Part shown: piece after piece, positions 1 through 64,000 of the stretch
Numbering within the stretch: the stretch's first letter is position 1
Layout of the letters: the number at the start of each line of letters is the position of its first letter
Virus record (IMG/VR): IMGVR_UViG_3300044609_000721
From: a virus
Length of the DNA stretch: 64,000 nt
Reading direction: 5' to 3' (one strand)
Program-made: the position numbers and the translations under genes
The notes under the pieces: model-generated
What the model was told of the DNA's origin: nothing
The model's input: only the letters and a program-made list of their open reading frames with translations
Databases searched by the model: none

Positions 1-2222
1 GGTTTATTAGTTCTCTTTCTAACTAGGGCGCTATATGCTGCAGATGCCTTTGGAGTTTTACCATAGGAACCTTCTGCTTCAAGAATTGCTTCAATATCTT
101 CAACATCTAGTTCATTTGCCATTAACCATTCTGCTTCTTCCAGAGTTTCTACATATCCTTCTGCACAAAGAAACTCAAGAACTGTATCAAAAATTTCATA
201 ATCTTCCTTAGAAAACTCACCCATTGCCTTTTGCTTACGAAGTTTCTTGGGATTCTTGGTTACTGAACCACCATGCCCTTCACCATCATATCCAGTATGA
301 CCATATTCATCAGCACCTCTGGACCAATTTCTACGAGCTTGATCCATTGGACCTCTCGAACCATGACGATTATTGCCACTTGCTAGTCGGTTCTGTCTGC
401 TTGCGTGCTTTTCTGCTGCCTTTACTTTTTTGGTTTTCTCACCTCTTTGTGAATACTCACTTGCAGGTTTACGCATTCTACTAAGAGTCAGTTTGCTCAT
501 TGCAGATCTGGCCTTTGGAGTTTGTCCATAAGAACCTTCTGCTTCCATAACAAGACTATACAATTCTTCGATTTCATCTTCGTCTAGATCTTCCATTAAC
601 TCAAAGAACTCATCTTCATTTTGGATGATTCCTTCAGCATATAACCAATCTGCAACTACCTCTACATCAGAAAGGAATTGTGCTTCTTCATCGAGAACTT
701 CCTCATCGAGTTGCTCAGCAGTATCATTGATTACTACTTGATCTTCTTCAAAGATAACCTCGAATCCATCTTCGATAGCAGCGATTACTTCACGAACCTG
801 CTCCTCTTCGTATCCTTCTAGGATCATGTCTGCTGCTAGTTCAGCATACTCTTTCATAGGAACACAGTTAGGAACTTCCTTACCACCCTTCTTCTTCATA
901 CCAACCATTTCATATCCTTTCCAGCAAGGGCCTTGCTCTTCATCAAGTTCAACTTCTTCCTTATTATATGCTTTCCAAGCAGTAGCGTAAGCAATACCCT
1001 TTTCCTTTTCGGATACACCACCTTTCTTATAACCTGCCTTGATGTGCTTAACCATACGCTCATACTTAGCGCCTGGAGGTGCCTTCTCTTCGATCTGCTC
1101 TACTTCTTCATTACGAATCTGACTGAGAAGATTATCGAGATTACTCTTTGACTTTTTCTTAGCGGTTGCTGCCTTTGCCGCTGGTTTCTTAGCAGCAGGT
1201 TTTGCTTTTGGTGGAGTGGATTCACTTCCTTTCCATGGATCCGCTGGTTTTTCTGCTGGTTTCTTAGCAGCAGGTTTTGCTGCTGGTTTTGCAGCGGGAG
1301 CAGACTTACCTCTACCCTCATCGTATCCTGCCTTTGCAGTCTTAACAACTTTACCTGCTGCTTTACCAGCACCGCGAATTGCTTTCTTTAGACCAGACTT
1401 GAGACCAGAAGCAATTCTTCCTAGAAGACCAGGACGCTTGGTTCCAGTTGCAGTTTTCGATCCAGTGTTAGGAGAATCTTTCGTTGAATCATCTCTTTCT
1501 CTTCCACCAGGAGCATCCTTAGATGCTGCAGATGCTTTCTTATATCCAGCAACAGCAGATCCAGCAACTTGACCAGCAGCACCCGCTACTTTCTTAGCAA
1601 CTGCTTTGGCACCAGAAGCAACTTTCTTTACAGCAGTTTTTACTTTTGCAAGTCTGCTAGGTCTGCTTACTTCTGAATTAGAATCGTGTCCAACAGTTAC
1701 CTTTGCTTCCTCAAGGTAGGTTAGTTCTGACTCAATATGCTCAATTAGAAGAGTTTCAAGTTCATCAATCTCAAAACCTTCTTCTAGAGTTTCGTAGAAA
1801 AATTCTTCAACAACTTCTTCGATGAGAGTGTCAGAAAGGAAAATAACTTCTTCATCAGTTAGTTCATCAAGAACAGATGAGAAATCTACAGACTCCTTCT
1901 TCTCTTTTTCATCTTCCTTCTCTTTCTTAGCCTTCTTCCCCTTCATTTCATCATCTTCTTTTTCATCCTCATCATCTTCTTTTTCAACTTCTTCTTTCTT
2001 CATTGCCTTTTTAATGGCACGATCCTTCACACCAGCATATTCGTGCGACTCATCTTCTACGGTTCCGTCGCCATCATAGTCCTTCGATTTCTTTCCAGAC
2101 TTCTTATACTTCTTCTCTTGGTCTTCACCAGCATCATTTTCATCTTTGGTTTCTTCGGACATATATCCGATTTCACCCAAGATATCCTCAATACCAGAAA
2201 GTTTAAAATTGTTGGTAAACAT
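1..2222 (-). CDS. Large modular acidic/basic protein, probable internal head (core) polyprotein; partial, runs off the window start
   Basis: ATG at 2222 (MFTNNFKLSGIEDILGEIGY...). My hand translation found no stop down to position 1, which is why it is absent from the ORF track. Contains KDYDGDGTVEDESHEYAG, K/A/P-rich repeats, CWKGYEMVGMKKKGGKEVPNCVP and two EAEGSYGxTPKA modules separated by acidic linkers. CTAAATA late promoter at 2256-2262. Confidence 0.8.
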   Translation of the reverse strand, partial: MFTNNFKLSGIEDILGEIGYMSEETKDENDAGEDQEKKYKKSGKKSKDYDGDGTVEDESHEYAGVKDRAIKKAMKKEEVEKEDDEDEKEDDEMKGKKAKKEKEDEKEKKESVDFSSVLDELTDEEVIFLSDTLIEEVVEEFFYETLEEGFEIDELETLLIEHIESELTYLEEAKVTVGHDSNSEVSRPSRLAKVKTAVKKVASGAKAVAKKVAGAAGQVAGSAVAGYKKASAASKDAPGGRERDDSTKDSPNTGSKTATGTKRPGLLGRIASGLKSGLKKAIRGAGKAAGKVVKTAKAGYDEGRGKSAPAAKPAAKPAAKKPAEKPADPWKGSESTPPKAKPAAKKPAAKAATAKKKSKSNLDNLLSQIRNEEVEQIEEKAPPGAKYERMVKHIKAGYKKGGVSEKEKGIAYATAWKAYNKEEVELDEEQGPCWKGYEMVGMKKKGGKEVPNCVPMKEYAELAADMILEGYEEEQVREVIAAIEDGFEVIFEEDQVVINDTAEQLDEEVLDEEAQFLSDVEVVADWLYAEGIIQNEDEFFELMEDLDEDEIEELYSLVMEAEGSYGQTPKARSAMSKLTLSRMRKPASEYSQRGEKTKKVKAAEKHASRQNRLASGNNRHGSRGPMDQARRNWSRGADEYGHTGYDGEGHGGSVTKNPKKLRKQKAMGEFSKEDYEIFDTVLEFLCAEGYVETLEEAEWLMANELDVEDIEAILEAEGSYGKTPKASAAYSALVRKRTNK
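52..545 (-). repeat. Two imperfect direct repeats (about 52-80 and 517-545) encoding EAEGSYG(Q/K)TP
   Basis: ggagttttaccataggaaccttctgcttc vs ggagtttgtccataagaaccttctgcttc. Confidence 0.8.
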
Positions 2223-2254
2223 CTTAATTCCTTGCGAGTTTTTAATTCCTTCTA

Positions 2255-3382
2255 TTATTTAGTGTTTTTGACTTTCTTCATCCAACCACCAAACGTAATG
2301 CGTGGCTGTCCAGGAGTAAGTTTTTGAACTGCATCACGGTACTTATCAGTGCCAACTTCCCACTGTGTTTCTGGATCTTCACCTTCGGTTAGTTGTGTCA
2401 ACCAACCACGATGAGATGTATCAAATTCATCAACATATATTACATAATTGGTTCCACGATGAAGAACGGTTCCTGTAACGCCAGTATCTAAATTTTCAAC
2501 CAAAGATCCAACTGCGAAAATCTCTTCATTGAAATATGCTTCTCTTAGATTTTCATAGTCAAGTTCAGGAGCAATCTGCCACATCTCTGCTTTTGTTGCA
2601 ACGTGCATTCCGTCTTGAACTGCTCTGAATAATTTTTGCTTATCAGTATCTTTTAGTGTGTCGGGAATACCTTTCTTAAAAGTTTCAAAGTCATCTTCCA
2701 TCGCTGCTTTACGCATCTTAGAAGCAGACATTCCGCTAACATCTTCTGCATCAGCATCTCTTTCACCTGCAGAAATGACCTGAATATTGTTGAAGTTGTA
2801 AAGGGATCCATTGTATTTTTGTGCTAGATTTTGAAACTCAGAAACTCTGTCAGAACCAACAACAATATTAACATCAGTGTATCCTTCTGCTGCCACTGCT
2901 TTGAGTACATCAAAGATGTTTCTCATACCCTCATCATTGACAATTGCATCAGAATAATCAGGGAACATCTTCGCCATCCATTCCGCTTTCGTATTTGGAT
3001 CAAGAGGATTCTTGGCAGGATCTACAGAACGAGAAGGGTAAATACGGAAATCACCTTGCTTTGCAGCAGAGGCAACTTGAGTGATTAGTTTTTCATGACC
3101 AATTGTAGGAGGATTGAAACGACCAAAGGTTAGAGTAATTGCCATTGGAGTGCCAGAATCTTTGGCAGCATCTTGCTCTGGAGCAGCAGGGTGATCTGTT
3201 GGAAGTCCAGCATCTTTCGCAGAAACTTTAATTAGTTTCTGTCCACCTTCGGATCTATAAACCACTTTCTTGGTTCTTGGATTTGCGTATTTACCATATC
3301 CCACATGAACTAGTCCAAGTTTCTCTGCCTCTTGAGCGGCCTTACTCTTTGCTTCACTTAAAAAATTGGTATATCGTTTCAT
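2255..3382 (-). CDS. Cytidylyltransferase-like (HIGH-family) nucleotidyltransferase with N-terminal extension
   Basis: TLTFGRFNPPTIGHEKL (HxGH-type motif), IVVGSDR and SGMSASKMR (KMSKS-like) motifs. ATAAATA late promoter at 3413-3419. Confidence 0.85.
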   Translation of the reverse strand: MKRYTNFLSEAKSKAAQEAEKLGLVHVGYGKYANPRTKKVVYRSEGGQKLIKVSAKDAGLPTDHPAAPEQDAAKDSGTPMAITLTFGRFNPPTIGHEKLITQVASAAKQGDFRIYPSRSVDPAKNPLDPNTKAEWMAKMFPDYSDAIVNDEGMRNIFDVLKAVAAEGYTDVNIVVGSDRVSEFQNLAQKYNGSLYNFNNIQVISAGERDADAEDVSGMSASKMRKAAMEDDFETFKKGIPDTLKDTDKQKLFRAVQDGMHVATKAEMWQIAPELDYENLREAYFNEEIFAVGSLVENLDTGVTGTVLHRGTNYVIYVDEFDTSHRGWLTQLTEGEDPETQWEVGTDKYRDAVQKLTPGQPRITFGGWMKKVKNTK

Positions 3383-3424
3383 TTACCTTGTATATTGGTA
3401 TTTTCTACTTAGTATTTATCCTGC

Positions 3425-4561
3425 TTACTTTTTCTGGTAGTCGCACATAATGTGTGATGGGTATACACCAGATTGCTTATTTCTAATATTGAATTGAAAC
3501 TTGTACTTGGCAGACTCACAAGATACGATAACTTTCTTACCTTTACCAGTTGTTCCTCCGTAATATACTGTGATTTTTCCAGTCAAAGATGCGGCACTTC
3601 TTAGGTATGAATCGTCAATATCATAAACAGCAATTTTACTTCCAGTACCATGAACCATGGTATACCCTTTACCAATCATTTGTTTCAGGAGATTCTCCAT
3701 CTCTTTCTTATTGCAGGTATTAGTTACATCAACTTCGTAATTTGGAATCTTGCCTGAGTGAGGATAATTATTAAATGCATCACAAAAACTAGTTGTACTT
3801 AATCCAAATAGTTTTAGTACAGTCTGTGCATTAGTATTCAATTTGTATTGTTTCATCTCCGTTTGCTTGAATAGAGTACCAACTCCAATGTTTGCAAATG
3901 CAAGAGTGCTTCCATACTTCAGTGATAGGTAGGCCTCTTTATCACCGAATTTCAAAGTAATATCAGTAACAGTATTTCCAATATCTATACTCCCATTACC
4001 AAGTCTAAGACTACTACCAGAAATACTTAAAGGTCTCTTCTGGTTTAATTCTCCAACAGCAATAACTTCGCTAAGTGGTTTCTTATATTTCTGTCCAAGT
4101 TCGGTAACTATTTTCTTCGCTTGTTCTCCATACTTACCTGTCAACTTTCCAGTTTCATAGTAATCGACTAAGGATGAAAATAAATCTTTCTCAAACTGAA
4201 TACCTAAATTTATCTTTGCGCCCTTACCAGATTGTCCTCCAAATTCAACTGTCTTCTGGAGATCAGTAAGAGTTACCGTTTTAATTGCACCAGTATTTTC
4301 ATACTTACCAGTGAAAAATAACTTTGCAGATCGGTCATCTAAAAATTCTAGTATCCTTGAGATTGCGGATTCTTTCTGCTTATCATCTGTTGTCTCCCAA
4401 GCATACTCACCTGCAGGAGTCTCAACAACAAGTGCATGGGGTATGAAGACACCATCTGGGCCAACGAATCTATTCTCATATCCATTCAGACCAAAAAATT
4501 TATCTGCCAGAACTTCGACATTATTTCTTTTCTTAATGTCACCTTTAGATAAATTGGCCAT
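3425..4561 (-). CDS. Hypothetical protein, probable PD-(D/E)xK restriction-endonuclease-like fold
   Basis: 378-aa ORF with GIQFEKDL helix and TVTDITL...YLSLK (D...SxK variant) motifs. Fold assignment is by motif only. Confidence 0.5.
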   Translation of the reverse strand: MANLSKGDIKKRNNVEVLADKFFGLNGYENRFVGPDGVFIPHALVVETPAGEYAWETTDDKQKESAISRILEFLDDRSAKLFFTGKYENTGAIKTVTLTDLQKTVEFGGQSGKGAKINLGIQFEKDLFSSLVDYYETGKLTGKYGEQAKKIVTELGQKYKKPLSEVIAVGELNQKRPLSISGSSLRLGNGSIDIGNTVTDITLKFGDKEAYLSLKYGSTLAFANIGVGTLFKQTEMKQYKLNTNAQTVLKLFGLSTTSFCDAFNNYPHSGKIPNYEVDVTNTCNKKEMENLLKQMIGKGYTMVHGTGSKIAVYDIDDSYLRSAASLTGKITVYYGGTTGKGKKVIVSCESAKYKFQFNIRNKQSGVYPSHIMCDYQKK

Positions 4562-4564
4562 AAG

Positions 4565-4611
4565 AAAATTCCCCCTCTTCTCATTATTATTTAGAGAAGA
4601 GGGGGAATTTT
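4565..4611 (-). promoter_or_regulatory. Perfect 18-bp inverted repeat with a late promoter (CTAAATA) at the loop and the RBS of the 3425-4561 ORF in the 3' arm; may also terminate mazG transcripts
   Basis: aaaattccccctcttctc-attattattta-gagaagagggggaatttt. The ATG lies 3 nt beyond the stem. Confidence 0.8.
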
Positions 4612-4662
4612 TATTATTTTTCTAATTCATCAGTAATTTGAAAATATTCAATGATGATGTCA

Positions 4663-5121
4663 TCATCGGTCATCTGCTGCTCTATTTTCCGATTTAAGAA
4701 CATCAAATACACCTTCGGGATAACGCTTAAGTAACTTAGCAACATTTTGGAGAATGACTTCATCTAAAGAAATATTTAGTGCCATACATGCCTGTGCTAC
4801 ATACCACATCACATCTCCAAGTTCGATGATTAGATGCTCTCGGTTATCTTCATTCCAGGGTTTACCTTGGAAGATCATCTTCTTAACAATCTCCATGAAC
4901 TCACCGCCCTCAGCATTAATACCAACAGCAGCGGTCAGAAGTCGCTCAATATTAACACCTTGCTGATTAAGTTCAGCAAGTCGAATAGCAAAATCATCAT
5001 AATTCTTAGATGCATCGCTAGTCACAAAATTAACAAACTCAAGATACTTACTGGTATCAACTTCATTAATTTGCTTTTCTTCAGCACCATCAGTTGGGAC
5101 TGTACCAAAACCATTAGACAT
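4663..5121 (-). CDS. mazG: MazG-like nucleotide pyrophosphohydrolase
   Basis: EGGEFMEIVKK...IELGDVMWYVAQ (EXXE...ELGD MazG motif), in the usual cyanophage position after gp41. Confidence 0.9.
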   Translation of the reverse strand: MSNGFGTVPTDGAEEKQINEVDTSKYLEFVNFVTSDASKNYDDFAIRLAELNQQGVNIERLLTAAVGINAEGGEFMEIVKKMIFQGKPWNEDNREHLIIELGDVMWYVAQACMALNISLDEVILQNVAKLLKRYPEGVFDVLKSENRAADDR

Positions 5122-5129
5122 AAATTACC

Positions 5130-6518
5130 TCAATACTTAAAGTCGGTGAATGTTTTTCGTGTTGATTTTTTAAACAAGTTTTCTGGTTCTTCATCTAGTT
5201 CTTGACCAGAATCAACCAAATCATCTTGTGCGGATTGCTCAACATCATACAATCTCATCTTGGCCCTGTCAATACCAACAATGAATCGTTTGTTCATTGT
5301 GGGATCATTATAGCGGTTTTTCAACTGTTTGACAAGGATCTGGTTCATCTGCTCCAACTCCTCCGTAGAAATCAAAGCGAACATTAGGTCTGCAGTTGCA
5401 GGTAGACCGAAAGACTCAGATGTATCCGTAAGTTCAACATCAGTACTTCCATATCCGCTACGAGTCGTTTGAGTTGCACTGACAATAGGAACATTGAATT
5501 CCACTGCCAAACCACGAAGTTCCTCTGCGATTGATTTAACAAGAGTATAAGAATTGATATTACTTCCACCCTTAAATCTTGAAGAGGAACAGATATTTAA
5601 ATAGTCAATAAAGATAATATCAGGTTTAAATCCTTTCTTCAGAGCAAGTTCGTTAAGAAGAGATTTAAAGTGTCCCGCGTGTGCAGATGCCGTTGGGTAT
5701 TCTTTAATGATGAGTTTACCCACAGTCTTGCGAGCAAGTTTGATAATCTTACTTTCATAAAGTTGTTTAGGTAAATCCTGTAGTTGCTGAATATTAATGT
5801 TCAGCAGATTGGCGTCGATTCGTTCTGCGATTCGTTCTTCTGCCATTTCCAAGGTGATGTATAGAACATTCTTACCTTGAAGAAGGGCAGCAGCACCAAC
5901 GTGACACATGAAGAGAGACTTACCGACACCTGTTCCTGCCAAGGCGATATTGAGTGTTTTTGAAGGTAAACCACCCTTGGTGATCTTGTTAAAAAACTCC
6001 AGATCGAAGGGTATCTTTTCTTCTTTACGATGATAGAAATCATAGCGTCCCTCAAAGTCATCAATGTAATCGTGACCGACATGCTCATCGAAACAAACAC
6101 CAAGAGCTTCTTGTAGAATACTTGGAATAGCATCACGACTCTTTGTGTTATCTTTTCCGTCTGCAATCTTAATTGCTTCTAACAGAGAAAGATATACTGC
6201 CCTATCCTTACACCACTTCTCAGTAGTATTAACCAACCAGTCAAAGTCAACTTTATCTTCAGTTAAAGATTGCAGTAGTGTTAGTACACTCTGAAATCCA
6301 TCATGACTTAAATCGGTTCTATGTTCAGACTCAATTGCAATAGCATTTAATGGTGGCAATGTCTGATAAGTCTGAACATACTTATTGACCTCATCAAAAA
6401 CTACACGCTCTTCTATGCTCTCGAAGTACTCGGATTTGATAAATGGAAGAACTTTTCTACAATACTTCTCGTTATATACGAGATTCTTTAATACCAATAC
6501 TTCCAGTTTATCCATCAT
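5130..6518 (-). CDS. gp41: Replicative DNA helicase (DnaB-like)
   Basis: Walker A LAGTGVGKS, DIIFIDYLN, SATQTTRSG, LKNRYND. Start set at the ATGA overlap with the upstream stop. Confidence 0.95.
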   Translation of the reverse strand: MMDKLEVLVLKNLVYNEKYCRKVLPFIKSEYFESIEERVVFDEVNKYVQTYQTLPPLNAIAIESEHRTDLSHDGFQSVLTLLQSLTEDKVDFDWLVNTTEKWCKDRAVYLSLLEAIKIADGKDNTKSRDAIPSILQEALGVCFDEHVGHDYIDDFEGRYDFYHRKEEKIPFDLEFFNKITKGGLPSKTLNIALAGTGVGKSLFMCHVGAAALLQGKNVLYITLEMAEERIAERIDANLLNINIQQLQDLPKQLYESKIIKLARKTVGKLIIKEYPTASAHAGHFKSLLNELALKKGFKPDIIFIDYLNICSSSRFKGGSNINSYTLVKSIAEELRGLAVEFNVPIVSATQTTRSGYGSTDVELTDTSESFGLPATADLMFALISTEELEQMNQILVKQLKNRYNDPTMNKRFIVGIDRAKMRLYDVEQSAQDDLVDSGQELDEEPENLFKKSTRKTFTDFKY

Positions 6519-7102
6519 AGGTAATGACAATAACTTCCAACAATGTACTTAGTTTCCGATTGGGTGGGCAGACCCGCATGAGGGAACATCCACAGTGGCG
6601 GGAACACCAGTATCCTACCACGCTTTGGTTGGATTGACAAGTCCAGATAAGGAAATCTTGTCTCTCCACCATATTCGATATCATTTAGATATAAGAAGAA
6701 GGACATGTACCTTCTTGCAGAATTGTAATTACCTACGTCCACATGTTCTGCAAACTCATCATCCTCAGGAAGATATCTTTTGATTCTAAGTTCTTCCAGA
6801 GCATACTGAGTAGGATGCTCATCTGTAATTCCATTATCAACAGTATACAAACTAACTGCTGACATAAAAGTATCCACTAATTTCTGATGGAGTTCTCTAT
6901 CATGACCAGTGGATTCATCACCATCTCTGGTGAACTGTGTCAAATTCAATTCAGTGAAATTTGGCCTTCGGTCTCTGTCAATTCTCACTTGATGATTTTG
7001 ATACTTTTCGAACAGTTCAATAACTTCATTACATTCCTGTTCTCCAATCATATCATCATAGACCTTGATAAGGTCAGTCAATCTCTTCGCTAACATCTTC
7101 AA
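6515..7102 (-). CDS. 2OG-Fe(II) oxygenase (prolyl-4-hydroxylase-like)
   Basis: HVD...YLND...GGET...FPP...H...KY motif set. Confidence 0.88.
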
Positions 7103-8129
7103 TCTCCTCTTTTACAATGCCTTGTCCATATAGATATTCTTTTCTGGCGCATTCATCCAACGCTTGCATAATCTCTGGACTAAAGTATTTTTCGGGATCC
7201 GCGAGAATTGTTTTCGGATAGACGGACGTTCCATCGATTTTATAGCGATTACCAACTCTCTCAAAGACTCCGTATTTCTCTCCAAGTTCAAGCAATCCGT
7301 AGTAAGGATCGAGTCCCGTGTCGTAGTAAAGCCTCGTCTCAGCAATGGAATTCTCTTTAGTAAATCGAGACTTCTGCGCTTTGCACTTGATAATATTTCC
7401 GACGATTTCTTTACCGTCTTTTTCCTTCGATTTTGTGAGGTAGATAATAGTAGAAGCGGCATACTTAAGACCACTACCACCGCCCATTTCTTTAGTTGGA
7501 ACATAAGCACCTACAACGTCATATGTGTGATTAGTAACTAGCATAGGAATATTTGCCTTACCTAGTTTCAGAGTTAGAACTCGGAACACAGATTTAGTTA
7601 CCTGAGCGCGAGTCATGTCTCGGGTTTCTTTACCTTCAGAACTATCTTCAATCTCTTTCGTAGTAGAAAGATTGCCAAGAGAGTCTAGGACAAACATTAA
7701 AGGTTGCCTATCTTTTTCTTTCTGTTCCAGATACTTGTCAATAATACGAAGGGATTGAGTACGAAACTCTTGCACAGTCACAACAGGAACGATGATCATT
7801 CGCTTGGAATCAATACCACGCTCTTCGATCATTGCTTTAGTAATTGCGGATTCTGACTCAAAGTAGACAACACCCGCGTTAGGATTACTATCGAGAAAAC
7901 GTTTGACAATAGACAGACAAAAGAAAGTCTTTCCAGTAGAAGTTTCTCCCGCAATAGCCGTAATTTTGTTTGACGGGATGCCACCATGAATCGACCCTGA
8001 TACCAGAGCATTAAAAATATAACTGCCTGTATCAATGAAAGCATCACAGTCGCCAGCAGCAACACCATCAGAAACGAGACCAGCATATTCATTACCAATC
8101 TCCTTTACTACATCTTGTAAGAAATTCAT
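7074..8129 (-). CDS. uvsX: RecA-like recombinase
   Basis: AGETSTGKT Walker [21 protein letters not shown]. Confidence 0.95.
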
Positions 8130-10615
8130 GCGAATAAAAACTCCAACGTGTTAATCTTTTCTGTTTTCCAACCGATAGTATCTAGAATTGTTTTGAGTGG
8201 TTCTAGAAAACTCTTTTCGAATTGTACATCATAGTCAATGGATTTGTCAAGTCCCAATTCCTTGGGAAGTTCCTGAATAAATGAAACTATATTCTCGTTG
8301 ATCTTATTTGGCGTTCGTAGGTAGATGAACTTAACTTTCTCTCCCTCTTGGATAATAGGATACTTATGAGTAAGGTTATGCTTTCGGAGATAGTGATTAT
8401 ACAATAATGCACCTCGGACAGCAATAGGCGTACTCTTTCCATAGATGGTAACTCCACTGCTAAATTTTGATAGGTTGTTTACACCACGGGGGAATGCGAT
8501 CTGCTCTGGATCCATCTTCTTAAATTCGGAACGAAACTCTTCAATGAATTTGATGAGATCGTCATTGGTTTTAGTCATGATGACTTTCAAAGCATCCTTA
8601 ATCTTCTGACGGCAAGGTGCTGGAGTAGAAGATTTGACTGCTTCAATACCCATCATCTTGAGTTTTGGTTCACTATATCGAACGCCCTCAACGTCCCAAG
8701 CATTCAGGATGTAGCGTTTCTTTGCAGTCCAGATACCTTTGTCTGCAATAGTCTCACGCTTCATGAACATCTTTTGATCATAAGCATTTACGTACCTGGC
8801 CAATTCCGCATAAGAACTTTCAATATACTTTTCAAGTTCCACCTTACAGACCTTATCAAGGAACGAAACAATGCCTTCAGGAGTTTTCTCTCGTCCCTTG
8901 AATACTGCTTCCACAAAAGGACCAAGGTTAAGATACACAGAGTCAGTATCAACAGCAATAACATAATCTTTATTGTCAGACTTTAGAATCTTATTTAGAT
9001 ATTGATTGAGTTTATTTTCAATCCAACGAATAGACAACTGACCAGACAAAGTAATTGCCTCAGCATTCTGAAGATTGTAGTAACGGAAGTATTGGTTTCC
9101 GATAGCACCATAAGCAGAGTTGAGTTGAATCTTTCGTGCCATCTGGATATTGGTAAACTTAGCAATATCATTCTCCAACTTCTCAGTTGGATTCTTCTCA
9201 TACTCAGATTTAGCCGCAAGCATCTTCTTTTTGTAGATGGTACGGTCATCGTAAATACGCTGCATCATCTTGGGGAGGAACCCCTGATGGTCTGTGCGGT
9301 ACATGGCACCGTTAGCGCACACCGTCTCGCCCTGGAGGGTGCTCAGATCAATCTGCTGCGCTAGGAGGCGGTCTACGGTCACAGAGGGGTGTCTGTGGTC
9401 CTGCAGGGTCTCAGGACTGATGTTGTACTGCATGATCAGGTGAGGATACAGGGAGTTCAAGTCAAAACTCACTACCCATTCGTAAAGACCAGGAATAGGT
9501 TCTTTTACATAAGCACCTGCATACTTATCATCCTTCCTACTTCCTTTCTTAGGAGGAACAACAATATCGTCCCTCTTGAGGAAGTTGAAGATCAAAGTAT
9601 CCCACATACGAACCTGAGAGTATACATCCTCAAAGTTCACTTTTGCGTCATATGCCATAGTGGCAGCAAGTTCAATCAGTTTCATCTTGTCTTCCAGACG
9701 GTCAACAAGTTCTACGTCGAAGATGTTGTACTCTACAAACTTCTGCCAACCATAAGTATAGAACTCACGAAAGGTATCATACTCACTGTGATCCAACTTG
9801 CGCTGGTTCAGTTCCACAAAAGCAATGTGATCCAGACGATAAGATTCCTGGTTGGTGTAAGTGAACTTCTTATAGAGATCCAGATAATCCAGACAAGATA
9901 CACCCATAATATTGTAGGCAAGGTTAGTCCTACCTTTAACCACAATCTCCTTTTCGGAAACTTTATTCCATGGAGAAAGAGCCTTTACCCACTTCTCACT
10001 GAGAATACGATCTACCCTACGGCAGATATAAGGGATGTCGTAAAAATAGCAGTTCCATCCAGTCACGATATCAGGAGTATTCTTTGCCCACCACTCAATA
10101 AAGTCACGCATCATTGCAGACTCATTATCAAGCAAATGAACATTGATTCCTGCAGGAGCATCAAACTCCCGAGTCAACCACGTATCAACTTTCTTAGTAT
10201 TCAGGTTCTTGATTGTGATACAAAGGATTTCCTCTGCAGCACTTTGGACATCAGGAAATCCATTCTCAGAAGCAACTTCAATGTCAATCGTATAGATCTC
10301 AAGTTTCTTGAAATCGTAATCTACTTCATCAGGATGTTGATCAGAGATGTACTGATATACGAAACGTTCATATCCGTAGACATCAAAGTTCTGCACATTC
10401 TCATACTTCTGCATGAACTCCCTAGCATCACGGGGTCCAGCAAACTTAATCGGTTTAACGTGCTGTCCATCAAGAGTCTTATATTTTGACTCCTGGGGGG
10501 AAGCAACAAAAAGGGTAGGTGAAAACTTTTCCCTAAACTGAACACGATCGCCATGATCATATCCACGATAGAGAATGTCGTCACCTACCTGTTCAACGTT
10601 GGTATAAAACTTCAT
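8126..10615 (-). CDS. gp43: Family B DNA polymerase
   Basis: Exo [31 protein letters not shown]. Real start MKFYTNV at 10615 overlaps the upstream stop (ATGA). No intein or intron apparent. Confidence 0.97.
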
Positions 10616-11025
10616 CCTGAGATTTTCTCGTAAAGGTCCAGAACGCCCTGTTCTGGATCCAGTATAGTCAAAATCGAGTCGCTTGTCAAGAAGAGATCTC
10701 GTTGAGAACAATACTTAGGATACTTTTCGAGAATGATATACTCGTAACTCCAACTGGTTTTCCCGTTAAATGTTTCCTCTTCCTGGGAGATTAGAAGGTG
10801 TTCACCTTTAGATTTAGCACGTTGTACCAACTCTTCAAGATCCTCACCATACTCACCACAGTCAAGAATACGATAACACTTCTCAATTAAAATTGCAGGT
10901 TCTTCATCTAGTTCAGTCACTTTACCAACCAGATACTCATCACGATCCCTCAGTAGAAGAATCTTCACTATCGACTGGAGACTCTCCACGTCCACTGTCT
11001 CCATCTCCATCATTTCCTGCTCCAT
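10612..11025 (-). CDS. Hypothetical protein (possible Sm/SH3-like barrel)
   Basis: 137-aa ORF, VKILLLRDRDEYLVGKV. Stop overlaps the gp43 ATG. Start uncertain (several Met). Confidence 0.65.
   Translation of the reverse strand: MEQEMMEMETVDVESLQSIVKILLLRDRDEYLVGKVTELDEEPAILIEKCYRILDCGEYGEDLEELVQRAKSKGEHLLISQEEETFNGKTSWSYEYIILEKYPKYCSQRDLFLTSDSILTILDPEQGVLDLYEKISG
10661..10689 (-). promoter_or_regulatory. Sigma70-type promoter inside the upstream ORF, 46 nt before the gp43 start
   Basis: TTGACA-agcgactcgattttgac(17)-TATACT. Confidence 0.75.
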
Positions 11026-11344
11026 TCATAGCCTCCAAAATTTTACTGTATTGTTCTAGGACTTGTGTGTGAGGATCATACACACAAATAATTTCATTGG
11101 GATCAAGATAAATGACCCTGTTTGCAGATAGAGGTACCCAAGAAACCATATGAACTTTTGGATTACTCATCCGAATTGGATTTCCACTACGCTCAAACAT
11201 AGATTCAGTGTCTTCAACCAATGCGACTGCATATGGATCTTCACACTGGATTGCTGCAACTTGCTCTGTTTCTTTTGTTAGTACTTCTTTTAGTCCAGCG
11301 ATAATGTCTTCACCGCTTCTTAGTCTTGCGATTCTTACGCTCAT
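10940..11344 (-). CDS. Conserved T4-like cyanophage hypothetical protein (possible Sm-like fold)
   Basis: MSVRIARLRSGEDIIA...WVPLS...PHTQVLEQY, a pattern typical of the gene between hsp20 and gp43. Confidence 0.75.
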   Translation of the reverse strand: MSVRIARLRSGEDIIAGLKEVLTKETEQVAAIQCEDPYAVALVEDTESMFERSGNPIRMSNPKVHMVSWVPLSANRVIYLDPNEIICVYDPHTQVLEQYSKILEAMNGAGNDGDGDSGRGESPVDSEDSSTEGS

Positions 11345-11540
11345 AACTCTTGCTCAAAATAATGTTTACTGATTCGTTAATTAATTCGTTCAATGCCTTG
11401 TTCTGTTGGATATTTTTTGCATCCGAAACAGATTTAGCATAGGTCATTAAAACATCCATCACATGTACTGGTGCTTCAATAGTCACCAGATCAGATTCCC
11501 CATCATATTGGGGAGGGTTCAAATTAAAATAAAACTGCAT
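11310..11540 (-). CDS. Small hypothetical protein
   Basis: GGAGG Shine-Dalgarno then ATG at 11540 (MQFYFNLNPP...), directly downstream of a promoter. Confidence 0.65.
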   Translation of the reverse strand: MQFYFNLNPPQYDGESDLVTIEAPVHVMDVLMTYAKSVSDAKNIQQNKALNELINESVNIILSKSYERKNRKTKKR

Positions 11541-11549
11541 GTTTCCTCC

Positions 11550-11578
11550 ATTATACAAACAAAAAAGGGAGAGGTCAA
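11550..11578 (-). promoter_or_regulatory. Sigma70 promoter overlapping the hsp20 terminator
   Basis: TTGACC-tctcccttttttgtttg(17)-TATAAT. Confidence 0.8.
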
Positions 11579-11592
11579 GCCCTTCTCCCTTT
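11561..11592 (-). terminator. Rho-independent terminator after hsp20
   Basis: aaagggagaagg-gcttga-cctctccctttttt, bulged stem plus U-tract. Confidence 0.7.
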
Positions 11593-11613
11593 ATTCTGTT
11601 TCATCTATTTATA

Positions 11614-12057
11614 TCACTCAGTTAGCAGTTGCTTTTCTGGTGAAGAGATTTCGTAGACTTTTCTTTGTTGCTTTTCTGGGATAATTCTAGTCAGATCAAT
11701 TGTAAGAAGTCCATCTTCAAATTTAACATCTGAGATTTCAACATCTTCAGATAGTTGCCAAGTTCTTATGAATGAGCGTTTCGAAAGTCCTTTGTGGAGA
11801 TATGTTCGTTCAGAATCTCGTTTCTCAACTTTGGAGGTAACTCTGAGAACGTTCTGTTCTGTAGCGACTTCGATCTCCGATGGCTTAAATCCTGCGAGAG
11901 CAATTTCAATAGAGAAATTACTTGTGTCATGTTTGATTAAATTGTAGGGTGGGTAATTGACGTTGTTTCCAGACATAGATTCTAGTCGATGGAAAACTTC
12001 ATCCAGACCTACAGTGTGTGGTGCGTATTCTTTCCAAAATGTTTCGGCAGTGATCAT
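11614..12057 (-). CDS. hsp20: Small heat-shock protein (IbpA/Hsp20)
   Basis: NYPPYNLIK...IEIALAGF...YLHKGLSKRSF.R.W.L...DGLLTIDL alpha-crystallin motifs. Confidence 0.95.
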   Translation of the reverse strand: MITAETFWKEYAPHTVGLDEVFHRLESMSGNNVNYPPYNLIKHDTSNFSIEIALAGFKPSEIEVATEQNVLRVTSKVEKRDSERTYLHKGLSKRSFIRTWQLSEDVEISDVKFEDGLLTIDLTRIIPEKQQRKVYEISSPEKQLLTE

Positions 12058-12117
12058 TTTACTTCTCCTTTAAAAGCGAGTGTTAGGAAATGCAGACCCA
12101 TTAGGCATCTACACAGG

Positions 12118-12135
12118 TATTTATACCATAAATAT
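12118..12135. promoter_or_regulatory. Back-to-back late promoters: TATAAATA (minus, toward hsp20) and ATAAATA (plus, toward the small-gene island)
   Basis: tatttata-cc-cataaata at 12118-12135. Confidence 0.6.
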
Positions 12136-12184
12136 CGATGAGTATAAATTCCTGCTATCCGAACCTCTATTGGTAGTAAACCGA

Positions 12185-12313
12185 ATGAGATACCTCAGAA
12201 TCTTGTTACTAAAGCATGATGGGTCTACTGAATGGAGAAGAATTCCATGGGGTAAGGCACATCTAGATTACCATAGGAAGGAAGGTTATATTCTAATGGC
12301 GTTCGAAGAATAG
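12185..12313 (+). CDS. Small hypothetical protein (42 aa)
   Basis: MRYLRILLLKHDGSTEWRRIPW...; first of a tightly packed plus-strand series. Confidence 0.45.
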   Translation: MRYLRILLLKHDGSTEWRRIPWGKAHLDYHRKEGYILMAFEE

Positions 12314-12315
12314 AT

Positions 12316-12426
12316 ATGAGTCAATTACCTTGGGGAGTATTCATCATAATGGGTATTGGATTGTCTGGCACAGCATATATCCTTTACTACATTTTACGTC
12401 TGGCATATTTGGAGACAAAAGAATGA
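12316..12426 (+). CDS. Small single-pass membrane protein (36 aa)
   Basis: Hand translation MSQLPWGVFIIMGIGLSGTAYILYYILRLAYLETKE. Not in the ORF track. Confidence 0.6.
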   Translation: MSQLPWGVFIIMGIGLSGTAYILYYILRLAYLETKE

Positions 12427-12509
12427 ATACATATATCTCAGCATTAATCATTTTCAGCACAATTGGATATGGAATCTATTGGGGTTTGCACAATGCGTAT
12501 CCACACTAA
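12423..12509 (+). CDS. Small single-pass membrane peptide (28 aa)
   Basis: Hand translation MNTYISALIIFSTIGYGIYWGLHNAYPH. ATGA overlap with the previous gene. Confidence 0.55.
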   Translation: MNTYISALIIFSTIGYGIYWGLHNAYPH

Positions 12510-12535
12510 ATAATTTTAATTATGAGAATATTAGT

Positions 12536-12856
12536 ATGCTGTCTACCCAATATCGCCTTCGCCTTGAATATATCTGCGAACGAATTGTTCAGGGTGCTGA
12601 AGTAAAATTAGAAGATATGATTTGGGCAGAGAAACTTGCTAAGGCAAATAGGACCGCTGGTACTATGCTTCGTCAGGCAAGAAGAACTGCTGCGAATCCA
12701 GATATGGTTGAAGGTGATATGGATGACTTTCTAAATCAACTTGACATTGGTGGAATTGGTCACGAAGGTAAAGGTGTTCGTGGATTTAATACTGTAGACG
12801 ATATCATTGACTTTTTCACTGAAGACAAACCCGAAGACTGGAGGCAACGTGATTGA
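12536..12856 (+). CDS. Conserved cyanophage hypothetical protein
   Basis: MLSTQYRLRLEYICERI...EDMIWAEKLAKAN, recognised as a common cyanophage family. Start reassigned from 12356. Confidence 0.75.
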   Translation: MLSTQYRLRLEYICERIVQGAEVKLEDMIWAEKLAKANRTAGTMLRQARRTAANPDMVEGDMDDFLNQLDIGGIGHEGKGVRGFNTVDDIIDFFTEDKPEDWRQRD

Positions 12857-13022
12857 AAGTAAAGACCAAAAACGACAAAAAGCATTAAGTCTGTTTATTG
12901 AAAGTGTAATCAAACCAGATCACATGCTAAGAACAGATGCACATATCCAAGAGTGCTTTCCAGAACTAATGGAAATCAGAGACGAAATTATTAGTTACTT
13001 GAGAAATAAAAACAAAAATTAA
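12849..13022 (+). CDS. Small conserved cyanophage hypothetical protein
   Basis: GTG start overlapping the previous gene end; KRQKALSLFIESVIKPDHMLR. Confidence 0.6.
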   Translation: MIESKDQKRQKALSLFIESVIKPDHMLRTDAHIQECFPELMEIRDEIISYLRNKNKN

Positions 13023-13047
13023 AGGGGGCATAGGCCCCCTTTTTTTA
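13021..13047 (+). terminator. Rho-independent terminator between convergent genes
   Basis: AAAGGGGGC-atag-GCCCCCTTT followed by a T-tract. Confidence 0.85.
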
Positions 13048-13470
13048 TTCTGCAGTTTTCTTCTTACCGATATTATACTTACTCTCCAAGGTCCATTCCG
13101 CCTTGTCTCGATATGCGATAACCTTAATTTGATTTAAGGGAGCAGCATCGGTGATTGATTCAGCATTGACTAGGGTAATCAGTCCCCAATCAGAAAGCAG
13201 TTGAATGATACGATTACGTCTTTGAAGATCGTTTAAAGAAAAGTTTGTGTCCTTCCTGTCAAGAGCAAACAGTTCTTTAAAGTGAACAATATAGTACTTA
13301 CCTTTCTTGTGAAGAATATGGCAAGACTGGTACAGTTTCTTTTCTTTTCGAGAAGCAACTCCAATACGGGTTAGCGTTTCACGCACCTTCAAGAAGTCAT
13401 CAGGTTCCTTAAGAACCACTTCAATCATATCCTCTTCGGACCACTTCACTTCAGTTTCATTAGAAGTCAT
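13045..13470 (-). CDS. regA: Translational repressor RegA
   Basis: DDFLKVRETLTRIGVAS...LYQSCHILHK.G.YYIVHFKELFALD. Confidence 0.96.
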   Translation of the reverse strand: MTSNETEVKWSEEDMIEVVLKEPDDFLKVRETLTRIGVASRKEKKLYQSCHILHKKGKYYIVHFKELFALDRKDTNFSLNDLQRRNRIIQLLSDWGLITLVNAESITDAAPLNQIKVIAYRDKAEWTLESKYNIGKKKTAE

Positions 13471-13847
13471 TTTTTACCTCCAGTATTAAGCTTCGACTCA
13501 ATGTAGTTTAGTTGTTCTTTGGTTAACAAACCTAGAGCAGTCTTAGCTTTTTCATTACTATATCCATAGTATTGCTTAACCAACTCAAGGTCCTTAAGAG
13601 AATCCTTTTTTAACCAAGGGGAGAATCTTTTTTTAGATCTCAGACTATTTATATAAAAATCATATTGCATCTTACTGTCCAAATGGCAATTAACATTCAT
13701 CTCATTTGCATACAGAACTGCATCCATATGTCCAGATAAACAGCGATTGATAACGTATGCAGGATATTTACTAATACATTCTGCATCATCATCCATCAAA
13801 TTAACCTTGGTGTGATTAATACTATTCAACCAGTCTTTCAATTCCAT
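13467..13847 (-). CDS. gp62: Clamp loader small subunit
   Basis: YVINRCLS...MQYDFY...KKRFSPWLK...YYGYSNEKA, directly upstream of regA. Confidence 0.92.
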   Translation of the reverse strand: MELKDWLNSINHTKVNLMDDDAECISKYPAYVINRCLSGHMDAVLYANEMNVNCHLDSKMQYDFYINSLRSKKRFSPWLKKDSLKDLELVKQYYGYSNEKAKTALGLLTKEQLNYIESKLNTGGKK

Positions 13848-14905
13848 TATCTAATAATCTCCAAATCAATACCAGGTTTCCATAGTTCCAACTCAGTTCT
13901 CAACTTCCCTTCAGAAATGAGTTTATCATATCTCTTTGATGCTTTTTTCTTCCACCATGTAATGACTTCATCAGTCTCATAACCAAATTTGGAGATGTAG
14001 TATCTCTTCTTCTCTGTAAGAGATTTAGCATGTGTGATGCAAGTCTTAAACTCATTGAGTTTATCTTGATCACAAAGAGAATTGGTAATGATAGAAATCA
14101 TTTTGGTTTGAATCTTCAATTTCTTAGATGACTTGTCAGCAGAAATCAATCTCTCTCCATCGTTTCTCTCATTAAACCACCAAAAGAAATCACGAAATTC
14201 ATCATCATGAAAGAGTGGTAAGAAATTACTTTCAGTATCTCCAATATGACGAATGAAAGGTTTCAATCCATCATACATTGATACTCCCTTGGTTGTTCCA
14301 TACAAAGAAGTAGTTTCAAAATACTTTAGATCAGTTCCATACTTAAGGTCAAATTGCCTCTTCAGTTCATTCGAAGATGCCAGCAAGGCCAACAACTTAC
14401 CACCAAGATAATTGTAACCAAATGGTTGTGTAGGAACGATATTAAATCCCATCACAAAATTCTTGTTGATGGTAGAGAGTGGAAGTACTTCACCAAAGTA
14501 ATCATTCCTTGGTTTAGAATTGATTGTTGGAGATCCAAAGCGAACTACACCGACAACCCTTTTTGTGTTCTCTTCAGTGACAATCCATTTGATAGTTCTT
14601 CCTGGAATTGCTTCTTCTATTGCATTAGAAGCAGTCTTGTTCAATATCTCAGAATACAAACTTTGATTGTACTTACTCTTGGGTTTTGGTGAGGTATCTA
14701 CTTGATGAATCTTGAATACCATTTCATTTGGGTGAATACTAAAATCACTAAAGATTTCATCCTCAGGTCCAAACAAAGAAGTAGATTCATTATTGAGTCT
14801 ACTCTTTTTCACAAACCGCAAATAGTCATCGATTCTTGTAAATTGGGAATAGTAATCGATGAATTTATTTGCAGCATAAATTGCATCATCTGGGGTTAAC
14901 TTCAT
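13847..14905 (-). CDS. DUF4338/DruA-like protein inserted between gp44 and gp62
   Basis: VPTQPFGYNYLGGKLLALL and ETTSLYG...SMYDGL resemble DUF4338 motifs as I recall them. Confidence 0.5.
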   Translation of the reverse strand: MKLTPDDAIYAANKFIDYYSQFTRIDDYLRFVKKSRLNNESTSLFGPEDEIFSDFSIHPNEMVFKIHQVDTSPKPKSKYNQSLYSEILNKTASNAIEEAIPGRTIKWIVTEENTKRVVGVVRFGSPTINSKPRNDYFGEVLPLSTINKNFVMGFNIVPTQPFGYNYLGGKLLALLASSNELKRQFDLKYGTDLKYFETTSLYGTTKGVSMYDGLKPFIRHIGDTESNFLPLFHDDEFRDFFWWFNERNDGERLISADKSSKKLKIQTKMISIITNSLCDQDKLNEFKTCITHAKSLTEKKRYYISKFGYETDEVITWWKKKASKRYDKLISEGKLRTELELWKPGIDLEIIR

Positions 14906-14914
14906 AAATTAAAT

Positions 14915-15859
14915 TTACTTAAACTGACACTCACACATAATCTCAGTCAATGCTGCCAGAAGATTAATCTCTTGGTCGGCAACAAATGCTGTCTGGTATT
15001 GGTACTTAGCAATAATAAGTACAGCAGCGGGAACGGTAGAAGGAACTAATGCCTCATACATTGTATCATAGATCTTCCGAAGAATATGATTTGGATCATT
15101 ATCCAAATTAGAAACGACCCACTTTCGAACCTCAGTGAAGTTCTTATCCGAAAGATGCTTAACAAGATCGTTCAGTTTGATATCAGAAACTTGAGATAAG
15201 ATTCCACTATCAATAGTTCCACTGGAAGAATACCTCTGCAACTCATTCAAAGTCCTCCTCCAATCGGGGAAGTGCTTATGAATTACTTCTGCTACTACTC
15301 GCTGATCGTACTCAACACCCTCTTGAGCCAAGATTTCCCGTACTCGGTTAAAGAATTGGGCAGCGATGGATGGTTTCTCCTTCCCTGGGATAGAGAAATC
15401 GATACAGGCGCATCGAGAGTGGAGGGGTTCAATGATTTTGTTTTTGAAGTTTGCAGTGAAGATGAATCGACAGTTGCTATAAAACGTCTCAATATTAGCC
15501 CGTAGGAGGAGTTGAACGTCGTTGGTTGTGTTATCTGCCTCATCGATGATGATGACTTTGTGTTTACCAGTCGCTTGAAGTGATACGGTCGAAGCAAAGT
15601 TTTTTGCTTGGTTCCGTACCGTGTCCAGAAATCGTCCTTCGTCAGATCCGTTGATGACATAATAATCTACTCCTAGTTCATCGCATATTGCTTTCGCTAC
15701 AGTGGTCTTCCCGATACCAGGAGGACCTGAAAGGAGAAGATTAGGAATCTCTCCTTTCTCTACAAATTCCTTAAGTGTAGTCTTAAGGTTCTGTGGAAGA
15801 ATGCAATCGTCAACCTTACGAGGACGATACTTCTCAACCCAAAGAAAGTGTTCTTTCAT
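14915..15859 (-). CDS. gp44: Clamp loader large subunit (AAA+)
   Basis: LWVEKYRP, GPPGIGKTT, IIIDEAD, PLHSRC. Confidence 0.96.
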   Translation of the reverse strand: MKEHFLWVEKYRPRKVDDCILPQNLKTTLKEFVEKGEIPNLLLSGPPGIGKTTVAKAICDELGVDYYVINGSDEGRFLDTVRNQAKNFASTVSLQATGKHKVIIIDEADNTTNDVQLLLRANIETFYSNCRFIFTANFKNKIIEPLHSRCACIDFSIPGKEKPSIAAQFFNRVREILAQEGVEYDQRVVAEVIHKHFPDWRRTLNELQRYSSSGTIDSGILSQVSDIKLNDLVKHLSDKNFTEVRKWVVSNLDNDPNHILRKIYDTMYEALVPSTVPAAVLIIAKYQYQTAFVADQEINLLAALTEIMCECQFK

Positions 15860-15883
15860 AATAAATCCTCCACAAGTTAATTA

Positions 15884-16558
15884 TCAGTTGTTCACATTAG
15901 GTTCAAGGGCAATCCAATATTTCAAATTGCCATTTCGTGCTTGGAAAAGAGCTACTTTACCCATGTGAATTGAAACTTTATAAGTTTCAGAGATCAATCG
16001 AAGGTTTTCCATCTTGAAGCAATAGCAGAAGTCACTATCAGTATCTCCTAGTTCGATAGAGTATACGTTTGAAGTATCATTCTTCTTATCAGTTACACAG
16101 ATGTTCATCTTACCATCAGCACCATAAAGGCAAAGATCTTGAACACCATAAGTATTTGCTGCTTGCTGAAGTCGTTTCAGTTCTTCTGTACCGAGATTGA
16201 ATTCAACATCTGTAGTGGTAAGATCAAGATCTTTATCTGGAGGACTCACAATCATATCTGGATCAGAGTAATAAATTTTACTCTTGGATTTTGTTGCTGA
16301 GTCGCTGATCATCAAGCACCTGGTATTGGAGAAATCTAGAATAGGATTTCCACAAAGATTCAAAGCACCAATAAAAACAGAAAGATCATAGATTGCTGCT
16401 TGCTCTGGAAACTCCTCGTCCACAACACAACGAGCCATGATATTTTTATTTACCGACAAAGTGGAAATAATATTCCCAGGTTGAAGTACAATTGACTTGT
16501 TGATAGACAGAAAGTTCTTAAGAACCTCAATCGTTTTTGGACTAACCGAAATACTCAT
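15884..16558 (-). CDS. gp45: Sliding clamp
   Basis: LKNFLSINKSI...IYDLSVF...YWIALEP; synteny with gp44. Confidence 0.93.
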   Translation of the reverse strand: MSISVSPKTIEVLKNFLSINKSIVLQPGNIISTLSVNKNIMARCVVDEEFPEQAAIYDLSVFIGALNLCGNPILDFSNTRCLMISDSATKSKSKIYYSDPDMIVSPPDKDLDLTTTDVEFNLGTEELKRLQQAANTYGVQDLCLYGADGKMNICVTDKKNDTSNVYSIELGDTDSDFCYCFKMENLRLISETYKVSIHMGKVALFQARNGNLKYWIALEPNVNN

Positions 16559-16869
16559 ACCGATTTAAACTCCTGAAGACCGTTGTTGGTTCGACTATAA
16601 TGCTTGTCGAAGTGAAGTAGCAGCATAGCATAATGAATCACTTTAAGCAAATCACGTTTGTTGTGACCATCCTTATCCCCATATCGAGATCCATATTTGA
16701 GGATGTTTGCTTGACAGAAATCTGCTGCTAGACCTTTTGCTGCCATGAGATCAATAGTTTGAATATCACTATACTCATCATCGTGCCCGCAATAATGACT
16801 GCCATACGTACTCACTACATAATCTTCGATGTCTTTAAAGATTTTATCTTCATTGTACTTCCATTGCAT
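16555..16869 (-). CDS. Conserved hypothetical protein (DUF3310/SaV-like)
   Basis: HY...QTID...FCQANILKYGSRYG.K...DLLKVIHY. Confidence 0.7.
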   Translation of the reverse strand: MQWKYNEDKIFKDIEDYVVSTYGSHYCGHDDEYSDIQTIDLMAAKGLAADFCQANILKYGSRYGDKDGHNKRDLLKVIHYAMLLLHFDKHYSRTNNGLQEFKSV

Positions 16870-16886
16870 AATTTAATTACCTCCAG

Positions 16887-16913
16887 AAAAAACGGGGGGA
16901 TTGACTCCCCCCA
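16887..16913 (-). terminator. Terminator after the SLH-barrel gene
   Basis: GGGGGGA-gtcaa-TCCCCCC followed by GTTTTTT on the minus strand. Confidence 0.75.
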
Positions 16914-16927
16914 GTATTATATCAGAT

Positions 16928-17806
16928 TCAGAACTTAAAGCCAAGACCCGTGGTGAACACGGGGGAATAAGTTCCGTTAGTAGCACCATAACTGTTAGCA
17001 GCATTGGTGGTAGGGAACTTCAGATCAGCGAAACCAACCAAAGAGTTGGTCAGACGACCTTCAACACCCAGAGCAAGCACAACTTGACCACGATCACCCA
17101 CAGCGGACTGATAGTTAACTTGTGCATCATTCACGAAAGGAACTTGATAACCAACACCAGTGTAGATGTTAGCACGACTCACACCAGAAGCGGCGCGAGA
17201 GATACTCCAATCGTAGGAGAGCAGAGCACCACCAGCAGTGCCAATGTTACCAGAGGGACCAGCAGCGGCATTCAGGTAGGGGCGGATAGACACAGCATTT
17301 TGGTTGCTGAAAGTCTTAGCAGCATAACGAGCTTGCAGAGTAGCACCAGAGATAGTGCGATCAGCAGTATAACCGTTACCAGCAACACCTTGCTTATTCA
17401 GCAGAACACCAGCACCGAGATAGTTACCCACGCCTTGTGCTTTCTGGGCAGCAGCGGTTTCAAGGGCACCCACACGGGCGTTGGTGGCACCGATCTCCTT
17501 AGCGAACTCAGCACGCAGAGCGGCAGCGAGAGCGGCGTCAGCGGCGGTCTGGAACTCGCTGATGCGGTCCAGACAAGCATTCGTCAGAGCGGCAAGTTCA
17601 GCACGGGTAGCGGGTTGGCCAGGTTGGAAGGTGCGGTTAGGATAACCAGCAACACAACCATAGCGTTCCACCAGATTAGTGATCGCTTGATAGGACCACT
17701 GAGTAGGTTGAACATCACTCAGTTGCTTCACACTGGTGACTTGTGCCATAGCAGGAGCAGCAGTGGCGGCAACTGCAGCGGCAGCAATAAAGGAACGAAT
17801 CATCAT
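16928..17806 (-). CDS. Cyanobacterial-type outer-membrane protein: signal peptide, SLH domain and short beta-barrel (porin-like)
   Basis: MMIRSFIAAAAVAATAAPAMA signal peptide. QVTSVKQLSDVQPTQWSYQAITNLVERYGCVAGYP...NACLDRI matches the SomA/SomB-type SLH N-terminus. Ends in GLGFKF. Start reassigned to 17806 (292 aa). Confidence 0.85.
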   Translation of the reverse strand: MMIRSFIAAAAVAATAAPAMAQVTSVKQLSDVQPTQWSYQAITNLVERYGCVAGYPNRTFQPGQPATRAELAALTNACLDRISEFQTAADAALAAALRAEFAKEIGATNARVGALETAAAQKAQGVGNYLGAGVLLNKQGVAGNGYTADRTISGATLQARYAAKTFSNQNAVSIRPYLNAAAGPSGNIGTAGGALLSYDWSISRAASGVSRANIYTGVGYQVPFVNDAQVNYQSAVGDRGQVVLALGVEGRLTNSLVGFADLKFPTTNAANSYGATNGTYSPVFTTGLGFKF

Positions 17807-17867
17807 AGTTTTGTTTTTCAATAAAGGACTTGTGTTAGATCTACCCAAGGGAGGATTAACCTCCCAC

Positions 17868-17896
17868 AGTATATCAGAAAGGAGATGCTTCGTCAA
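17868..17896 (-). promoter_or_regulatory. Sigma70 promoter for the SLH-barrel gene, followed by a 5' hairpin (17849-17865)
   Basis: TTGACG-aagcatctcctttctga(17)-TATACT; GGGAGG-N5-CCTCCC hairpin. Confidence 0.75.
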
Positions 17897-18965
17897 CCGT
17901 GATTTCGGGTTCGGTAGTTTCAGCATTCTCATCAACCTTGGAATAGAGTTCCAGGAAAGATTGTTTGGTGTCAGTGTCAAAACGATTAACACACACCTCA
18001 ATCGCTTTTTTACGCTTGCCGAAGATCTTATATGCACTGGCAATATGAACCAGTCGGCGGGTGCTGATAATTTCATCAACACCACCATCATAGAAGGTCT
18101 TACGAATTACCTGTGCCCACTTCACAAGTTTCTCGGCAAACTCATCATCTTGACCCTCAAGTGCTTTCTGGAGGATCTTGATTTCAGTTTTTTCAGTGGG
18201 ATATTCCTGCTCAAAGGTCACAGGGAAACGCTCAAGGAACGCTTCATTCAGAACGTTTGTGCCAATAAAACGGCCGTCATCGGAACCCTTACCTTTTGTG
18301 TTGGCAGTGGCAATAATGGTGAACCCAGGAGCAGGAACAATATACTCACCAGTCTTCTTCAGATAAAGACCTTTACCCTCAAGAATAGACTGGAGACACA
18401 TGATCTTGTTAGAAGCAAGGTCAATTTCATCCAGAAGCAAAACCCCACCACGGCGAAGTGCTTCAATCACAGGACCGTTGTGCCATACAGTTTCACCGTT
18501 CATCAGACGGAAACCACCGATAAGATCATCCTCATCAGTTTCAATGGTGATGTTGACACGAATCAGTTCACGCTTCAGTTGAGCACATGCTTGCTCCACA
18601 CCGAAAGTTTTACCGTTACCAGACAGACCAGTGATGAACACAGGATAGAACTGCTTAGACTGAATGACTTTCTTCAGATCAGAAAAATTCCCGAACGAGA
18701 CAAAATCAGCATTCTTAGCAGGAATATAGGACATTTGTTCCCGAACGGGTTCAACAGCAGGGGCGGCAGAAGGAGCAGCAAAAGTATCTTCCAGTTGCTC
18801 AATCGTCAGTTTCCACTTTCCACGACCAACTTTATATTGCTCCAATTTCTTGGTAATGGTTTGGTAAGTCATGCCGACCTCAGTAGAATAATTACGGAGA
18901 TCAGCAGCGGAAAGTTCAGTCCCGTAGCGAGAAGTAAGATCAGAGAGATTCATGTGTTTTGCCAT
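17874..18965 (-). CDS. cobS: CobS-like / MoxR-family AAA+ ATPase
   Basis: GLSGNGKT, LLDEID, ATANTKGKGSDDGRF.G...LNEAFLERF. Confidence 0.9.
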   Translation of the reverse strand: MAKHMNLSDLTSRYGTELSAADLRNYSTEVGMTYQTITKKLEQYKVGRGKWKLTIEQLEDTFAAPSAAPAVEPVREQMSYIPAKNADFVSFGNFSDLKKVIQSKQFYPVFITGLSGNGKTFGVEQACAQLKRELIRVNITIETDEDDLIGGFRLMNGETVWHNGPVIEALRRGGVLLLDEIDLASNKIMCLQSILEGKGLYLKKTGEYIVPAPGFTIIATANTKGKGSDDGRFIGTNVLNEAFLERFPVTFEQEYPTEKTEIKILQKALEGQDDEFAEKLVKWAQVIRKTFYDGGVDEIISTRRLVHIASAYKIFGKRKKAIEVCVNRFDTDTKQSFLELYSKVDENAETTEPEITVDEASPF

Positions 18966-19009
18966 AACGAGGTTGGACTGGAGGGGTGGGGTCCGTTGCT
19001 TACCTAGTA

Positions 19010-19038
19010 ATTATAGGGCATTGGACCCCCAGGGTCAA
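19010..19038 (-). promoter_or_regulatory. Sigma70 promoter for the cobS-like gene (twin of 21187-21215)
   Basis: TTGACC-ctgggggtccaatgccc(17)-TATAAT. Confidence 0.85.
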
Positions 19039-21164
19039 GCGATTTGACGGATGAACTTGGATAAGATTAACTTATTGGTCATCTTACTTTTCATATGATC
19101 CTTAAATGCGTTGGAGATTGCACCAGAAGAAGAATTTGATTTCACTTCAATCTCTTTCACAGAATCATCATCGGCAGTTTGATCCCACCAAGGACGATTC
19201 CTTTTAGTAACAGACATCATGTAAAGTTCATCGAAACCACAGTTTTGAATTGCGACTGATTTGTTCTTGTCCCATTCCTTTTCAAGAGTAGGAAGTTTCT
19301 TCGAATCTCCAAAGTAATTCACAAATGATCGCATTTCAGATCGACTGCAAATACGGAATCCCACAATGTTGTAGTCAACAAACCCCTGAAGAAAACTAAC
19401 AAACTCATTAGTGATGTTGCCACTAGCAAGATCCATCTTGCGAGAATAGCGAGTTTTAGGGTCCTGCAGGACATAAACTTTATTGGAATACATCGTTTCA
19501 ATCCTATAATTGGATCGATATTCTGGATATGCTGCTTCACCATCGCTCAGGTAGATTACATTAACCTTCTGAACTTTTTCAATTTGCTTGAAGTGATCCA
19601 CTACTTTAGGAGTAGAAAGAATGGTTTCGGCAAGAGGAGTTCCAGACAAAGCGAAACTATAACAATAATCACCTTGTCCGCGAAATGCTTCTGCTTGATG
19701 CCACAGATATTCCATCTGCTTATCGAGCATTTTAGCATTCATCTTAGAAGAAAGAAACTCCAGAAGTCGGAAGTTAGTATCTACGTGAATAGTATTAGGC
19801 TTAGATTTAATCGGATTGCCAGGTTTAATTGCAGTATTGGTATAGGAATCAGAGAAAGCATAGACACGGAAAGGAATGCTAACTTTCTTACAGAACCAAA
19901 CAAGATCAAAAAGTTGCTTGATTGTTTGCTTCATCTCGTTTGCCATAGAACCAGACCAGTCAAGATAAAATACAAGACCGTGATTCTTACCATCGGGAAT
20001 GGTAGTCACTTTCTTGAACAGATCTTCGCTCCACTTGTAGGTATGAAGTTTCTTAGTATCAAGAACCCCAGTATTGGAAGTGCTAGAACGTTGATACTGA
20101 TCTGCTGCCTTCTTACATTCAAACTCCTTCACAAGATAGTTAACAGTTTTGATACTGTCTTTTTTATACTTGCGGTAAGCACTAAGAACATCCTCATAAA
20201 TTTTAGGAGTCCTTTCCCTCTGAGCAGTAAAGTACTCAGCAAAGATAGAATAAGTCTCACTAAAAGTAATGATGGTCGTACTGAGATCAAAAACAGGAGA
20301 ACTGATATAAGCATACTCCTTAGAAAATTCATCAACAAGATCCTTCAGTTTCTCTGCAAGTGCTTGTGCAGTTTCAGAAGTAAACTCATCAATGATAGGA
20401 GATTTACCTCCAATATCAGTGCTGGAAGTATCAGTCATTTCAACATCACCCCCAGATGCACTATCACCACTATCGTTAGTGGTAGAAGACTGCAGAGAAT
20501 CAGATTGATTCCCAGGCATCGACATAGATTCACCATCATCAGATCCTTCACCCTGACCAGCAGAGGCAGAAGATTGCTGCTGCTCCATCTCATCTGGAGT
20601 TTGTTCTTTCTTCAGTTTAAGATATTCCACAATCTCTTCAGCAAGATTGATGATATCCTCAAAACTTTCAGTCTGAGAGGCTTTGTTGACAAAGACCATT
20701 TCCTCTCGAATAAAAGGAACAATAGTCCGATTACCGAACACACCAACCTTATAATGAATATTGATGCGATCGATCAAAGACATCTTAGAAATATCTTTGC
20801 CTTGGAGTTCAAAGAAGTTCTTCTCATCTAGTTCATTATAACCGCGATAGAAAGACTTAGACAAACCAGGATAACGGCGCTTCATTAGTTTCTCAACCCG
20901 AACATCCTCCAGAACGTTCAGGATGTCCTGAGGAAGAACCTTAGACTGCTCTCCATACTCCATAGGGGTATAGAGGGCGTGACCGACCTCATGACCCACC
21001 AGAAGGTCATATACGTCGCCTGAGACGTTCTTCCAGATGGGAAGGCAGAGGATACGTTTATCCACTTCAAAATAAGCAGTAGGAACCTTTCGGTGCTCCA
21101 CCTGAAGATTCTCGGTTGCCAGCAGTTTGGCGAGAGTGCCCTTGACTTCCTGATTGACCGTCAT
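19035..21164 (-). CDS. HExxH metallopeptidase-like plus VWA (CobT-like) protein
   Basis: HEVGHALYTP...EDVRVE zincin-like motif; YLDWSGSM, SGTPL and YLSDGEA MIDAS elements. Start reassigned to MTVNQEV at 21164. Confidence 0.85.
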   Translation of the reverse strand: MTVNQEVKGTLAKLLATENLQVEHRKVPTAYFEVDKRILCLPIWKNVSGDVYDLLVGHEVGHALYTPMEYGEQSKVLPQDILNVLEDVRVEKLMKRRYPGLSKSFYRGYNELDEKNFFELQGKDISKMSLIDRINIHYKVGVFGNRTIVPFIREEMVFVNKASQTESFEDIINLAEEIVEYLKLKKEQTPDEMEQQQSSASAGQGEGSDDGESMSMPGNQSDSLQSSTTNDSGDSASGGDVEMTDTSSTDIGGKSPIIDEFTSETAQALAEKLKDLVDEFSKEYAYISSPVFDLSTTIITFSETYSIFAEYFTAQRERTPKIYEDVLSAYRKYKKDSIKTVNYLVKEFECKKAADQYQRSSTSNTGVLDTKKLHTYKWSEDLFKKVTTIPDGKNHGLVFYLDWSGSMANEMKQTIKQLFDLVWFCKKVSIPFRVYAFSDSYTNTAIKPGNPIKSKPNTIHVDTNFRLLEFLSSKMNAKMLDKQMEYLWHQAEAFRGQGDYCYSFALSGTPLAETILSTPKVVDHFKQIEKVQKVNVIYLSDGEAAYPEYRSNYRIETMYSNKVYVLQDPKTRYSRKMDLASGNITNEFVSFLQGFVDYNIVGFRICSRSEMRSFVNYFGDSKKLPTLEKEWDKNKSVAIQNCGFDELYMMSVTKRNRPWWDQTADDDSVKEIEVKSNSSSGAISNAFKDHMKSKMTNKLILSKFIRQIA

Positions 21165-21186
21165 GTTCCCCGTTGCGTATGAATAC

Positions 21187-21215
21187 ACTATAGGGCATCG
21201 GACCCCCAGGGTCAA
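21187..21215 (-). promoter_or_regulatory. Sigma70 promoter for the VWA gene
   Basis: TTGACC-ctgggggtccgatgccc(17)-TATAGT; 27/29 identical to 19010-19038. Confidence 0.85.
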
Positions 21216-21244
21216 GGGGTCAATCGATAAACTGTCCTTATGAA

Positions 21245-21317
21245 TGGAGAATAGGAGACTCGAACTCCTGACAGCCTGCTTGCAAAGCAGGTGCTCTACC
21301 AACTGAGCTAATTCCCC
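21245..21317 (-). tRNA. tRNA-Ala (UGC), CCA not encoded
   Basis: GGGGAATTAGCTCAGTTGGTAGAGCACCTGCTTTGCAAGCAGGCTGTCAGGAGTTCGAGTCTCCTATTCTCCA; 73 nt with canonical D and T arms. Confidence 0.95.
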
Positions 21318-21318
21318 A

Positions 21319-21420
21319 GTGACCCCCAGGTTTGTGCATCGTTGAGAGGCATAGGGGGTGTTATTGATGGATTAAGTGTGATATGCCTCAAGGACATTCA
21401 GGGACTTAACCTCTATCGGT
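21319..21420 (-). ncRNA. Putative structured RNA leader of tRNA-Ala (possibly manA-motif-like)
   Basis: Helices TTAAGT/ACTTAA and ACCCCC/GGGGGT, plus a cross-pairing GAGGCATA/TATGCCTC. Begins right after TATAAATA at 21422-21429. Confidence 0.5.
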
Positions 21421-21424
21421 TTAT

Positions 21425-23143
21425 TTATATCTCTTCAACAATTTTGCTGAAGTCGGATATTTTATCGAACCGAATGTTCTTATGGAACTTATCCACAAGA
21501 ATTTCACCTTTGTGAGATATGACGAACGTATTTGTAGAACTATCTAGGTTCTTAAGAATTTTGAGCAACTCCTCAGTTCCTGATGCATCTAAGGAACTGT
21601 CAAACACTTCATCTAGAATCAAAAGGTTAGTGGAAACACTACTCTTCATTCTAGCAATCTCCCTCCAGGTGAAGAGAAGAGCCAAATCGATCTTTTGTTT
21701 TTCCCCCTCCGAAAACGATGCGTATGAAAACTCATCACGGTAGCGAGACTTAATGATCTCATCGAACTCTTCATCAAGAGTAAAGTTAACATAGAAATCC
21801 ATGCTTGTCAAGTACTTGTTGATCAGTTTATTGATCACGGGGATGTACTTCTTAATTACCCTTGCCTTAATGCCGCTATCCTTAAGCAAATTACCAATCA
21901 CTTCATACTCAGTTTTCTGTATGGAAACTGAGGTACAACGTTGTTCAATCTGAGCGAACTCTTCTTGATAAACTTCTAACTTACCCTGCATCTTAGCGAT
22001 GTCGGGAGAATCGGAAAGACGATTGATTTCTTCTGTTAGATGAACAATTGATTTCTCACTCATCCTGATAAGGTTGTTAAGATGCATAATCTTTGCACCA
22101 TTAGACTTTTTAATATCTCTACGTTCTTGGAGAAGAGTGAACTCCCTATCAAGATCTTCGAGTTGCTCTTTCATCTTTGCAAGAGCATCGATATATTGTA
22201 AAGTTTTACCTTGAAGATCGGAAATTTTCCGATCTTTGAATGATTTCTCGATAGTCTGCGTACAAGTTGGGCAGGTGTCGTTGTCATGAAAGAAGTCAAG
22301 ATTCTTTTCAGCATCTGATTTATTGTGACTAATTTTAAACTGCAACTCATGAAGTTTATTCAGTTGCCGTTGGATAGTATCCATCTCTGTTGTATTAGCA
22401 TCAATATCAAGATTCTCTGCTTCCAGCATACTAATCTGCTTTTCCAGATCCAGAATCTCTTTTCTGACCTTAAAAATGTTCTCATTCTTTAGGGCAATTT
22501 CACCTTCATTCGATATTTGCGAATTGCGAATGTACTCTTCCTGCATCTTAACTTTCTCTTCTGCAGACTTGAGTTCATACCCACATTCCCTCTGCTGTTC
22601 CTGAACCTGACGCAAACGATCCTTAAGAAGGATGTTCATCGTAGAGAAGATCTGAATATCCAGAATATCTTCAATCACATCACGACGATGTGCAGGTGTC
22701 AGTTGCATGAATGGAACAAAGGTGGATGATCCAAGAATAACAACTTGAGTAAAACTCTTGAAGTTCATCTTCAGAACATTCTGCTCCAACCACTTCTGTT
22801 GATCGGAAGTTGCGGCGTCCTGATCTAATAGTTTACCATCTCTATAGATTTCAAACTTATTTGGCTTGATGGATCTAGAAACTTTCCACTCAATTTTACC
22901 AATAGTAAATTCAATCTCAACTACACAATCCTTTTCATTGATAGTATTAATCAGTTGAGGTTTATTGATTTTTCGGAATGGTTTATTGAACAAACCAAAG
23001 CAAATAGCATCCAATAGTGTACTCTTTCCAGCACCATTAGTTCCCTGTATTAGAGTAGAAGGACTGCCATTGAGTCTCAGTTCGGTGAAATTATTTCCAG
23101 TAGATAGAAAGTTCTTCCAACGAATAGAATTAAAAATAATCAT
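21425..23143 (-). CDS. gp46: Recombination endonuclease subunit (SbcC/Rad50-like)
   Basis: GTNGAGKST, CPTC hook, FSEGEKQKID signature, LILDEVFD. Confidence 0.96.
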   Translation of the reverse strand: MIIFNSIRWKNFLSTGNNFTELRLNGSPSTLIQGTNGAGKSTLLDAICFGLFNKPFRKINKPQLINTINEKDCVVEIEFTIGKIEWKVSRSIKPNKFEIYRDGKLLDQDAATSDQQKWLEQNVLKMNFKSFTQVVILGSSTFVPFMQLTPAHRRDVIEDILDIQIFSTMNILLKDRLRQVQEQQRECGYELKSAEEKVKMQEEYIRNSQISNEGEIALKNENIFKVRKEILDLEKQISMLEAENLDIDANTTEMDTIQRQLNKLHELQFKISHNKSDAEKNLDFFHDNDTCPTCTQTIEKSFKDRKISDLQGKTLQYIDALAKMKEQLEDLDREFTLLQERRDIKKSNGAKIMHLNNLIRMSEKSIVHLTEEINRLSDSPDIAKMQGKLEVYQEEFAQIEQRCTSVSIQKTEYEVIGNLLKDSGIKARVIKKYIPVINKLINKYLTSMDFYVNFTLDEEFDEIIKSRYRDEFSYASFSEGEKQKIDLALLFTWREIARMKSSVSTNLLILDEVFDSSLDASGTEELLKILKNLDSSTNTFVISHKGEILVDKFHKNIRFDKISDFSKIVEEI

Positions 23144-23391
23144 GATGGTGGGATTACAATATCATCAGGTTCTATGAAGCAGTAATTATATCCATAAACG
23201 GAGCAACTTTGAGTTATTGCTTCTCCATCAACTTCAGTTACTTCCAAAGTTTCATCGAAGTCATCTGCTTCTAAAAGTCCATGGTATCTAACTGCATCAT
23301 CCTCATTCTCAAAAATTTGAACAGTTCTAAGACCGTCCTTATTTCGAACGGCATAGATACCACCATGTTTTTTTGAGACTAGGATGTACAT
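23140..23391 (-). CDS. Small hypothetical protein (DUF3110-like)
   Basis: GGIYAV...FENEDDAVRY...LLEADDF; usual position between gp47 and gp46. Confidence 0.7.
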   Translation of the reverse strand: MYILVSKKHGGIYAVRNKDGLRTVQIFENEDDAVRYHGLLEADDFDETLEVTEVDGEAITQSCSVYGYNYCFIEPDDIVIPPS

Positions 23392-24431
23392 TAGACCTCA
23401 CAAGCTTCTAGGTAAAGAGTTTTGATTGTATTCTTAATAGATTCCTTATTCGTATTATACTCAACCTCATCTATATATTTTTCGAGTAAGGTTAGAGTAT
23501 CTTCGGTTTCTACATCTTCATCAATACCTTCAAACTCCAGTGACAAATCTTCGATAATTTTTAGATCTGCTACACCAGCATCATACAGCATTTTGATGAG
23601 TCTGTCAAACTTAAGTTGATCTTGCTTTTCCTGAACGATCACCTTGACATACTTACCAGATACAGAACTTACATCAATGTATTCTGTCTTATCTTCATAC
23701 ACAATTTTCTCAAACATCGTGTATGGATTTCGGTAAAACTTTGCCTCTAAAGTTTCAGTATCGAATACGTGAAATCCTCTACGAGATTGATAGTCATTCC
23801 AATACAGTTCGTATGGATTACCGAGGTAGTAAACGTTGCCTTTATTGGACTTGGAATGATAGTGACCAGAGAATACCTTATCAAATTTACTGAAAGGATT
23901 CATATCAATACCATGTTCCATCACATGTCCAGGGTGAGCCTCAAAACCGTTAAACTCAAGATGGCCCATGCAGATAGGTGACACAGATTTTTCCAAAAGT
24001 TCATAAGTTCTGGATCTTGTTTCATCACATATCCAAGGGATCCCAAGTACAGACAGATCACCAAGAAGGAATTCAGTAGGGCCATCAATAATCTGAATGT
24101 TGCTGTACTCTCCCAAGAGGAGAGATGGGGCATTAACTCGGAGAGTGTTTTTATAGTAGATGTCATGGTTTCCTACCAACATGGTCATTTGTACTCCCAT
24201 GTCAGCAAGAGGTTGAAACCACATTTGTTTTGCTGCTTCTAGGGAATTGAAGTTGATTGATTTGCGACGATCAAATGTATCCCCAAGACACATCACATGT
24301 TTAATTTTCGATTTTCGAATAAAGGGAATGAGAACATCATTATAAAATTTCTTATAATATTCCACGTACACTGAGGAGTCATTGCGAACACCAAAGTGTT
24401 GATCAGTAATTAAAAGAACTTGCATATTCAA
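23391..24431 (-). CDS. gp47: Recombination endonuclease subunit (SbcD/Mre11-like)
   Basis: DQHFG, LGDTFD, VGNHD, GHLE, SGHYH phosphoesterase motifs. Confidence 0.96.
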   Translation of the reverse strand: MNMQVLLITDQHFGVRNDSSVYVEYYKKFYNDVLIPFIRKSKIKHVMCLGDTFDRRKSINFNSLEAAKQMWFQPLADMGVQMTMLVGNHDIYYKNTLRVNAPSLLLGEYSNIQIIDGPTEFLLGDLSVLGIPWICDETRSRTYELLEKSVSPICMGHLEFNGFEAHPGHVMEHGIDMNPFSKFDKVFSGHYHSKSNKGNVYYLGNPYELYWNDYQSRRGFHVFDTETLEAKFYRNPYTMFEKIVYEDKTEYIDVSSVSGKYVKVIVQEKQDQLKFDRLIKMLYDAGVADLKIIEDLSLEFEGIDEDVETEDTLTLLEKYIDEVEYNTNKESIKNTIKTLYLEACEV

Positions 24432-24895
24432 TACCGAGAACTATACTCAATTTTAGATTTGATTTGATTGTACTGGTTATCAGAATCCGATCCATCCGAA
24501 GTAAATACTTCTTCATATCCAGATCGTTCAATTAACTTCTCTTTAATTTCCATCTGACGTTTTTCTTTTGCAATTCTTCGGAGAAAAGCATAGTACACAA
24601 TTTGTGTGAAATAAGCAAATGGATTGCTTGACTTTTCAGGATCAAAATTATCTACGTATTGAATACAATTTTCAATACCATCACAAATCATATCATCCTT
24701 ATACATGTAGTTAATGAAATTAGGACGATATGATAGGTGAGTTGCGATCTTCAAAAAACATTCGCCAATATAATTATTGACTCTTGGTTTAGGAAGTCCA
24801 GATTCCTTAGCTTTAACAACACTTTGTTTGTAGTTGATAAGAGCACGTAGAAACTCTTTATTGTCTAAGTAGTGTTGTTTTTTCTTTTCGGTCAT
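24428..24895 (-). CDS. gp55: Late transcription sigma factor
   Basis: HYLDNKEF...NFINYMYKDDMICDGIENC...NPFAYFTQ. Confidence 0.96.
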   Translation of the reverse strand: MTEKKKQHYLDNKEFLRALINYKQSVVKAKESGLPKPRVNNYIGECFLKIATHLSYRPNFINYMYKDDMICDGIENCIQYVDNFDPEKSSNPFAYFTQIVYYAFLRRIAKEKRQMEIKEKLIERSGYEEVFTSDGSDSDNQYNQIKSKIEYSSRY

Positions 24896-24916
24896 GTGAC
24901 ATCTTTAGTTTCTAAC

Positions 24917-24945
24917 AGTATATCCTATATGAAGAGTCTTGTCAA
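24917..24945 (-). promoter_or_regulatory. Sigma70 promoter of gp55
   Basis: TTGACA-agactcttcatatagga(17)-TATACT. Confidence 0.85.
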
Positions 24946-24957
24946 GAGGGGGGGTAC

Positions 24958-24986
24958 TTGACAAGACTCGAAAATCCCTATATAAT
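24958..24986 (+). promoter_or_regulatory. Perfect-consensus sigma70 promoter firing antisense into the uvsW region
   Basis: TTGACA-agactcgaaaatcccta(17)-TATAAT. Confidence 0.75.
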
Positions 24987-25013
24987 AACTCTGTCCAGGG
25001 TTCAAAGGTTACT

Positions 25014-25448
25014 TTAGCTCTGTTTAAATATCTTTTCTAGCTTCTTTCTCATCTCATCAACATTACCTTTTAATCCCATTTCGGGATCTAATTTAACTTC
25101 TTTTTCCTTTACTTCATCCTCAAGTGATTTACCTGAGGATGATTTTTTTATGAATATCTCATACATGTGAATCATCTCTGTAGATAATCCAGCAATTGTA
25201 ACTATATCCTTTTCATTAAGTACAAAGAAGTCTTCATCAGAGAATTGTAACCACTTATTCATGGAAACTCCCTTTATCGTATTCTCACCAGAATGACGAG
25301 TGACTACTTCAATTTCAACTGGATCTGAAATGTAAACTTGTGTACTTTCATCTTCTTCCGTAGCAAATCCTTTCCCAATGATCTGCTCACCAGAAACCAA
25401 TTTAACTATAAAGTAATATTCTTCGTCATGTCGGATGTAATTAATCAT
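25014..25448 (-). CDS. Conserved hypothetical protein downstream of uvsW (possible Sm-like fold)
   Basis: FIVKLVSGEQIIG...DPVEI...KWLQFSDE. Confidence 0.75.
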   Translation of the reverse strand: MINYIRHDEEYYFIVKLVSGEQIIGKGFATEEDESTQVYISDPVEIEVVTRHSGENTIKGVSMNKWLQFSDEDFFVLNEKDIVTIAGLSTEMIHMYEIFIKKSSSGKSLEDEVKEKEVKLDPEMGLKGNVDEMRKKLEKIFKQS

Positions 25449-26919
25449 AAGAATCTTTTAGTTTGATATCTACGATCTCATAGTCAAATTTTTCTTCTGT
25501 GTAAATTTTTACTCTTTCTACAAGATGATTTAGGGTGAAGTTTTTGGTATTGTTATTTGAAATATCATCAGCAATATCATAGAGTACTGCTTGATTTTTA
25601 TTGTCTCCTTTCCTCAGTACACGACCAATTGATTGAAGGTTCCTAACACGAGATTTAGAAGGTGATGCAAAGATAACGTTATGAAGATTGCGAATATTAA
25701 TCCCAGTAGAGAAAGTTCCATAACTAGCAATAATAATTGCGTTGGATTCTTTTTCGCAAATTTGTCTGGCTGCTTCCCTCTCTTCAGTATCCACACCTCC
25801 GTGAATGAAGAATATCTTTCGTGTACCTGCTACCTTACTATTTATGAGGTCGTAAAGTACCTCCCCATGCTTCTCGACATAAGAGAAGAGTACTAGCGTA
25901 TTTCCGTCAAGATCTCGACATAAGTTACGAATTAATTTATTCCTACCAGAGTGGGAGATGATGTAATCCATCTCTTCCTGATATGAATTAAACTTAGTGA
26001 ACTTGTGTTTCAGGAGAAGAATTTTAATCTTCAGTTTGGTTAAGTGACCTTCCTTCATCAAGTCATTGGTTTTAGTAACTTGATTGCACTTACCAAATAC
26101 ACCCTCCAGAACCAGTTTATTTGTAGCACTTCCATCTAGAGTACCAGTGAATCCAATTCGATATTTGCACTCATGTAACTTGGTTAGTATTCCAGTTAGA
26201 GACTTTGCTTTTGCTAAGTGTGCTTCGTCAACAATCACAGCATCGAATCGATCGAACCACTTTCTATGTTCTTTGTAGATTGATTGCCAGGTTGTAATTA
26301 CAACTGGAGCATCGATGTCATACTTCTCTCTACCAGAATAAATCTTATGACAGTAAGCATCTGCTTTCCAACCATAATCTTCAAAGTCTTTATACATCTG
26401 TTCTACCAGTGATGTAGTAGGAACAACTAGCAGAACATTCCTATCTGCATTTACATGATAGCGGATAATAGAATAAATCATGAGAGATTTACCTGATGCC
26501 GTTGGTGATAACAGCAGGCGTCTATTATATTTCAGTGCCTCATAGATCGCACGATACTGATAGTCACGTACTTTATGAGGTAGATTGAGTGACTTAACAA
26601 ATTGAACCACACCCTCAGGAGATATTAATTCATTTACTTCCTGAGGATGTCCGAAGAACTTACACTCCTTAAAGTCATAAGTGTAGCCACGCTCATAGCA
26701 CCATTCAGTCAAGTAATCCAGGAGACCAACATAAATCTCACCAGTTCCAGGAGAATACAAACGAATCTTGCCATCCCACATACGGTTTTTGTACTGGGGC
26801 ATAAATTTTGCGTTTGGTACTTCGAATGTGAAATACTCTGATAGTTCAACGTTAATATGTGGTTCTGCTTCAATCTTTAGATAAACTTCGTTCTTCTTGC
26901 GAATTACAAGATCTGTCAT
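25441..26919 (-). CDS. uvsW: SF2 DNA helicase UvsW
   Basis: RDYQ, SPTASGKS, VDEAH, GFTGT, QSIGRVLR. Confidence 0.96.
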   Translation of the reverse strand: MTDLVIRKKNEVYLKIEAEPHINVELSEYFTFEVPNAKFMPQYKNRMWDGKIRLYSPGTGEIYVGLLDYLTEWCYERGYTYDFKECKFFGHPQEVNELISPEGVVQFVKSLNLPHKVRDYQYRAIYEALKYNRRLLLSPTASGKSLMIYSIIRYHVNADRNVLLVVPTTSLVEQMYKDFEDYGWKADAYCHKIYSGREKYDIDAPVVITTWQSIYKEHRKWFDRFDAVIVDEAHLAKAKSLTGILTKLHECKYRIGFTGTLDGSATNKLVLEGVFGKCNQVTKTNDLMKEGHLTKLKIKILLLKHKFTKFNSYQEEMDYIISHSGRNKLIRNLCRDLDGNTLVLFSYVEKHGEVLYDLINSKVAGTRKIFFIHGGVDTEEREAARQICEKESNAIIIASYGTFSTGINIRNLHNVIFASPSKSRVRNLQSIGRVLRKGDNKNQAVLYDIADDISNNNTKNFTLNHLVERVKIYTEEKFDYEIVDIKLKDSYD

Positions 26920-26920
26920 T

Positions 26921-27349
26921 CTATACTCCTGATTTAAATCTCTCCCACTCGATTGCGTTCTTGATTTGGTAGGATCGATTACTGACCATTTTCAAAATGC
27001 TATCAAGGTAGGTGAGTATCTGTTCTATGTAGTCCAGTTTATACTGTGCCTTCTGAATATCTTCATCGGCGTCTAAAAACATTTCAACCTCATCCTTAGT
27101 TGTAAGTTTGAGGTCGAATGGAATTTCTTTGTAGATTTCTTTGGGTGCCTTTCCCTTATAATACTTCCACTTATCTCGAATTAATGTTTTCAATTTGTAC
27201 TCACTTTCCTTACGCATGAGTGCAAACGTATTGTATAATTCAAAATACTTTTGGTGAAGTTGTGGAACTCTCAGTGATTCTTCACAGAGAAGATCAGAAT
27301 CCATTTCGGAATCTTTCTTCCACATAGTCTGAATTTGCTCTAAGTTCAT
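26921..27349 (-). CDS. uvsY: Recombination mediator UvsY
   Basis: LHQKY...YYKGKA...RSYQIKNAIEW; synteny. Confidence 0.9.
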   Translation of the reverse strand: MNLEQIQTMWKKDSEMDSDLLCEESLRVPQLHQKYFELYNTFALMRKESEYKLKTLIRDKWKYYKGKAPKEIYKEIPFDLKLTTKDEVEMFLDADEDIQKAQYKLDYIEQILTYLDSILKMVSNRSYQIKNAIEWERFKSGV

Positions 27350-27376
27350 AATGTATCTTCAACTTTGTCTATTATA

Positions 27377-27964
27377 TCACGATCCTTCAGGATCCCAAAA
27401 ACTCTTTGTCTTTCTATTTGTCGTACTAGGAACCCTAATCTCATAGTAAGTGTATCGGAACGTAACGTTCGCTGATAAGTAATTGTTATCACCGATAGTA
27501 GCATCAAAATCTAATGTTGATAATGATACTGGGAACATATCAGTAAATACTACATCAAAGTTTGATGTTAAATTATTTGTCAATACTTGAAGAGTTCCAT
27601 CACTAAAAATATTTTTATCTACGTTATTGGAAGTTCTTCTTATGATGGCATCTTCAAATTGTGTTCTCTCCTGGTAAGAATATGGGACACCTAACGCTCT
27701 CATCCAGTTATGGATTTCCAGATAATTATCCAGATCTTCATCCACCAAGAATTGAAAACTTAATGAACTATATTTAAAATTGCCCTCAATTGGGTACTTC
27801 AGAAATGGTGTTGGAATTTCAATTTCACCAACACTAATTTCAGGAATACTCGCTGTTTGGCACAGGTATGATGTTTTAGGTGATTTTTCAATAATAAATT
27901 TGAATCCTATAGGAGACAAATAATTATTATTTTTTATTTGCTGTCTATACCATTCAGCAGCCAT
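27377..27964 (-). CDS. gp3: Tail completion / tube terminator protein
   Basis: NYLSPIGFKF...IPEIS...FLVDEDLDNY.EI..W. Confidence 0.88.
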   Translation of the reverse strand: MAAEWYRQQIKNNNYLSPIGFKFIIEKSPKTSYLCQTASIPEISVGEIEIPTPFLKYPIEGNFKYSSLSFQFLVDEDLDNYLEIHNWMRALGVPYSYQERTQFEDAIIRRTSNNVDKNIFSDGTLQVLTNNLTSNFDVVFTDMFPVSLSTLDFDATIGDNNYLSANVTFRYTYYEIRVPSTTNRKTKSFWDPEGS

Positions 27965-28000
27965 GTCAACTTCCCAAGCTAATAACTATTTATTCCCAAT

Positions 28001-28026
28001 AAAAAAGGGATCCCGAAGGATCCCTT
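28001..28026 (-). terminator. T4-type C(UUCG)G terminator after gp23
   Basis: AAGGGATCC-TTCG-GGATCCCTT-TTTT. Confidence 0.92.
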
Positions 28027-28044
28027 GAACTCAATGTGAATGAA

Positions 28045-29403
28045 TCACATTAGGTTCTTAACAAGCACACGTCTGTAGTAAACGTTTGCGTTAGCGGTGA
28101 GAGCACCTGAACCTTGGGTTAGACCCTCTGCGAATGGGTTAGCAACCATTCCGTAACGAGTCTTAAAGCCGATCTTAGGTTGGAAAGTGTCCTGACCAAC
28201 TGCACGTACCATCTGGAGAGGTACATATGGGCAATAGAAGAGACCAGCATCATAAGGTGAGGTTCCCTTATAACCCATTACGTAGAAGTGGTTATCCGAA
28301 ACGTTTGCCGAATAAGGATCAACATAAACCTTGATACGACCGTTTAGAGTACCAACTAGGGTGCTTGAAGTGTCATCAACACCAGCAAGACCATTGTTAC
28401 CAGCGATACCAGGGGTGTAATCAAGAACACCAGCCATGCCGAGAGCACTTGCAACGTCTGCAGAGCAGATGATGAAGTTACCCTTGCCACGACGAGTTTG
28501 CTGACCGATTGCGTTTGCATCACGCTCGATCTGGAATAGAAGACCCTTGAACTTCTCAACTGACCAACGACCGTTTGAATCAACGTCTAGGTCGAAGATA
28601 CCAGCATTAGCGGTATTGTTCTGAGCACCAGGCTTAGCAATACGATAAAGGGTACGAACAACTTCACGGTTGATTTCAGCAAGAACCTCGGTTGAGAGGA
28701 TGTTTGCTAGTTCGGTCTCAGCATCAAGACCATGGACAGCCTTGAGGTCTTGTGCTAGTTCTAGCGAGTACTCAGCCTTGAGAGCGCGTGACTTTGCAGT
28801 AACGGTAACTTTCTCGATCGAGAATCCCATTTCGTTGAAATGGTTGCCAGCACCGTCGCCAAGTGCTTCAGACTGAGCGGTGGTCATACCTTGACCGCCT
28901 TGGGTGTAGGTTCCGCTGTCATTTAGAAGACCAGGGTTGGAACCAGTCTGAGTGTTTGATGCGAGGGTGTTGCCGCTGTTCTCCGATGAATGCTCTGAGT
29001 TTACTTCGTTGAAGAAGGTTTCAGTAGCGCCACCAGCGATGTTACGGTTGGTGCCATAGGTCGAACGCATTGCGAAGATTAGACCCGTAGGACCTGTCAT
29101 TGGTTGAACACCGCAGATGTCATAAGCCATTAGCTTAGGCATCGAACGACGAATCAACGAAATTAGAACGGGGTCGAAACCTGCGACTGGACCTGTTGCA
29201 GTTGAAGAACCAGAGAAACCAGTACCACCAAGAGAGTTGGTAGGTGCAGCTTCAGTTAGCATACGCTCTTGGCGTAGGAATGATTCTTGGTTTTCTAGCA
29301 GTACTGAGGTGACAGCCTTCTTGTAGGAATCCTGAATAGGATCAGCATCTTTGTGCTCAAGAATGGGTGCCCACTTTTCCTGCAATTGCTCTGACATGAA
29401 CAT
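28045..29403 (-). CDS. gp23: Major capsid protein
   Basis: LQEKWAPIL...GVQPMTGPTGLIFAMRS...KSRALKAEYS.ELAQDL...FQPKIGFKTRYG. TATAAATA at 29462-29469. Confidence 0.98.
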   Translation of the reverse strand: MFMSEQLQEKWAPILEHKDADPIQDSYKKAVTSVLLENQESFLRQERMLTEAAPTNSLGGTGFSGSSTATGPVAGFDPVLISLIRRSMPKLMAYDICGVQPMTGPTGLIFAMRSTYGTNRNIAGGATETFFNEVNSEHSSENSGNTLASNTQTGSNPGLLNDSGTYTQGGQGMTTAQSEALGDGAGNHFNEMGFSIEKVTVTAKSRALKAEYSLELAQDLKAVHGLDAETELANILSTEVLAEINREVVRTLYRIAKPGAQNNTANAGIFDLDVDSNGRWSVEKFKGLLFQIERDANAIGQQTRRGKGNFIICSADVASALGMAGVLDYTPGIAGNNGLAGVDDTSSTLVGTLNGRIKVYVDPYSANVSDNHFYVMGYKGTSPYDAGLFYCPYVPLQMVRAVGQDTFQPKIGFKTRYGMVANPFAEGLTQGSGALTANANVYYRRVLVKNLM

Positions 29404-29470
29404 TTGCTTTTCTCCTTGAAAAAAATGAGTGTTTGTGTTAACTTAATAACAAATGCTTAATTATTTATAA

Positions 29471-30499
29471 TCAAGCCTGTTTTGAGGACCAGCGGGAAAT
29501 TGCTGCTGCATAAGCAGACATAGCATCTCCAACGACAGGTTGTTCTACGGGGGCATCTTCTACAACTGGCGCAGCAGTTCTGGAGAAGTATGACTCCTTG
29601 AGGGTTTCGATCTTCTCACGAAAATCTTCCTCATTGACGAACTCAACACCTTCAGATAGACTCGAAAGTTTATCTTTTTGTGTTTCAGCAAGTCCAACAG
29701 AAACTTCGCTCACAATCCCATTCTTAATAAAACCACCAAGTTTCTTATGCATCTCAACGTTAAGATCGATTTGCTCATTGAGCTTTTCTTCCATAACGTC
29801 GAGTTGTTCGGTCATCTCAGCAACGACATCGAACTGCTCTTCGGGAACATCAAGATGATTTTCCGTGAAGAGATTCTTGAGTCCGTGCATTAGATTCTCA
29901 GCAACCTCAACTTTAATACCGTTGTCGATTGCGAGTCTGTTCTCATCTAACCACTTTTCAGCAGCGAAGGTTAGATAAGAATCAATTTGCTCGGACATTT
30001 CTGTTTTGAACTCAGAAACTGCTTCTTCGAATGCTTGCTCATATGCTTCGTTCATTTGAGCAACTTCTTCATTTAGTTTAGCAGTAACTGCCGCTTCGAA
30101 GATTAGTTTCGCTTTGTCTCTGAATTCTTCTGTAAGGTCTGAACCAGATACAAGAGCGTCAAGATCCTCGTCGAATGCATATCCAAAAGTTTCTTCGGTT
30201 TCTTCTTCGATGGTTTCTCCATCAGTTTCAGTCTCCTCGAAAGTTGGACTCTTCTTGAGTGAATCTTGCTTATCTCCTGATGCTGCGGAAGGCTTAGTAC
30301 CAGGTGCAGTTGCACCCTTCATCTTAGCAGCAACCTTTTTACCGATTGACTCGGTATCATCGGGTTTGCCTGATGTTGGAGTAGGACCACCGATCTCTTC
30401 AGATTCGTCCTTAAGTTGGGACTTCTCTGCAGGTGCGGCGCCCTTGGTGACTACGTTAGAAGCCTCCTCGATCTCCATTGTTTCAATCTCTTTTGACAT
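29471..30499 (-). CDS. gp22: Prohead core scaffold protein
   Basis: Acidic coiled-coil, FRDKAKLIFEAAV; between gp21 and gp23. TATAAATA at 30543-30550. Confidence 0.92.
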   Translation of the reverse strand: MSKEIETMEIEEASNVVTKGAAPAEKSQLKDESEEIGGPTPTSGKPDDTESIGKKVAAKMKGATAPGTKPSAASGDKQDSLKKSPTFEETETDGETIEEETEETFGYAFDEDLDALVSGSDLTEEFRDKAKLIFEAAVTAKLNEEVAQMNEAYEQAFEEAVSEFKTEMSEQIDSYLTFAAEKWLDENRLAIDNGIKVEVAENLMHGLKNLFTENHLDVPEEQFDVVAEMTEQLDVMEEKLNEQIDLNVEMHKKLGGFIKNGIVSEVSVGLAETQKDKLSSLSEGVEFVNEEDFREKIETLKESYFSRTAAPVVEDAPVEQPVVGDAMSAYAAAISRWSSKQA

Positions 30500-30561
30500 T
30501 TGAATTGTCTCCTGTCTAGTTTATTGGGGAATTTCTTGTAATTATTTATATATTAGATATT

Positions 30562-31209
30562 TTATAAACCTTTTAGGAATGAAGCAAACGCTTTGAGTTT
30601 GCGTTCCTGGAGGTCAAAACGAGTCGCCTCGTCAATGGTTTTCTTGAGATAATTGATTTCAACTTCTCTCAACATACCACTTTCCCAAACCCACTCTTTA
30701 CCTTCCATGATTCCCTCAACAAAAGCATCAGGAGCAGAAGGGTCAGCCACGATATCCGCAGCAGTGGCGAGCATAAAGTCTTCGCCAACATAATTGACAC
30801 CATCTTTTACTGTTAGAGATCCTAGACCTCTAGAAGAAACACCGAGTTTTACTCCCTCATCAAGTAAGTTTTTAGCAATTTTACCCATTGGAGTTTCCAA
30901 TAGTTTTGCCTTACCGATGAAATTGTTTCCTTCTCTCTTTAGGGAAAGAATTTTATGTGAAACACGATCAAGGTTGATGGTAGGACCATCGGGATGACCA
31001 AGTTCACCAAGAGCTCTGCCAGCATCAACAAAGCTCTCATTATATTTAGCAACTTCGCGGTCGAGGATATTTACGGGATAATTTCTACCATTTCTGTTGG
31101 TAATATCACCCTGAAGAAAAATACCCTCAATGTAATGAGTTTTCCTACCGTCTTTCTCTTCGGTAAGTACTTGAATCTCTTCGATATTTTCCGTAATTAG
31201 TTTCATCAT
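30562..31209 (-). CDS. gp21: Prohead protease
   Basis: NRNGRNYP, ALGELGHP, GVSSRGLGS, DIVADPSAPDA. Confidence 0.96.
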   Translation of the reverse strand: MMKLITENIEEIQVLTEEKDGRKTHYIEGIFLQGDITNRNGRNYPVNILDREVAKYNESFVDAGRALGELGHPDGPTINLDRVSHKILSLKREGNNFIGKAKLLETPMGKIAKNLLDEGVKLGVSSRGLGSLTVKDGVNYVGEDFMLATAADIVADPSAPDAFVEGIMEGKEWVWESGMLREVEINYLKKTIDEATRFDLQERKLKAFASFLKGL

Positions 31210-31373
31210 TCGTCGTCCTCTGATACTGCCTGATTGAATAGTGTTTGACCTAACTCAACTTTTCTCTGCTGAATCATTTCGTATGCTCTTTGTTGGATAG
31301 CATCATTAACAAGTTCCATAGTAGCAACATTATTCTTGGCAAAAATGCTGTCAAAGATTTCGTTTGCAGACAT
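31206..31373 (-). CDS. Small prohead core protein (gp67/gp68-like position), 55 aa
   Basis: Hand translation MSANEIFDSIFAKNNVATMELVNDAIQQRAYEMIQQRKVELGQTLFNQAVSEDDE. AAGGAG Shine-Dalgarno; ATGA overlap with gp21. Confidence 0.7.
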   Translation of the reverse strand: MSANEIFDSIFAKNNVATMELVNDAIQQRAYEMIQQRKVELGQTLFNQAVSEDDE

Positions 31374-31400
31374 GATTATAATCTCCTTTTACTCTATTAT

Positions 31401-33050
31401 TTAGAATTCCGCTTTTTTCAAGTCCCTAGGATCGGGTTCTACACCGCCTTCTCCGACTTGTGGGCCACCTTCCTGTGGTGGTTGTGCTCCTCCAGCAGCA
31501 CCCGCTTCAGGAGGCATTGCGCCACCATCCATAGGCATTCCAGTTGCAGGATCGACCATTGCATTGGGATCCATGATCTTACCGTCTGCCATTTCTTTTT
31601 CAATTTGCTTATCAATCTCTTTAAATTCGCGTTCAGTTTGTTGAAGAACATTGCGACGAATTTGTTCGATTGAGAAATACTTACCGACATATGGATCCAT
31701 TGCTGAAACGAGATTGAGTCTCTCGTTCATCATCTCCATATTCTTTAATTCATTGAAGTAATTATCCGCAATGAAATCATATTGAATGTGATTCTTAATT
31801 GATTCCCAATCTTCAAGAGTAATAATACCCTTTAGGATCAACTGAGTTTTTAAAATATCTGCAAATAATTCCGAGAACTGTTTGCGAAGACGATTGATGA
31901 ACTTCTGGAACTTGAGTTCGTCTCTCGTAATTTCAGTCGAACGACCAATGTTAAATGTGGTTTCTGTTTCTAATCTTGAGTTGGGAACGTTAAGTGACTT
32001 GTACAGTTTCTTCTGGAAGTACTTAACATCTTCGAGTTCTCCAAGATTCTGACCGCCAGGAAGAGTTGTGATCTCTGTACCACGCCCACCTTCTCTACGA
32101 GGCAACCAGAAGTCCTCAAGCATACTCATGAACTTACGGTCATCTTTAATCTCGCCAGTGTTAGCGTCATACACTAACTTGTTTCTGTAACGAGACATGA
32201 CCTCACGGAGGTATTGTTCTGCTTTGATCTTTGGTAGATTACCAACATCGATGTAGAAAATTCTACGCTCAGGAGCACGCGATAGGCGGTAAATAACCAG
32301 AGAGTCTTCAATCATGCGGAGTTGGTTCACCGCTTTGATTGCTTTGTGTAGATGCGAAAGCACCATGTTTTTGTTCATATCAAAGATTCCAGAATGTACA
32401 AATGTGATTGCATCTGGAGCGACTTTAATACCTTGAGTATCTCCTGCCTTTAATCCTTTTCCGTTATAGATGAAATAATCAACGGTCTTTTGAGTGAATG
32501 CTTGACTTGGATCACTTGGATTCACTCTAGAAGGTGTAGTTTCAATCTCAAGAACTTTACGAATCTTTCTTGGGTCAATATATCTAAGTTCAATAATACC
32601 ACCAGAAGGATTTTTGGGATCAATCATTTTATGGTAAAATAGTCTTCCGTCAATATACCAACGACGGAAAATATCATATGATTTATTTTCAAAATCCAGT
32701 AAAGTTAGAACGTAATCGAATTCTTCTCTAATAAGTTTTTTAACTTTATCGCTTACACTCTTTAAATTTGATAGGTCTATTTCAATTGGAACATCATTAA
32801 AATTACCGCAGATTGCTTCGTTAACAACATCGTCAACTGCAGCATCGCATTCTGGTTGCAGCACCATATCACGGTATCGAGTGATCAATTCCCACTCGTT
32901 CTTTACCGTTCCATCGATGTCAACATAATGACCATAATAACCGCCTGCGGCAATAGGAGTAGCGCCATCGCTATTATCTTTCTGCACAAAAGAAGGCCCT
33001 TTCGGAACCTTCTTTGCTCTCTCTATGGAGTATCCAAATAATTGTGACAT
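31401..33050 (-). CDS. gp20: Portal vertex protein
   Basis: RRWYIDGR...NQLRMIEDSLVIYRLSRAPERRIFYIDVGNLP...WLPRREGGRGTEITTLPG. Confidence 0.98.
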   Translation of the reverse strand: MSQLFGYSIERAKKVPKGPSFVQKDNSDGATPIAAGGYYGHYVDIDGTVKNEWELITRYRDMVLQPECDAAVDDVVNEAICGNFNDVPIEIDLSNLKSVSDKVKKLIREEFDYVLTLLDFENKSYDIFRRWYIDGRLFYHKMIDPKNPSGGIIELRYIDPRKIRKVLEIETTPSRVNPSDPSQAFTQKTVDYFIYNGKGLKAGDTQGIKVAPDAITFVHSGIFDMNKNMVLSHLHKAIKAVNQLRMIEDSLVIYRLSRAPERRIFYIDVGNLPKIKAEQYLREVMSRYRNKLVYDANTGEIKDDRKFMSMLEDFWLPRREGGRGTEITTLPGGQNLGELEDVKYFQKKLYKSLNVPNSRLETETTFNIGRSTEITRDELKFQKFINRLRKQFSELFADILKTQLILKGIITLEDWESIKNHIQYDFIADNYFNELKNMEMMNERLNLVSAMDPYVGKYFSIEQIRRNVLQQTEREFKEIDKQIEKEMADGKIMDPNAMVDPATGMPMDGGAMPPEAGAAGGAQPPQEGGPQVGEGGVEPDPRDLKKAEF

Positions 33051-33063
33051 TCTAAAAACCTAC

Positions 33064-33093
33064 AGTAGCAAATATTCCTTTGCTACTATTTAT
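33064..33093 (-). promoter_or_regulatory. Late promoter (ATAAATA) followed immediately by a 9-bp hairpin upstream of gp20
   Basis: agtagcaaa-N6-tttgctact at 33064-33087; promoter at 33087-33093. Confidence 0.55.
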
Positions 33094-33098
33094 CAACT

Positions 33099-33833
33099 TT
33101 ATTCTAGTTCAATTAGAGATGCTGCGCCACCCGCTGCAGTACCACCAGAAGCACCACTGCTAATGGGGATTGGTCTCCAGTACTGAACCTGAAGTTCAAC
33201 GGTGTACTCTTCAATTGCATCATTCGAACTGTAGTCGAGATCAATTGCGGAGATGTTTGAAGGCCATACGTCAACGAAGTCGTAGGATCTTACTGCATTA
33301 CCTCTTCTATCTAACTGAGAAACTCTCATTGGAGCCATATACTTGAGGTACTGGGGATCTCCAGAAGGAAGTTGACCGTAATCGAAGTCGGTTGCATTCT
33401 CATCATATAGTTGAATTGCTTCCATCCATCTTTCGAAATATGATCTTAGAACGAACGAAGTATCGTTGTGGACAGTGATGGTCCAAGGTTCAAATGTACG
33501 ATCTCCAGCGATCTTAAGCATTCTTCCACGGAAAGGAACTTCAATAACTCCAACAGTTGATGCTGGGATTTGTGCTGCCTTAATTGTGAATGCGCCTAAA
33601 ATTCTTGCTGAGTCTGCAGATGAAGGTGTTGAACTAGCAGTTGAAGAAGCAGCAAGTGCTCCTACAGTTGTTCCTGCAACTACATTCTGTCCAGTATCTC
33701 TTGAACCAGAAGCGATTAGTTGAACCAGTGCAGGTGGCCAATCAATGTCCACCTGGAATAGATTTGGTCTTGCATAATCAAGTTGTGAGTTCGCTTTGAA
33801 TGTACTAATTCTAGCGCGATTGTTAGTTGACAT
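33099..33833 (-). CDS. gp19: Tail tube protein
   Basis: ARPNLFQV...IPASTVG.IEVPFRGR.LKIAGDRTFEPWT.T. Confidence 0.95.
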   Translation of the reverse strand: MSTNNRARISTFKANSQLDYARPNLFQVDIDWPPALVQLIASGSRDTGQNVVAGTTVGALAASSTASSTPSSADSARILGAFTIKAAQIPASTVGVIEVPFRGRMLKIAGDRTFEPWTITVHNDTSFVLRSYFERWMEAIQLYDENATDFDYGQLPSGDPQYLKYMAPMRVSQLDRRGNAVRSYDFVDVWPSNISAIDLDYSSNDAIEEYTVELQVQYWRPIPISSGASGGTAAGGAASLIELE

Positions 33834-33872
33834 GGTTGTTATCCTCCGTTATTTGTTGGTCCTTTAATAGAA

Positions 33873-36113
33873 TTAAGAAGCGATTTCTTCAAAAGCAACC
33901 CCAGTTCTTGTTGCAATAAAGGAGATCGAAATGTAGTTAATTGTTCTGGTTGGCTTCAGGTAAACTTCAGCATAGAACTCACCTCTATCGATTGCATCAG
34001 GAGGATTGTTTGAGGCATCACACTTCACTAGGAAGTCACTTACTCCTCTTCTACCTTGGATATTTCTTAGGTATGGTTCAACTGCATTAATAAAGGAGGA
34101 TCTTGCAGTATCATCATTCTGCTGGAACAGTACATTTTGTGCTGCTCTTGAAACAGTCTTCTCAACAACCAAGAAGAGACGACGGACGTTGATTCTATCG
34201 AATGCAGATTGATAACCTAGCGCAGTCTTGTCACCGAATAGTACGATACCTTGACCTGGGAAAGAAACAATAGGATTGATTCTTTCTACATATAGTTGGT
34301 CTCTTTGAGCCTTATTTGGAGAGTATGCAAGACGAATTGCATTTCTCAATACACCTCTTTGGAATCCAGCAGGAGAATACCAAGGATCTTGATTGATTTG
34401 AGTAGTTAGACATAGACCAGCCATGTCAGCATTGCAGGGGATATAACGGAATGTATCGTTATATCTATCGTAGATATACTTGTAACCGCTATCGAATGCA
34501 GCGTATGAAGTGCTTGGAAGCTTCGAGAACCAGTTTACTAGGTTGGTTGTTACAACACTGGTATCGGTAATTCCAATAACCTGATCGCGGATTGGCGAGA
34601 AGAACGCCATGCAATCCTTTCTTGTTTCTAGGATGTTGTTAATCGTTGAAACTCTTGCTAGTGCTTCGGTTTCAGTTGCTCCCATTCCGCCAGGAATGAT
34701 GAAATCTAGAACCTCAGTTTCAGGATCAGATAGAAGACTATATGCTTCAGAGTAGTTACCTGAAGAAGGATTGTATGCAGAAACACCAGCAGTTCCAGCA
34801 GATGCTCCTAGTTCATACTGTTGGGTTGCTCCTAGAGTAGAACCAACGAATACTTCACCATTTACTGCGGAAGTTACTTCCGTACCCTGAACTAGGTTGA
34901 ATGCAGTATTTGCTGCAGTCTGTCCCCAATCACCATCGGCTTCAACAGCACCTACTGAGAATACTTCGTTAGAATTGTATGCACCAGCATATAGATATGC
35001 TGACTTATTCTTGAGAGCAGTCTTGTAGTAGTTATTTTCGCCATTTGTGGTCTTAGCATCAGATGCCTTTGAGAGACCAACAAACTTCTCTAGAATTGTA
35101 TTTGGAGTTCCAGTTACGGTTCCCTTCGAATCTACAACTACAACGTGAAGTTCATCTCTAAATCCATTCTTCGAAGCAGCAAAAGGTGAAGTTCCAGGAC
35201 GGGTTCCGATTGAAGTCCATCTTAGACCAGGGAATACTTCTCTTACTTGATATTCCTTTTGAGCAGAATTGATATTTACTGAACCTGAGTTGTCATCGGA
35301 GACATCATTGCCAGCAGCAAAATCGATGGAACCTTGATTGAGAACTGTTAGTAGTTCTCTTCTAACACCATTGGTCGATACAACACCAGAAGCACCTGAT
35401 GAAGTCTGAGTTACTGTATCTGCTGCAGCAACAATACCAGCATAATCTGTTGCTAGTTCGATCTCAAGTACTCTTGTTGATGCATCATATGCCAATACGG
35501 TAGCATCATCGCCTCCTACACTAGCAGCACCAGGAACAAACTTACCTACAACTCCAGCATTTAGAGTTAGTTTTAGTGAATACTTATAAACCTTACCTGC
35601 GGCACCAGTAGATGCTGCAAGATCAGCACCTGCAACAAACTGCCACTCGTTACCTGAAGCGGGAGCGTCTAAGGTTAGTACTTGATCAGGACCAGCATCG
35701 GTTACATATACCTTGATGCCATTTGCATACTCACCAGCAGTCTTAGCAGCAAAGTACCATGTTGGTGAACTTGACTCAAAGGTTGTTTCGTATACAACAT
35801 TGTTCTGGATCTTTACTGCTGATCCATTACTTACAGCGTTCTTTAGATCTGCTGCATCTGTTCTAATAACTTTGATTGTTCCACCATATAGGAGGTACTG
35901 AGCAGCGGAGAACCAGTACTCATAGTTATTATCGTTTGGCTTTCCAAACACCTGTTCTAGTTGCTGTTCAGTTGAAACAACACGTACTTCATTAACTGGA
36001 CCCTTAGCAAAAGGACCAACTAAAGATGCATATGTTGGGGTTGAAGATGTACTTACTGTAGTGTTATCAATCTCTCTGATAACAACACCTGGGGAAAATT
36101 GACTTAATGCCAT
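33873..36113 (-). CDS. gp18: Tail sheath protein
   Basis: SPGVVIRE...PWYSPAG..RG...FDRINVRRLF. TATAAATA at 36158-36165. Confidence 0.97.
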   Translation of the reverse strand: MALSQFSPGVVIREIDNTTVSTSSTPTYASLVGPFAKGPVNEVRVVSTEQQLEQVFGKPNDNNYEYWFSAAQYLLYGGTIKVIRTDAADLKNAVSNGSAVKIQNNVVYETTFESSSPTWYFAAKTAGEYANGIKVYVTDAGPDQVLTLDAPASGNEWQFVAGADLAASTGAAGKVYKYSLKLTLNAGVVGKFVPGAASVGGDDATVLAYDASTRVLEIELATDYAGIVAAADTVTQTSSGASGVVSTNGVRRELLTVLNQGSIDFAAGNDVSDDNSGSVNINSAQKEYQVREVFPGLRWTSIGTRPGTSPFAASKNGFRDELHVVVVDSKGTVTGTPNTILEKFVGLSKASDAKTTNGENNYYKTALKNKSAYLYAGAYNSNEVFSVGAVEADGDWGQTAANTAFNLVQGTEVTSAVNGEVFVGSTLGATQQYELGASAGTAGVSAYNPSSGNYSEAYSLLSDPETEVLDFIIPGGMGATETEALARVSTINNILETRKDCMAFFSPIRDQVIGITDTSVVTTNLVNWFSKLPSTSYAAFDSGYKYIYDRYNDTFRYIPCNADMAGLCLTTQINQDPWYSPAGFQRGVLRNAIRLAYSPNKAQRDQLYVERINPIVSFPGQGIVLFGDKTALGYQSAFDRINVRRLFLVVEKTVSRAAQNVLFQQNDDTARSSFINAVEPYLRNIQGRRGVSDFLVKCDASNNPPDAIDRGEFYAEVYLKPTRTINYISISFIATRTGVAFEEIAS

Positions 36114-36176
36114 GTTACTTATTCTCCTGAGAGATTTTCGTGGTTGGTTTCTAGAAATATTTATAATTTGGGTTTT

Positions 36177-37826
36177 TTAGATGTACTCCCACATAAATGC
36201 TCGATCTCCATATTCATCCAAGTGCCACCTATCTCCATCGACATCAACAAAAGTCTCATCTTCCGTTCCGTCTACAATAAAACCAAATGGAGCCATATCC
36301 GCTTCAATCGCTTCTCTTTGGTCATCATAAATTCTCTGACGAACATCATTATTCGTCATTTCCCTAAAGTAGGGTTGCATCGCCAACCATGAGAATATAA
36401 CCAAGGACATCGCTAAGTCATCGTTACATCCTTCCTCTGCCTCAAATGAATTTCCTTTTTGGATGAAGGTCGTCAATTCACTAATAATATCGTAGTCTTT
36501 GACAATTAACTTGTCTTCTTCTATTAGTGCTTTTAAGTTGGAACATCCAACCTTCTTCACAGCAGAAGTCATTCTAACTCCAAGCGAAGCCTTCTTACCG
36601 CTGAATCCAGATCCAACTAGTTGTCCAGCACGACCTCGCATGGAACACATTAACAAGTTTTCATATTCTAGATCATATTGTAGAATATCAGCGACTTGTG
36701 CGCCAATGTCATTAACCTCTATTAGTATATATGACTTGTTATAGTTTTGTGCTACTTTGTGGATAATGTTTGGAAGTAAGATTGGTTTGATATCATTATT
36801 GCGATATTTTCCAACTATAGTATATGGAATGGTTGTGATATCTACAATAATAAATGCTGAGTAGTCCTGACTAGTTCCTCTAGAAGTATCTACTGTCATT
36901 AAGTATTGATGGTCTGCTTTGACTTCTTCGTAGATGTCCAATCCTTCATGAGATTGAATTGGATCGTCATAGACCATGTTTCTGAGTTTCGCTGGATTGA
37001 TTAGAGTATCAACCGATCCTAGGAACTCACACTCAAACTCCTGAGTGAACTGTCTAAGGGAAGTGTTAGCGATAGTCTCTTCTTTCCACTTAGCATCTCT
37101 GCCAGGAACTTGAGACCAATGAACTTCTAGTGGAATGTAAGTGTTCTTTCTCCTCTCAGCATCATGCCAAAGTTTATAGAACATGTTCATCCCGTTTGGA
37201 GTAGAGATGATGATAACTTTGGTTGACTTACCAGACGAAATAGTAGGATACACAGAGGAGAAGAACTGCTCTGCAATGTTGTTTGGAATGAACGCAAATT
37301 CGTCCAGGAAGATGATGTTGAATGAGTTTCCTCGGACTGCGCTAGAAGACGTTGAGGCAGCGATGATCTTGGATCCATTCTCCAGTTCTACCGAACCCTT
37401 GTTCCACGATATAACGCCATGCTGCATCCACTTAGGAAGGTTCTCATAGGAGAGTTGAAGACGCGATAACAATTCTCTAGAAGTCTCTGCCTTGTTTGCT
37501 AGAATTGCGATCTTGATGTTGGGATTGAAGATTGCATAGTGTAGCAAATAAGAAACTACCGTCGTAGATTTTCCAGTCTGACGCGGTAGTTTTGCGATAT
37601 TAAATCGATTGTTATGAAAGTTCTCGATTAGTTTCTCTTGGAAGTCCCACATCTTAAATGGGACAAGGCCTTCGTCAAGAGAAACAATCTTGATGTATGT
37701 CTTGGCAAAGTAGACAGGATCTTTCGAGCATTTGATAAATTCCTCAACTTGATCTTGAGTAAATTCAACAGATACGTTTGCCTTTTTTAGGTTGGGATTA
37801 CCAAGATAAATGTCATTCGGATTCAT
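36177..37826 (-). CDS. gp17: Terminase large subunit
   Basis: PRQTGKST, FLDEFAF, ISTPNG, QEFEC, DDLAM. Confidence 0.97.
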   Translation of the reverse strand: MNPNDIYLGNPNLKKANVSVEFTQDQVEEFIKCSKDPVYFAKTYIKIVSLDEGLVPFKMWDFQEKLIENFHNNRFNIAKLPRQTGKSTTVVSYLLHYAIFNPNIKIAILANKAETSRELLSRLQLSYENLPKWMQHGVISWNKGSVELENGSKIIAASTSSSAVRGNSFNIIFLDEFAFIPNNIAEQFFSSVYPTISSGKSTKVIIISTPNGMNMFYKLWHDAERRKNTYIPLEVHWSQVPGRDAKWKEETIANTSLRQFTQEFECEFLGSVDTLINPAKLRNMVYDDPIQSHEGLDIYEEVKADHQYLMTVDTSRGTSQDYSAFIIVDITTIPYTIVGKYRNNDIKPILLPNIIHKVAQNYNKSYILIEVNDIGAQVADILQYDLEYENLLMCSMRGRAGQLVGSGFSGKKASLGVRMTSAVKKVGCSNLKALIEEDKLIVKDYDIISELTTFIQKGNSFEAEEGCNDDLAMSLVIFSWLAMQPYFREMTNNDVRQRIYDDQREAIEADMAPFGFIVDGTEDETFVDVDGDRWHLDEYGDRAFMWEYI

Positions 37827-37971
37827 GAGGTAGATTTTGCTCTCTATAAGTCTTCAACTTATTTATGAGATGCTGGTATTCTTCTACCATGTATTCCGAT
37901 CCTGTTTCCTCCTTATATAATTCACATGCTCTAATTAAGCGATTGATATCATTTGCATTTAGAAGGTACAT
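37813..37971 (-). CDS. Small hypothetical protein (52 aa)
   Basis: Hand translation MYLLNANDINRLIRACELYKEETGSEYMVEEYQHLINKLKTYREQNLPHESE. TAATG overlap with the upstream gene. Confidence 0.6.
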   Translation of the reverse strand: MYLLNANDINRLIRACELYKEETGSEYMVEEYQHLINKLKTYREQNLPHESE

Positions 37972-38711
37972 TAGCAGTTCCAAGCCCTCAACGATTTATT
38001 TATTCTCGAATCTGGATCGCTTGCTGTCTTCTTAGAAGTCAGTTTAGATTTCATGCCCTTCATTCTAGCGCAGAATGACGACCTGCGGGAATTTCCAACC
38101 TCTTTTGAAGGTGCTTTAAGGTCGCTTCCAGGATTTTCACGTTCATATGACTTACGACCCTTTTCGTTGAGTCCGCCACTTTGATTCTTTCCCTCCTTAC
38201 GTTGCCATGCAGCAACTTCTTTAATGTATTGACCGAATGATCTCATTTCAGTTTCTTCATTCTTAGTCATCAAATACATTGCAGCAGCATTTAGATTATG
38301 TGCTGATAGTGCTAACTTTGCTTGAACCCAACCAGGAAGTTGATAGTCTGGAGATGTGATAGTTTGACGGAGCATTTTGATGTAATGCTCAATCTCATCA
38401 AGTTGTCCTAGTGCCATAGCACCTTCGTCATCTAATTCAGTACCATTATTGATGGCAATGTGATTTTCTTTGATGGGTTTTTTCTTTTCCCATTCGTTCT
38501 TAAGTTTCTTTTCCATTGATAGCAAGTGCTTATAGTAATCGGGAAACTCAGCAATATGTTGGAGAGCAATACCGTATGCTGCTTTGTGATCCGTTACATG
38601 CTCACGCTCTACAGTAGAACCGATTTCTGCTTGACGGATCACGTAGTCAACGTCAACGCCATGTTTAGTGGCAATTTCTTTTTCAGTAGGTACTCTCTTT
38701 TTCATGATCAA
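37971..38711 (-). CDS. Modular head-associated hypothetical protein (DUF5661-like, helical and DUF6321-like modules)
   Basis: GSTVEREH...IALQHIAEFPDYY; LPGWVQAKL; AWQRKEGKNQSGGLN...RRSSFCARM...SLRAWNC. Confidence 0.7.
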   Translation of the reverse strand: MIMKKRVPTEKEIATKHGVDVDYVIRQAEIGSTVEREHVTDHKAAYGIALQHIAEFPDYYKHLLSMEKKLKNEWEKKKPIKENHIAINNGTELDDEGAMALGQLDEIEHYIKMLRQTITSPDYQLPGWVQAKLALSAHNLNAAAMYLMTKNEETEMRSFGQYIKEVAAWQRKEGKNQSGGLNEKGRKSYERENPGSDLKAPSKEVGNSRRSSFCARMKGMKSKLTSKKTASDPDSRINKSLRAWNC

Positions 38712-39259
38712 CCACCAACAATTTGAACTTCAGTAACATGTCCAGTAGCAGCACCGTTACCATCTGGAATTACTGAGAACTTAATAGAATTTGAAAGAGT
38801 TGCAGTGCCAGTAAAAGCAGAATAACCAGATGAATTATGTGCAACTGTAATAGTTGTATCGGTTACTGCTGTTACAGCAAGGTGAGCAATACCAGTATTA
38901 TATGCAGCAACAGAGGAGCCTGTGCAAGTCACATAGTCACCAACGTTGAATGGGTGAGATGGTTTTCTACCATCTTGATCACAGGTAATTACTGTATTTG
39001 TTGCACCAGTAGTAATTGCTGTAATTTTTGCGTTCTTTGGAGAAGCACACTTTACAAGTTCGGAGTTCTCTTTTGGGATATGGAAATCATTTCCCTTTAC
39101 TGCTGTTGGGTTTCCTCCCCAAGCAACGTGAATAGCATCAGAAGCATCAGCAGTAAAACGATAGATACCAGTTCTTACAATGACGGCAGAAGATTGTGAT
39201 GCGTTACCACCTGTGCATTCTACTGCTGCAATATTTTGTACAACTTTTAAAACGGACAT
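38708..39259 (-). CDS. Hypothetical virion structural protein
   Basis: 183-aa beta-rich ORF. CTAAATA late promoter at 39294-39300. Confidence 0.7.
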   Translation of the reverse strand: MSVLKVVQNIAAVECTGGNASQSSAVIVRTGIYRFTADASDAIHVAWGGNPTAVKGNDFHIPKENSELVKCASPKNAKITAITTGATNTVITCDQDGRKPSHPFNVGDYVTCTGSSVAAYNTGIAHLAVTAVTDTTITVAHNSSGYSAFTGTATLSNSIKFSVIPDGNGAATGHVTEVQIVGG

Positions 39260-39292
39260 AGTAAACTCCGAAGTTAATTTCTTTCCTATGTT

Positions 39293-39706
39293 TTATTTAG
39301 TTTCTTTGGTACTTTGCTTGAGGAGTTTTGCCAACTCTGATGTCGATCCAACAAACATAGTATTATTAACTGTAGTAGGACCTGATTTAGTTGCTGATTT
39401 CTCATCGATGTCTTTCATCTTCTTCTGGAGGTCGATTAGTTTGTCAGCAACATCCGCAACATTCTTGATAAGTTGTCCAGCAACTTCATATGCTCTTGGA
39501 TGGTCTGAACTTCTTGCAACATCAAGAATACCGTCGATGGCTTCTTGACCTTTCATCACAAGATTATGAAGTTGTGCTCTTGTTACTTCATAGTCTTGTT
39601 GTAGTTCTGGTTTCTGCGATAGTGGGACAATTTCCTCTCTAGGTGTCTCAATAATTTCACTTGGTTCCACATTAAAAACTTCATCTAATCCATCAAACGT
39701 ACTCAT
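39293..39706 (-). CDS. gp16: Terminase small subunit
   Basis: DYEVTR..L...PRAYEVAGQLIK...NTMFVGSTSELAKLL. Confidence 0.92.
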   Translation of the reverse strand: MSTFDGLDEVFNVEPSEIIETPREEIVPLSQKPELQQDYEVTRAQLHNLVMKGQEAIDGILDVARSSDHPRAYEVAGQLIKNVADVADKLIDLQKKMKDIDEKSATKSGPTTVNNTMFVGSTSELAKLLKQSTKETK

Positions 39707-40506
39707 ACGGGTTCATCCTCTCCAGTAGCAGGGTTCCATTTTTGTGCATCAGTAAATTCGGAGAAAACTTCATTAAAACCAAAATCATCATCAGCATCTG
39801 CATCGGATGGATCTGGTTGAACTGTATATCTTTGAACTCTTGGTGCCTCTACTGTATCTATAGATGAATAAGTATCCACTATAGATTTCCTAATGACAGA
39901 AGGTTCTCTTACAGGACCATATAGATAAGATTTTGCGGTGAATGTTAAATTATATACTAACGATCTTCTCTTATCAAGTTCTCCATCATAATCGTCATCG
40001 TAACTCACGTCATCCAAATTAATTATAATATCTTTAATTTCTCCAATTTCTGGAATCATTTCTATAGTTAAGTTGTAAGATGGTTGGAAATATGGTAGAA
40101 TCTGTTCTAGAATCTGAAGACCATCATCTTGATTTTTTGATATTATTGAGAGAGTAAATCCGATATTATATGGTACTGGCATATATGATGTATACATGCC
40201 ATCCTGAGCCTCTGGATTTTTGTATTTTATTTGTTGAGTTGGTGCTACCTTCCTATCACCATCATATTTGATACTTGTAATCTCAAACGATAATCTTGGT
40301 AAGGTAATCTGAATCTTAGATTGTGTAGGATCTGGAGTCTGCCTCAACCTTGCTAGAAATTTTTCTGCAGGTCCATATGCTAAGGGAACTTTCATTACCT
40401 CAGTTTTATTATTTGATGTACGACGAATCTGAATGTTGTTGAATAGAGTACCGAATCCAACAACAGTCTTCTTAATGATTTCGTGGTAAGTGTAAGTTCC
40501 CAACAT
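39703..40506 (-). CDS. gp15: Tail sheath stabiliser / proximal tail completion protein
   Basis: GFGTLFNNI...VPLAYGP.EKFL...LPRLSFE...QILEQILPYFQP. Confidence 0.94.
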   Translation of the reverse strand: MLGTYTYHEIIKKTVVGFGTLFNNIQIRRTSNNKTEVMKVPLAYGPAEKFLARLRQTPDPTQSKIQITLPRLSFEITSIKYDGDRKVAPTQQIKYKNPEAQDGMYTSYMPVPYNIGFTLSIISKNQDDGLQILEQILPYFQPSYNLTIEMIPEIGEIKDIIINLDDVSYDDDYDGELDKRRSLVYNLTFTAKSYLYGPVREPSVIRKSIVDTYSSIDTVEAPRVQRYTVQPDPSDADADDDFGFNEVFSEFTDAQKWNPATGEDEPV

Positions 40507-41414
40507 TAGAATCTATCTCCCATATTTCCAATATCCCCAAATGGATTTTGTTCACTAAAGTCTAAGATCATATCTCCCTGAACTTCAAAGTATTTGTTCT
40601 GAGCTCCTTCAAATGTTTCCATATTGAAAGAATCTAGAACATTGATAGCCCATGAAGCATTTGAATCTTCTCCGACAACAATTTCGTTATCTCGAAATAT
40701 GCCAGTTAATTTATTTAGTACAAGTTTTCTTGTGGTTGGATTCCAAGATACAACCTCACCAGTAGCACCAGAAGTAGATCCAGTAACAACTTCATCATTA
40801 GAGAAGTTACCAGTTCCACCAGGAGCAAAGGTGAGATCTAGAGTATATCCATCTTCATCTTCAATCTCATCTACTGCTAAGATACCAGTATCAAGATCCT
40901 CATTGCTGTACTGGAATAGTTCACACTTCATTTCCCAAACATAACCTTTACCTAGTTGGTAAAAAGGTTTTTCGTGTTCAACAAACTTGATTTCATATAA
41001 GTCACTTGAGAATGGTGCCCAAATCAAATCACCTTCATTTGGACGACCCTCAACAATTAGGGATGCGTTATCATCAACAGCACTGGTGAATCTTTTTCTG
41101 GACACCACAAAGGTAGTCTTATCTTCGATCCTGATTCCAAATTTAGTTAGAAGGTCTCCCTGTCCTTCCCATCCATCTACAGTATTGCAGTATGCTCTGA
41201 TTGGATGGGAACTCTCAAACTTAGACATAGTATCTTCTTTGAAAAGATCATCCTCCTTCACAAGAGTTCTTGGAATGTAATAAACATCTTGACCATAGAT
41301 ATCGATTGATTCTGTGATCAAATTCTCAAGTAAATTCTGCTCTGCTGTAGTTCCGTTTAAACGAAGCCTACAGGATGGTGATGGATCTGGAGATTGGTTG
41401 CAGGTATCTGGCAT
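40506..41414 (-). CDS. gp14: Neck protein
   Basis: EQNLLENLITESI..YGQDVYYIPR...RPNEGDLIW. Confidence 0.93.
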   Translation of the reverse strand: MPDTCNQSPDPSPSCRLRLNGTTAEQNLLENLITESIDIYGQDVYYIPRTLVKEDDLFKEDTMSKFESSHPIRAYCNTVDGWEGQGDLLTKFGIRIEDKTTFVVSRKRFTSAVDDNASLIVEGRPNEGDLIWAPFSSDLYEIKFVEHEKPFYQLGKGYVWEMKCELFQYSNEDLDTGILAVDEIEDEDGYTLDLTFAPGGTGNFSNDEVVTGSTSGATGEVVSWNPTTRKLVLNKLTGIFRDNEIVVGEDSNASWAINVLDSFNMETFEGAQNKYFEVQGDMILDFSEQNPFGDIGNMGDRF

Positions 41415-41418
41415 GGCA

Positions 41419-42225
41419 TTAACCGATCATGTCTAGTGGTGGTAATTCGTATGTATCTCTTAGAGTTTCCTTGAGATCCTGGAGTTCCTGTTTTGCCTCT
41501 TCTAGAATCTTTCTTCCATTTAGGGTAACACCACCTAACATTTGAATTCCATCATACTTACTTAGGTTCTGCCCCCACTGCTCTTTGAATAATGCAGTTG
41601 CATATTCTTTCAACCAAGTTTCATCCCAGGTTTTTGGATATAATGTTGGATCTACTCCCATCAAACAATCAACAACTACAAATTCTCCTACACCCAATTC
41701 CGACCAATCGATATCAACATATAGTCTATTTGTATTTGCAGTATATCTCAATCTCTTGTATAATCTTGAGTTAGTAACCCAGTCAAGAGTTTCGAGATAG
41801 TTCTGAACCATATAATAATGTAGAATCTGGTTATTCGTAAATGCGTAGATATCATTCAGGAATAACTGATATTTGATGTTGAAAATGTTTCCTGGAATTG
41901 ATGATGAAGTACTTACTTGTGTATATACGTTATCTACTCCAAGAACTCCAGGTGGGAGTTCAACATACTGAGTCGATTCGCTCCATGCGGTATTTGCAAT
42001 TGGAGCAGTCCCAGCCGCAGCAGTTTTCATCTGCTCAGTAACTTCAATTTTAATGATTGCTCTGTAACTACCTTCATAATGAAAATCTTGGTAGTATGTT
42101 AATGCTCTATCAATTAGGTCATCCAGTTGCTCATCGCAAACGTTGATGTCAATTGCAGGATAACCTAATCTTCTTAGGCAATAATTTTTGAACTCTGTTC
42201 TGGTTGCTGGTTTTGATGCTGACAT
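41419..42225 (-). CDS. gp13: Neck protein
   Basis: YCLRRLGYP.I.IN...KEQWGQNLSKY.G.QMLGGVTLNG. Confidence 0.94.
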   Translation of the reverse strand: MSASKPATRTEFKNYCLRRLGYPAIDINVCDEQLDDLIDRALTYYQDFHYEGSYRAIIKIEVTEQMKTAAAGTAPIANTAWSESTQYVELPPGVLGVDNVYTQVSTSSSIPGNIFNIKYQLFLNDIYAFTNNQILHYYMVQNYLETLDWVTNSRLYKRLRYTANTNRLYVDIDWSELGVGEFVVVDCLMGVDPTLYPKTWDETWLKEYATALFKEQWGQNLSKYDGIQMLGGVTLNGRKILEEAKQELQDLKETLRDTYELPPLDMIG

Positions 42226-42235
42226 GGTAGATCTC

Positions 42236-45200
42236 TTATAGTGGTAGATATCTTACGGTTACATTATTACTACCCGCTGTTGGAGCGGAAGTGAATTTGA
42301 CAATTGGTGAGAATGTAGCAGTTGTGGTAGTTGTGCTTGTGGAGGATACGGTAAACGTAATATTATCTGTAGGCGCTGATCCACCAACGTTAGTACCAGG
42401 AATCACAACAGTATCTCCGATGGAGTAGTTAGTACCACCGTTATTTACTGTAACCGAAGTAATAACACCAGCAGTTCCTCTCGAAACGTTAAATGTTGCT
42501 CCAGATCCAGCACCTGATGTTGTAGATGAAACATTAGTGTATGTTTGGTTACTCGCAGATGGAACGTTAGCTCCAATTGGAGTACCAATTGTTGCAATAG
42601 TTGCTCTCTTCAGGAACGATGTATTCGCTGCAGAAAGAGTAATAGTATTTCCAGAAATATTTGTGATCTCTGCACCAGAACCAATACCGTTACCAGAAAC
42701 TGGCATACCAGTAGTCAATCCAACGTTGGATGGTACTGTAATAGTGCTTTCACCAGTATGACCACCAACAGATCCGTATGATACTTGATCAAAATAGTTA
42801 TAATCGACAACTGGTGTCTGAAGTAGACGATCAGCAACAACTAATAAATCTGCTGTATTTCTTCCCGAATTTGCTTGGAATGCAACTCTTGAACCAGTAC
42901 CACTATAGTTCTGATATGTATATGAAAGAGTATTTCTGCTAATATTGATTGCATTTCCAGCATCATTGTATGATACTGAAATTCCATTATGTGATGCGTT
43001 TGTTGTGAGAGCAGTTGCTACAGCATCTTGAACTCTTTCATCAGTGAAGTATAGATTGGAACCCTCGGAAATATCAGAGGTACTTGCTTGAGTAGCAGAG
43101 GTAACTCTTCCCTTAGTATCTACAGTTACCTTAGTGTAAGTTCCTGAAGATACTCCAGTGTTGGATAACGTAGCACCTAGAGTAACGTTTGATGATCCAT
43201 CAATGGAAACGCTTCCTGATAGGTCAGTTCCAAGTGAAATTGTCCTTGCAGTAGTCCACTTTCTTGCATCTCTTGCAGTACCAACAATATCCGCATTATT
43301 TGCTGTTAGAGTTCCTGTAATAGTTACGTTATCTTCAATCTGTACAGTACCTCCAGCAGAATCTAAAATTAGGTTTCCTGAAGAGGTATCAATTTCATTA
43401 ACTGCAGTTAGACCAACTCTTACGTTCCTGATTAATGCACCACCATTTGCAGTCAACTGGCCAGTTAGCGTAGTTGTACCAGTTACACCTAAAGTGCTGG
43501 ATAATGTAGTTACACCAGTTACTCCTAATGTTCCTCCAATAGATGCATTGTTAGTTACGCTTAGTGCTGTTCCTGCCTTTGATAGAGTTAGTGAACCAGC
43601 GAATAGTGAAGCATCTGTACCAGAGAATACTTCAGAAGTGTTGGTTGCGTTCTCTAAGAATCTATAACCAGCAGATGAATCATCCCATCCGAAGAAACCC
43701 AACTTAGCCGATAGATCGAAGTATCTAAACTCAATACCACGATCCTTATTATCGTCGGATGCAGGAGCAGTATCTCCACCCAAAGTGATGATTGGATCAT
43801 CAACAGTAATAGTTGTTGAGTTTACTGTAGTTGTTGTTCCGTTGACAGTTAAGTTTCCAGTGATAACTGTATTGGCATTTCTTACAGTTAATGTACCTGT
43901 TGTGGCACCAATTGAAATAGTAGTTGCTGCCTGACCAATATTTAATGTTGTCGCACCAGAATTGAATAATGTGGCAGTTGAGGAAGTGGTGGTAATATCT
44001 CCACCATTTACAGCAAGATCGCTAGTTAAGGTTGCATTACCTGTTACTGCTAGAGTACCACTAATTGAAGTGTCACCAGACTCACCAAGAACGGAGAACT
44101 TAACTGTATCACCAGAATTTAATTTTCCAACATACAAATCATCACCAACATAAAGGTCAGTTTGAATACCAGCACCACCAACAACTCTTAAGTTAGTAGT
44201 TGTATCTGATGCATGTGTTGGAGTATATGCAATTTGGGTTCCTAGAGTTGCTTTATAGCGAACTGAGATGTTGTTAACAGTAGACGCAACGCCAGTGTCT
44301 CCAGAGTCCTTAACGTTAATTGCACCGTTAACAAATACATCGCTTGCGAACAGTACATCGCCAGAAATATATCCACCACCATCATATCTAAATGACCCAT
44401 AATCACCACCAGAAATGATGTAATTATTGCTTCCATCGACGGCAATTGTTGGAGTGTTGTTATTCTGTGAGTACAGATATGAAGCGTTTTGTAGAGTTAC
44501 ATTTCCAGTTAATGTTGTTGCCCCAGTTACACCTAAAGTTGAACTTAGTGTAGTTGCACTAGTAACACCAAGAGTTCCAGAAATAGTGGTATTACCACTA
44601 GATGAATCTACAACAAATTTATCAACAGCAGAAGCATTTTGAATCTTGAATAGTTCTGTAGCCGCGGTATTAGAACCTACTAAGGTAACGTTGCTATTGA
44701 GAGTTGTATTACCAGTAACAGAAAGAGTTCCTACAATAGATGTATTTCCAGTAGCAGAGTCTACAGAGAATTTATCAACAGAGGAAGCATTTTGGATCTT
44801 GAATAGTTCTGTGGAGGCCGTGTCAGATCCCACCAAGGTTACATTACTATTCAGGGTTGTATTTCCAGTGACGCTTAGAGTGCCTTGTAGAGTGCTGTTG
44901 GTTGCAATATTGAGATTACCACCCACCCATAGGTTTTGACTGATTCCAGTGCCTCCTGTGACTACCAGGGTGCCTGTTGTAGTGCTAGTTGATCCAACGT
45001 TACTACTGAGGGCAAGGTTGCCAGCAATAACACCAGCATCAGTACCAGAAAAGACTTCAGAAGTATTTGTTGCATTGTAGAGGAAGCGATAACCACCAGT
45101 AGTTCCTGCTAGAGTTGTGTAACCAGAATCCCAACCATAGAAACCTAGTCTTGCTTGTGTGTCGTAGTATCTGAATTCAACACCACGATCCTTTCCATCG

Positions 45201-46990
45201 GTAGATGCAGGAGCAGTATCTCCACCCAAAGTGATGATTGGATCATCAACTGTCATTGTTGTTGAATTGACTGTTACTGTTGTACCATCAACTAATAGAT
45301 CACCTTTAATTTGAACAGTACCAGTATTGTTTCCAACTCCAGCAGGATCTAGAATAATTGTAGAATTGGTTGAACTGATTGCATTATCAGAGAAATATAT
45401 ATCTTCTACTCTGACATCTGCTCCACTAGAAATTAGTGAAATTTGCTGAGATGAAGAAACACTTATTGTTGAGTTTGTCGATTGGAGTAAGATGGAATCG
45501 TCTGCGGTAATCTCCATCTTAGCTTCACCAGTTCCAGCATTATTTGCTGTAAATCTTAGGAAGCGGTTAGATGCAGTATTTGCATCCATTAAAATAGTTA
45601 AAGAACCAGCACGATTAATAGTCTGTACTGTAGTGCTGGTTTTATCTAGAGTAATATCCGAGAAGATATTTGCAGTTACAGTATTGATATCAACATTACT
45701 AGTTGCTGGATTGTCACTATTGATACTGCGTATTAGTGGATTTCCAGATGTATCATTTACTGATAGATCATTAATTGTAGTTAAACCTCTATAACCAGTA
45801 GATGCTGTTAGTTCATTATCCAGTTCGTATGCGGTATATGTGGATCCGTCTGCAAAACGAACTTGATTATTTTGTAGTTGTGTATTATCAACACCATTAA
45901 ATGCAATACTTACGTGACCGTCTGCATTAACATCAAAGTCTTCTTGTGCAAATGATGCTAGTCCCTTTTGACGAGTAGTTACTACACCTTGATGTCTCCA
46001 CAGGATAACACCATCGGTAATATCTCCAGAAGTATGCGTTGGTGGTGTTGCACCTGATGTACCAGAACTTAGTGCTTCGTATAATCTACCATTATAGACA
46101 ACTTTATCATATCTTGAATATGTATTACCCGTTGCCCAAGTTGGTGAAATAGTTCCTTCTACTGCAGTAGCAATTGGGAAATCTTCTGCATATGTAAATC
46201 TTCCCCACTGGTCAACAGTAAATCTTGTTGCCTTAATTGTTTGTGTGTTACCAGCAATAGTGGGAGTATTATATGTACCCTGAGTAACAGTTGTGTTAAT
46301 TAGATCTAGAGTTGGGTTTCCAGCAACACCAGAACCATTAACTACTGAAATTCTTCCAGGTGTACCAGTAACAGTTCTGGTTGCAACATTACCGTCAGAG
46401 ACGCGAGCAAGAATACCAGTTGTAGATAGATCGGCAATCGCTTGAAGGTCTCTATCAAATGCTTGTGCAGACTCACCTTCTATGGTTCCATCAAGGCCAA
46501 AGTCTGCAATATTGGTTGGGTTTTCTCCGTCTGTAATTCTTCCCTTTGCGTCAACAGTAACTCTGATGTAAGTACCAGAACTGTTGACTGTTCCATCATA
46601 GTGTGGTAAAGTTGGGATTAATCCAAGAGCAGATGATAGGTTTAGGTTTGCAGAACCGTCAAAGGTTGCTGAACCAGTAACGTCACCAGATAGTGCAATT
46701 TGACGAACGTTTGCTAATCGAGTTGCGGTAGCAGCGTTACCAATAAGTGTACCTGTAATAGATCCTGCTGAGAAATTTCCATCAGCATCTCTCTGTACAA
46801 GAGTGTTTGCACTGTTTGCTACTGACTCTAGTGGTCTCTCATATCTTAACGAGTTCCATGATGTAACACCATCACCGATCTTAATACGTCCAGTATCGAT
46901 TTCAATGCCAAGCTCTCCAATCGCTAATGTGGGGTTAACGTTGGACCATTCTTGGGCAGATCCTCTTCTTAATTGAATTCTATTTGCCAT
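42236..46990 (-). CDS. Large tail fibre / adhesin protein (1584 aa)
   Basis: N-terminal IQLRRG...GELGIEIDTGRIKIGDG (Mtd/hyaluronidase-type N-domain); WATG..Y...VYNGRLY CBM5/12-like motif; Thr/Gly-rich repeats. TATAAATA at 47039-47046. Confidence 0.85.
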   Translation of the reverse strand: MANRIQLRRGSAQEWSNVNPTLAIGELGIEIDTGRIKIGDGVTSWNSLRYERPLESVANSANTLVQRDADGNFSAGSITGTLIGNAATATRLANVRQIALSGDVTGSATFDGSANLNLSSALGLIPTLPHYDGTVNSSGTYIRVTVDAKGRITDGENPTNIADFGLDGTIEGESAQAFDRDLQAIADLSTTGILARVSDGNVATRTVTGTPGRISVVNGSGVAGNPTLDLINTTVTQGTYNTPTIAGNTQTIKATRFTVDQWGRFTYAEDFPIATAVEGTISPTWATGNTYSRYDKVVYNGRLYEALSSGTSGATPPTHTSGDITDGVILWRHQGVVTTRQKGLASFAQEDFDVNADGHVSIAFNGVDNTQLQNNQVRFADGSTYTAYELDNELTASTGYRGLTTINDLSVNDTSGNPLIRSINSDNPATSNVDINTVTANIFSDITLDKTSTTVQTINRAGSLTILMDANTASNRFLRFTANNAGTGEAKMEITADDSILLQSTNSTISVSSSQQISLISSGADVRVEDIYFSDNAISSTNSTIILDPAGVGNNTGTVQIKGDLLVDGTTVTVNSTTMTVDDPIITLGGDTAPASTDGKDRGVEFRYYDTQARLGFYGWDSGYTTLAGTTGGYRFLYNATNTSEVFSGTDAGVIAGNLALSSNVGSTSTTTGTLVVTGGTGISQNLWVGGNLNIATNSTLQGTLSVTGNTTLNSNVTLVGSDTASTELFKIQNASSVDKFSVDSATGNTSIVGTLSVTGNTTLNSNVTLVGSNTAATELFKIQNASAVDKFVVDSSSGNTTISGTLGVTSATTLSSTLGVTGATTLTGNVTLQNASYLYSQNNNTPTIAVDGSNNYIISGGDYGSFRYDGGGYISGDVLFASDVFVNGAINVKDSGDTGVASTVNNISVRYKATLGTQIAYTPTHASDTTTNLRVVGGAGIQTDLYVGDDLYVGKLNSGDTVKFSVLGESGDTSISGTLAVTGNATLTSDLAVNGGDITTTSSTATLFNSGATTLNIGQAATTISIGATTGTLTVRNANTVITGNLTVNGTTTTVNSTTITVDDPIITLGGDTAPASDDNKDRGIEFRYFDLSAKLGFFGWDDSSAGYRFLENATNTSEVFSGTDASLFAGSLTLSKAGTALSVTNNASIGGTLGVTGVTTLSSTLGVTGTTTLTGQLTANGGALIRNVRVGLTAVNEIDTSSGNLILDSAGGTVQIEDNVTITGTLTANNADIVGTARDARKWTTARTISLGTDLSGSVSIDGSSNVTLGATLSNTGVSSGTYTKVTVDTKGRVTSATQASTSDISEGSNLYFTDERVQDAVATALTTNASHNGISVSYNDAGNAINISRNTLSYTYQNYSGTGSRVAFQANSGRNTADLLVVADRLLQTPVVDYNYFDQVSYGSVGGHTGESTITVPSNVGLTTGMPVSGNGIGSGAEITNISGNTITLSAANTSFLKRATIATIGTPIGANVPSASNQTYTNVSSTTSGAGSGATFNVSRGTAGVITSVTVNNGGTNYSIGDTVVIPGTNVGGSAPTDNITFTVSSTSTTTTTATFSPIVKFTSAPTAGSNNVTVRYLPL
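43758..45250 (-). repeat. Identical 47-bp direct repeat at 43758-43804 and 45204-45250, inside a duplicated ~90-aa fibre module
   Basis: gatgcaggagcagtatctccacccaaagtgatgattggatcatcaac occurs twice. Confidence 0.9.
44576..44881 (-). repeat. Tandem 153-bp (51-aa) repeat, two copies, within the fibre
   Basis: TLSVTGNTTLNSNVTLVGS.TA.TELFKIQNAS.VDKF.VDS..GNT.I.G twice. Confidence 0.9.
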
Positions 46991-47045
46991 CGGTGATTAT
47001 CCCAAATTTGTTAGATATACTATATGATTCTCTTTATGTATTTAT

Positions 47046-47075
47046 AAAAAACAAATGGGGGTTATTAACCCCCAT
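47046..47075 (-). terminator. Terminator after the VrlC-like operon
   Basis: ATGGGGGT-N5-ACCCCCAT followed by TTGTTTTT on the minus strand. Confidence 0.65.
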
Positions 47076-47094
47076 AAAGATAACTTAGATTATA

Positions 47095-47292
47095 TCAATC
47101 TTCTTTGATCACTGGTTCTTCAGTCTTTGCTTCAAGAAATTCTAGTGTTTCAATAGCACCTAGTAATTTTAGTGCTTGTACTTCATTTTCCTTAATCTTT
47201 TGTGCTAGTTGTTGATTCTCTGTGACCAAAGATTGGTAACGAGTACGGAAAGAATTAAGTAGTTCACCAGAATCAGTTGTCTCAATCGTCAT
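47095..47292 (-). CDS. Small coiled-coil hypothetical protein
   Basis: 65-aa ORF, ALKLLGAIETLEFL. Confidence 0.65.
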   Translation of the reverse strand: MTIETTDSGELLNSFRTRYQSLVTENQQLAQKIKENEVQALKLLGAIETLEFLEAKTEEPVIKED

Positions 47293-47524
47293 GTTGTTTT
47301 ACCTCAATCAATTTTGTTAATAAATTTTTAATATCACCAATATCAGATTTTAGGGATTCTACATCATCTTTTAGATTATGTAACTCTTCCTTCTCTCTTT
47401 TCAACCTTTCGTAGTTTCTAAGATAGTTCTGATATTCGGTTTCATTCTTATTTATGATAGCATTGGTAGAGGGATCTCTGACCAAATCATTATGATTCTC
47501 TATTTTTAAAAAATTATTTTCCAT
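47282..47524 (-). CDS. Small conserved coiled-coil protein following the VrlC-like gene
   Basis: LVRDPSTNAIIN...LKSDIGDIKNLL. Confidence 0.75.
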   Translation of the reverse strand: MENNFLKIENHNDLVRDPSTNAIINKNETEYQNYLRNYERLKREKEELHNLKDDVESLKSDIGDIKNLLTKLIEVKQHDD

Positions 47525-50500
47525 TATGAAGCAGTCGCAATTGTTCTGAAGTATTTGATTTTAGGTACCTTTGCCTGATTTGTTGAAGACATGGCGATTT
47601 TGATCTGGAACTTGACAAATTCGAGTCCAGAAGCAGTGTATTCATACTGTTTGAAGATCTCGTCATTTACTGGGAGAACTGGGTTATCAGGACTTCCATC
47701 AGTATTGAAGAAACTCCAAGCAATATCTTCTTCTGCTCCAGCAAAACCTACTGGTACTGCTCTGTAAAGAACTCTAATTGTTGCGTTTCCAGGTCTATAA
47801 GCATCAAAGTATACTTTGATCGATCTTGACACCTGATTATCCAGAGAAATCATTCTAGTAATATACGCAGCATCATGAGGATCGCCAGTAGCAAGAGCAG
47901 CATCCTGCCAATTTGATGGATTATTAATTCTGCTTGTTGTTGTGATTGCGCTACATCTATCCAAATCAATCACTGGAGATACTAAGTTTGAATCTGAATT
48001 CAATAGACATTCTAATGTCATTGACTTATTACCAGATAATTTAGCATTCTCATTGACTTTAGATAGTACCAAGAACTGTGAACCTAAGTTATTTGATTCA
48101 TTGATATCTACCTGTCTATAGTCTCCAGTGTTAACAAATGATGGCTCCGATGTAGCATCACCGCCAATTGACGTTCCAGTTACACTATTTAATCTTGCCT
48201 TAATATCAGTTCCATTAACAGTAACATGTCCAATCAGAGGTGTTAATACTTCATAGCAAACATTTTGTGAAGCAGTTACATTAGAACCACCGCCAGAAAT
48301 TCCAACGGATGAGATGGAACTAGTTTCAATTTCATATGTATCCAATGTTGTATCATATACAGCATCGTGAGATTTATTGATTTCAATCAATGGAATACCA
48401 TCTAAGTTATAGCATTCGACTAAATCACCCTCAGTATGGTTTGAAATAGCAGCGCCTCCCGAAATACCTCGGCCATTCACACTCTTGATCGTGATTGAAG
48501 TATTCTCATCAGTAATGGCAGTATATGCCATAATTTCACCATTGATTCTCAAATAACCTGGGTTGTCGCTACCAATAGGCAATCCATTGATTGTTTTATG
48601 GAATGCAGTAGCATCAGCAACAGATAGAGTGAGATCTGTTGTAGTAATTGATGTTCTTAATGTTGTTGGTGAAACTTCAGATACCGCATTTGAGATGACT
48701 ACAGAGTTTGTGATATCATGCATACCATGATTACTATGTAGAATCTTAACTCTTCTCTCCGAAGATGCAAATGATGGTGGGGTAGAAATGTACTTATTGT
48801 AGGAATCTCCTGCATACACTGGCGCCGCTGGAGATGAAAGAATTGTACTATCTACAACTGGATTTGATTGTCTTAGTACTTCACCAACTTCAAATTGATC
48901 TGAAATATAGTTCAATTGTAGTTGACCATTACCAATATTCCATCCAGTAATGATTGCTGTTGCACCAGATGTTTGACCAGTTACTGTCTTACCAATAGCA
49001 TAGTTGCCAGTTAGAACACCTACTTGAGTAGAAACATATAATGTTGATGTTGACTGACTACTTACGATTGGATATGTGATAACATCACCGACTTGATCGC
49101 CCTGAACAAATTGACCTTCAATATCAGTTACTGTAATTTGATTTGGTGATGCATTAGTATTAACTTCAATAATTGTAGCAGAAGCGTTGGTTGTCTTTTG
49201 GTAAATTCTAGATCCGAGAGTGTATGATGCAAGATCATCATTCATCGTCAATGTTAGATTCGCCTTCTTGGTCTCAATTGGATTTTCTCTCAAGTTGATG
49301 ACACCTCTATTTCCAATATCGAGATCCGCATTGTTTAGAGTCAACTTACCGCCAGAGGTATCGAAGTTAGCTCTGTATACATTAAACTTGAGATCCTGCA
49401 GTTGATTTGGTGACCATGTGGAAGCATTTTGAGATTTGAATAGAACACCAGCATATGGTTGTGCTGAGATTGTTCTATCTCCAGTGATATCTACCTGACC
49501 CATTTCAGAAATCCAAATAGTATATTCATTAGAATCTGATAGAATTGCAAAACAATACTCCTGTGTATCAGTTAGGTATACAGGTGCTGGGAATTTGAAT
49601 GTAGTTGGAATTGACGCATTCTCTGAGATCTCTACACTTTCTGGATATACAGTAACTGTAGACATTGGTAGAATCTTGCTGGTTGGGGAACCATTCTCCA
49701 TTGTTCTGATCTGACAAGTGACAGGAATATTTTGATCTTTACTTGCGAAAAATACTTCAACCTTAGAGATGAAGCAACCACCCCTTTCCTGAACAATGAA
49801 TGATTGAGCTAGAGGGTCATACCAACCAAGGGTTACTTGTTCATTTCTTGTTCTACTTGTAGTAATTTGTTGACGCAGTTGATCAGTTACAATCTCAGCA
49901 TTTCTTACCGCCAGAATTGTTTCCTGATTTGTCTCAAGAATACCAGTTGCCTCGTATCCAATTTGAGCGTTGGAAATTGTTGTACCACCTGGAATTCCTA
50001 CCTGGTTTGTTGAACTATTTGAAAGAACAAATGTTCTTCTTCCAGTTGCCCAGCGAGGATTTGTGGGACCATCTGCTCTTGGGATAAAGAATGATCCCTT
50101 AACAGTTCCCTTCCTATCTGTAAACAATCTTCTATCTCTTACAATTGCTCTAGCGTTCGATGTCTGACCAATTAAAATGCAACCAATCTCAATATTACCA
50201 AAGTAAGTACCATTTGCTTGGGAGGCAAGAGCGTCGGTATCAATGTTTAGATATGCAGTAGTTGAAGAATATTGCTCCGCTAATTCAATGTCAGTATATG
50301 GGTTGAATCTGTATCCATCATTAAGAGCAGCAACTTTTGCTCTAAAGATGGGAATAGATTCTGTAATTGCACCACCAGTAGCATTTCTCGATGTGATTCT
50401 ATATGCAAATACATTTTCTCCAACTACAAATGGGTTGTTTGTGGTTGCAGCATCTTCCGATGGATTTTTAATTAGTTCAATAATCTTTGGAGTTATATTA

Positions 50501-53500
50501 GTTGATACTGGAACATTATCGAAGAATCCAAAGAATTGTGAAGATGGTTTGAGTCTTTCACCAATAAATGAAACGTTTCTTGATCTAATAAAAGGTACGT
50601 TTTGTCTTGAAACGATACGTGATCCTAGACTTCTGTTATCGAATCTGGTGACTAGTCTCTGTTGAGTACCTGTTCTTCTCTCGATGATACCAGTGGTTGT
50701 TACAGTTCTGTTAACACCCCATGAGTTACCCCAGTTCCAAGAACTAGTATTAGTTACTGTAGTTCTTGAACCAGACCAATCTTCAACCCAAGCATTCCAC
50801 ATAGCAGGACCAAGACCATTCTGATCTGCTCTGATTTTTTCTGCCTGGTACTGGAAGTTACCTTCAATCTGAGTCACTAAGGCTGGTGCAACCTGAGTTT
50901 CTACCCAGTCATCACTAGATGGATTTAGTTGAATTGAACCAAGGAAAGTAAAGACATTAAATGGGTTAACGTTCTCAACCTGTGAAGCATATGGCTGCTC
51001 AATAAGCAACTGATCAGTAAATGGAAGAGTTACAATTCTATTATTAATTGAAATGTTGCTGGACTGTGATAGATTAATTTGCAGAGGAATATTGGTGGTG
51101 TAGTGAGAAGGTCTCATCTGTCTGTTGGTCAAGTCAACAGAGGCGTTATAATCAGGATTCTCCAAATCTGCAACGTCTTGGTTTTCAAAAGTATCAACCA
51201 AATATCCATTCTTAAACTTATCGTTACCAAACTCATCCTTAATAGTTAATGAATTTGTTTCTTGCTCAAGTAAGTTGAGTGCGCTGTAATATTCAACGTT
51301 CTTGATTCTCTTATCTAGAAGTGCAATATCTTTCATGGTGTATCTTCTGATATCTTCTTTGAAGATAAATGAATCCACTTCAGGATTGAAACCGTATGCC
51401 TCATGAGCAATAACTGCTAAAAGCATTGAATTGTCAACTTCTGGTGGTACTGTTGGATATTCTGCTGGAGTACCAATCGTCACGAAGAATGTACCTAAAG
51501 TATCTACGGATAATGTATCCATTCTCCTTAGATAGAAACAATAATCACATCTAAAATCAGAATTTACTTTGGGAATATCAAAAGTAGTTGCCTGAGCATC
51601 ATACACTCTACTATTGAAATCTAAACTAGAGCACTGTAAATAGAATGGATTTGATACAGTACCACCACCACTTACAAGATCTTTAACACCAGGTCTAAAA
51701 TCAAGCACGTCTCTCAGATTTTTTTCCTGAGAATCTGAAGTTGATACTGACGTAATTGGAGAAACGTATGTTGGGATATTATCGTATCCAATACCAACAT
51801 AAGAGTCGATATTAAAATAATCACCCGTAGATTCATGTGTGAAATAATCTGCAACGATCTTTAATTTTCTGATAGGTGCAGATGAACCAGGTCTTCTCTT
51901 TAAATATGAAATACCATAGTTGAATGATGACTCTCCAGTGTGCAATTCAAACGAAGATGTGATATTTCTGCTTCCTGCGAAGATTGATCCATCAGCATCA
52001 CTAACCAGACCTTGAATTGTAATGCCTAGTCCATTGACACCAATGATTGTTTCGTTCTGTATAAATTGATTTGATGTTTGATATACTACAGATAGTTTTA
52101 GTGTTGTTGAACTGAAATCTACAACGATACCCTTAGCACCAGATGTTTTTCCTGTAACAAGAGATCCAATTTGGAAGAACGCTGATTCAACCAGTGTCAC
52201 ATAAGGAACTTGAGCCTCATTATCGTCATACGATTCGTATATAGCATGAAGTTTATATACGTCTTTGGTACCAAGAGAGATTTCTTTATCTTCAATTCTA
52301 GTGCCATATAGATTGGTGTATGACAGCCCAAATGGAATTTGATCGCTGAGTTTGGAAGTTCTATTTACCTTCCAAACGGTCATCTTGTTGGAATTTTTAA
52401 TTTTTTCAGTAACAACATTCTTAGAAATAGATGCAATCAATCTTACTGAAGTGATCCCAACAAGATTACTTACGGAAATAGTAGATCTTGGAGTTCCAGA
52501 TGTATTGAATGTTGCATATCCAGCAGATCCAGATAGTGCTGTCTGTAGAGGAATTACATTACCAACTGCATACGAGCTTCCACCAGAAACTCCAGTTACA
52601 GTTAGATTATAGTTCTCAAACTCAACAGAACCGAACTGTTCATTTTCAGCAAGAGAGATTGAGAAACTATTACTGATGACCTGAGACTCATATGTTCTCC
52701 TGACCACCATACTTTCATCAGTTATCTGCTTAATTGCTTTCTTTGGCATCTCAGTGAAGAGATCACCATTCTGCTTACCTTCTAATTGTGGACGTATTCT
52801 AACAACAGTTTGGTATTGACTGTTGTTAGATGGTGAGAATCCAGCAGAAGGAGTTACCTTAATTGTTTGAGATGAATAGTTGAAAATCGTGGATAGGTTA
52901 TATGATGATGGGATACTATCTACTTTGAAATACTGAGTTGCACTAATGTAGAGAAGATCTCCAGGTTTTACCTCTGGTGCAATGTTACTGTTAAAACCAG
53001 TTAAAATACCAGTACCACTAGTATAAGTAAAGTATGTTCCAGTTAATCTATATTGTTCAGTTGCTCTTGCGTCACATGAGAAGATTATGCTAGAACCAGC
53101 ACTATTTCTACCTAGAATTTGCTTAGTGTCTGAGAAATTGAACGTATATGGAGCAGCCGATACTGTTCCCTTATCTCTTCCGTCTACCTGAATAACTTCA
53201 CCAATTCTGAAAGTACCCTGAACATCCGTAAGAGTTAAAGTATCTCCAGTATATGAAGCTTCTCCAGGAGACACTCTGAGTAAACCAGTAGCTCCACTAA
53301 TTCTGCCAACTACTTGAGAACCTGCTTCGATTGTAGTTGAGGCAGACAACTTCAACTTAGTGTGAAGTGAAATATCGAATAGATATAAGTTATATGTATC
53401 ATTGCTATTTGCATCAATCAAATCTCCACCAGAACCAGAATACTCCCAGTTCATTACTCTAGCAACACCAATTAAGTTGCCAGCAGCAACACCAGGAGTT

Positions 53501-54786
53501 GATGAAAACTCGCTTCGTAGTTCTACAATTTGGTATGATGATGTGATATCTGGACCAGTAATTACTGGAGCTCCATAAACATTTTGTACTGATGTATAAT
53601 TACCAAGTTCGAATGGGATAATATTATTCTGCAGGCAATTGTATTCTCTTGATTTTGGGAGATCTAGGAAAGTTGCTTGAGTTGTTTCTACTGAATATCC
53701 CTTTAGATATACTTTTCCTGGTGAAATTTCTACCGCATATAGTTCTGAAGACGCAACAACTTTAGTATCTTGAGTTACTTCTCCAGGGAGATATACACCA
53801 TTATTGAAACCATCATTGAGAGATTCTCTTACCTTAATATCAAATGGTCTGATCATGAAATCACCCACTTGGTCGTAGGTTCTTCTAGCTAGTTCCTTCT
53901 CTAGTTCATTGTAAACTGTTCTATCTACGTATTGTTGTACCTTACCTTTTACAATACGAATTAATTCTAAGAAGTTTTTATCTGCAGTATCGTCTAGTGT
54001 CTTTTTAATTAGTGTTGTCTTGATCCTAAAACGATGACCACCAGGAGCAGCGTAGTTGGATGATCCAGCAGCATTATCATTTAGTGAAGGATCATCTTCA
54101 GAAGTGATAATTGATTCCGAAACTTCCAAACCAACTCTATATGATGGATCCTGACCGTATTGATCTAGGATAACATACTGATAAGGAACATCAATGAAGT
54201 AACCCCTAATAAAATATACGCCAGTATTCACATATGCAGTAGAAGCAATAGTAGTTCCACCATTGGGGAGTAGTTGTGCAAATGGACTTCCAATCTCAAG
54301 GAGACTGTTACCAAATGTCAACTCTCTATCTGCAACCAATTGTTCATTATCTAAAAATCTGATGATGGTCTTATCATCTCCACCTGCCTCAATATATTTC
54401 ACATAGAAAGTGATAAATCCCTTCTCCGATTCATCTGATGAAATGGAGTAAATTACCTTTGCTTTTACCCCAGTCGTCAGACCAGTAATGATTGCTCCAT
54501 CGAGTTGAGTCCTATACTCTTCTACGTTAGTTCCCAGGAAACTGGATTGAACCAGAATACCATCTACGTTATTGTCAAAACCAACCTGACCAGGGATAAC
54601 CATGGCCCCATCTTTAAAGAAGTGAGTACCTAAACTCTCTACCTGATTTTGCAGAATAGACTGCATTGTGGTAAGTTCTCTTGCCTGAATGGGGAATCCA
54701 GGTCTAAAAAGAACCTTGTAAAAGTTCTTAAACTTATCAAAATCGTCATAATATGGGCTGACGTTCAGGTTGGTATTTTGTGGCAT
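47524..54786 (-). CDS. VrlC-like (DUF4815) large baseplate/virion structural protein
   Basis: MPQNTNLNVSPYYDDFD...VLFRPGFPIQARELTTMQSILQNQ; RYTMKDI..LDKRI..VEYY; FKNGYLVD.F. Confidence 0.9.
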   Translation of the reverse strand: MPQNTNLNVSPYYDDFDKFKNFYKVLFRPGFPIQARELTTMQSILQNQVESLGTHFFKDGAMVIPGQVGFDNNVDGILVQSSFLGTNVEEYRTQLDGAIITGLTTGVKAKVIYSISSDESEKGFITFYVKYIEAGGDDKTIIRFLDNEQLVADRELTFGNSLLEIGSPFAQLLPNGGTTIASTAYVNTGVYFIRGYFIDVPYQYVILDQYGQDPSYRVGLEVSESIITSEDDPSLNDNAAGSSNYAAPGGHRFRIKTTLIKKTLDDTADKNFLELIRIVKGKVQQYVDRTVYNELEKELARRTYDQVGDFMIRPFDIKVRESLNDGFNNGVYLPGEVTQDTKVVASSELYAVEISPGKVYLKGYSVETTQATFLDLPKSREYNCLQNNIIPFELGNYTSVQNVYGAPVITGPDITSSYQIVELRSEFSSTPGVAAGNLIGVARVMNWEYSGSGGDLIDANSNDTYNLYLFDISLHTKLKLSASTTIEAGSQVVGRISGATGLLRVSPGEASYTGDTLTLTDVQGTFRIGEVIQVDGRDKGTVSAAPYTFNFSDTKQILGRNSAGSSIIFSCDARATEQYRLTGTYFTYTSGTGILTGFNSNIAPEVKPGDLLYISATQYFKVDSIPSSYNLSTIFNYSSQTIKVTPSAGFSPSNNSQYQTVVRIRPQLEGKQNGDLFTEMPKKAIKQITDESMVVRRTYESQVISNSFSISLAENEQFGSVEFENYNLTVTGVSGGSSYAVGNVIPLQTALSGSAGYATFNTSGTPRSTISVSNLVGITSVRLIASISKNVVTEKIKNSNKMTVWKVNRTSKLSDQIPFGLSYTNLYGTRIEDKEISLGTKDVYKLHAIYESYDDNEAQVPYVTLVESAFFQIGSLVTGKTSGAKGIVVDFSSTTLKLSVVYQTSNQFIQNETIIGVNGLGITIQGLVSDADGSIFAGSRNITSSFELHTGESSFNYGISYLKRRPGSSAPIRKLKIVADYFTHESTGDYFNIDSYVGIGYDNIPTYVSPITSVSTSDSQEKNLRDVLDFRPGVKDLVSGGGTVSNPFYLQCSSLDFNSRVYDAQATTFDIPKVNSDFRCDYCFYLRRMDTLSVDTLGTFFVTIGTPAEYPTVPPEVDNSMLLAVIAHEAYGFNPEVDSFIFKEDIRRYTMKDIALLDKRIKNVEYYSALNLLEQETNSLTIKDEFGNDKFKNGYLVDTFENQDVADLENPDYNASVDLTNRQMRPSHYTTNIPLQINLSQSSNISINNRIVTLPFTDQLLIEQPYASQVENVNPFNVFTFLGSIQLNPSSDDWVETQVAPALVTQIEGNFQYQAEKIRADQNGLGPAMWNAWVEDWSGSRTTVTNTSSWNWGNSWGVNRTVTTTGIIERRTGTQQRLVTRFDNRSLGSRIVSRQNVPFIRSRNVSFIGERLKPSSQFFGFFDNVPVSTNITPKIIELIKNPSEDAATTNNPFVVGENVFAYRITSRNATGGAITESIPIFRAKVAALNDGYRFNPYTDIELAEQYSSTTAYLNIDTDALASQANGTYFGNIEIGCILIGQTSNARAIVRDRRLFTDRKGTVKGSFFIPRADGPTNPRWATGRRTFVLSNSSTNQVGIPGGTTISNAQIGYEATGILETNQETILAVRNAEIVTDQLRQQITTSRTRNEQVTLGWYDPLAQSFIVQERGGCFISKVEVFFASKDQNIPVTCQIRTMENGSPTSKILPMSTVTVYPESVEISENASIPTTFKFPAPVYLTDTQEYCFAILSDSNEYTIWISEMGQVDITGDRTISAQPYAGVLFKSQNASTWSPNQLQDLKFNVYRANFDTSGGKLTLNNADLDIGNRGVINLRENPIETKKANLTLTMNDDLASYTLGSRIYQKTTNASATIIEVNTNASPNQITVTDIEGQFVQGDQVGDVITYPIVSSQSTSTLYVSTQVGVLTGNYAIGKTVTGQTSGATAIITGWNIGNGQLQLNYISDQFEVGEVLRQSNPVVDSTILSSPAAPVYAGDSYNKYISTPPSFASSERRVKILHSNHGMHDITNSVVISNAVSEVSPTTLRTSITTTDLTLSVADATAFHKTINGLPIGSDNPGYLRINGEIMAYTAITDENTSITIKSVNGRGISGGAAISNHTEGDLVECYNLDGIPLIEINKSHDAVYDTTLDTYEIETSSISSVGISGGGSNVTASQNVCYEVLTPLIGHVTVNGTDIKARLNSVTGTSIGGDATSEPSFVNTGDYRQVDINESNNLGSQFLVLSKVNENAKLSGNKSMTLECLLNSDSNLVSPVIDLDRCSAITTTSRINNPSNWQDAALATGDPHDAAYITRMISLDNQVSRSIKVYFDAYRPGNATIRVLYRAVPVGFAGAEEDIAWSFFNTDGSPDNPVLPVNDEIFKQYEYTASGLEFVKFQIKIAMSSTNQAKVPKIKYFRTIATAS

Positions 54787-54803
54787 TTTCTCTTACTACC
54801 TTA

Positions 54804-56336
54804 TTAGAATTCGATTACAATTTTGATATCTTCGATCTGGTCGTTTGCACGGGAGATCGCTCTTCTATTATCTATATAGATGACTTGTCCAGAGTTCTTT
54901 TCAATCTCCGAAAAAGCATAACCAGATGTAAATCTCATACCCAAGTCATATTCTGTGTTATTGATAGTTCTTGTGGATGTACCAGGAACTGATGGGAAGT
55001 TTACATCGGGTTCTCCTGATGATCCAGAAGAACTACCAGTAATAACATTACTGCCACTAAAGTCATTCAGTGAACCTGTAATTTCTGGGTAAATACCATC
55101 AACTTTATTCTGATAGTACTTCAATACTTTAGTTGTGGAATTCCATGAAATCACTCTTCCTCTAGAAGTAACTTGTTGACCACCAACAATTTTTGTTTGG
55201 GTGATAATTTCATCAACAAAGAAATTACCTTGGAATGATGGTGGGAAAATTGCAGCCTTCGTAGCACTCAATGTTAAATCTGAGGCAAGTTCAAAAGTAT
55301 TAAACTTATTGGGATTGATTAGCAATCCAATTCTACGATAATCATTATCTGTCGGGAAGTCTCCTGCACCTTCAGAATATTGTAGTTTGGCATTTACCAT
55401 AACACGATATCCACCCAACTCAAACGCAGGATTATATCCATGACCGCCCTGAGGGGGAATGATAACGTCAATTAAACCACCAGATCCAGTACCAATACCA
55501 TTAATTTGGTCTACTATAATTTTACCAAAAGTATATCCAATACCACCAGAAGTAACAGTAGCATTAACAATTTTACCACCATCAACGATGATGGAAACTC
55601 TTCCTCCAGTACCATCACCATTAATGGGAACGTTATCATAAGTACCATTATTATATCCAGTTCCAGATGAGTTGATTACTACAGTGTCAATTTCTCCAGA
55701 AGATGCGTTTGATCTGATTGCAGCATCAACTAGTACTGGGATATAATCTGACGAGAAAAATTTGAGAACCTGTGCAACAGGAATTGTGTACATGTATTTC
55801 CAACGATAACCATCAGATGTGGTGATAATTGACGTTGAAGTTCCAGTTGGTTCTACTGTTGATGGTTTTCCATTTGGATCTGATGGTGAAGTACCATTGT
55901 AGATACACTTATATACTTGATATGTTGAGTTAACTACATAGAAATCTGCATCATATAGTCGGGTAGATCCAGATGCAGCAGTTTTGGTTGGGGAATAGTC
56001 ATGACGATACATGTCATAGATATAACCTAGTCCACCAGTTGTCTTTTCTGGTGGAATCCAATCAATTCTACGAACAACTTGGATCGTATCATTTGCAAGA
56101 ACTCTTTTCAAAGAGATCATGTCATCATACAAATCGCTATACTCCGAAAAACTATCAATAGCTTGTGGAGGATTGTTTTCATCTTCCCAAGTTTGTGGTC
56201 TTCCAATAAAAACGTAAAGACGATCTCTATCAGCACCTGCAGATAAATCAGTCGCTTGAGGATCTGGACCTTCTAGCGATTTGATGAATTTTGTTGCTGC
56301 GTATATTCTAAATTGATCCGTAAGGAGTGCAGACAT
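54804..56336 (-). CDS. gp8: Baseplate wedge subunit
   Basis: YVVNSTYQVYKCIYN...DGYRWKYMYTI...YIDNRRAISR...EDIKIVIEF. CTAAATA at 56373-56379. Confidence 0.92.
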   Translation of the reverse strand: MSALLTDQFRIYAATKFIKSLEGPDPQATDLSAGADRDRLYVFIGRPQTWEDENNPPQAIDSFSEYSDLYDDMISLKRVLANDTIQVVRRIDWIPPEKTTGGLGYIYDMYRHDYSPTKTAASGSTRLYDADFYVVNSTYQVYKCIYNGTSPSDPNGKPSTVEPTGTSTSIITTSDGYRWKYMYTIPVAQVLKFFSSDYIPVLVDAAIRSNASSGEIDTVVINSSGTGYNNGTYDNVPINGDGTGGRVSIIVDGGKIVNATVTSGGIGYTFGKIIVDQINGIGTGSGGLIDVIIPPQGGHGYNPAFELGGYRVMVNAKLQYSEGAGDFPTDNDYRRIGLLINPNKFNTFELASDLTLSATKAAIFPPSFQGNFFVDEIITQTKIVGGQQVTSRGRVISWNSTTKVLKYYQNKVDGIYPEITGSLNDFSGSNVITGSSSGSSGEPDVNFPSVPGTSTRTINNTEYDLGMRFTSGYAFSEIEKNSGQVIYIDNRRAISRANDQIEDIKIVIEF

Positions 56337-56382
56337 TTATTTTCCCTATAACTGTAATTAATCTACCTGTTATATTTAGTTG

Positions 56383-58491
56383 TTAAAAATTATCGTTTCT
56401 AACTTGTACGTCATAATTTAAAGTTTTTATCTTCCACAACGCACCATTTTGGCCCTGTAACTTTTCTCCACCCAAGATTGCTTCAGCGATAGCATCTTGT
56501 CCACCTCCATTGGTAATAGTAACAGTTGGTTTGGTTGAGTATCCATATCCACCATTAGTTACAGCAATTGATGTAACTTGGTCTGCAGTAATAGTTGCAG
56601 TAGCGGTTGCTTGGAATGTTCCAGTATCGGATATAGTCACAGTTGGTGCTGAAGTATAATTATATCCAACTGAATTGATTCTAACTTCAATAACAGTGGA
56701 ATTTTGTGAGAATTCGTAAATTATTCCATCTTCAATTGAACCAGTATCATATGGTACGACATCTTCGAGTACTAGAATTTTATTGATTGGATCCCAAGAC
56801 TTGACAGTTGCCTGAACCTGAGAATTTGTACCAGTGACTACCTCACCAACAGTATAATCTATATTATTATAATAATTTGGATTTGAAGTATCCATCTGTA
56901 AAGTGAGAGTAGCAAAATGATCAACTCCTTCATCCAACGCTCCAGCATCCTGAATTTGCGCGATCTTAAATGGTAGACTAGAATCTTTAATTTTGTCTCC
57001 CACTACAAATAGAGTCGTATTTTGTCCACCCTGAGTCTCTTCAATACCATATAATGTGGATGGGATACCTCCATCGAGATTGATTTGATTTGCAAATCCA
57101 GTATTAGTATTAAACAAATCGGGAAGACCATTACCCAATCCATCAAATTCTTCAGTGTCCTGGAAAGAGAAACCTGTTAGTGTAGATAATGGAGTTGTTA
57201 ATTTATACACAACACCAAACTCATCGTCAACTAGTACGTGCGGTAAATCTCCAGAATCTGTAGTATCAGAAACACCAGCATCAAAAACAACGTTAGTTTT
57301 TTCGCCAGGAGCACCAGCATCAATGAATGCTAGTTCATCAACTTTAAATACGACAAACAGTTCTTTAGTTGTTGGGTTCCAATCATATACAATTGCAATC
57401 TTATTATCAGCAGATTCTGTCAATCTTACAATTCTGTCTCCAATATTAAATTGATATGAAGTTACTCCGCTTTCATTATCCTGTAAATCATCAAGTACTA
57501 TTCTTTGATCATATCTGAAGTTTAGTCCTCTAGTGCAACCAGTTAGTCTATTGCTATCCTTACCAGTGTATCTAATCAATTCTTTTTCTAGAAGAATTAC
57601 TCCACTTCCTGGGAATGGTTGGGTTGTACTTAGGTAGATATTGCTATCTGCCCTTCCAATATTCTTTGTGATACCACTAATATTGTATATCTCTGGATTG
57701 TATGACTGTCTATTTCTGGACTTTCTCTTTACCTTTACATTCCTAGCAAATACAACCTTTGGTGGACTGATGTAATTGCTTCCAGGATCTATCAATTCTA
57801 TATTTACAATTTCACCTTGGTCTACAACAGCCTTTGCTTTTGCACCACGGCCTCCACCTCCAACAAGAAGTACGTATGGTTCTTTGAGGTAAAATTGACC
57901 AGGATTGCTAACTTCTATATTTGGAGAAACCACACCCCTATTATCAATATCAGCAACACCAGTAGCACCCCTACCATTACCTCCACTAATACTAATGAAT
58001 GGTGCAGTTTCATAATTTCTTCCTGGGCTCAGTAGCACCAATCCAGTCACAGATTTTGATACTGCTCTAGCTTCAGCACCAGATCCTTCTCCTCCAAGTA
58101 TTTCCACATCGACATCATAAAAATGACTATCTCCAGGTTGAGTTACTTTAATGTACTCTAATGATCCGTCATCTTTTAATATTGGTTGTGCTTTTGCTGG
58201 AACTGGTACTTCTGTTGCCCCTTCTGGTACTCTGGGTATTAAATTAACTCTGAGTGGATCATAACCCTCACCAGAGTCTAGTACTATCACTCCAGTTATT
58301 CTTCCATTGTGTATCACTGGTTTTAATACAGCATCCCTAATTGGGTTACCACAATTACCAATTCTTAATTTTGGTGGATTAATTTCACTATATCCAGAAC
58401 CACCTTTTTCAACCACGACAGAATCTACTCCCAATGTTTCTTCATTGAAAATTGGTCTAATGACTGCGCCAGATCCAGGTACTAATGCCAT
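56383..58491 (-). CDS. Baseplate-region structural protein with Gly-rich repeats
   Basis: Repeated (G/S)G.GY / GGG.GA.A motifs; IRYTGKDSNRLTGCTRG. Confidence 0.75.
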   Translation of the reverse strand: MALVPGSGAVIRPIFNEETLGVDSVVVEKGGSGYSEINPPKLRIGNCGNPIRDAVLKPVIHNGRITGVIVLDSGEGYDPLRVNLIPRVPEGATEVPVPAKAQPILKDDGSLEYIKVTQPGDSHFYDVDVEILGGEGSGAEARAVSKSVTGLVLLSPGRNYETAPFISISGGNGRGATGVADIDNRGVVSPNIEVSNPGQFYLKEPYVLLVGGGGRGAKAKAVVDQGEIVNIELIDPGSNYISPPKVVFARNVKVKRKSRNRQSYNPEIYNISGITKNIGRADSNIYLSTTQPFPGSGVILLEKELIRYTGKDSNRLTGCTRGLNFRYDQRIVLDDLQDNESGVTSYQFNIGDRIVRLTESADNKIAIVYDWNPTTKELFVVFKVDELAFIDAGAPGEKTNVVFDAGVSDTTDSGDLPHVLVDDEFGVVYKLTTPLSTLTGFSFQDTEEFDGLGNGLPDLFNTNTGFANQINLDGGIPSTLYGIEETQGGQNTTLFVVGDKIKDSSLPFKIAQIQDAGALDEGVDHFATLTLQMDTSNPNYYNNIDYTVGEVVTGTNSQVQATVKSWDPINKILVLEDVVPYDTGSIEDGIIYEFSQNSTVIEVRINSVGYNYTSAPTVTISDTGTFQATATATITADQVTSIAVTNGGYGYSTKPTVTITNGGGQDAIAEAILGGEKLQGQNGALWKIKTLNYDVQVRNDNF

Positions 58492-58495
58492 AGTT

Positions 58496-60178
58496 CTATC
58501 TTCTATTTCTTACTCTTGGAAAAACTTGACCAGTTGTAGGTCTTTTCTTGAATGTTGCTTTTGGTGAAGTCAATCCATTAAAAGGTCTTTCAATTTGGTA
58601 ATAAGCAAATCTATTATTTGAATCCTCACTCAATGCTGTATATGGTGATTGTGTAGGTATCTTTGCACCAGAGTCAATCCAATCCTGCTGCCCAACTTGC
58701 AATCTGATTTGATTTTGCTTGGAATACTTAACTATGTAGTCTCTAACATCTTGTTGTGTTATTGATGGATTTTGTTCTGCTAAACATGCGATCATTCCAC
58801 ATACTTGAGGAGTTGCCATACTGGTACCAGATATTGATCCCAATTTATATGATGAACTCCTAGGATCATTCAGTAGTGTAATACCAAACTCAGAACTAGC
58901 GGAAGCGTTATACACTGATGATATTATATTTGCTCCAGGGGCCCAAACATCAACTCTACTTCCCCAATTACTAAAATCTGATTTAGTTTCTACGTGAGAT
59001 GAGTCAATACTTCCTACACAAATTACCCCAGGACATGCTCCTGGACTGGAACCTCTAGAGTGATATATTTGCTGAGAAGTAGTCAATTCGATATAGTTGT
59101 TGTAGTCCTGGGAAGTTTCAGCAGCACAATTCCAATATGAATTTCCAGCAGATGAAATCACTATAATACCATCATTAATAGCATCTTGAATATCCGCATC
59201 TAAGGACGTATATCTTGCTGGAATTCTATACAGAGTATTTCCCAAAGGAACTGGAACTCCATTTGCTTCTAAAGTATTCTTTTTCTGTGTTGGGTCAAGG
59301 ACTGACAAATTGTTAAGTATGGATCTATAACTAACCGATGATACTGTATTCAAATCTATATTTGCATAACTATAACCCCAACTGTGATTAGTTATAGTTG
59401 GATTTCTTCTGCCAGTAGCAGGATTTACTGGTTTGTTATTATGAAATGCTCTCAGATAATCAAATAAAATCAACGCCCAATCAGCAACTGGAGAACTTGG
59501 ATAGTTAAATTCTATAGTGTAAATATTTGCATCTCTTGCCCATCCTTGAGTATTACCACACGCAGTTCCAGCAACGTGTGTTCCATGATTACTTGATAGA
59601 GTGGAATAATCATACGTATTTGGAGTATTTACTCCAACGATATTACTATACTGAAACCAGTCAATAGTATTAACTCTTCCACCACCAGATCCATCTGGAT
59701 TTACTGCAAATTCTGGGTGGTTTGGATTTACATGAGCGTCAACAATAACTACATCAACATCCTTTCCTGAACTTGTAGTTTTTATTGTTGCATTTGCTTG
59801 TTTTGTGAAAGCACCTCCGCTTGTACCCCATCCAGATGTTTGTACCCCATTGATGCACCTAAGTAATCCCCAGTTCTTATCATTAATTCCAAATGTTGAT
59901 GACTTTTGGAAATCTCCAGTTTGAGTCCAATATGATATTGGTTCAATACCTAATTCTGATGGTAACAGTTCTACTGCTAAAACTCTAGGATCTTTTCTTA
60001 GTAAATCTGCCTCTTCCTCAGTCAGCATGTAGTGAGTATTTCTACTGATATTTCTCCTCAGCGGAGATTCGACTGCTCTACCTGGAATATATAAATTTCC
60101 TCCAGGAGTTTCCATATCATCATAAAATTCTTCTAAATCCTCAAACCTTTTAAGTGTTACTATGTACTCTTTTTCCAT
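58496..60178 (-). CDS. Subtilisin-like serine protease (S8) with N-terminal propeptide
   Basis: Catalytic D (VVIVDAH), H (HGTHVAGT), oxyanion N (SAGNS) and S (GTSMATP). N-terminal EYIVTL...V..VE resembles an I9 prodomain. Confidence 0.9.
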   Translation of the reverse strand: MEKEYIVTLKRFEDLEEFYDDMETPGGNLYIPGRAVESPLRRNISRNTHYMLTEEEADLLRKDPRVLAVELLPSELGIEPISYWTQTGDFQKSSTFGINDKNWGLLRCINGVQTSGWGTSGGAFTKQANATIKTTSSGKDVDVVIVDAHVNPNHPEFAVNPDGSGGGRVNTIDWFQYSNIVGVNTPNTYDYSTLSSNHGTHVAGTACGNTQGWARDANIYTIEFNYPSSPVADWALILFDYLRAFHNNKPVNPATGRRNPTITNHSWGYSYANIDLNTVSSVSYRSILNNLSVLDPTQKKNTLEANGVPVPLGNTLYRIPARYTSLDADIQDAINDGIIVISSAGNSYWNCAAETSQDYNNYIELTTSQQIYHSRGSSPGACPGVICVGSIDSSHVETKSDFSNWGSRVDVWAPGANIISSVYNASASSEFGITLLNDPRSSSYKLGSISGTSMATPQVCGMIACLAEQNPSITQQDVRDYIVKYSKQNQIRLQVGQQDWIDSGAKIPTQSPYTALSEDSNNRFAYYQIERPFNGLTSPKATFKKRPTTGQVFPRVRNRR

Positions 60179-60179
60179 A

Positions 60180-61505
60180 TCACAACTCTAATTGAATAAT
60201 GGATAGTGTTACTGTAATTGCAGCAGTAGAACCAGATTTATTTACTACCTTCGCATATATGTTTTGAGTTGGAGTACTATCATTATTGAATCCAATTGTC
60301 GATGGAGTGAACAATATAGTTTGACTTCCAGTAGTAATTGCTTCTGCAACTACTCCAGATCCTGGTTGTGGATCGGTGGTTTCCTCCCTGGCCGTATCAT
60401 TGGAACGAGAGTTCGTGTCAACATATAATGTTACCCAAGCAGCTGCAGAAGTTTGTAATTTCAATAGTGCATAAGATCTAAATCCAGTAATGGTTAGATT
60501 TGCAGATGCCCCATTTGCTAGTGATGTAGTAGTCGCACTTACATCGGTTCTTGCTGGTAAAAATGATGATGGTTTATCCTCAAGGTCGTCATATGAACCA
60601 GTTATAGCTACAGTAGATAAATTTGGTTTATTGGTCAAATCCAAATAATCTAGTTGAATTCTGCTTCCAGATCCTAGATTGTCCCAATATGAAGCACTTG
60701 TTGGGAGAATGGCATCATTATTTGCCTTTGCTTTGTATACGTTACCGTTGTAGTAAACGATATCTCCAACTAAATATGGATTACCATTTGAGGTTGAGTG
60801 ACTTTGTGTGAATGGTGCTGCAGATAATGGAGGAACAGTGGGTTTGTTTGTTAGGTCATTGTATGAACCAGATAAGGCAACTGTTGATAGTGCAGGCGCA
60901 TCATTTAGATCATCATAACTACCGCTTAATGCTACATCAGATAAGACTGGGGCACCTGTCAGTGATGAATAGGATAAAAATCCATTAGAAAATCCAACCC
61001 CATCAAATTTCACAACATGTCCACTTTGTGGAGATGTAATTGTAACATCAGTCAAATCAGTTAATGCTTCTACTGAAGATTCTTCTACGGATTGATTAAT
61101 CCAACCATTTCCATTCCATCTAATTGTTTGACCTACTGATGGAGCTGTAATATCAACATCTGTTAAAGTGCTGAGAGTAGTTGTAATACCTGGTTTATTT
61201 TTGATGTAATCCAGTGCATTAATATCAGATTGATTCCAGTCTGTTTGAACTGGTGGTTGTGGAATAGTTGGTCTGTTTGAAATATCTGTATAATTTAATG
61301 TTGCGGGAATGAAATTGGTACCATCGGATCTCAACACTTGCCCTTGAGTGAAGTTCCCACTGATATTGATTTGTAAATTTGTACCATTACCGAGATCATT
61401 ATAAATTTCGTTAATGGTAGAATTTACTTTTTGAGCACCAGTGCGAAGAGTATCCCCAGTACCATCATTCGATTGTGATCCCACATTGATGGTTTGTTTT
61501 GCCAT
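60180..61505 (-). CDS. Short fibre / baseplate appendage protein
   Basis: MAKQTINVG...NDGTGDTLR.GAQKVN (T4 gp9/gp10-type N-terminus); three A(L/I)(S/T)GSY.DL repeats; CBM-like YLVGDIVYYNGNVYKA. ATAAATA at 61534-61540. Confidence 0.8.
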   Translation of the reverse strand: MAKQTINVGSQSNDGTGDTLRTGAQKVNSTINEIYNDLGNGTNLQINISGNFTQGQVLRSDGTNFIPATLNYTDISNRPTIPQPPVQTDWNQSDINALDYIKNKPGITTTLSTLTDVDITAPSVGQTIRWNGNGWINQSVEESSVEALTDLTDVTITSPQSGHVVKFDGVGFSNGFLSYSSLTGAPVLSDVALSGSYDDLNDAPALSTVALSGSYNDLTNKPTVPPLSAAPFTQSHSTSNGNPYLVGDIVYYNGNVYKAKANNDAILPTSASYWDNLGSGSRIQLDYLDLTNKPNLSTVAITGSYDDLEDKPSSFLPARTDVSATTTSLANGASANLTITGFRSYALLKLQTSAAAWVTLYVDTNSRSNDTAREETTDPQPGSGVVAEAITTGSQTILFTPSTIGFNNDSTPTQNIYAKVVNKSGSTAAITVTLSIIQLEL

Positions 61506-61536
61506 TTGTCTGTAACAGCTCCTTTCTATGTTTTAT

Positions 61537-64000
61537 TTATGATTGATCAAAGGTCACCGCAGTACCATCAAATGATACAGATGTTGAATCGAATAGGAAA
61601 CTCTCTTCATTTTCATCTACTTCATTTATAATTTCAATAGTGGGATATGCATAATTTGATCCACTATTCACTAGATCGACTCTGGATACACCAACTAATG
61701 CTTTGATTTGAGCATCAAATCCAGTAGCAGAGTCAATACTTACCGAAGGTCTTGATGTATATCCGTCCCCACTTGATGTAACCGAAAGAGTTTTAATTCT
61801 TCCCTTAATAATGTCTACTAATGCCGATGCATTTCTTCCAAATACAGATCCAGTATAATCGAACGTGACCAGAGAGTTTGATGACTCAATAATAGCAACT
61901 GTTCTATCTTTATCTTCACCTTCAATTTCCAGTTCATCTCCAGTTTCGATTGGAGGAACAACGTCAGCAGCGATAACGTCAGCATCAGAACCAATGTAAG
62001 AGAATGCAACAAAACTGGATCCAGATCTAGGAATTTCTGCAAAAATAATTCTAGAACCAACTAGTTCAAATGCAACTCCAGGTTCCTGGATAACACCATT
62101 CAGTGAAACAATCAAGTTATTTTCTGGTTTAATATTTGAGGACTCGGAACCAGCAGTAACAGTTAGTGAGTAGAATACTTCATCTAACTTGAGGTTGAAA
62201 CTATTTCTGAGTGAGTCAAATTCAAAACTAATATCGTCAAGTTTCCTCAATTTACCAATGTATGAAGAGTGGAATGTTGCCCCAAGTTCTGGGGGTTCTG
62301 AAAACTCAATGATGTCACTGAATGTGGTATATGATTGGCCTGGTGGTTGTAGAATACCATTTACGAATACTAATAAATGACCATCTGGATTTGGATAATA
62401 TGCAGTTCCATTATTGATAGTTACCTTGAATGTACTTTGTACGCCATCAAATCCTCTGAAACTCCTATCAATTCTACCAACAACTTCTCCAACTGAACTA
62501 ATTATAGATCTATATCCAGACTTGGAAATAGTCTGTGCATATTGATTGAATGTTCCCTTAACTCCACTTAGATATAGTCTGTACGCAGTACCAATAGGAA
62601 TAATTCTCTCAACAAATCCATAAGCTTCTGATGAGATTATTTCTGCGTTGGCGATTTGCGCTACACCAACTGGGAAATTGTTATTTGGTTCATAGTATAG
62701 GATGGTGTCTCCGATAGCAAATAGATCTTCAGTTAAATTTCCAACATATAATTCAACTGTACTACCCTCATTGATATAATCAATGATTCGTGCAGTCTGA
62801 GTCAAAATTGCTTCATTATTGACAACTCCACCAATCTCAAATACTGTAGTTTCTTCATCAGGTAAAGTTAGAGTCAATTTATAGATATTTGTCGTTTGAA
62901 TTATATCAGCAAGACCAATTTGAGTACCCTCATAATACTCAACATCAATATAGATATCACTAGTGCTTGAGTAAATTACAGAAGAAACATCAAAATTGCC
63001 TTCATAAAACTCAGTATCTAAAGTTAACTTGGATCCAGAATTGTCAAGTACTGGAGCAGATACACTATAGAAGTTACTAATGGTTGAAATTGCACTAGTT
63101 TTAAATCCTTTTACTTTTTGACCATTTGTGAATGAACCAGTTAGATCTGATACCTGTACTTTACTTGAGACTGATACCACAGTTGCCACATATCCATCAT
63201 CATTTATTAGTATATTTCCGATTGAAAATTGACCAGAATTCATAACAATATCTACATAATTAAAGTTTTCACTGTAACTATATGAATATACAGTTCCATT
63301 AATTGATGCAAATCCTTGTCTGGTGATTGTTTCGCCAACTTTAAAGATCTCAATTGGATTGCTGAAGTTTACTCTAATTCTAGTGAGTAATTTCTTTATT
63401 GTTGCACGGTTAGTAGTGATAGACTTAATCTCACCATTAATTTGAGATGTCAATCCATAGATATAGTCACCAGAATTTAATCCTCCTAGAATACCAGTAT
63501 CATCTATTCTGGATGGGTATATTGAATTTGGTACTGTGATTCCATTTTCTGCAATAATTTCATTGTCTTCAATATATGATGAATTGTTTAGTGTATTGAG
63601 TAAGATTGACATCTTGCTATCAATAAACGCATTAATCTCAGATATTTCAGATGCAGTTAAAGCAATACTAGTATCTGTATATGAATAGAATCCAGTATTA
63701 GGTGCTGGTGATACTAAACTCTCTGCTATGGCCTGCTTCATGTAATCCCTAACTTTAGTGTAGGCAAAGAGACTTTGTACTAACTCACCTTGTAGGGAAA
63801 TGATAGTACCAGTTGCAGCATCAATATATGACTGAGTTGCGAATAGGATTGCACTATTTCCATTTGTCAATAGATCATATACAATCGCATCCATGATATA
63901 CCCCATATCACGTAAGCACTTATCATTTCCACCAGGGACAGAGAATGTTGGGTAATTCTGTAGTGTCACTAGCATTGTCTCTGCCTTGATATAGTTCTTA
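61537..64000 (-). CDS. C-terminal part of a giant baseplate wedge protein (gp7-like); partial
   Basis: Frame stays open to the window end (KNYIKAETM...). KCLRDMGYIMDAIVYDL repeat motif; LDDISFEFD...F.L and LIVSLNGVIQEPG motifs. Confidence 0.75.
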   Translation of the reverse strand, partial: KNYIKAETMLVTLQNYPTFSVPGGNDKCLRDMGYIMDAIVYDLLTNGNSAILFATQSYIDAATGTIISLQGELVQSLFAYTKVRDYMKQAIAESLVSPAPNTGFYSYTDTSIALTASEISEINAFIDSKMSILLNTLNNSSYIEDNEIIAENGITVPNSIYPSRIDDTGILGGLNSGDYIYGLTSQINGEIKSITTNRATIKKLLTRIRVNFSNPIEIFKVGETITRQGFASINGTVYSYSYSENFNYVDIVMNSGQFSIGNILINDDGYVATVVSVSSKVQVSDLTGSFTNGQKVKGFKTSAISTISNFYSVSAPVLDNSGSKLTLDTEFYEGNFDVSSVIYSSTSDIYIDVEYYEGTQIGLADIIQTTNIYKLTLTLPDEETTVFEIGGVVNNEAILTQTARIIDYINEGSTVELYVGNLTEDLFAIGDTILYYEPNNNFPVGVAQIANAEIISSEAYGFVERIIPIGTAYRLYLSGVKGTFNQYAQTISKSGYRSIISSVGEVVGRIDRSFRGFDGVQSTFKVTINNGTAYYPNPDGHLLVFVNGILQPPGQSYTTFSDIIEFSEPPELGATFHSSYIGKLRKLDDISFEFDSLRNSFNLKLDEVFYSLTVTAGSESSNIKPENNLIVSLNGVIQEPGVAFELVGSRIIFAEIPRSGSSFVAFSYIGSDADVIAADVVPPIETGDELEIEGEDKDRTVAIIESSNSLVTFDYTGSVFGRNASALVDIIKGRIKTLSVTSSGDGYTSRPSVSIDSATGFDAQIKALVGVSRVDLVNSGSNYAYPTIEIINEVDENEESFLFDSTSVSFDGTAVTFDQS

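Follow-up and report, generated by a model that had tools for sequence, protein, structure and literature searches.

A cyanophage SLH-domain protein with an eight-stranded barrel, a candidate tether between host outer membrane and cell wall

Here we describe a 292-residue protein, encoded in a 64,000-nucleotide stretch of viral DNA (IMG/VR record IMGVR_UViG_3300044609_000721; the whole stretch is hereafter called the window), that joins the SLH domain and coiled-coil stalk of cyanobacterial porins to a small eight-stranded barrel (Table 1). On balance, we think that it probably serves as a phage-specific tether between the outer membrane and the wall, that is, as a homotrimeric, non-conducting, SLH-anchored miniature of OmpM or the Som porins, which would in effect work like OmpA with its domain order reversed. 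The family is not new, as GenBank has carried it ever since deposition of the S-PM2 genome and the window gene is another member, and neither is the idea of protection or exclusion, which was proposed for the S-PM2 homologue in 2010 (PMC2984593). The additions made here are a barrel that is unrelated to porin barrels and apparently restricted to phages, forms of the protein without an SLH domain, a homotrimer model, a conserved outer loop, a position beside tRNA-Gly, mixed promoter types, and explanations for both the GC excess of the gene and its misleading product names.

Table 1 Features of the gene and its flanks, in window coordinates.
Feature	Coordinates	Strand	Basis
Whole coding sequence, 292 codons plus TGA	16928..17806	minus	ORF list
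Signal peptide, residues 1–22, A-M-A before and Q after the predicted cleavage site	17741..17806	minus	read from sequence
SLH domain, residues 23–87	17546..17740	minus	
Stalk helix, residues 88–124, modelled trimeric coiled coil	17435..17545	minus	AlphaFold2 helix
Eight-stranded beta-barrel domain, residues 125–292, C-terminus G-F-K-F	16931..17434	minus	
Sigma70-like promoter, TTGACG-17-TATACT, TG before the -10	17868..17896	minus	consensus scan, 10/12 matches
GC-rich six-pair hairpin at the predicted mRNA 5' end	17849..17865	minus	RNA fold
Putative intrinsic terminator, 8-bp G/C stem, 5-nt loop, six T	16887..16913 (hairpin 16893..16913)	minus	scan and fold, -16.1 kcal/mol
Second promoter-like site, TTGGCT-17-TATAAT with TG, in the last codons	16916..16944	minus	consensus scan

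Domain architecture and chimeric origin

The signal peptide and the aromatic C terminus were called by reading the sequence directly rather than with a dedicated predictor. The N terminus is hydrophobic, its leader (pLDDT ~30 in the AlphaFold2 model) is closed by A-M-A followed by Q, and a terminal Phe or Trp is found in 29 of the 31 aligned family members; a cleavable signal peptide and an aromatic last residue are both hallmarks of eight-stranded outer-membrane barrels. The Pfam SLH profile (PF00395) matched residues 30–72 (E = 1e-10; 41.9 bits against a gathering cut-off of 20.8) and also matched 27 of the 31 aligned members. AlphaFold2, run on the 31-row alignment, placed a helix at residues 88–124 and eight strands at residues 129–139, 150–165, 171–182, 188–204, 210–223, 241–251, 256–265 and 283–291. 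Averages of ten-residue blocks lying mainly in strands reached pLDDT 81–94; the mean over the model was 68.6, and the SLH and stalk blocks had values of 53–70, which counts against the tether reading.

The predicted membrane strands are antiparallel with both chain ends on the periplasmic side, as in the OmpA-TM/OmpW/OmpX/Ail/PagL fold, and eight-stranded outer-membrane barrels stood at the top of both structure searches. Among viral proteins, the predicted structure from S-PM2 was the first fold match and a 156-aa barrel in S-CBWM1 the second; look-alikes found with a protein language model fell into the OMP_b-brl, Opacity and PagP clusters (0.89–0.90, a lead only). Because none of the curated eight-stranded barrel families (PF13505, PF01389, PF03922 and PF06316) matched at E ≤ 1 in any of the 31 members, the likeness is one of fold only. 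A preliminary description of this DNA, made from its letters and open reading frames, had anticipated much of this anatomy: its signal peptide, SLH domain and coiled coil coincide with the leader, Pfam match and helix given above, each of its eight strand strings lies inside one AlphaFold2 strand, one to one, and its miniature barrel, as opposed to a porin barrel, agrees with the structure searches and with a strand count below the 14 or more that it had set against itself.

Detectable porin homology is confined to the N-terminal half of the protein. A BLASTP alignment with the full 492-aa porin of phage S-SRM01 ended near residue 134, and a profile comparison of the family with 21 cyanobacterial SLH/OprB porins (hhalign) gave 99.9% probability over residues 24–117 (61% identity), the N-terminal SLH and coiled coil of SomA/SomB porins, with nothing beyond residue 117. 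Compared with the same porin profile, the barrel profile alone reached a probability of 0.2%, and the OprB barrel (PF04966) had no match at E ≤ 1 in any of the 31 members. Residues 23–135 are 55–61% identical to cyanobacterial SLH/OprB porins of 512–745 aa, which is too low for recent capture. When residues 120–292 were searched with phmmer against 1.84 billion cluster representatives, 18 proteins were recovered, no full-size porin among them, and three of the 18 (P0124, P0128 and P0132; 183–210 aa) consist of a signal peptide and barrel without an SLH domain, indicating that the barrel is a module in its own right. Judged from these comparisons, the protein is a chimera, in which a barrel without detectable porin homology follows an SLH domain and coiled coil of porin type; the preliminary description had proposed as much, and its remark that SomA/B-type porins are much longer holds for the full-size relatives found here (492–745 aa).

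Two further observations concern the barrel. Its origin as a cut-down porin barrel was considered and is ruled out by the end point of the BLASTP alignment and the hhalign result for the barrel alone. Separately, one metagenomic protein (P0127, 384 aa) has the SLH domain, the stalk and approximately the first four strands, that barrel part being 66% identical, and continues into an unrelated C-terminal region of ~185 aa, through either a natural domain swap or mis-assembly.

The S-CREM1 homologue is annotated as an 'iron uptake porin', and an ordinary host-derived porin of that kind, or a decaying remnant of one, would fit both the score of the NCBIfam model NF033921 (por_somb, 'iron uptake porin'; 101.2 bits against a cut-off of 100) and the full-size porin that S-SRM01 carries. 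We find this reading scarcely credible, as it is contradicted by the tests: the model aligns only residues 23–160 with its profile positions 1–149 of 485, far from a full-length match, and earns its score on the SLH and stalk module alone; the OprB and porin-profile comparisons above gave nothing for the barrel; and the strands number eight, as against 16–18. Decay is further opposed by the 120 listed metagenome relatives, which are 80–100% identical and keep the reading frame and C terminus. That NF033921 passes on the shared SLH and stalk may explain the product name in S-CREM1, and more generally a curated model that passes its cut-off on one shared module can propagate a wrong product name. 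The database names of this family are thus misleading, in that the protein is not a porin, the name 'iron-uptake porin' failing the tests, and the name 'S-layer protein' is without support here.

Trimer model and proposed wall anchoring

To model a homotrimer, three copies of residues 23–292 were used, with the best of three controls for comparison. The homotrimer scored 0.75 against 0.00 for that control, a mark that 20 of 30 proteins with structures solved as pairs also attained, compared with 1 of 23 proteins solved as single chains; because OmpM trimer structures have been solved, this pass may partly be memory and shows likeness rather than proof. Contact agreement among the runs was at least 86% and partner pLDDT at least 77. 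The confident interface consisted of SLH residues 36–80 and of stalk positions 82–119 at a period of 3–4 residues, with few barrel contacts, such that the modelled protein would be a homotrimer held through its SLH domain and coiled coil.

The modelled interface falls almost wholly within the module shared with host porins, and both the 55–61% identity over residues 23–135 and the hhalign match over residues 24–117 would also suit a dominant-negative 'poison', a phage chain that joins host porin trimers via the shared SLH and coiled coil and displaces pore-forming subunits, altering permeability or porin-dependent adsorption. We hold this to be quite improbable. Family members differ in stalk length (relative to the window protein, the stalk is 13 residues shorter in S-PM2 and 4 or 7 residues shorter in distant members), so that the chains of a mixed trimer would be out of register with one another; in the solved OmpM trimers (8bys), the barrels also pack against one another, and the small phage barrel would be unable to reproduce that packing; and the barrel-only forms could not act in this way.

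A link between outer membrane and wall, one of the roles that the preliminary description had put forward, is the best fit to the anatomy, with the SLH and coiled-coil homotrimer as modelled. We infer that the precursor would be exported via Sec and cut after A-M-A, that its C-terminal 168 residues would form a closed eight-stranded barrel in the outer membrane of the host, with the usual aromatic C terminus, that a three-helix coiled coil would unite three chains, and that the three SLH domains would form one head on peptidoglycan-linked polysaccharide, as in SLH porins. In the window phage, transcription would proceed from the gene's own sigma70-type promoter by unmodified host RNA polymerase, yielding an mRNA that has a hairpin at its 5' end and stops at an intrinsic terminator, and the product would be an extra non-conducting, wall-anchored protein on the surface of the infected cell. 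The phage might benefit because the envelope is held together during a long latent period, or because the altered surface makes for poorer adsorption or injection by further phages. Two points bear on how far the tether reading can go: outer-membrane proteins are long-lived, which speaks against an infected cell needing extra tethers, and the existence of barrel-only relatives (P0124, P0128 and P0132) means that tethering cannot be the whole function and that the barrel does more than anchor.

Distribution, conservation and expression signals

The window gene lies in a T4-like cyanomyovirus, with a cobS/MoxR-like ATPase gene (17874..18965) upstream and, downstream, a 104-aa gene and then the genes for the sliding clamp (gp45) and the clamp loader (gp44). 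In the closest isolate, Synechococcus phage S-CREM1, gene order is equal and the DNA is ~80% identical over a 6.4-kb stretch. The family is abundant and tightly conserved: a word-index search that scored 8000 candidates gave a mixed set of 1739 matches at E ≤ 0.001, the best 120 of which are 288–318 aa long and 80–100% identical to the query, and 133 stretches of IMG/VR viral contigs encode a relative (80 loci were kept). Isolates with a family member are S-CREM1 (SCREM1_199, 81% identical) and S-PM2 (S-PM2p168, 72%); S-SRM01 carries its true, full-length porin instead.

Every informative genomic context of the family is cyanophage. The contig of P0130 has ribonucleotide reductase, a SegE-type homing endonuclease, pstS and psbA alongside, and P0124, P0128, P0132 and P0133 are surrounded by series of short ORFs on one strand, P0124 having an HNH endonuclease nearby and P0132 a methylase. 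In a pattern search of 185,579 species genomes with a single sequence, the sole match was a 7.9-kb contig (L010; CAYVOK010000080.1) of an uncultured Acidimicrobiaceae metagenome-assembled genome; a cellular origin of this contig is rejected, as it carries the phage 104-aa gene and gp45 beside the family gene, and it is most likely a cyanophage piece binned by mistake. As far as can be seen among cluster representatives and species genomes, the family appears to have no cellular member and the barrel to be phage-only.

The gene directly follows tRNA-Gly(TCC) in a tRNA cluster in 30 of the 65 distinct loci, S-PM2 (L001 3818–3931) included, and the cobS/gp45 position was confined, among surveyed loci, to S-CREM1 and the lineage of the window. 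In the tRNA-linked loci, tRNA-Gly(TCC) is separated from the gene by a short hairpin and TAAATA. Codon supply as the meaning of this adjacency is ruled out, since GGT accounts for 25 of the 30 Gly codons. Within the first 60 nt past the stop codon of the gene, L013, L020, L021, L025, L034, L038, L064 and L085 have a terminator loop that reads TTGACA, with TATACT or TATAAT after the T-run, a predicted compact terminator-plus-early-promoter module that resembles the promoter/stem-loop cassettes described in T4-type phages. At least 15 loci also encode a secreted protein of ~115 aa, which lies 0.15–2.7 kb upstream of the SLH-barrel gene; its copies in L004 (5501–5848) and L091 (7310–7654) match Pfam DPBB_1 (RlpA-like), tblastn found it in L013, L027, L034, L035, L040, L042, L044, L074–L076, L078 and L083, and the same search gave no match to it in the 64-kb window. 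Together with the SLH-barrel gene it may form a loose envelope module.

Columns that are invariant down to 33% identity include R160, R175, D199, Y215, E249, K263 and K291, which strand alternation would place in the lumen, suggesting a filled barrel; by analogy with closed OmpA, this points to a barrel braced by salt bridges. Prolines P176 and P265, in strands or at a strand end, are also invariant, and the best structural matches include OmpW and OprG, which carry small hydrophobic molecules, on a par with OmpA, making a lateral channel possible. An OmpW/OprG-like channel, through which small hydrophobic or other solutes would cross the outer membrane as an uptake aid for the infected cell, strikes us as very unlikely.

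Entropy was calculated over 121 sequences (the query and 120 listed matches, 80–100% identical to it). The predicted outer loops L1 and L2 were the most variable segments (0.75 and 0.94), the signal peptide was the most variable long segment (0.71), and β7, L4 (266–282) and β8 were nearly invariant (0.01, 0.18 and 0.10). L4 is also a predicted outer loop, with 10 of its 17 positions invariant and a conservation approximately that of the best-conserved strands. Outer loops of surface proteins are not usually so constant, and L4 may make a specific contact. The barrel and this loop might bind a phage receptor on the host surface, as lambda Lom is reported to do with LamB, with surface masking or superinfection exclusion as the primary role and the SLH stalk merely fixing and multimerising the protein. 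We regard this alternative as rather unlikely, although it draws on the contrast between L4 and the variable L1 and L2, on the existence of barrel-only forms and on an early, strong promoter of the kind that is typical of exclusion genes, for example T4 imm and sp. It also has the Lom–LamB precedent, as cited in a preprint (bioRxiv 10.64898/2026.10.24.761521), and the earlier proposal of the same idea for S-PM2 (PMC2984593). More of a long shot is the possibility that a trimeric mini-tether built by cyanomyoviruses from a captured porin head and stalk and a phage-only barrel co-assembles with, or displaces, host SLH porins at their wall-binding sites, reseals and re-surfaces the outer membrane of the infected cell and excludes later phages; if true, exclusion would work by envelope architecture instead of by the block of a single receptor.

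The preliminary description had assigned the gene its own sigma70 promoter and terminator, and for the window both have motif-level support. The TTGACG and TATACT hexamers recur at the same place in S-CREM1, with a diverged spacer, and S-CREM1 has an equivalent terminator hairpin and T-run. In the window, the final codons of the upstream cobS/MoxR-like gene contain the -35, and the TGA stop of that gene provides the TG. Taken alone, the promoter match is weak (4 sites in the scan against 2.5 expected in shuffles); for terminators, the scan gave 6 sites where shuffles would yield 1.2. The 5' hairpin, which may stabilise the transcript, is matched in position in S-CREM1 by a 7-bp hairpin that differs in sequence, and hairpin stability relative to shuffles was unremarkable in the window (z = -0.58 for the 5' hairpin, and -0.75). 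At the second promoter-like site, ATCTGATATAAT is identical in S-CREM1. This site ends 3 nt ahead of the terminator stem, so a transcript starting from it would be without most of the terminator 5' arm and could read through, and it may feed the downstream 104-aa gene and gp45.

Promoter types are mixed in the family. Among 52 distinct upstream regions, TAAATA (T4-late-like) occurs alone, 30–38 nt before the ATG, in 29 and together with a sigma70-type motif in 13, and is therefore present in 42; a sigma70-type motif alone is found in 6, window included, and neither in 4. The 'early' unit of the preliminary description consequently does not stand as a family trait, and the promoter motifs do not settle the timing of transcription. 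For S-PM2p168, transcription is described as early and abundant, among the earliest and strongest in S-PM2 (2010 review, PMC2984593). One lake-water metatranscriptome contained fragments only, mostly 90–95% alike and hence from relatives; one 264-nt contig of depth ~2 corresponds to positions 17604–17867 with one mismatch and ends one base from the -10 hexamer, and is not counted as evidence because the start of a transcript cannot be read from contigs and carried-over DNA may be the source.

The raised GC content that the preliminary description had noticed is real (0.529 over the gene and 0.51–0.57 inside it, against 0.36–0.41 in the flanks) but is not a sign of foreign DNA. The excess follows from amino-acid composition (Ala 19.2%, Gly 10.3%), acting through codon positions 1 and 2: GC1 is 0.63 and GC2 0.53, against 0.44–0.56 and 0.28–0.37 in five neighbouring genes, and GC3 is 0.43, against 0.32–0.42 in the same genes. 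In many related loci, GC3 is below flank GC. Recent transfer as the source of the excess is ruled out by its GC1/GC2 origin and by a GC3 near that of the neighbours. Codon bias is strong, with the preference for GGT given above and GCT in 38 of the 56 Ala codons, and would fit high expression.

Comparison with known systems

The nearest counterparts are the two isolate proteins. SCREM1_199 ('iron uptake porin') is equal in family and architecture, 81% identical over 292 aa and in the same genome position. S-PM2p168 ('putative S-layer protein') is likewise equal in family and architecture and 72% identical, but its gene lies after tRNA-Gly(TCC), next to hli genes, with TAAATA instead of a sigma70 motif upstream, and its stalk is the shorter one described above. 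The papers describing the S-CREM1 and S-SRM01 genomes are silent on the gene, and for the S-PM2 homologue an idea of being 'protective against infection or grazing' has been put forward (2010 review, PMC2984593). With S-layer proteins, the window protein has the SLH anchor alone in common, the remainder being a membrane barrel. Membership in the cyanophage family Phage_OMP (PF24653/IPR056410) is rejected, profile searches placing the protein in a different family: one of the 31 members matched, at E 0.24, and PF24653 had no match in S-PM2, S-CREM1, S-SRM01 or two IMG/VR genomes.

Among cellular proteins, the cyanobacterial SLH/OprB porins (SomA/SomB type) have a signal peptide, SLH domain and coiled coil homologous to those of the phage protein, with a presumably common mode of wall anchoring; among the matches listed, the host porins are 514–745 aa long with an OprB barrel (PF04966), whereas the phage barrel has eight strands. 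OmpM of the Negativicutes is a nutrient channel with a larger, 16-stranded barrel; its solved chains (PDB 8bys, 8bym and 8bz2) are 428–435 aa long, against 292 aa for the phage protein, the barrel of which, unlike that of OmpM, is small and probably closed. In comparison with OmpA of E. coli and the N-terminal domain of OprF, domain order is reversed, the wall-binding module is SLH instead of OmpA_C, the modelled state is trimeric as opposed to monomeric or dimeric, and the sequences are unrelated.

Lambda Lom and its kin are also phage-encoded small outer-membrane barrels of the infected or lysogenic cell, with a proposed change of the receptor landscape, and the Lom/Ail proteins, unlike the window protein, are without an SLH stalk. 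A preprint of October 2026 (bioRxiv 10.64898/2026.10.24.761521), through which Lom is cited here as a reported LamB binder, surveys 1,603 barrel proteins from huge phages, describes eight-stranded 'S-layer-associated' outer-membrane proteins among them and, taking Lom as the analogue, considers the masking of receptors; that class may be the same family as the window protein. Set beside these systems, a structural reading of the family as a wall-anchored trimer with closed, phage-specific mini-barrels and a porin-derived head makes the vague 'protective' idea testable, and bears on the remodelling of the cell envelope by cyanophages in major primary producers of the sea and of fresh waters.
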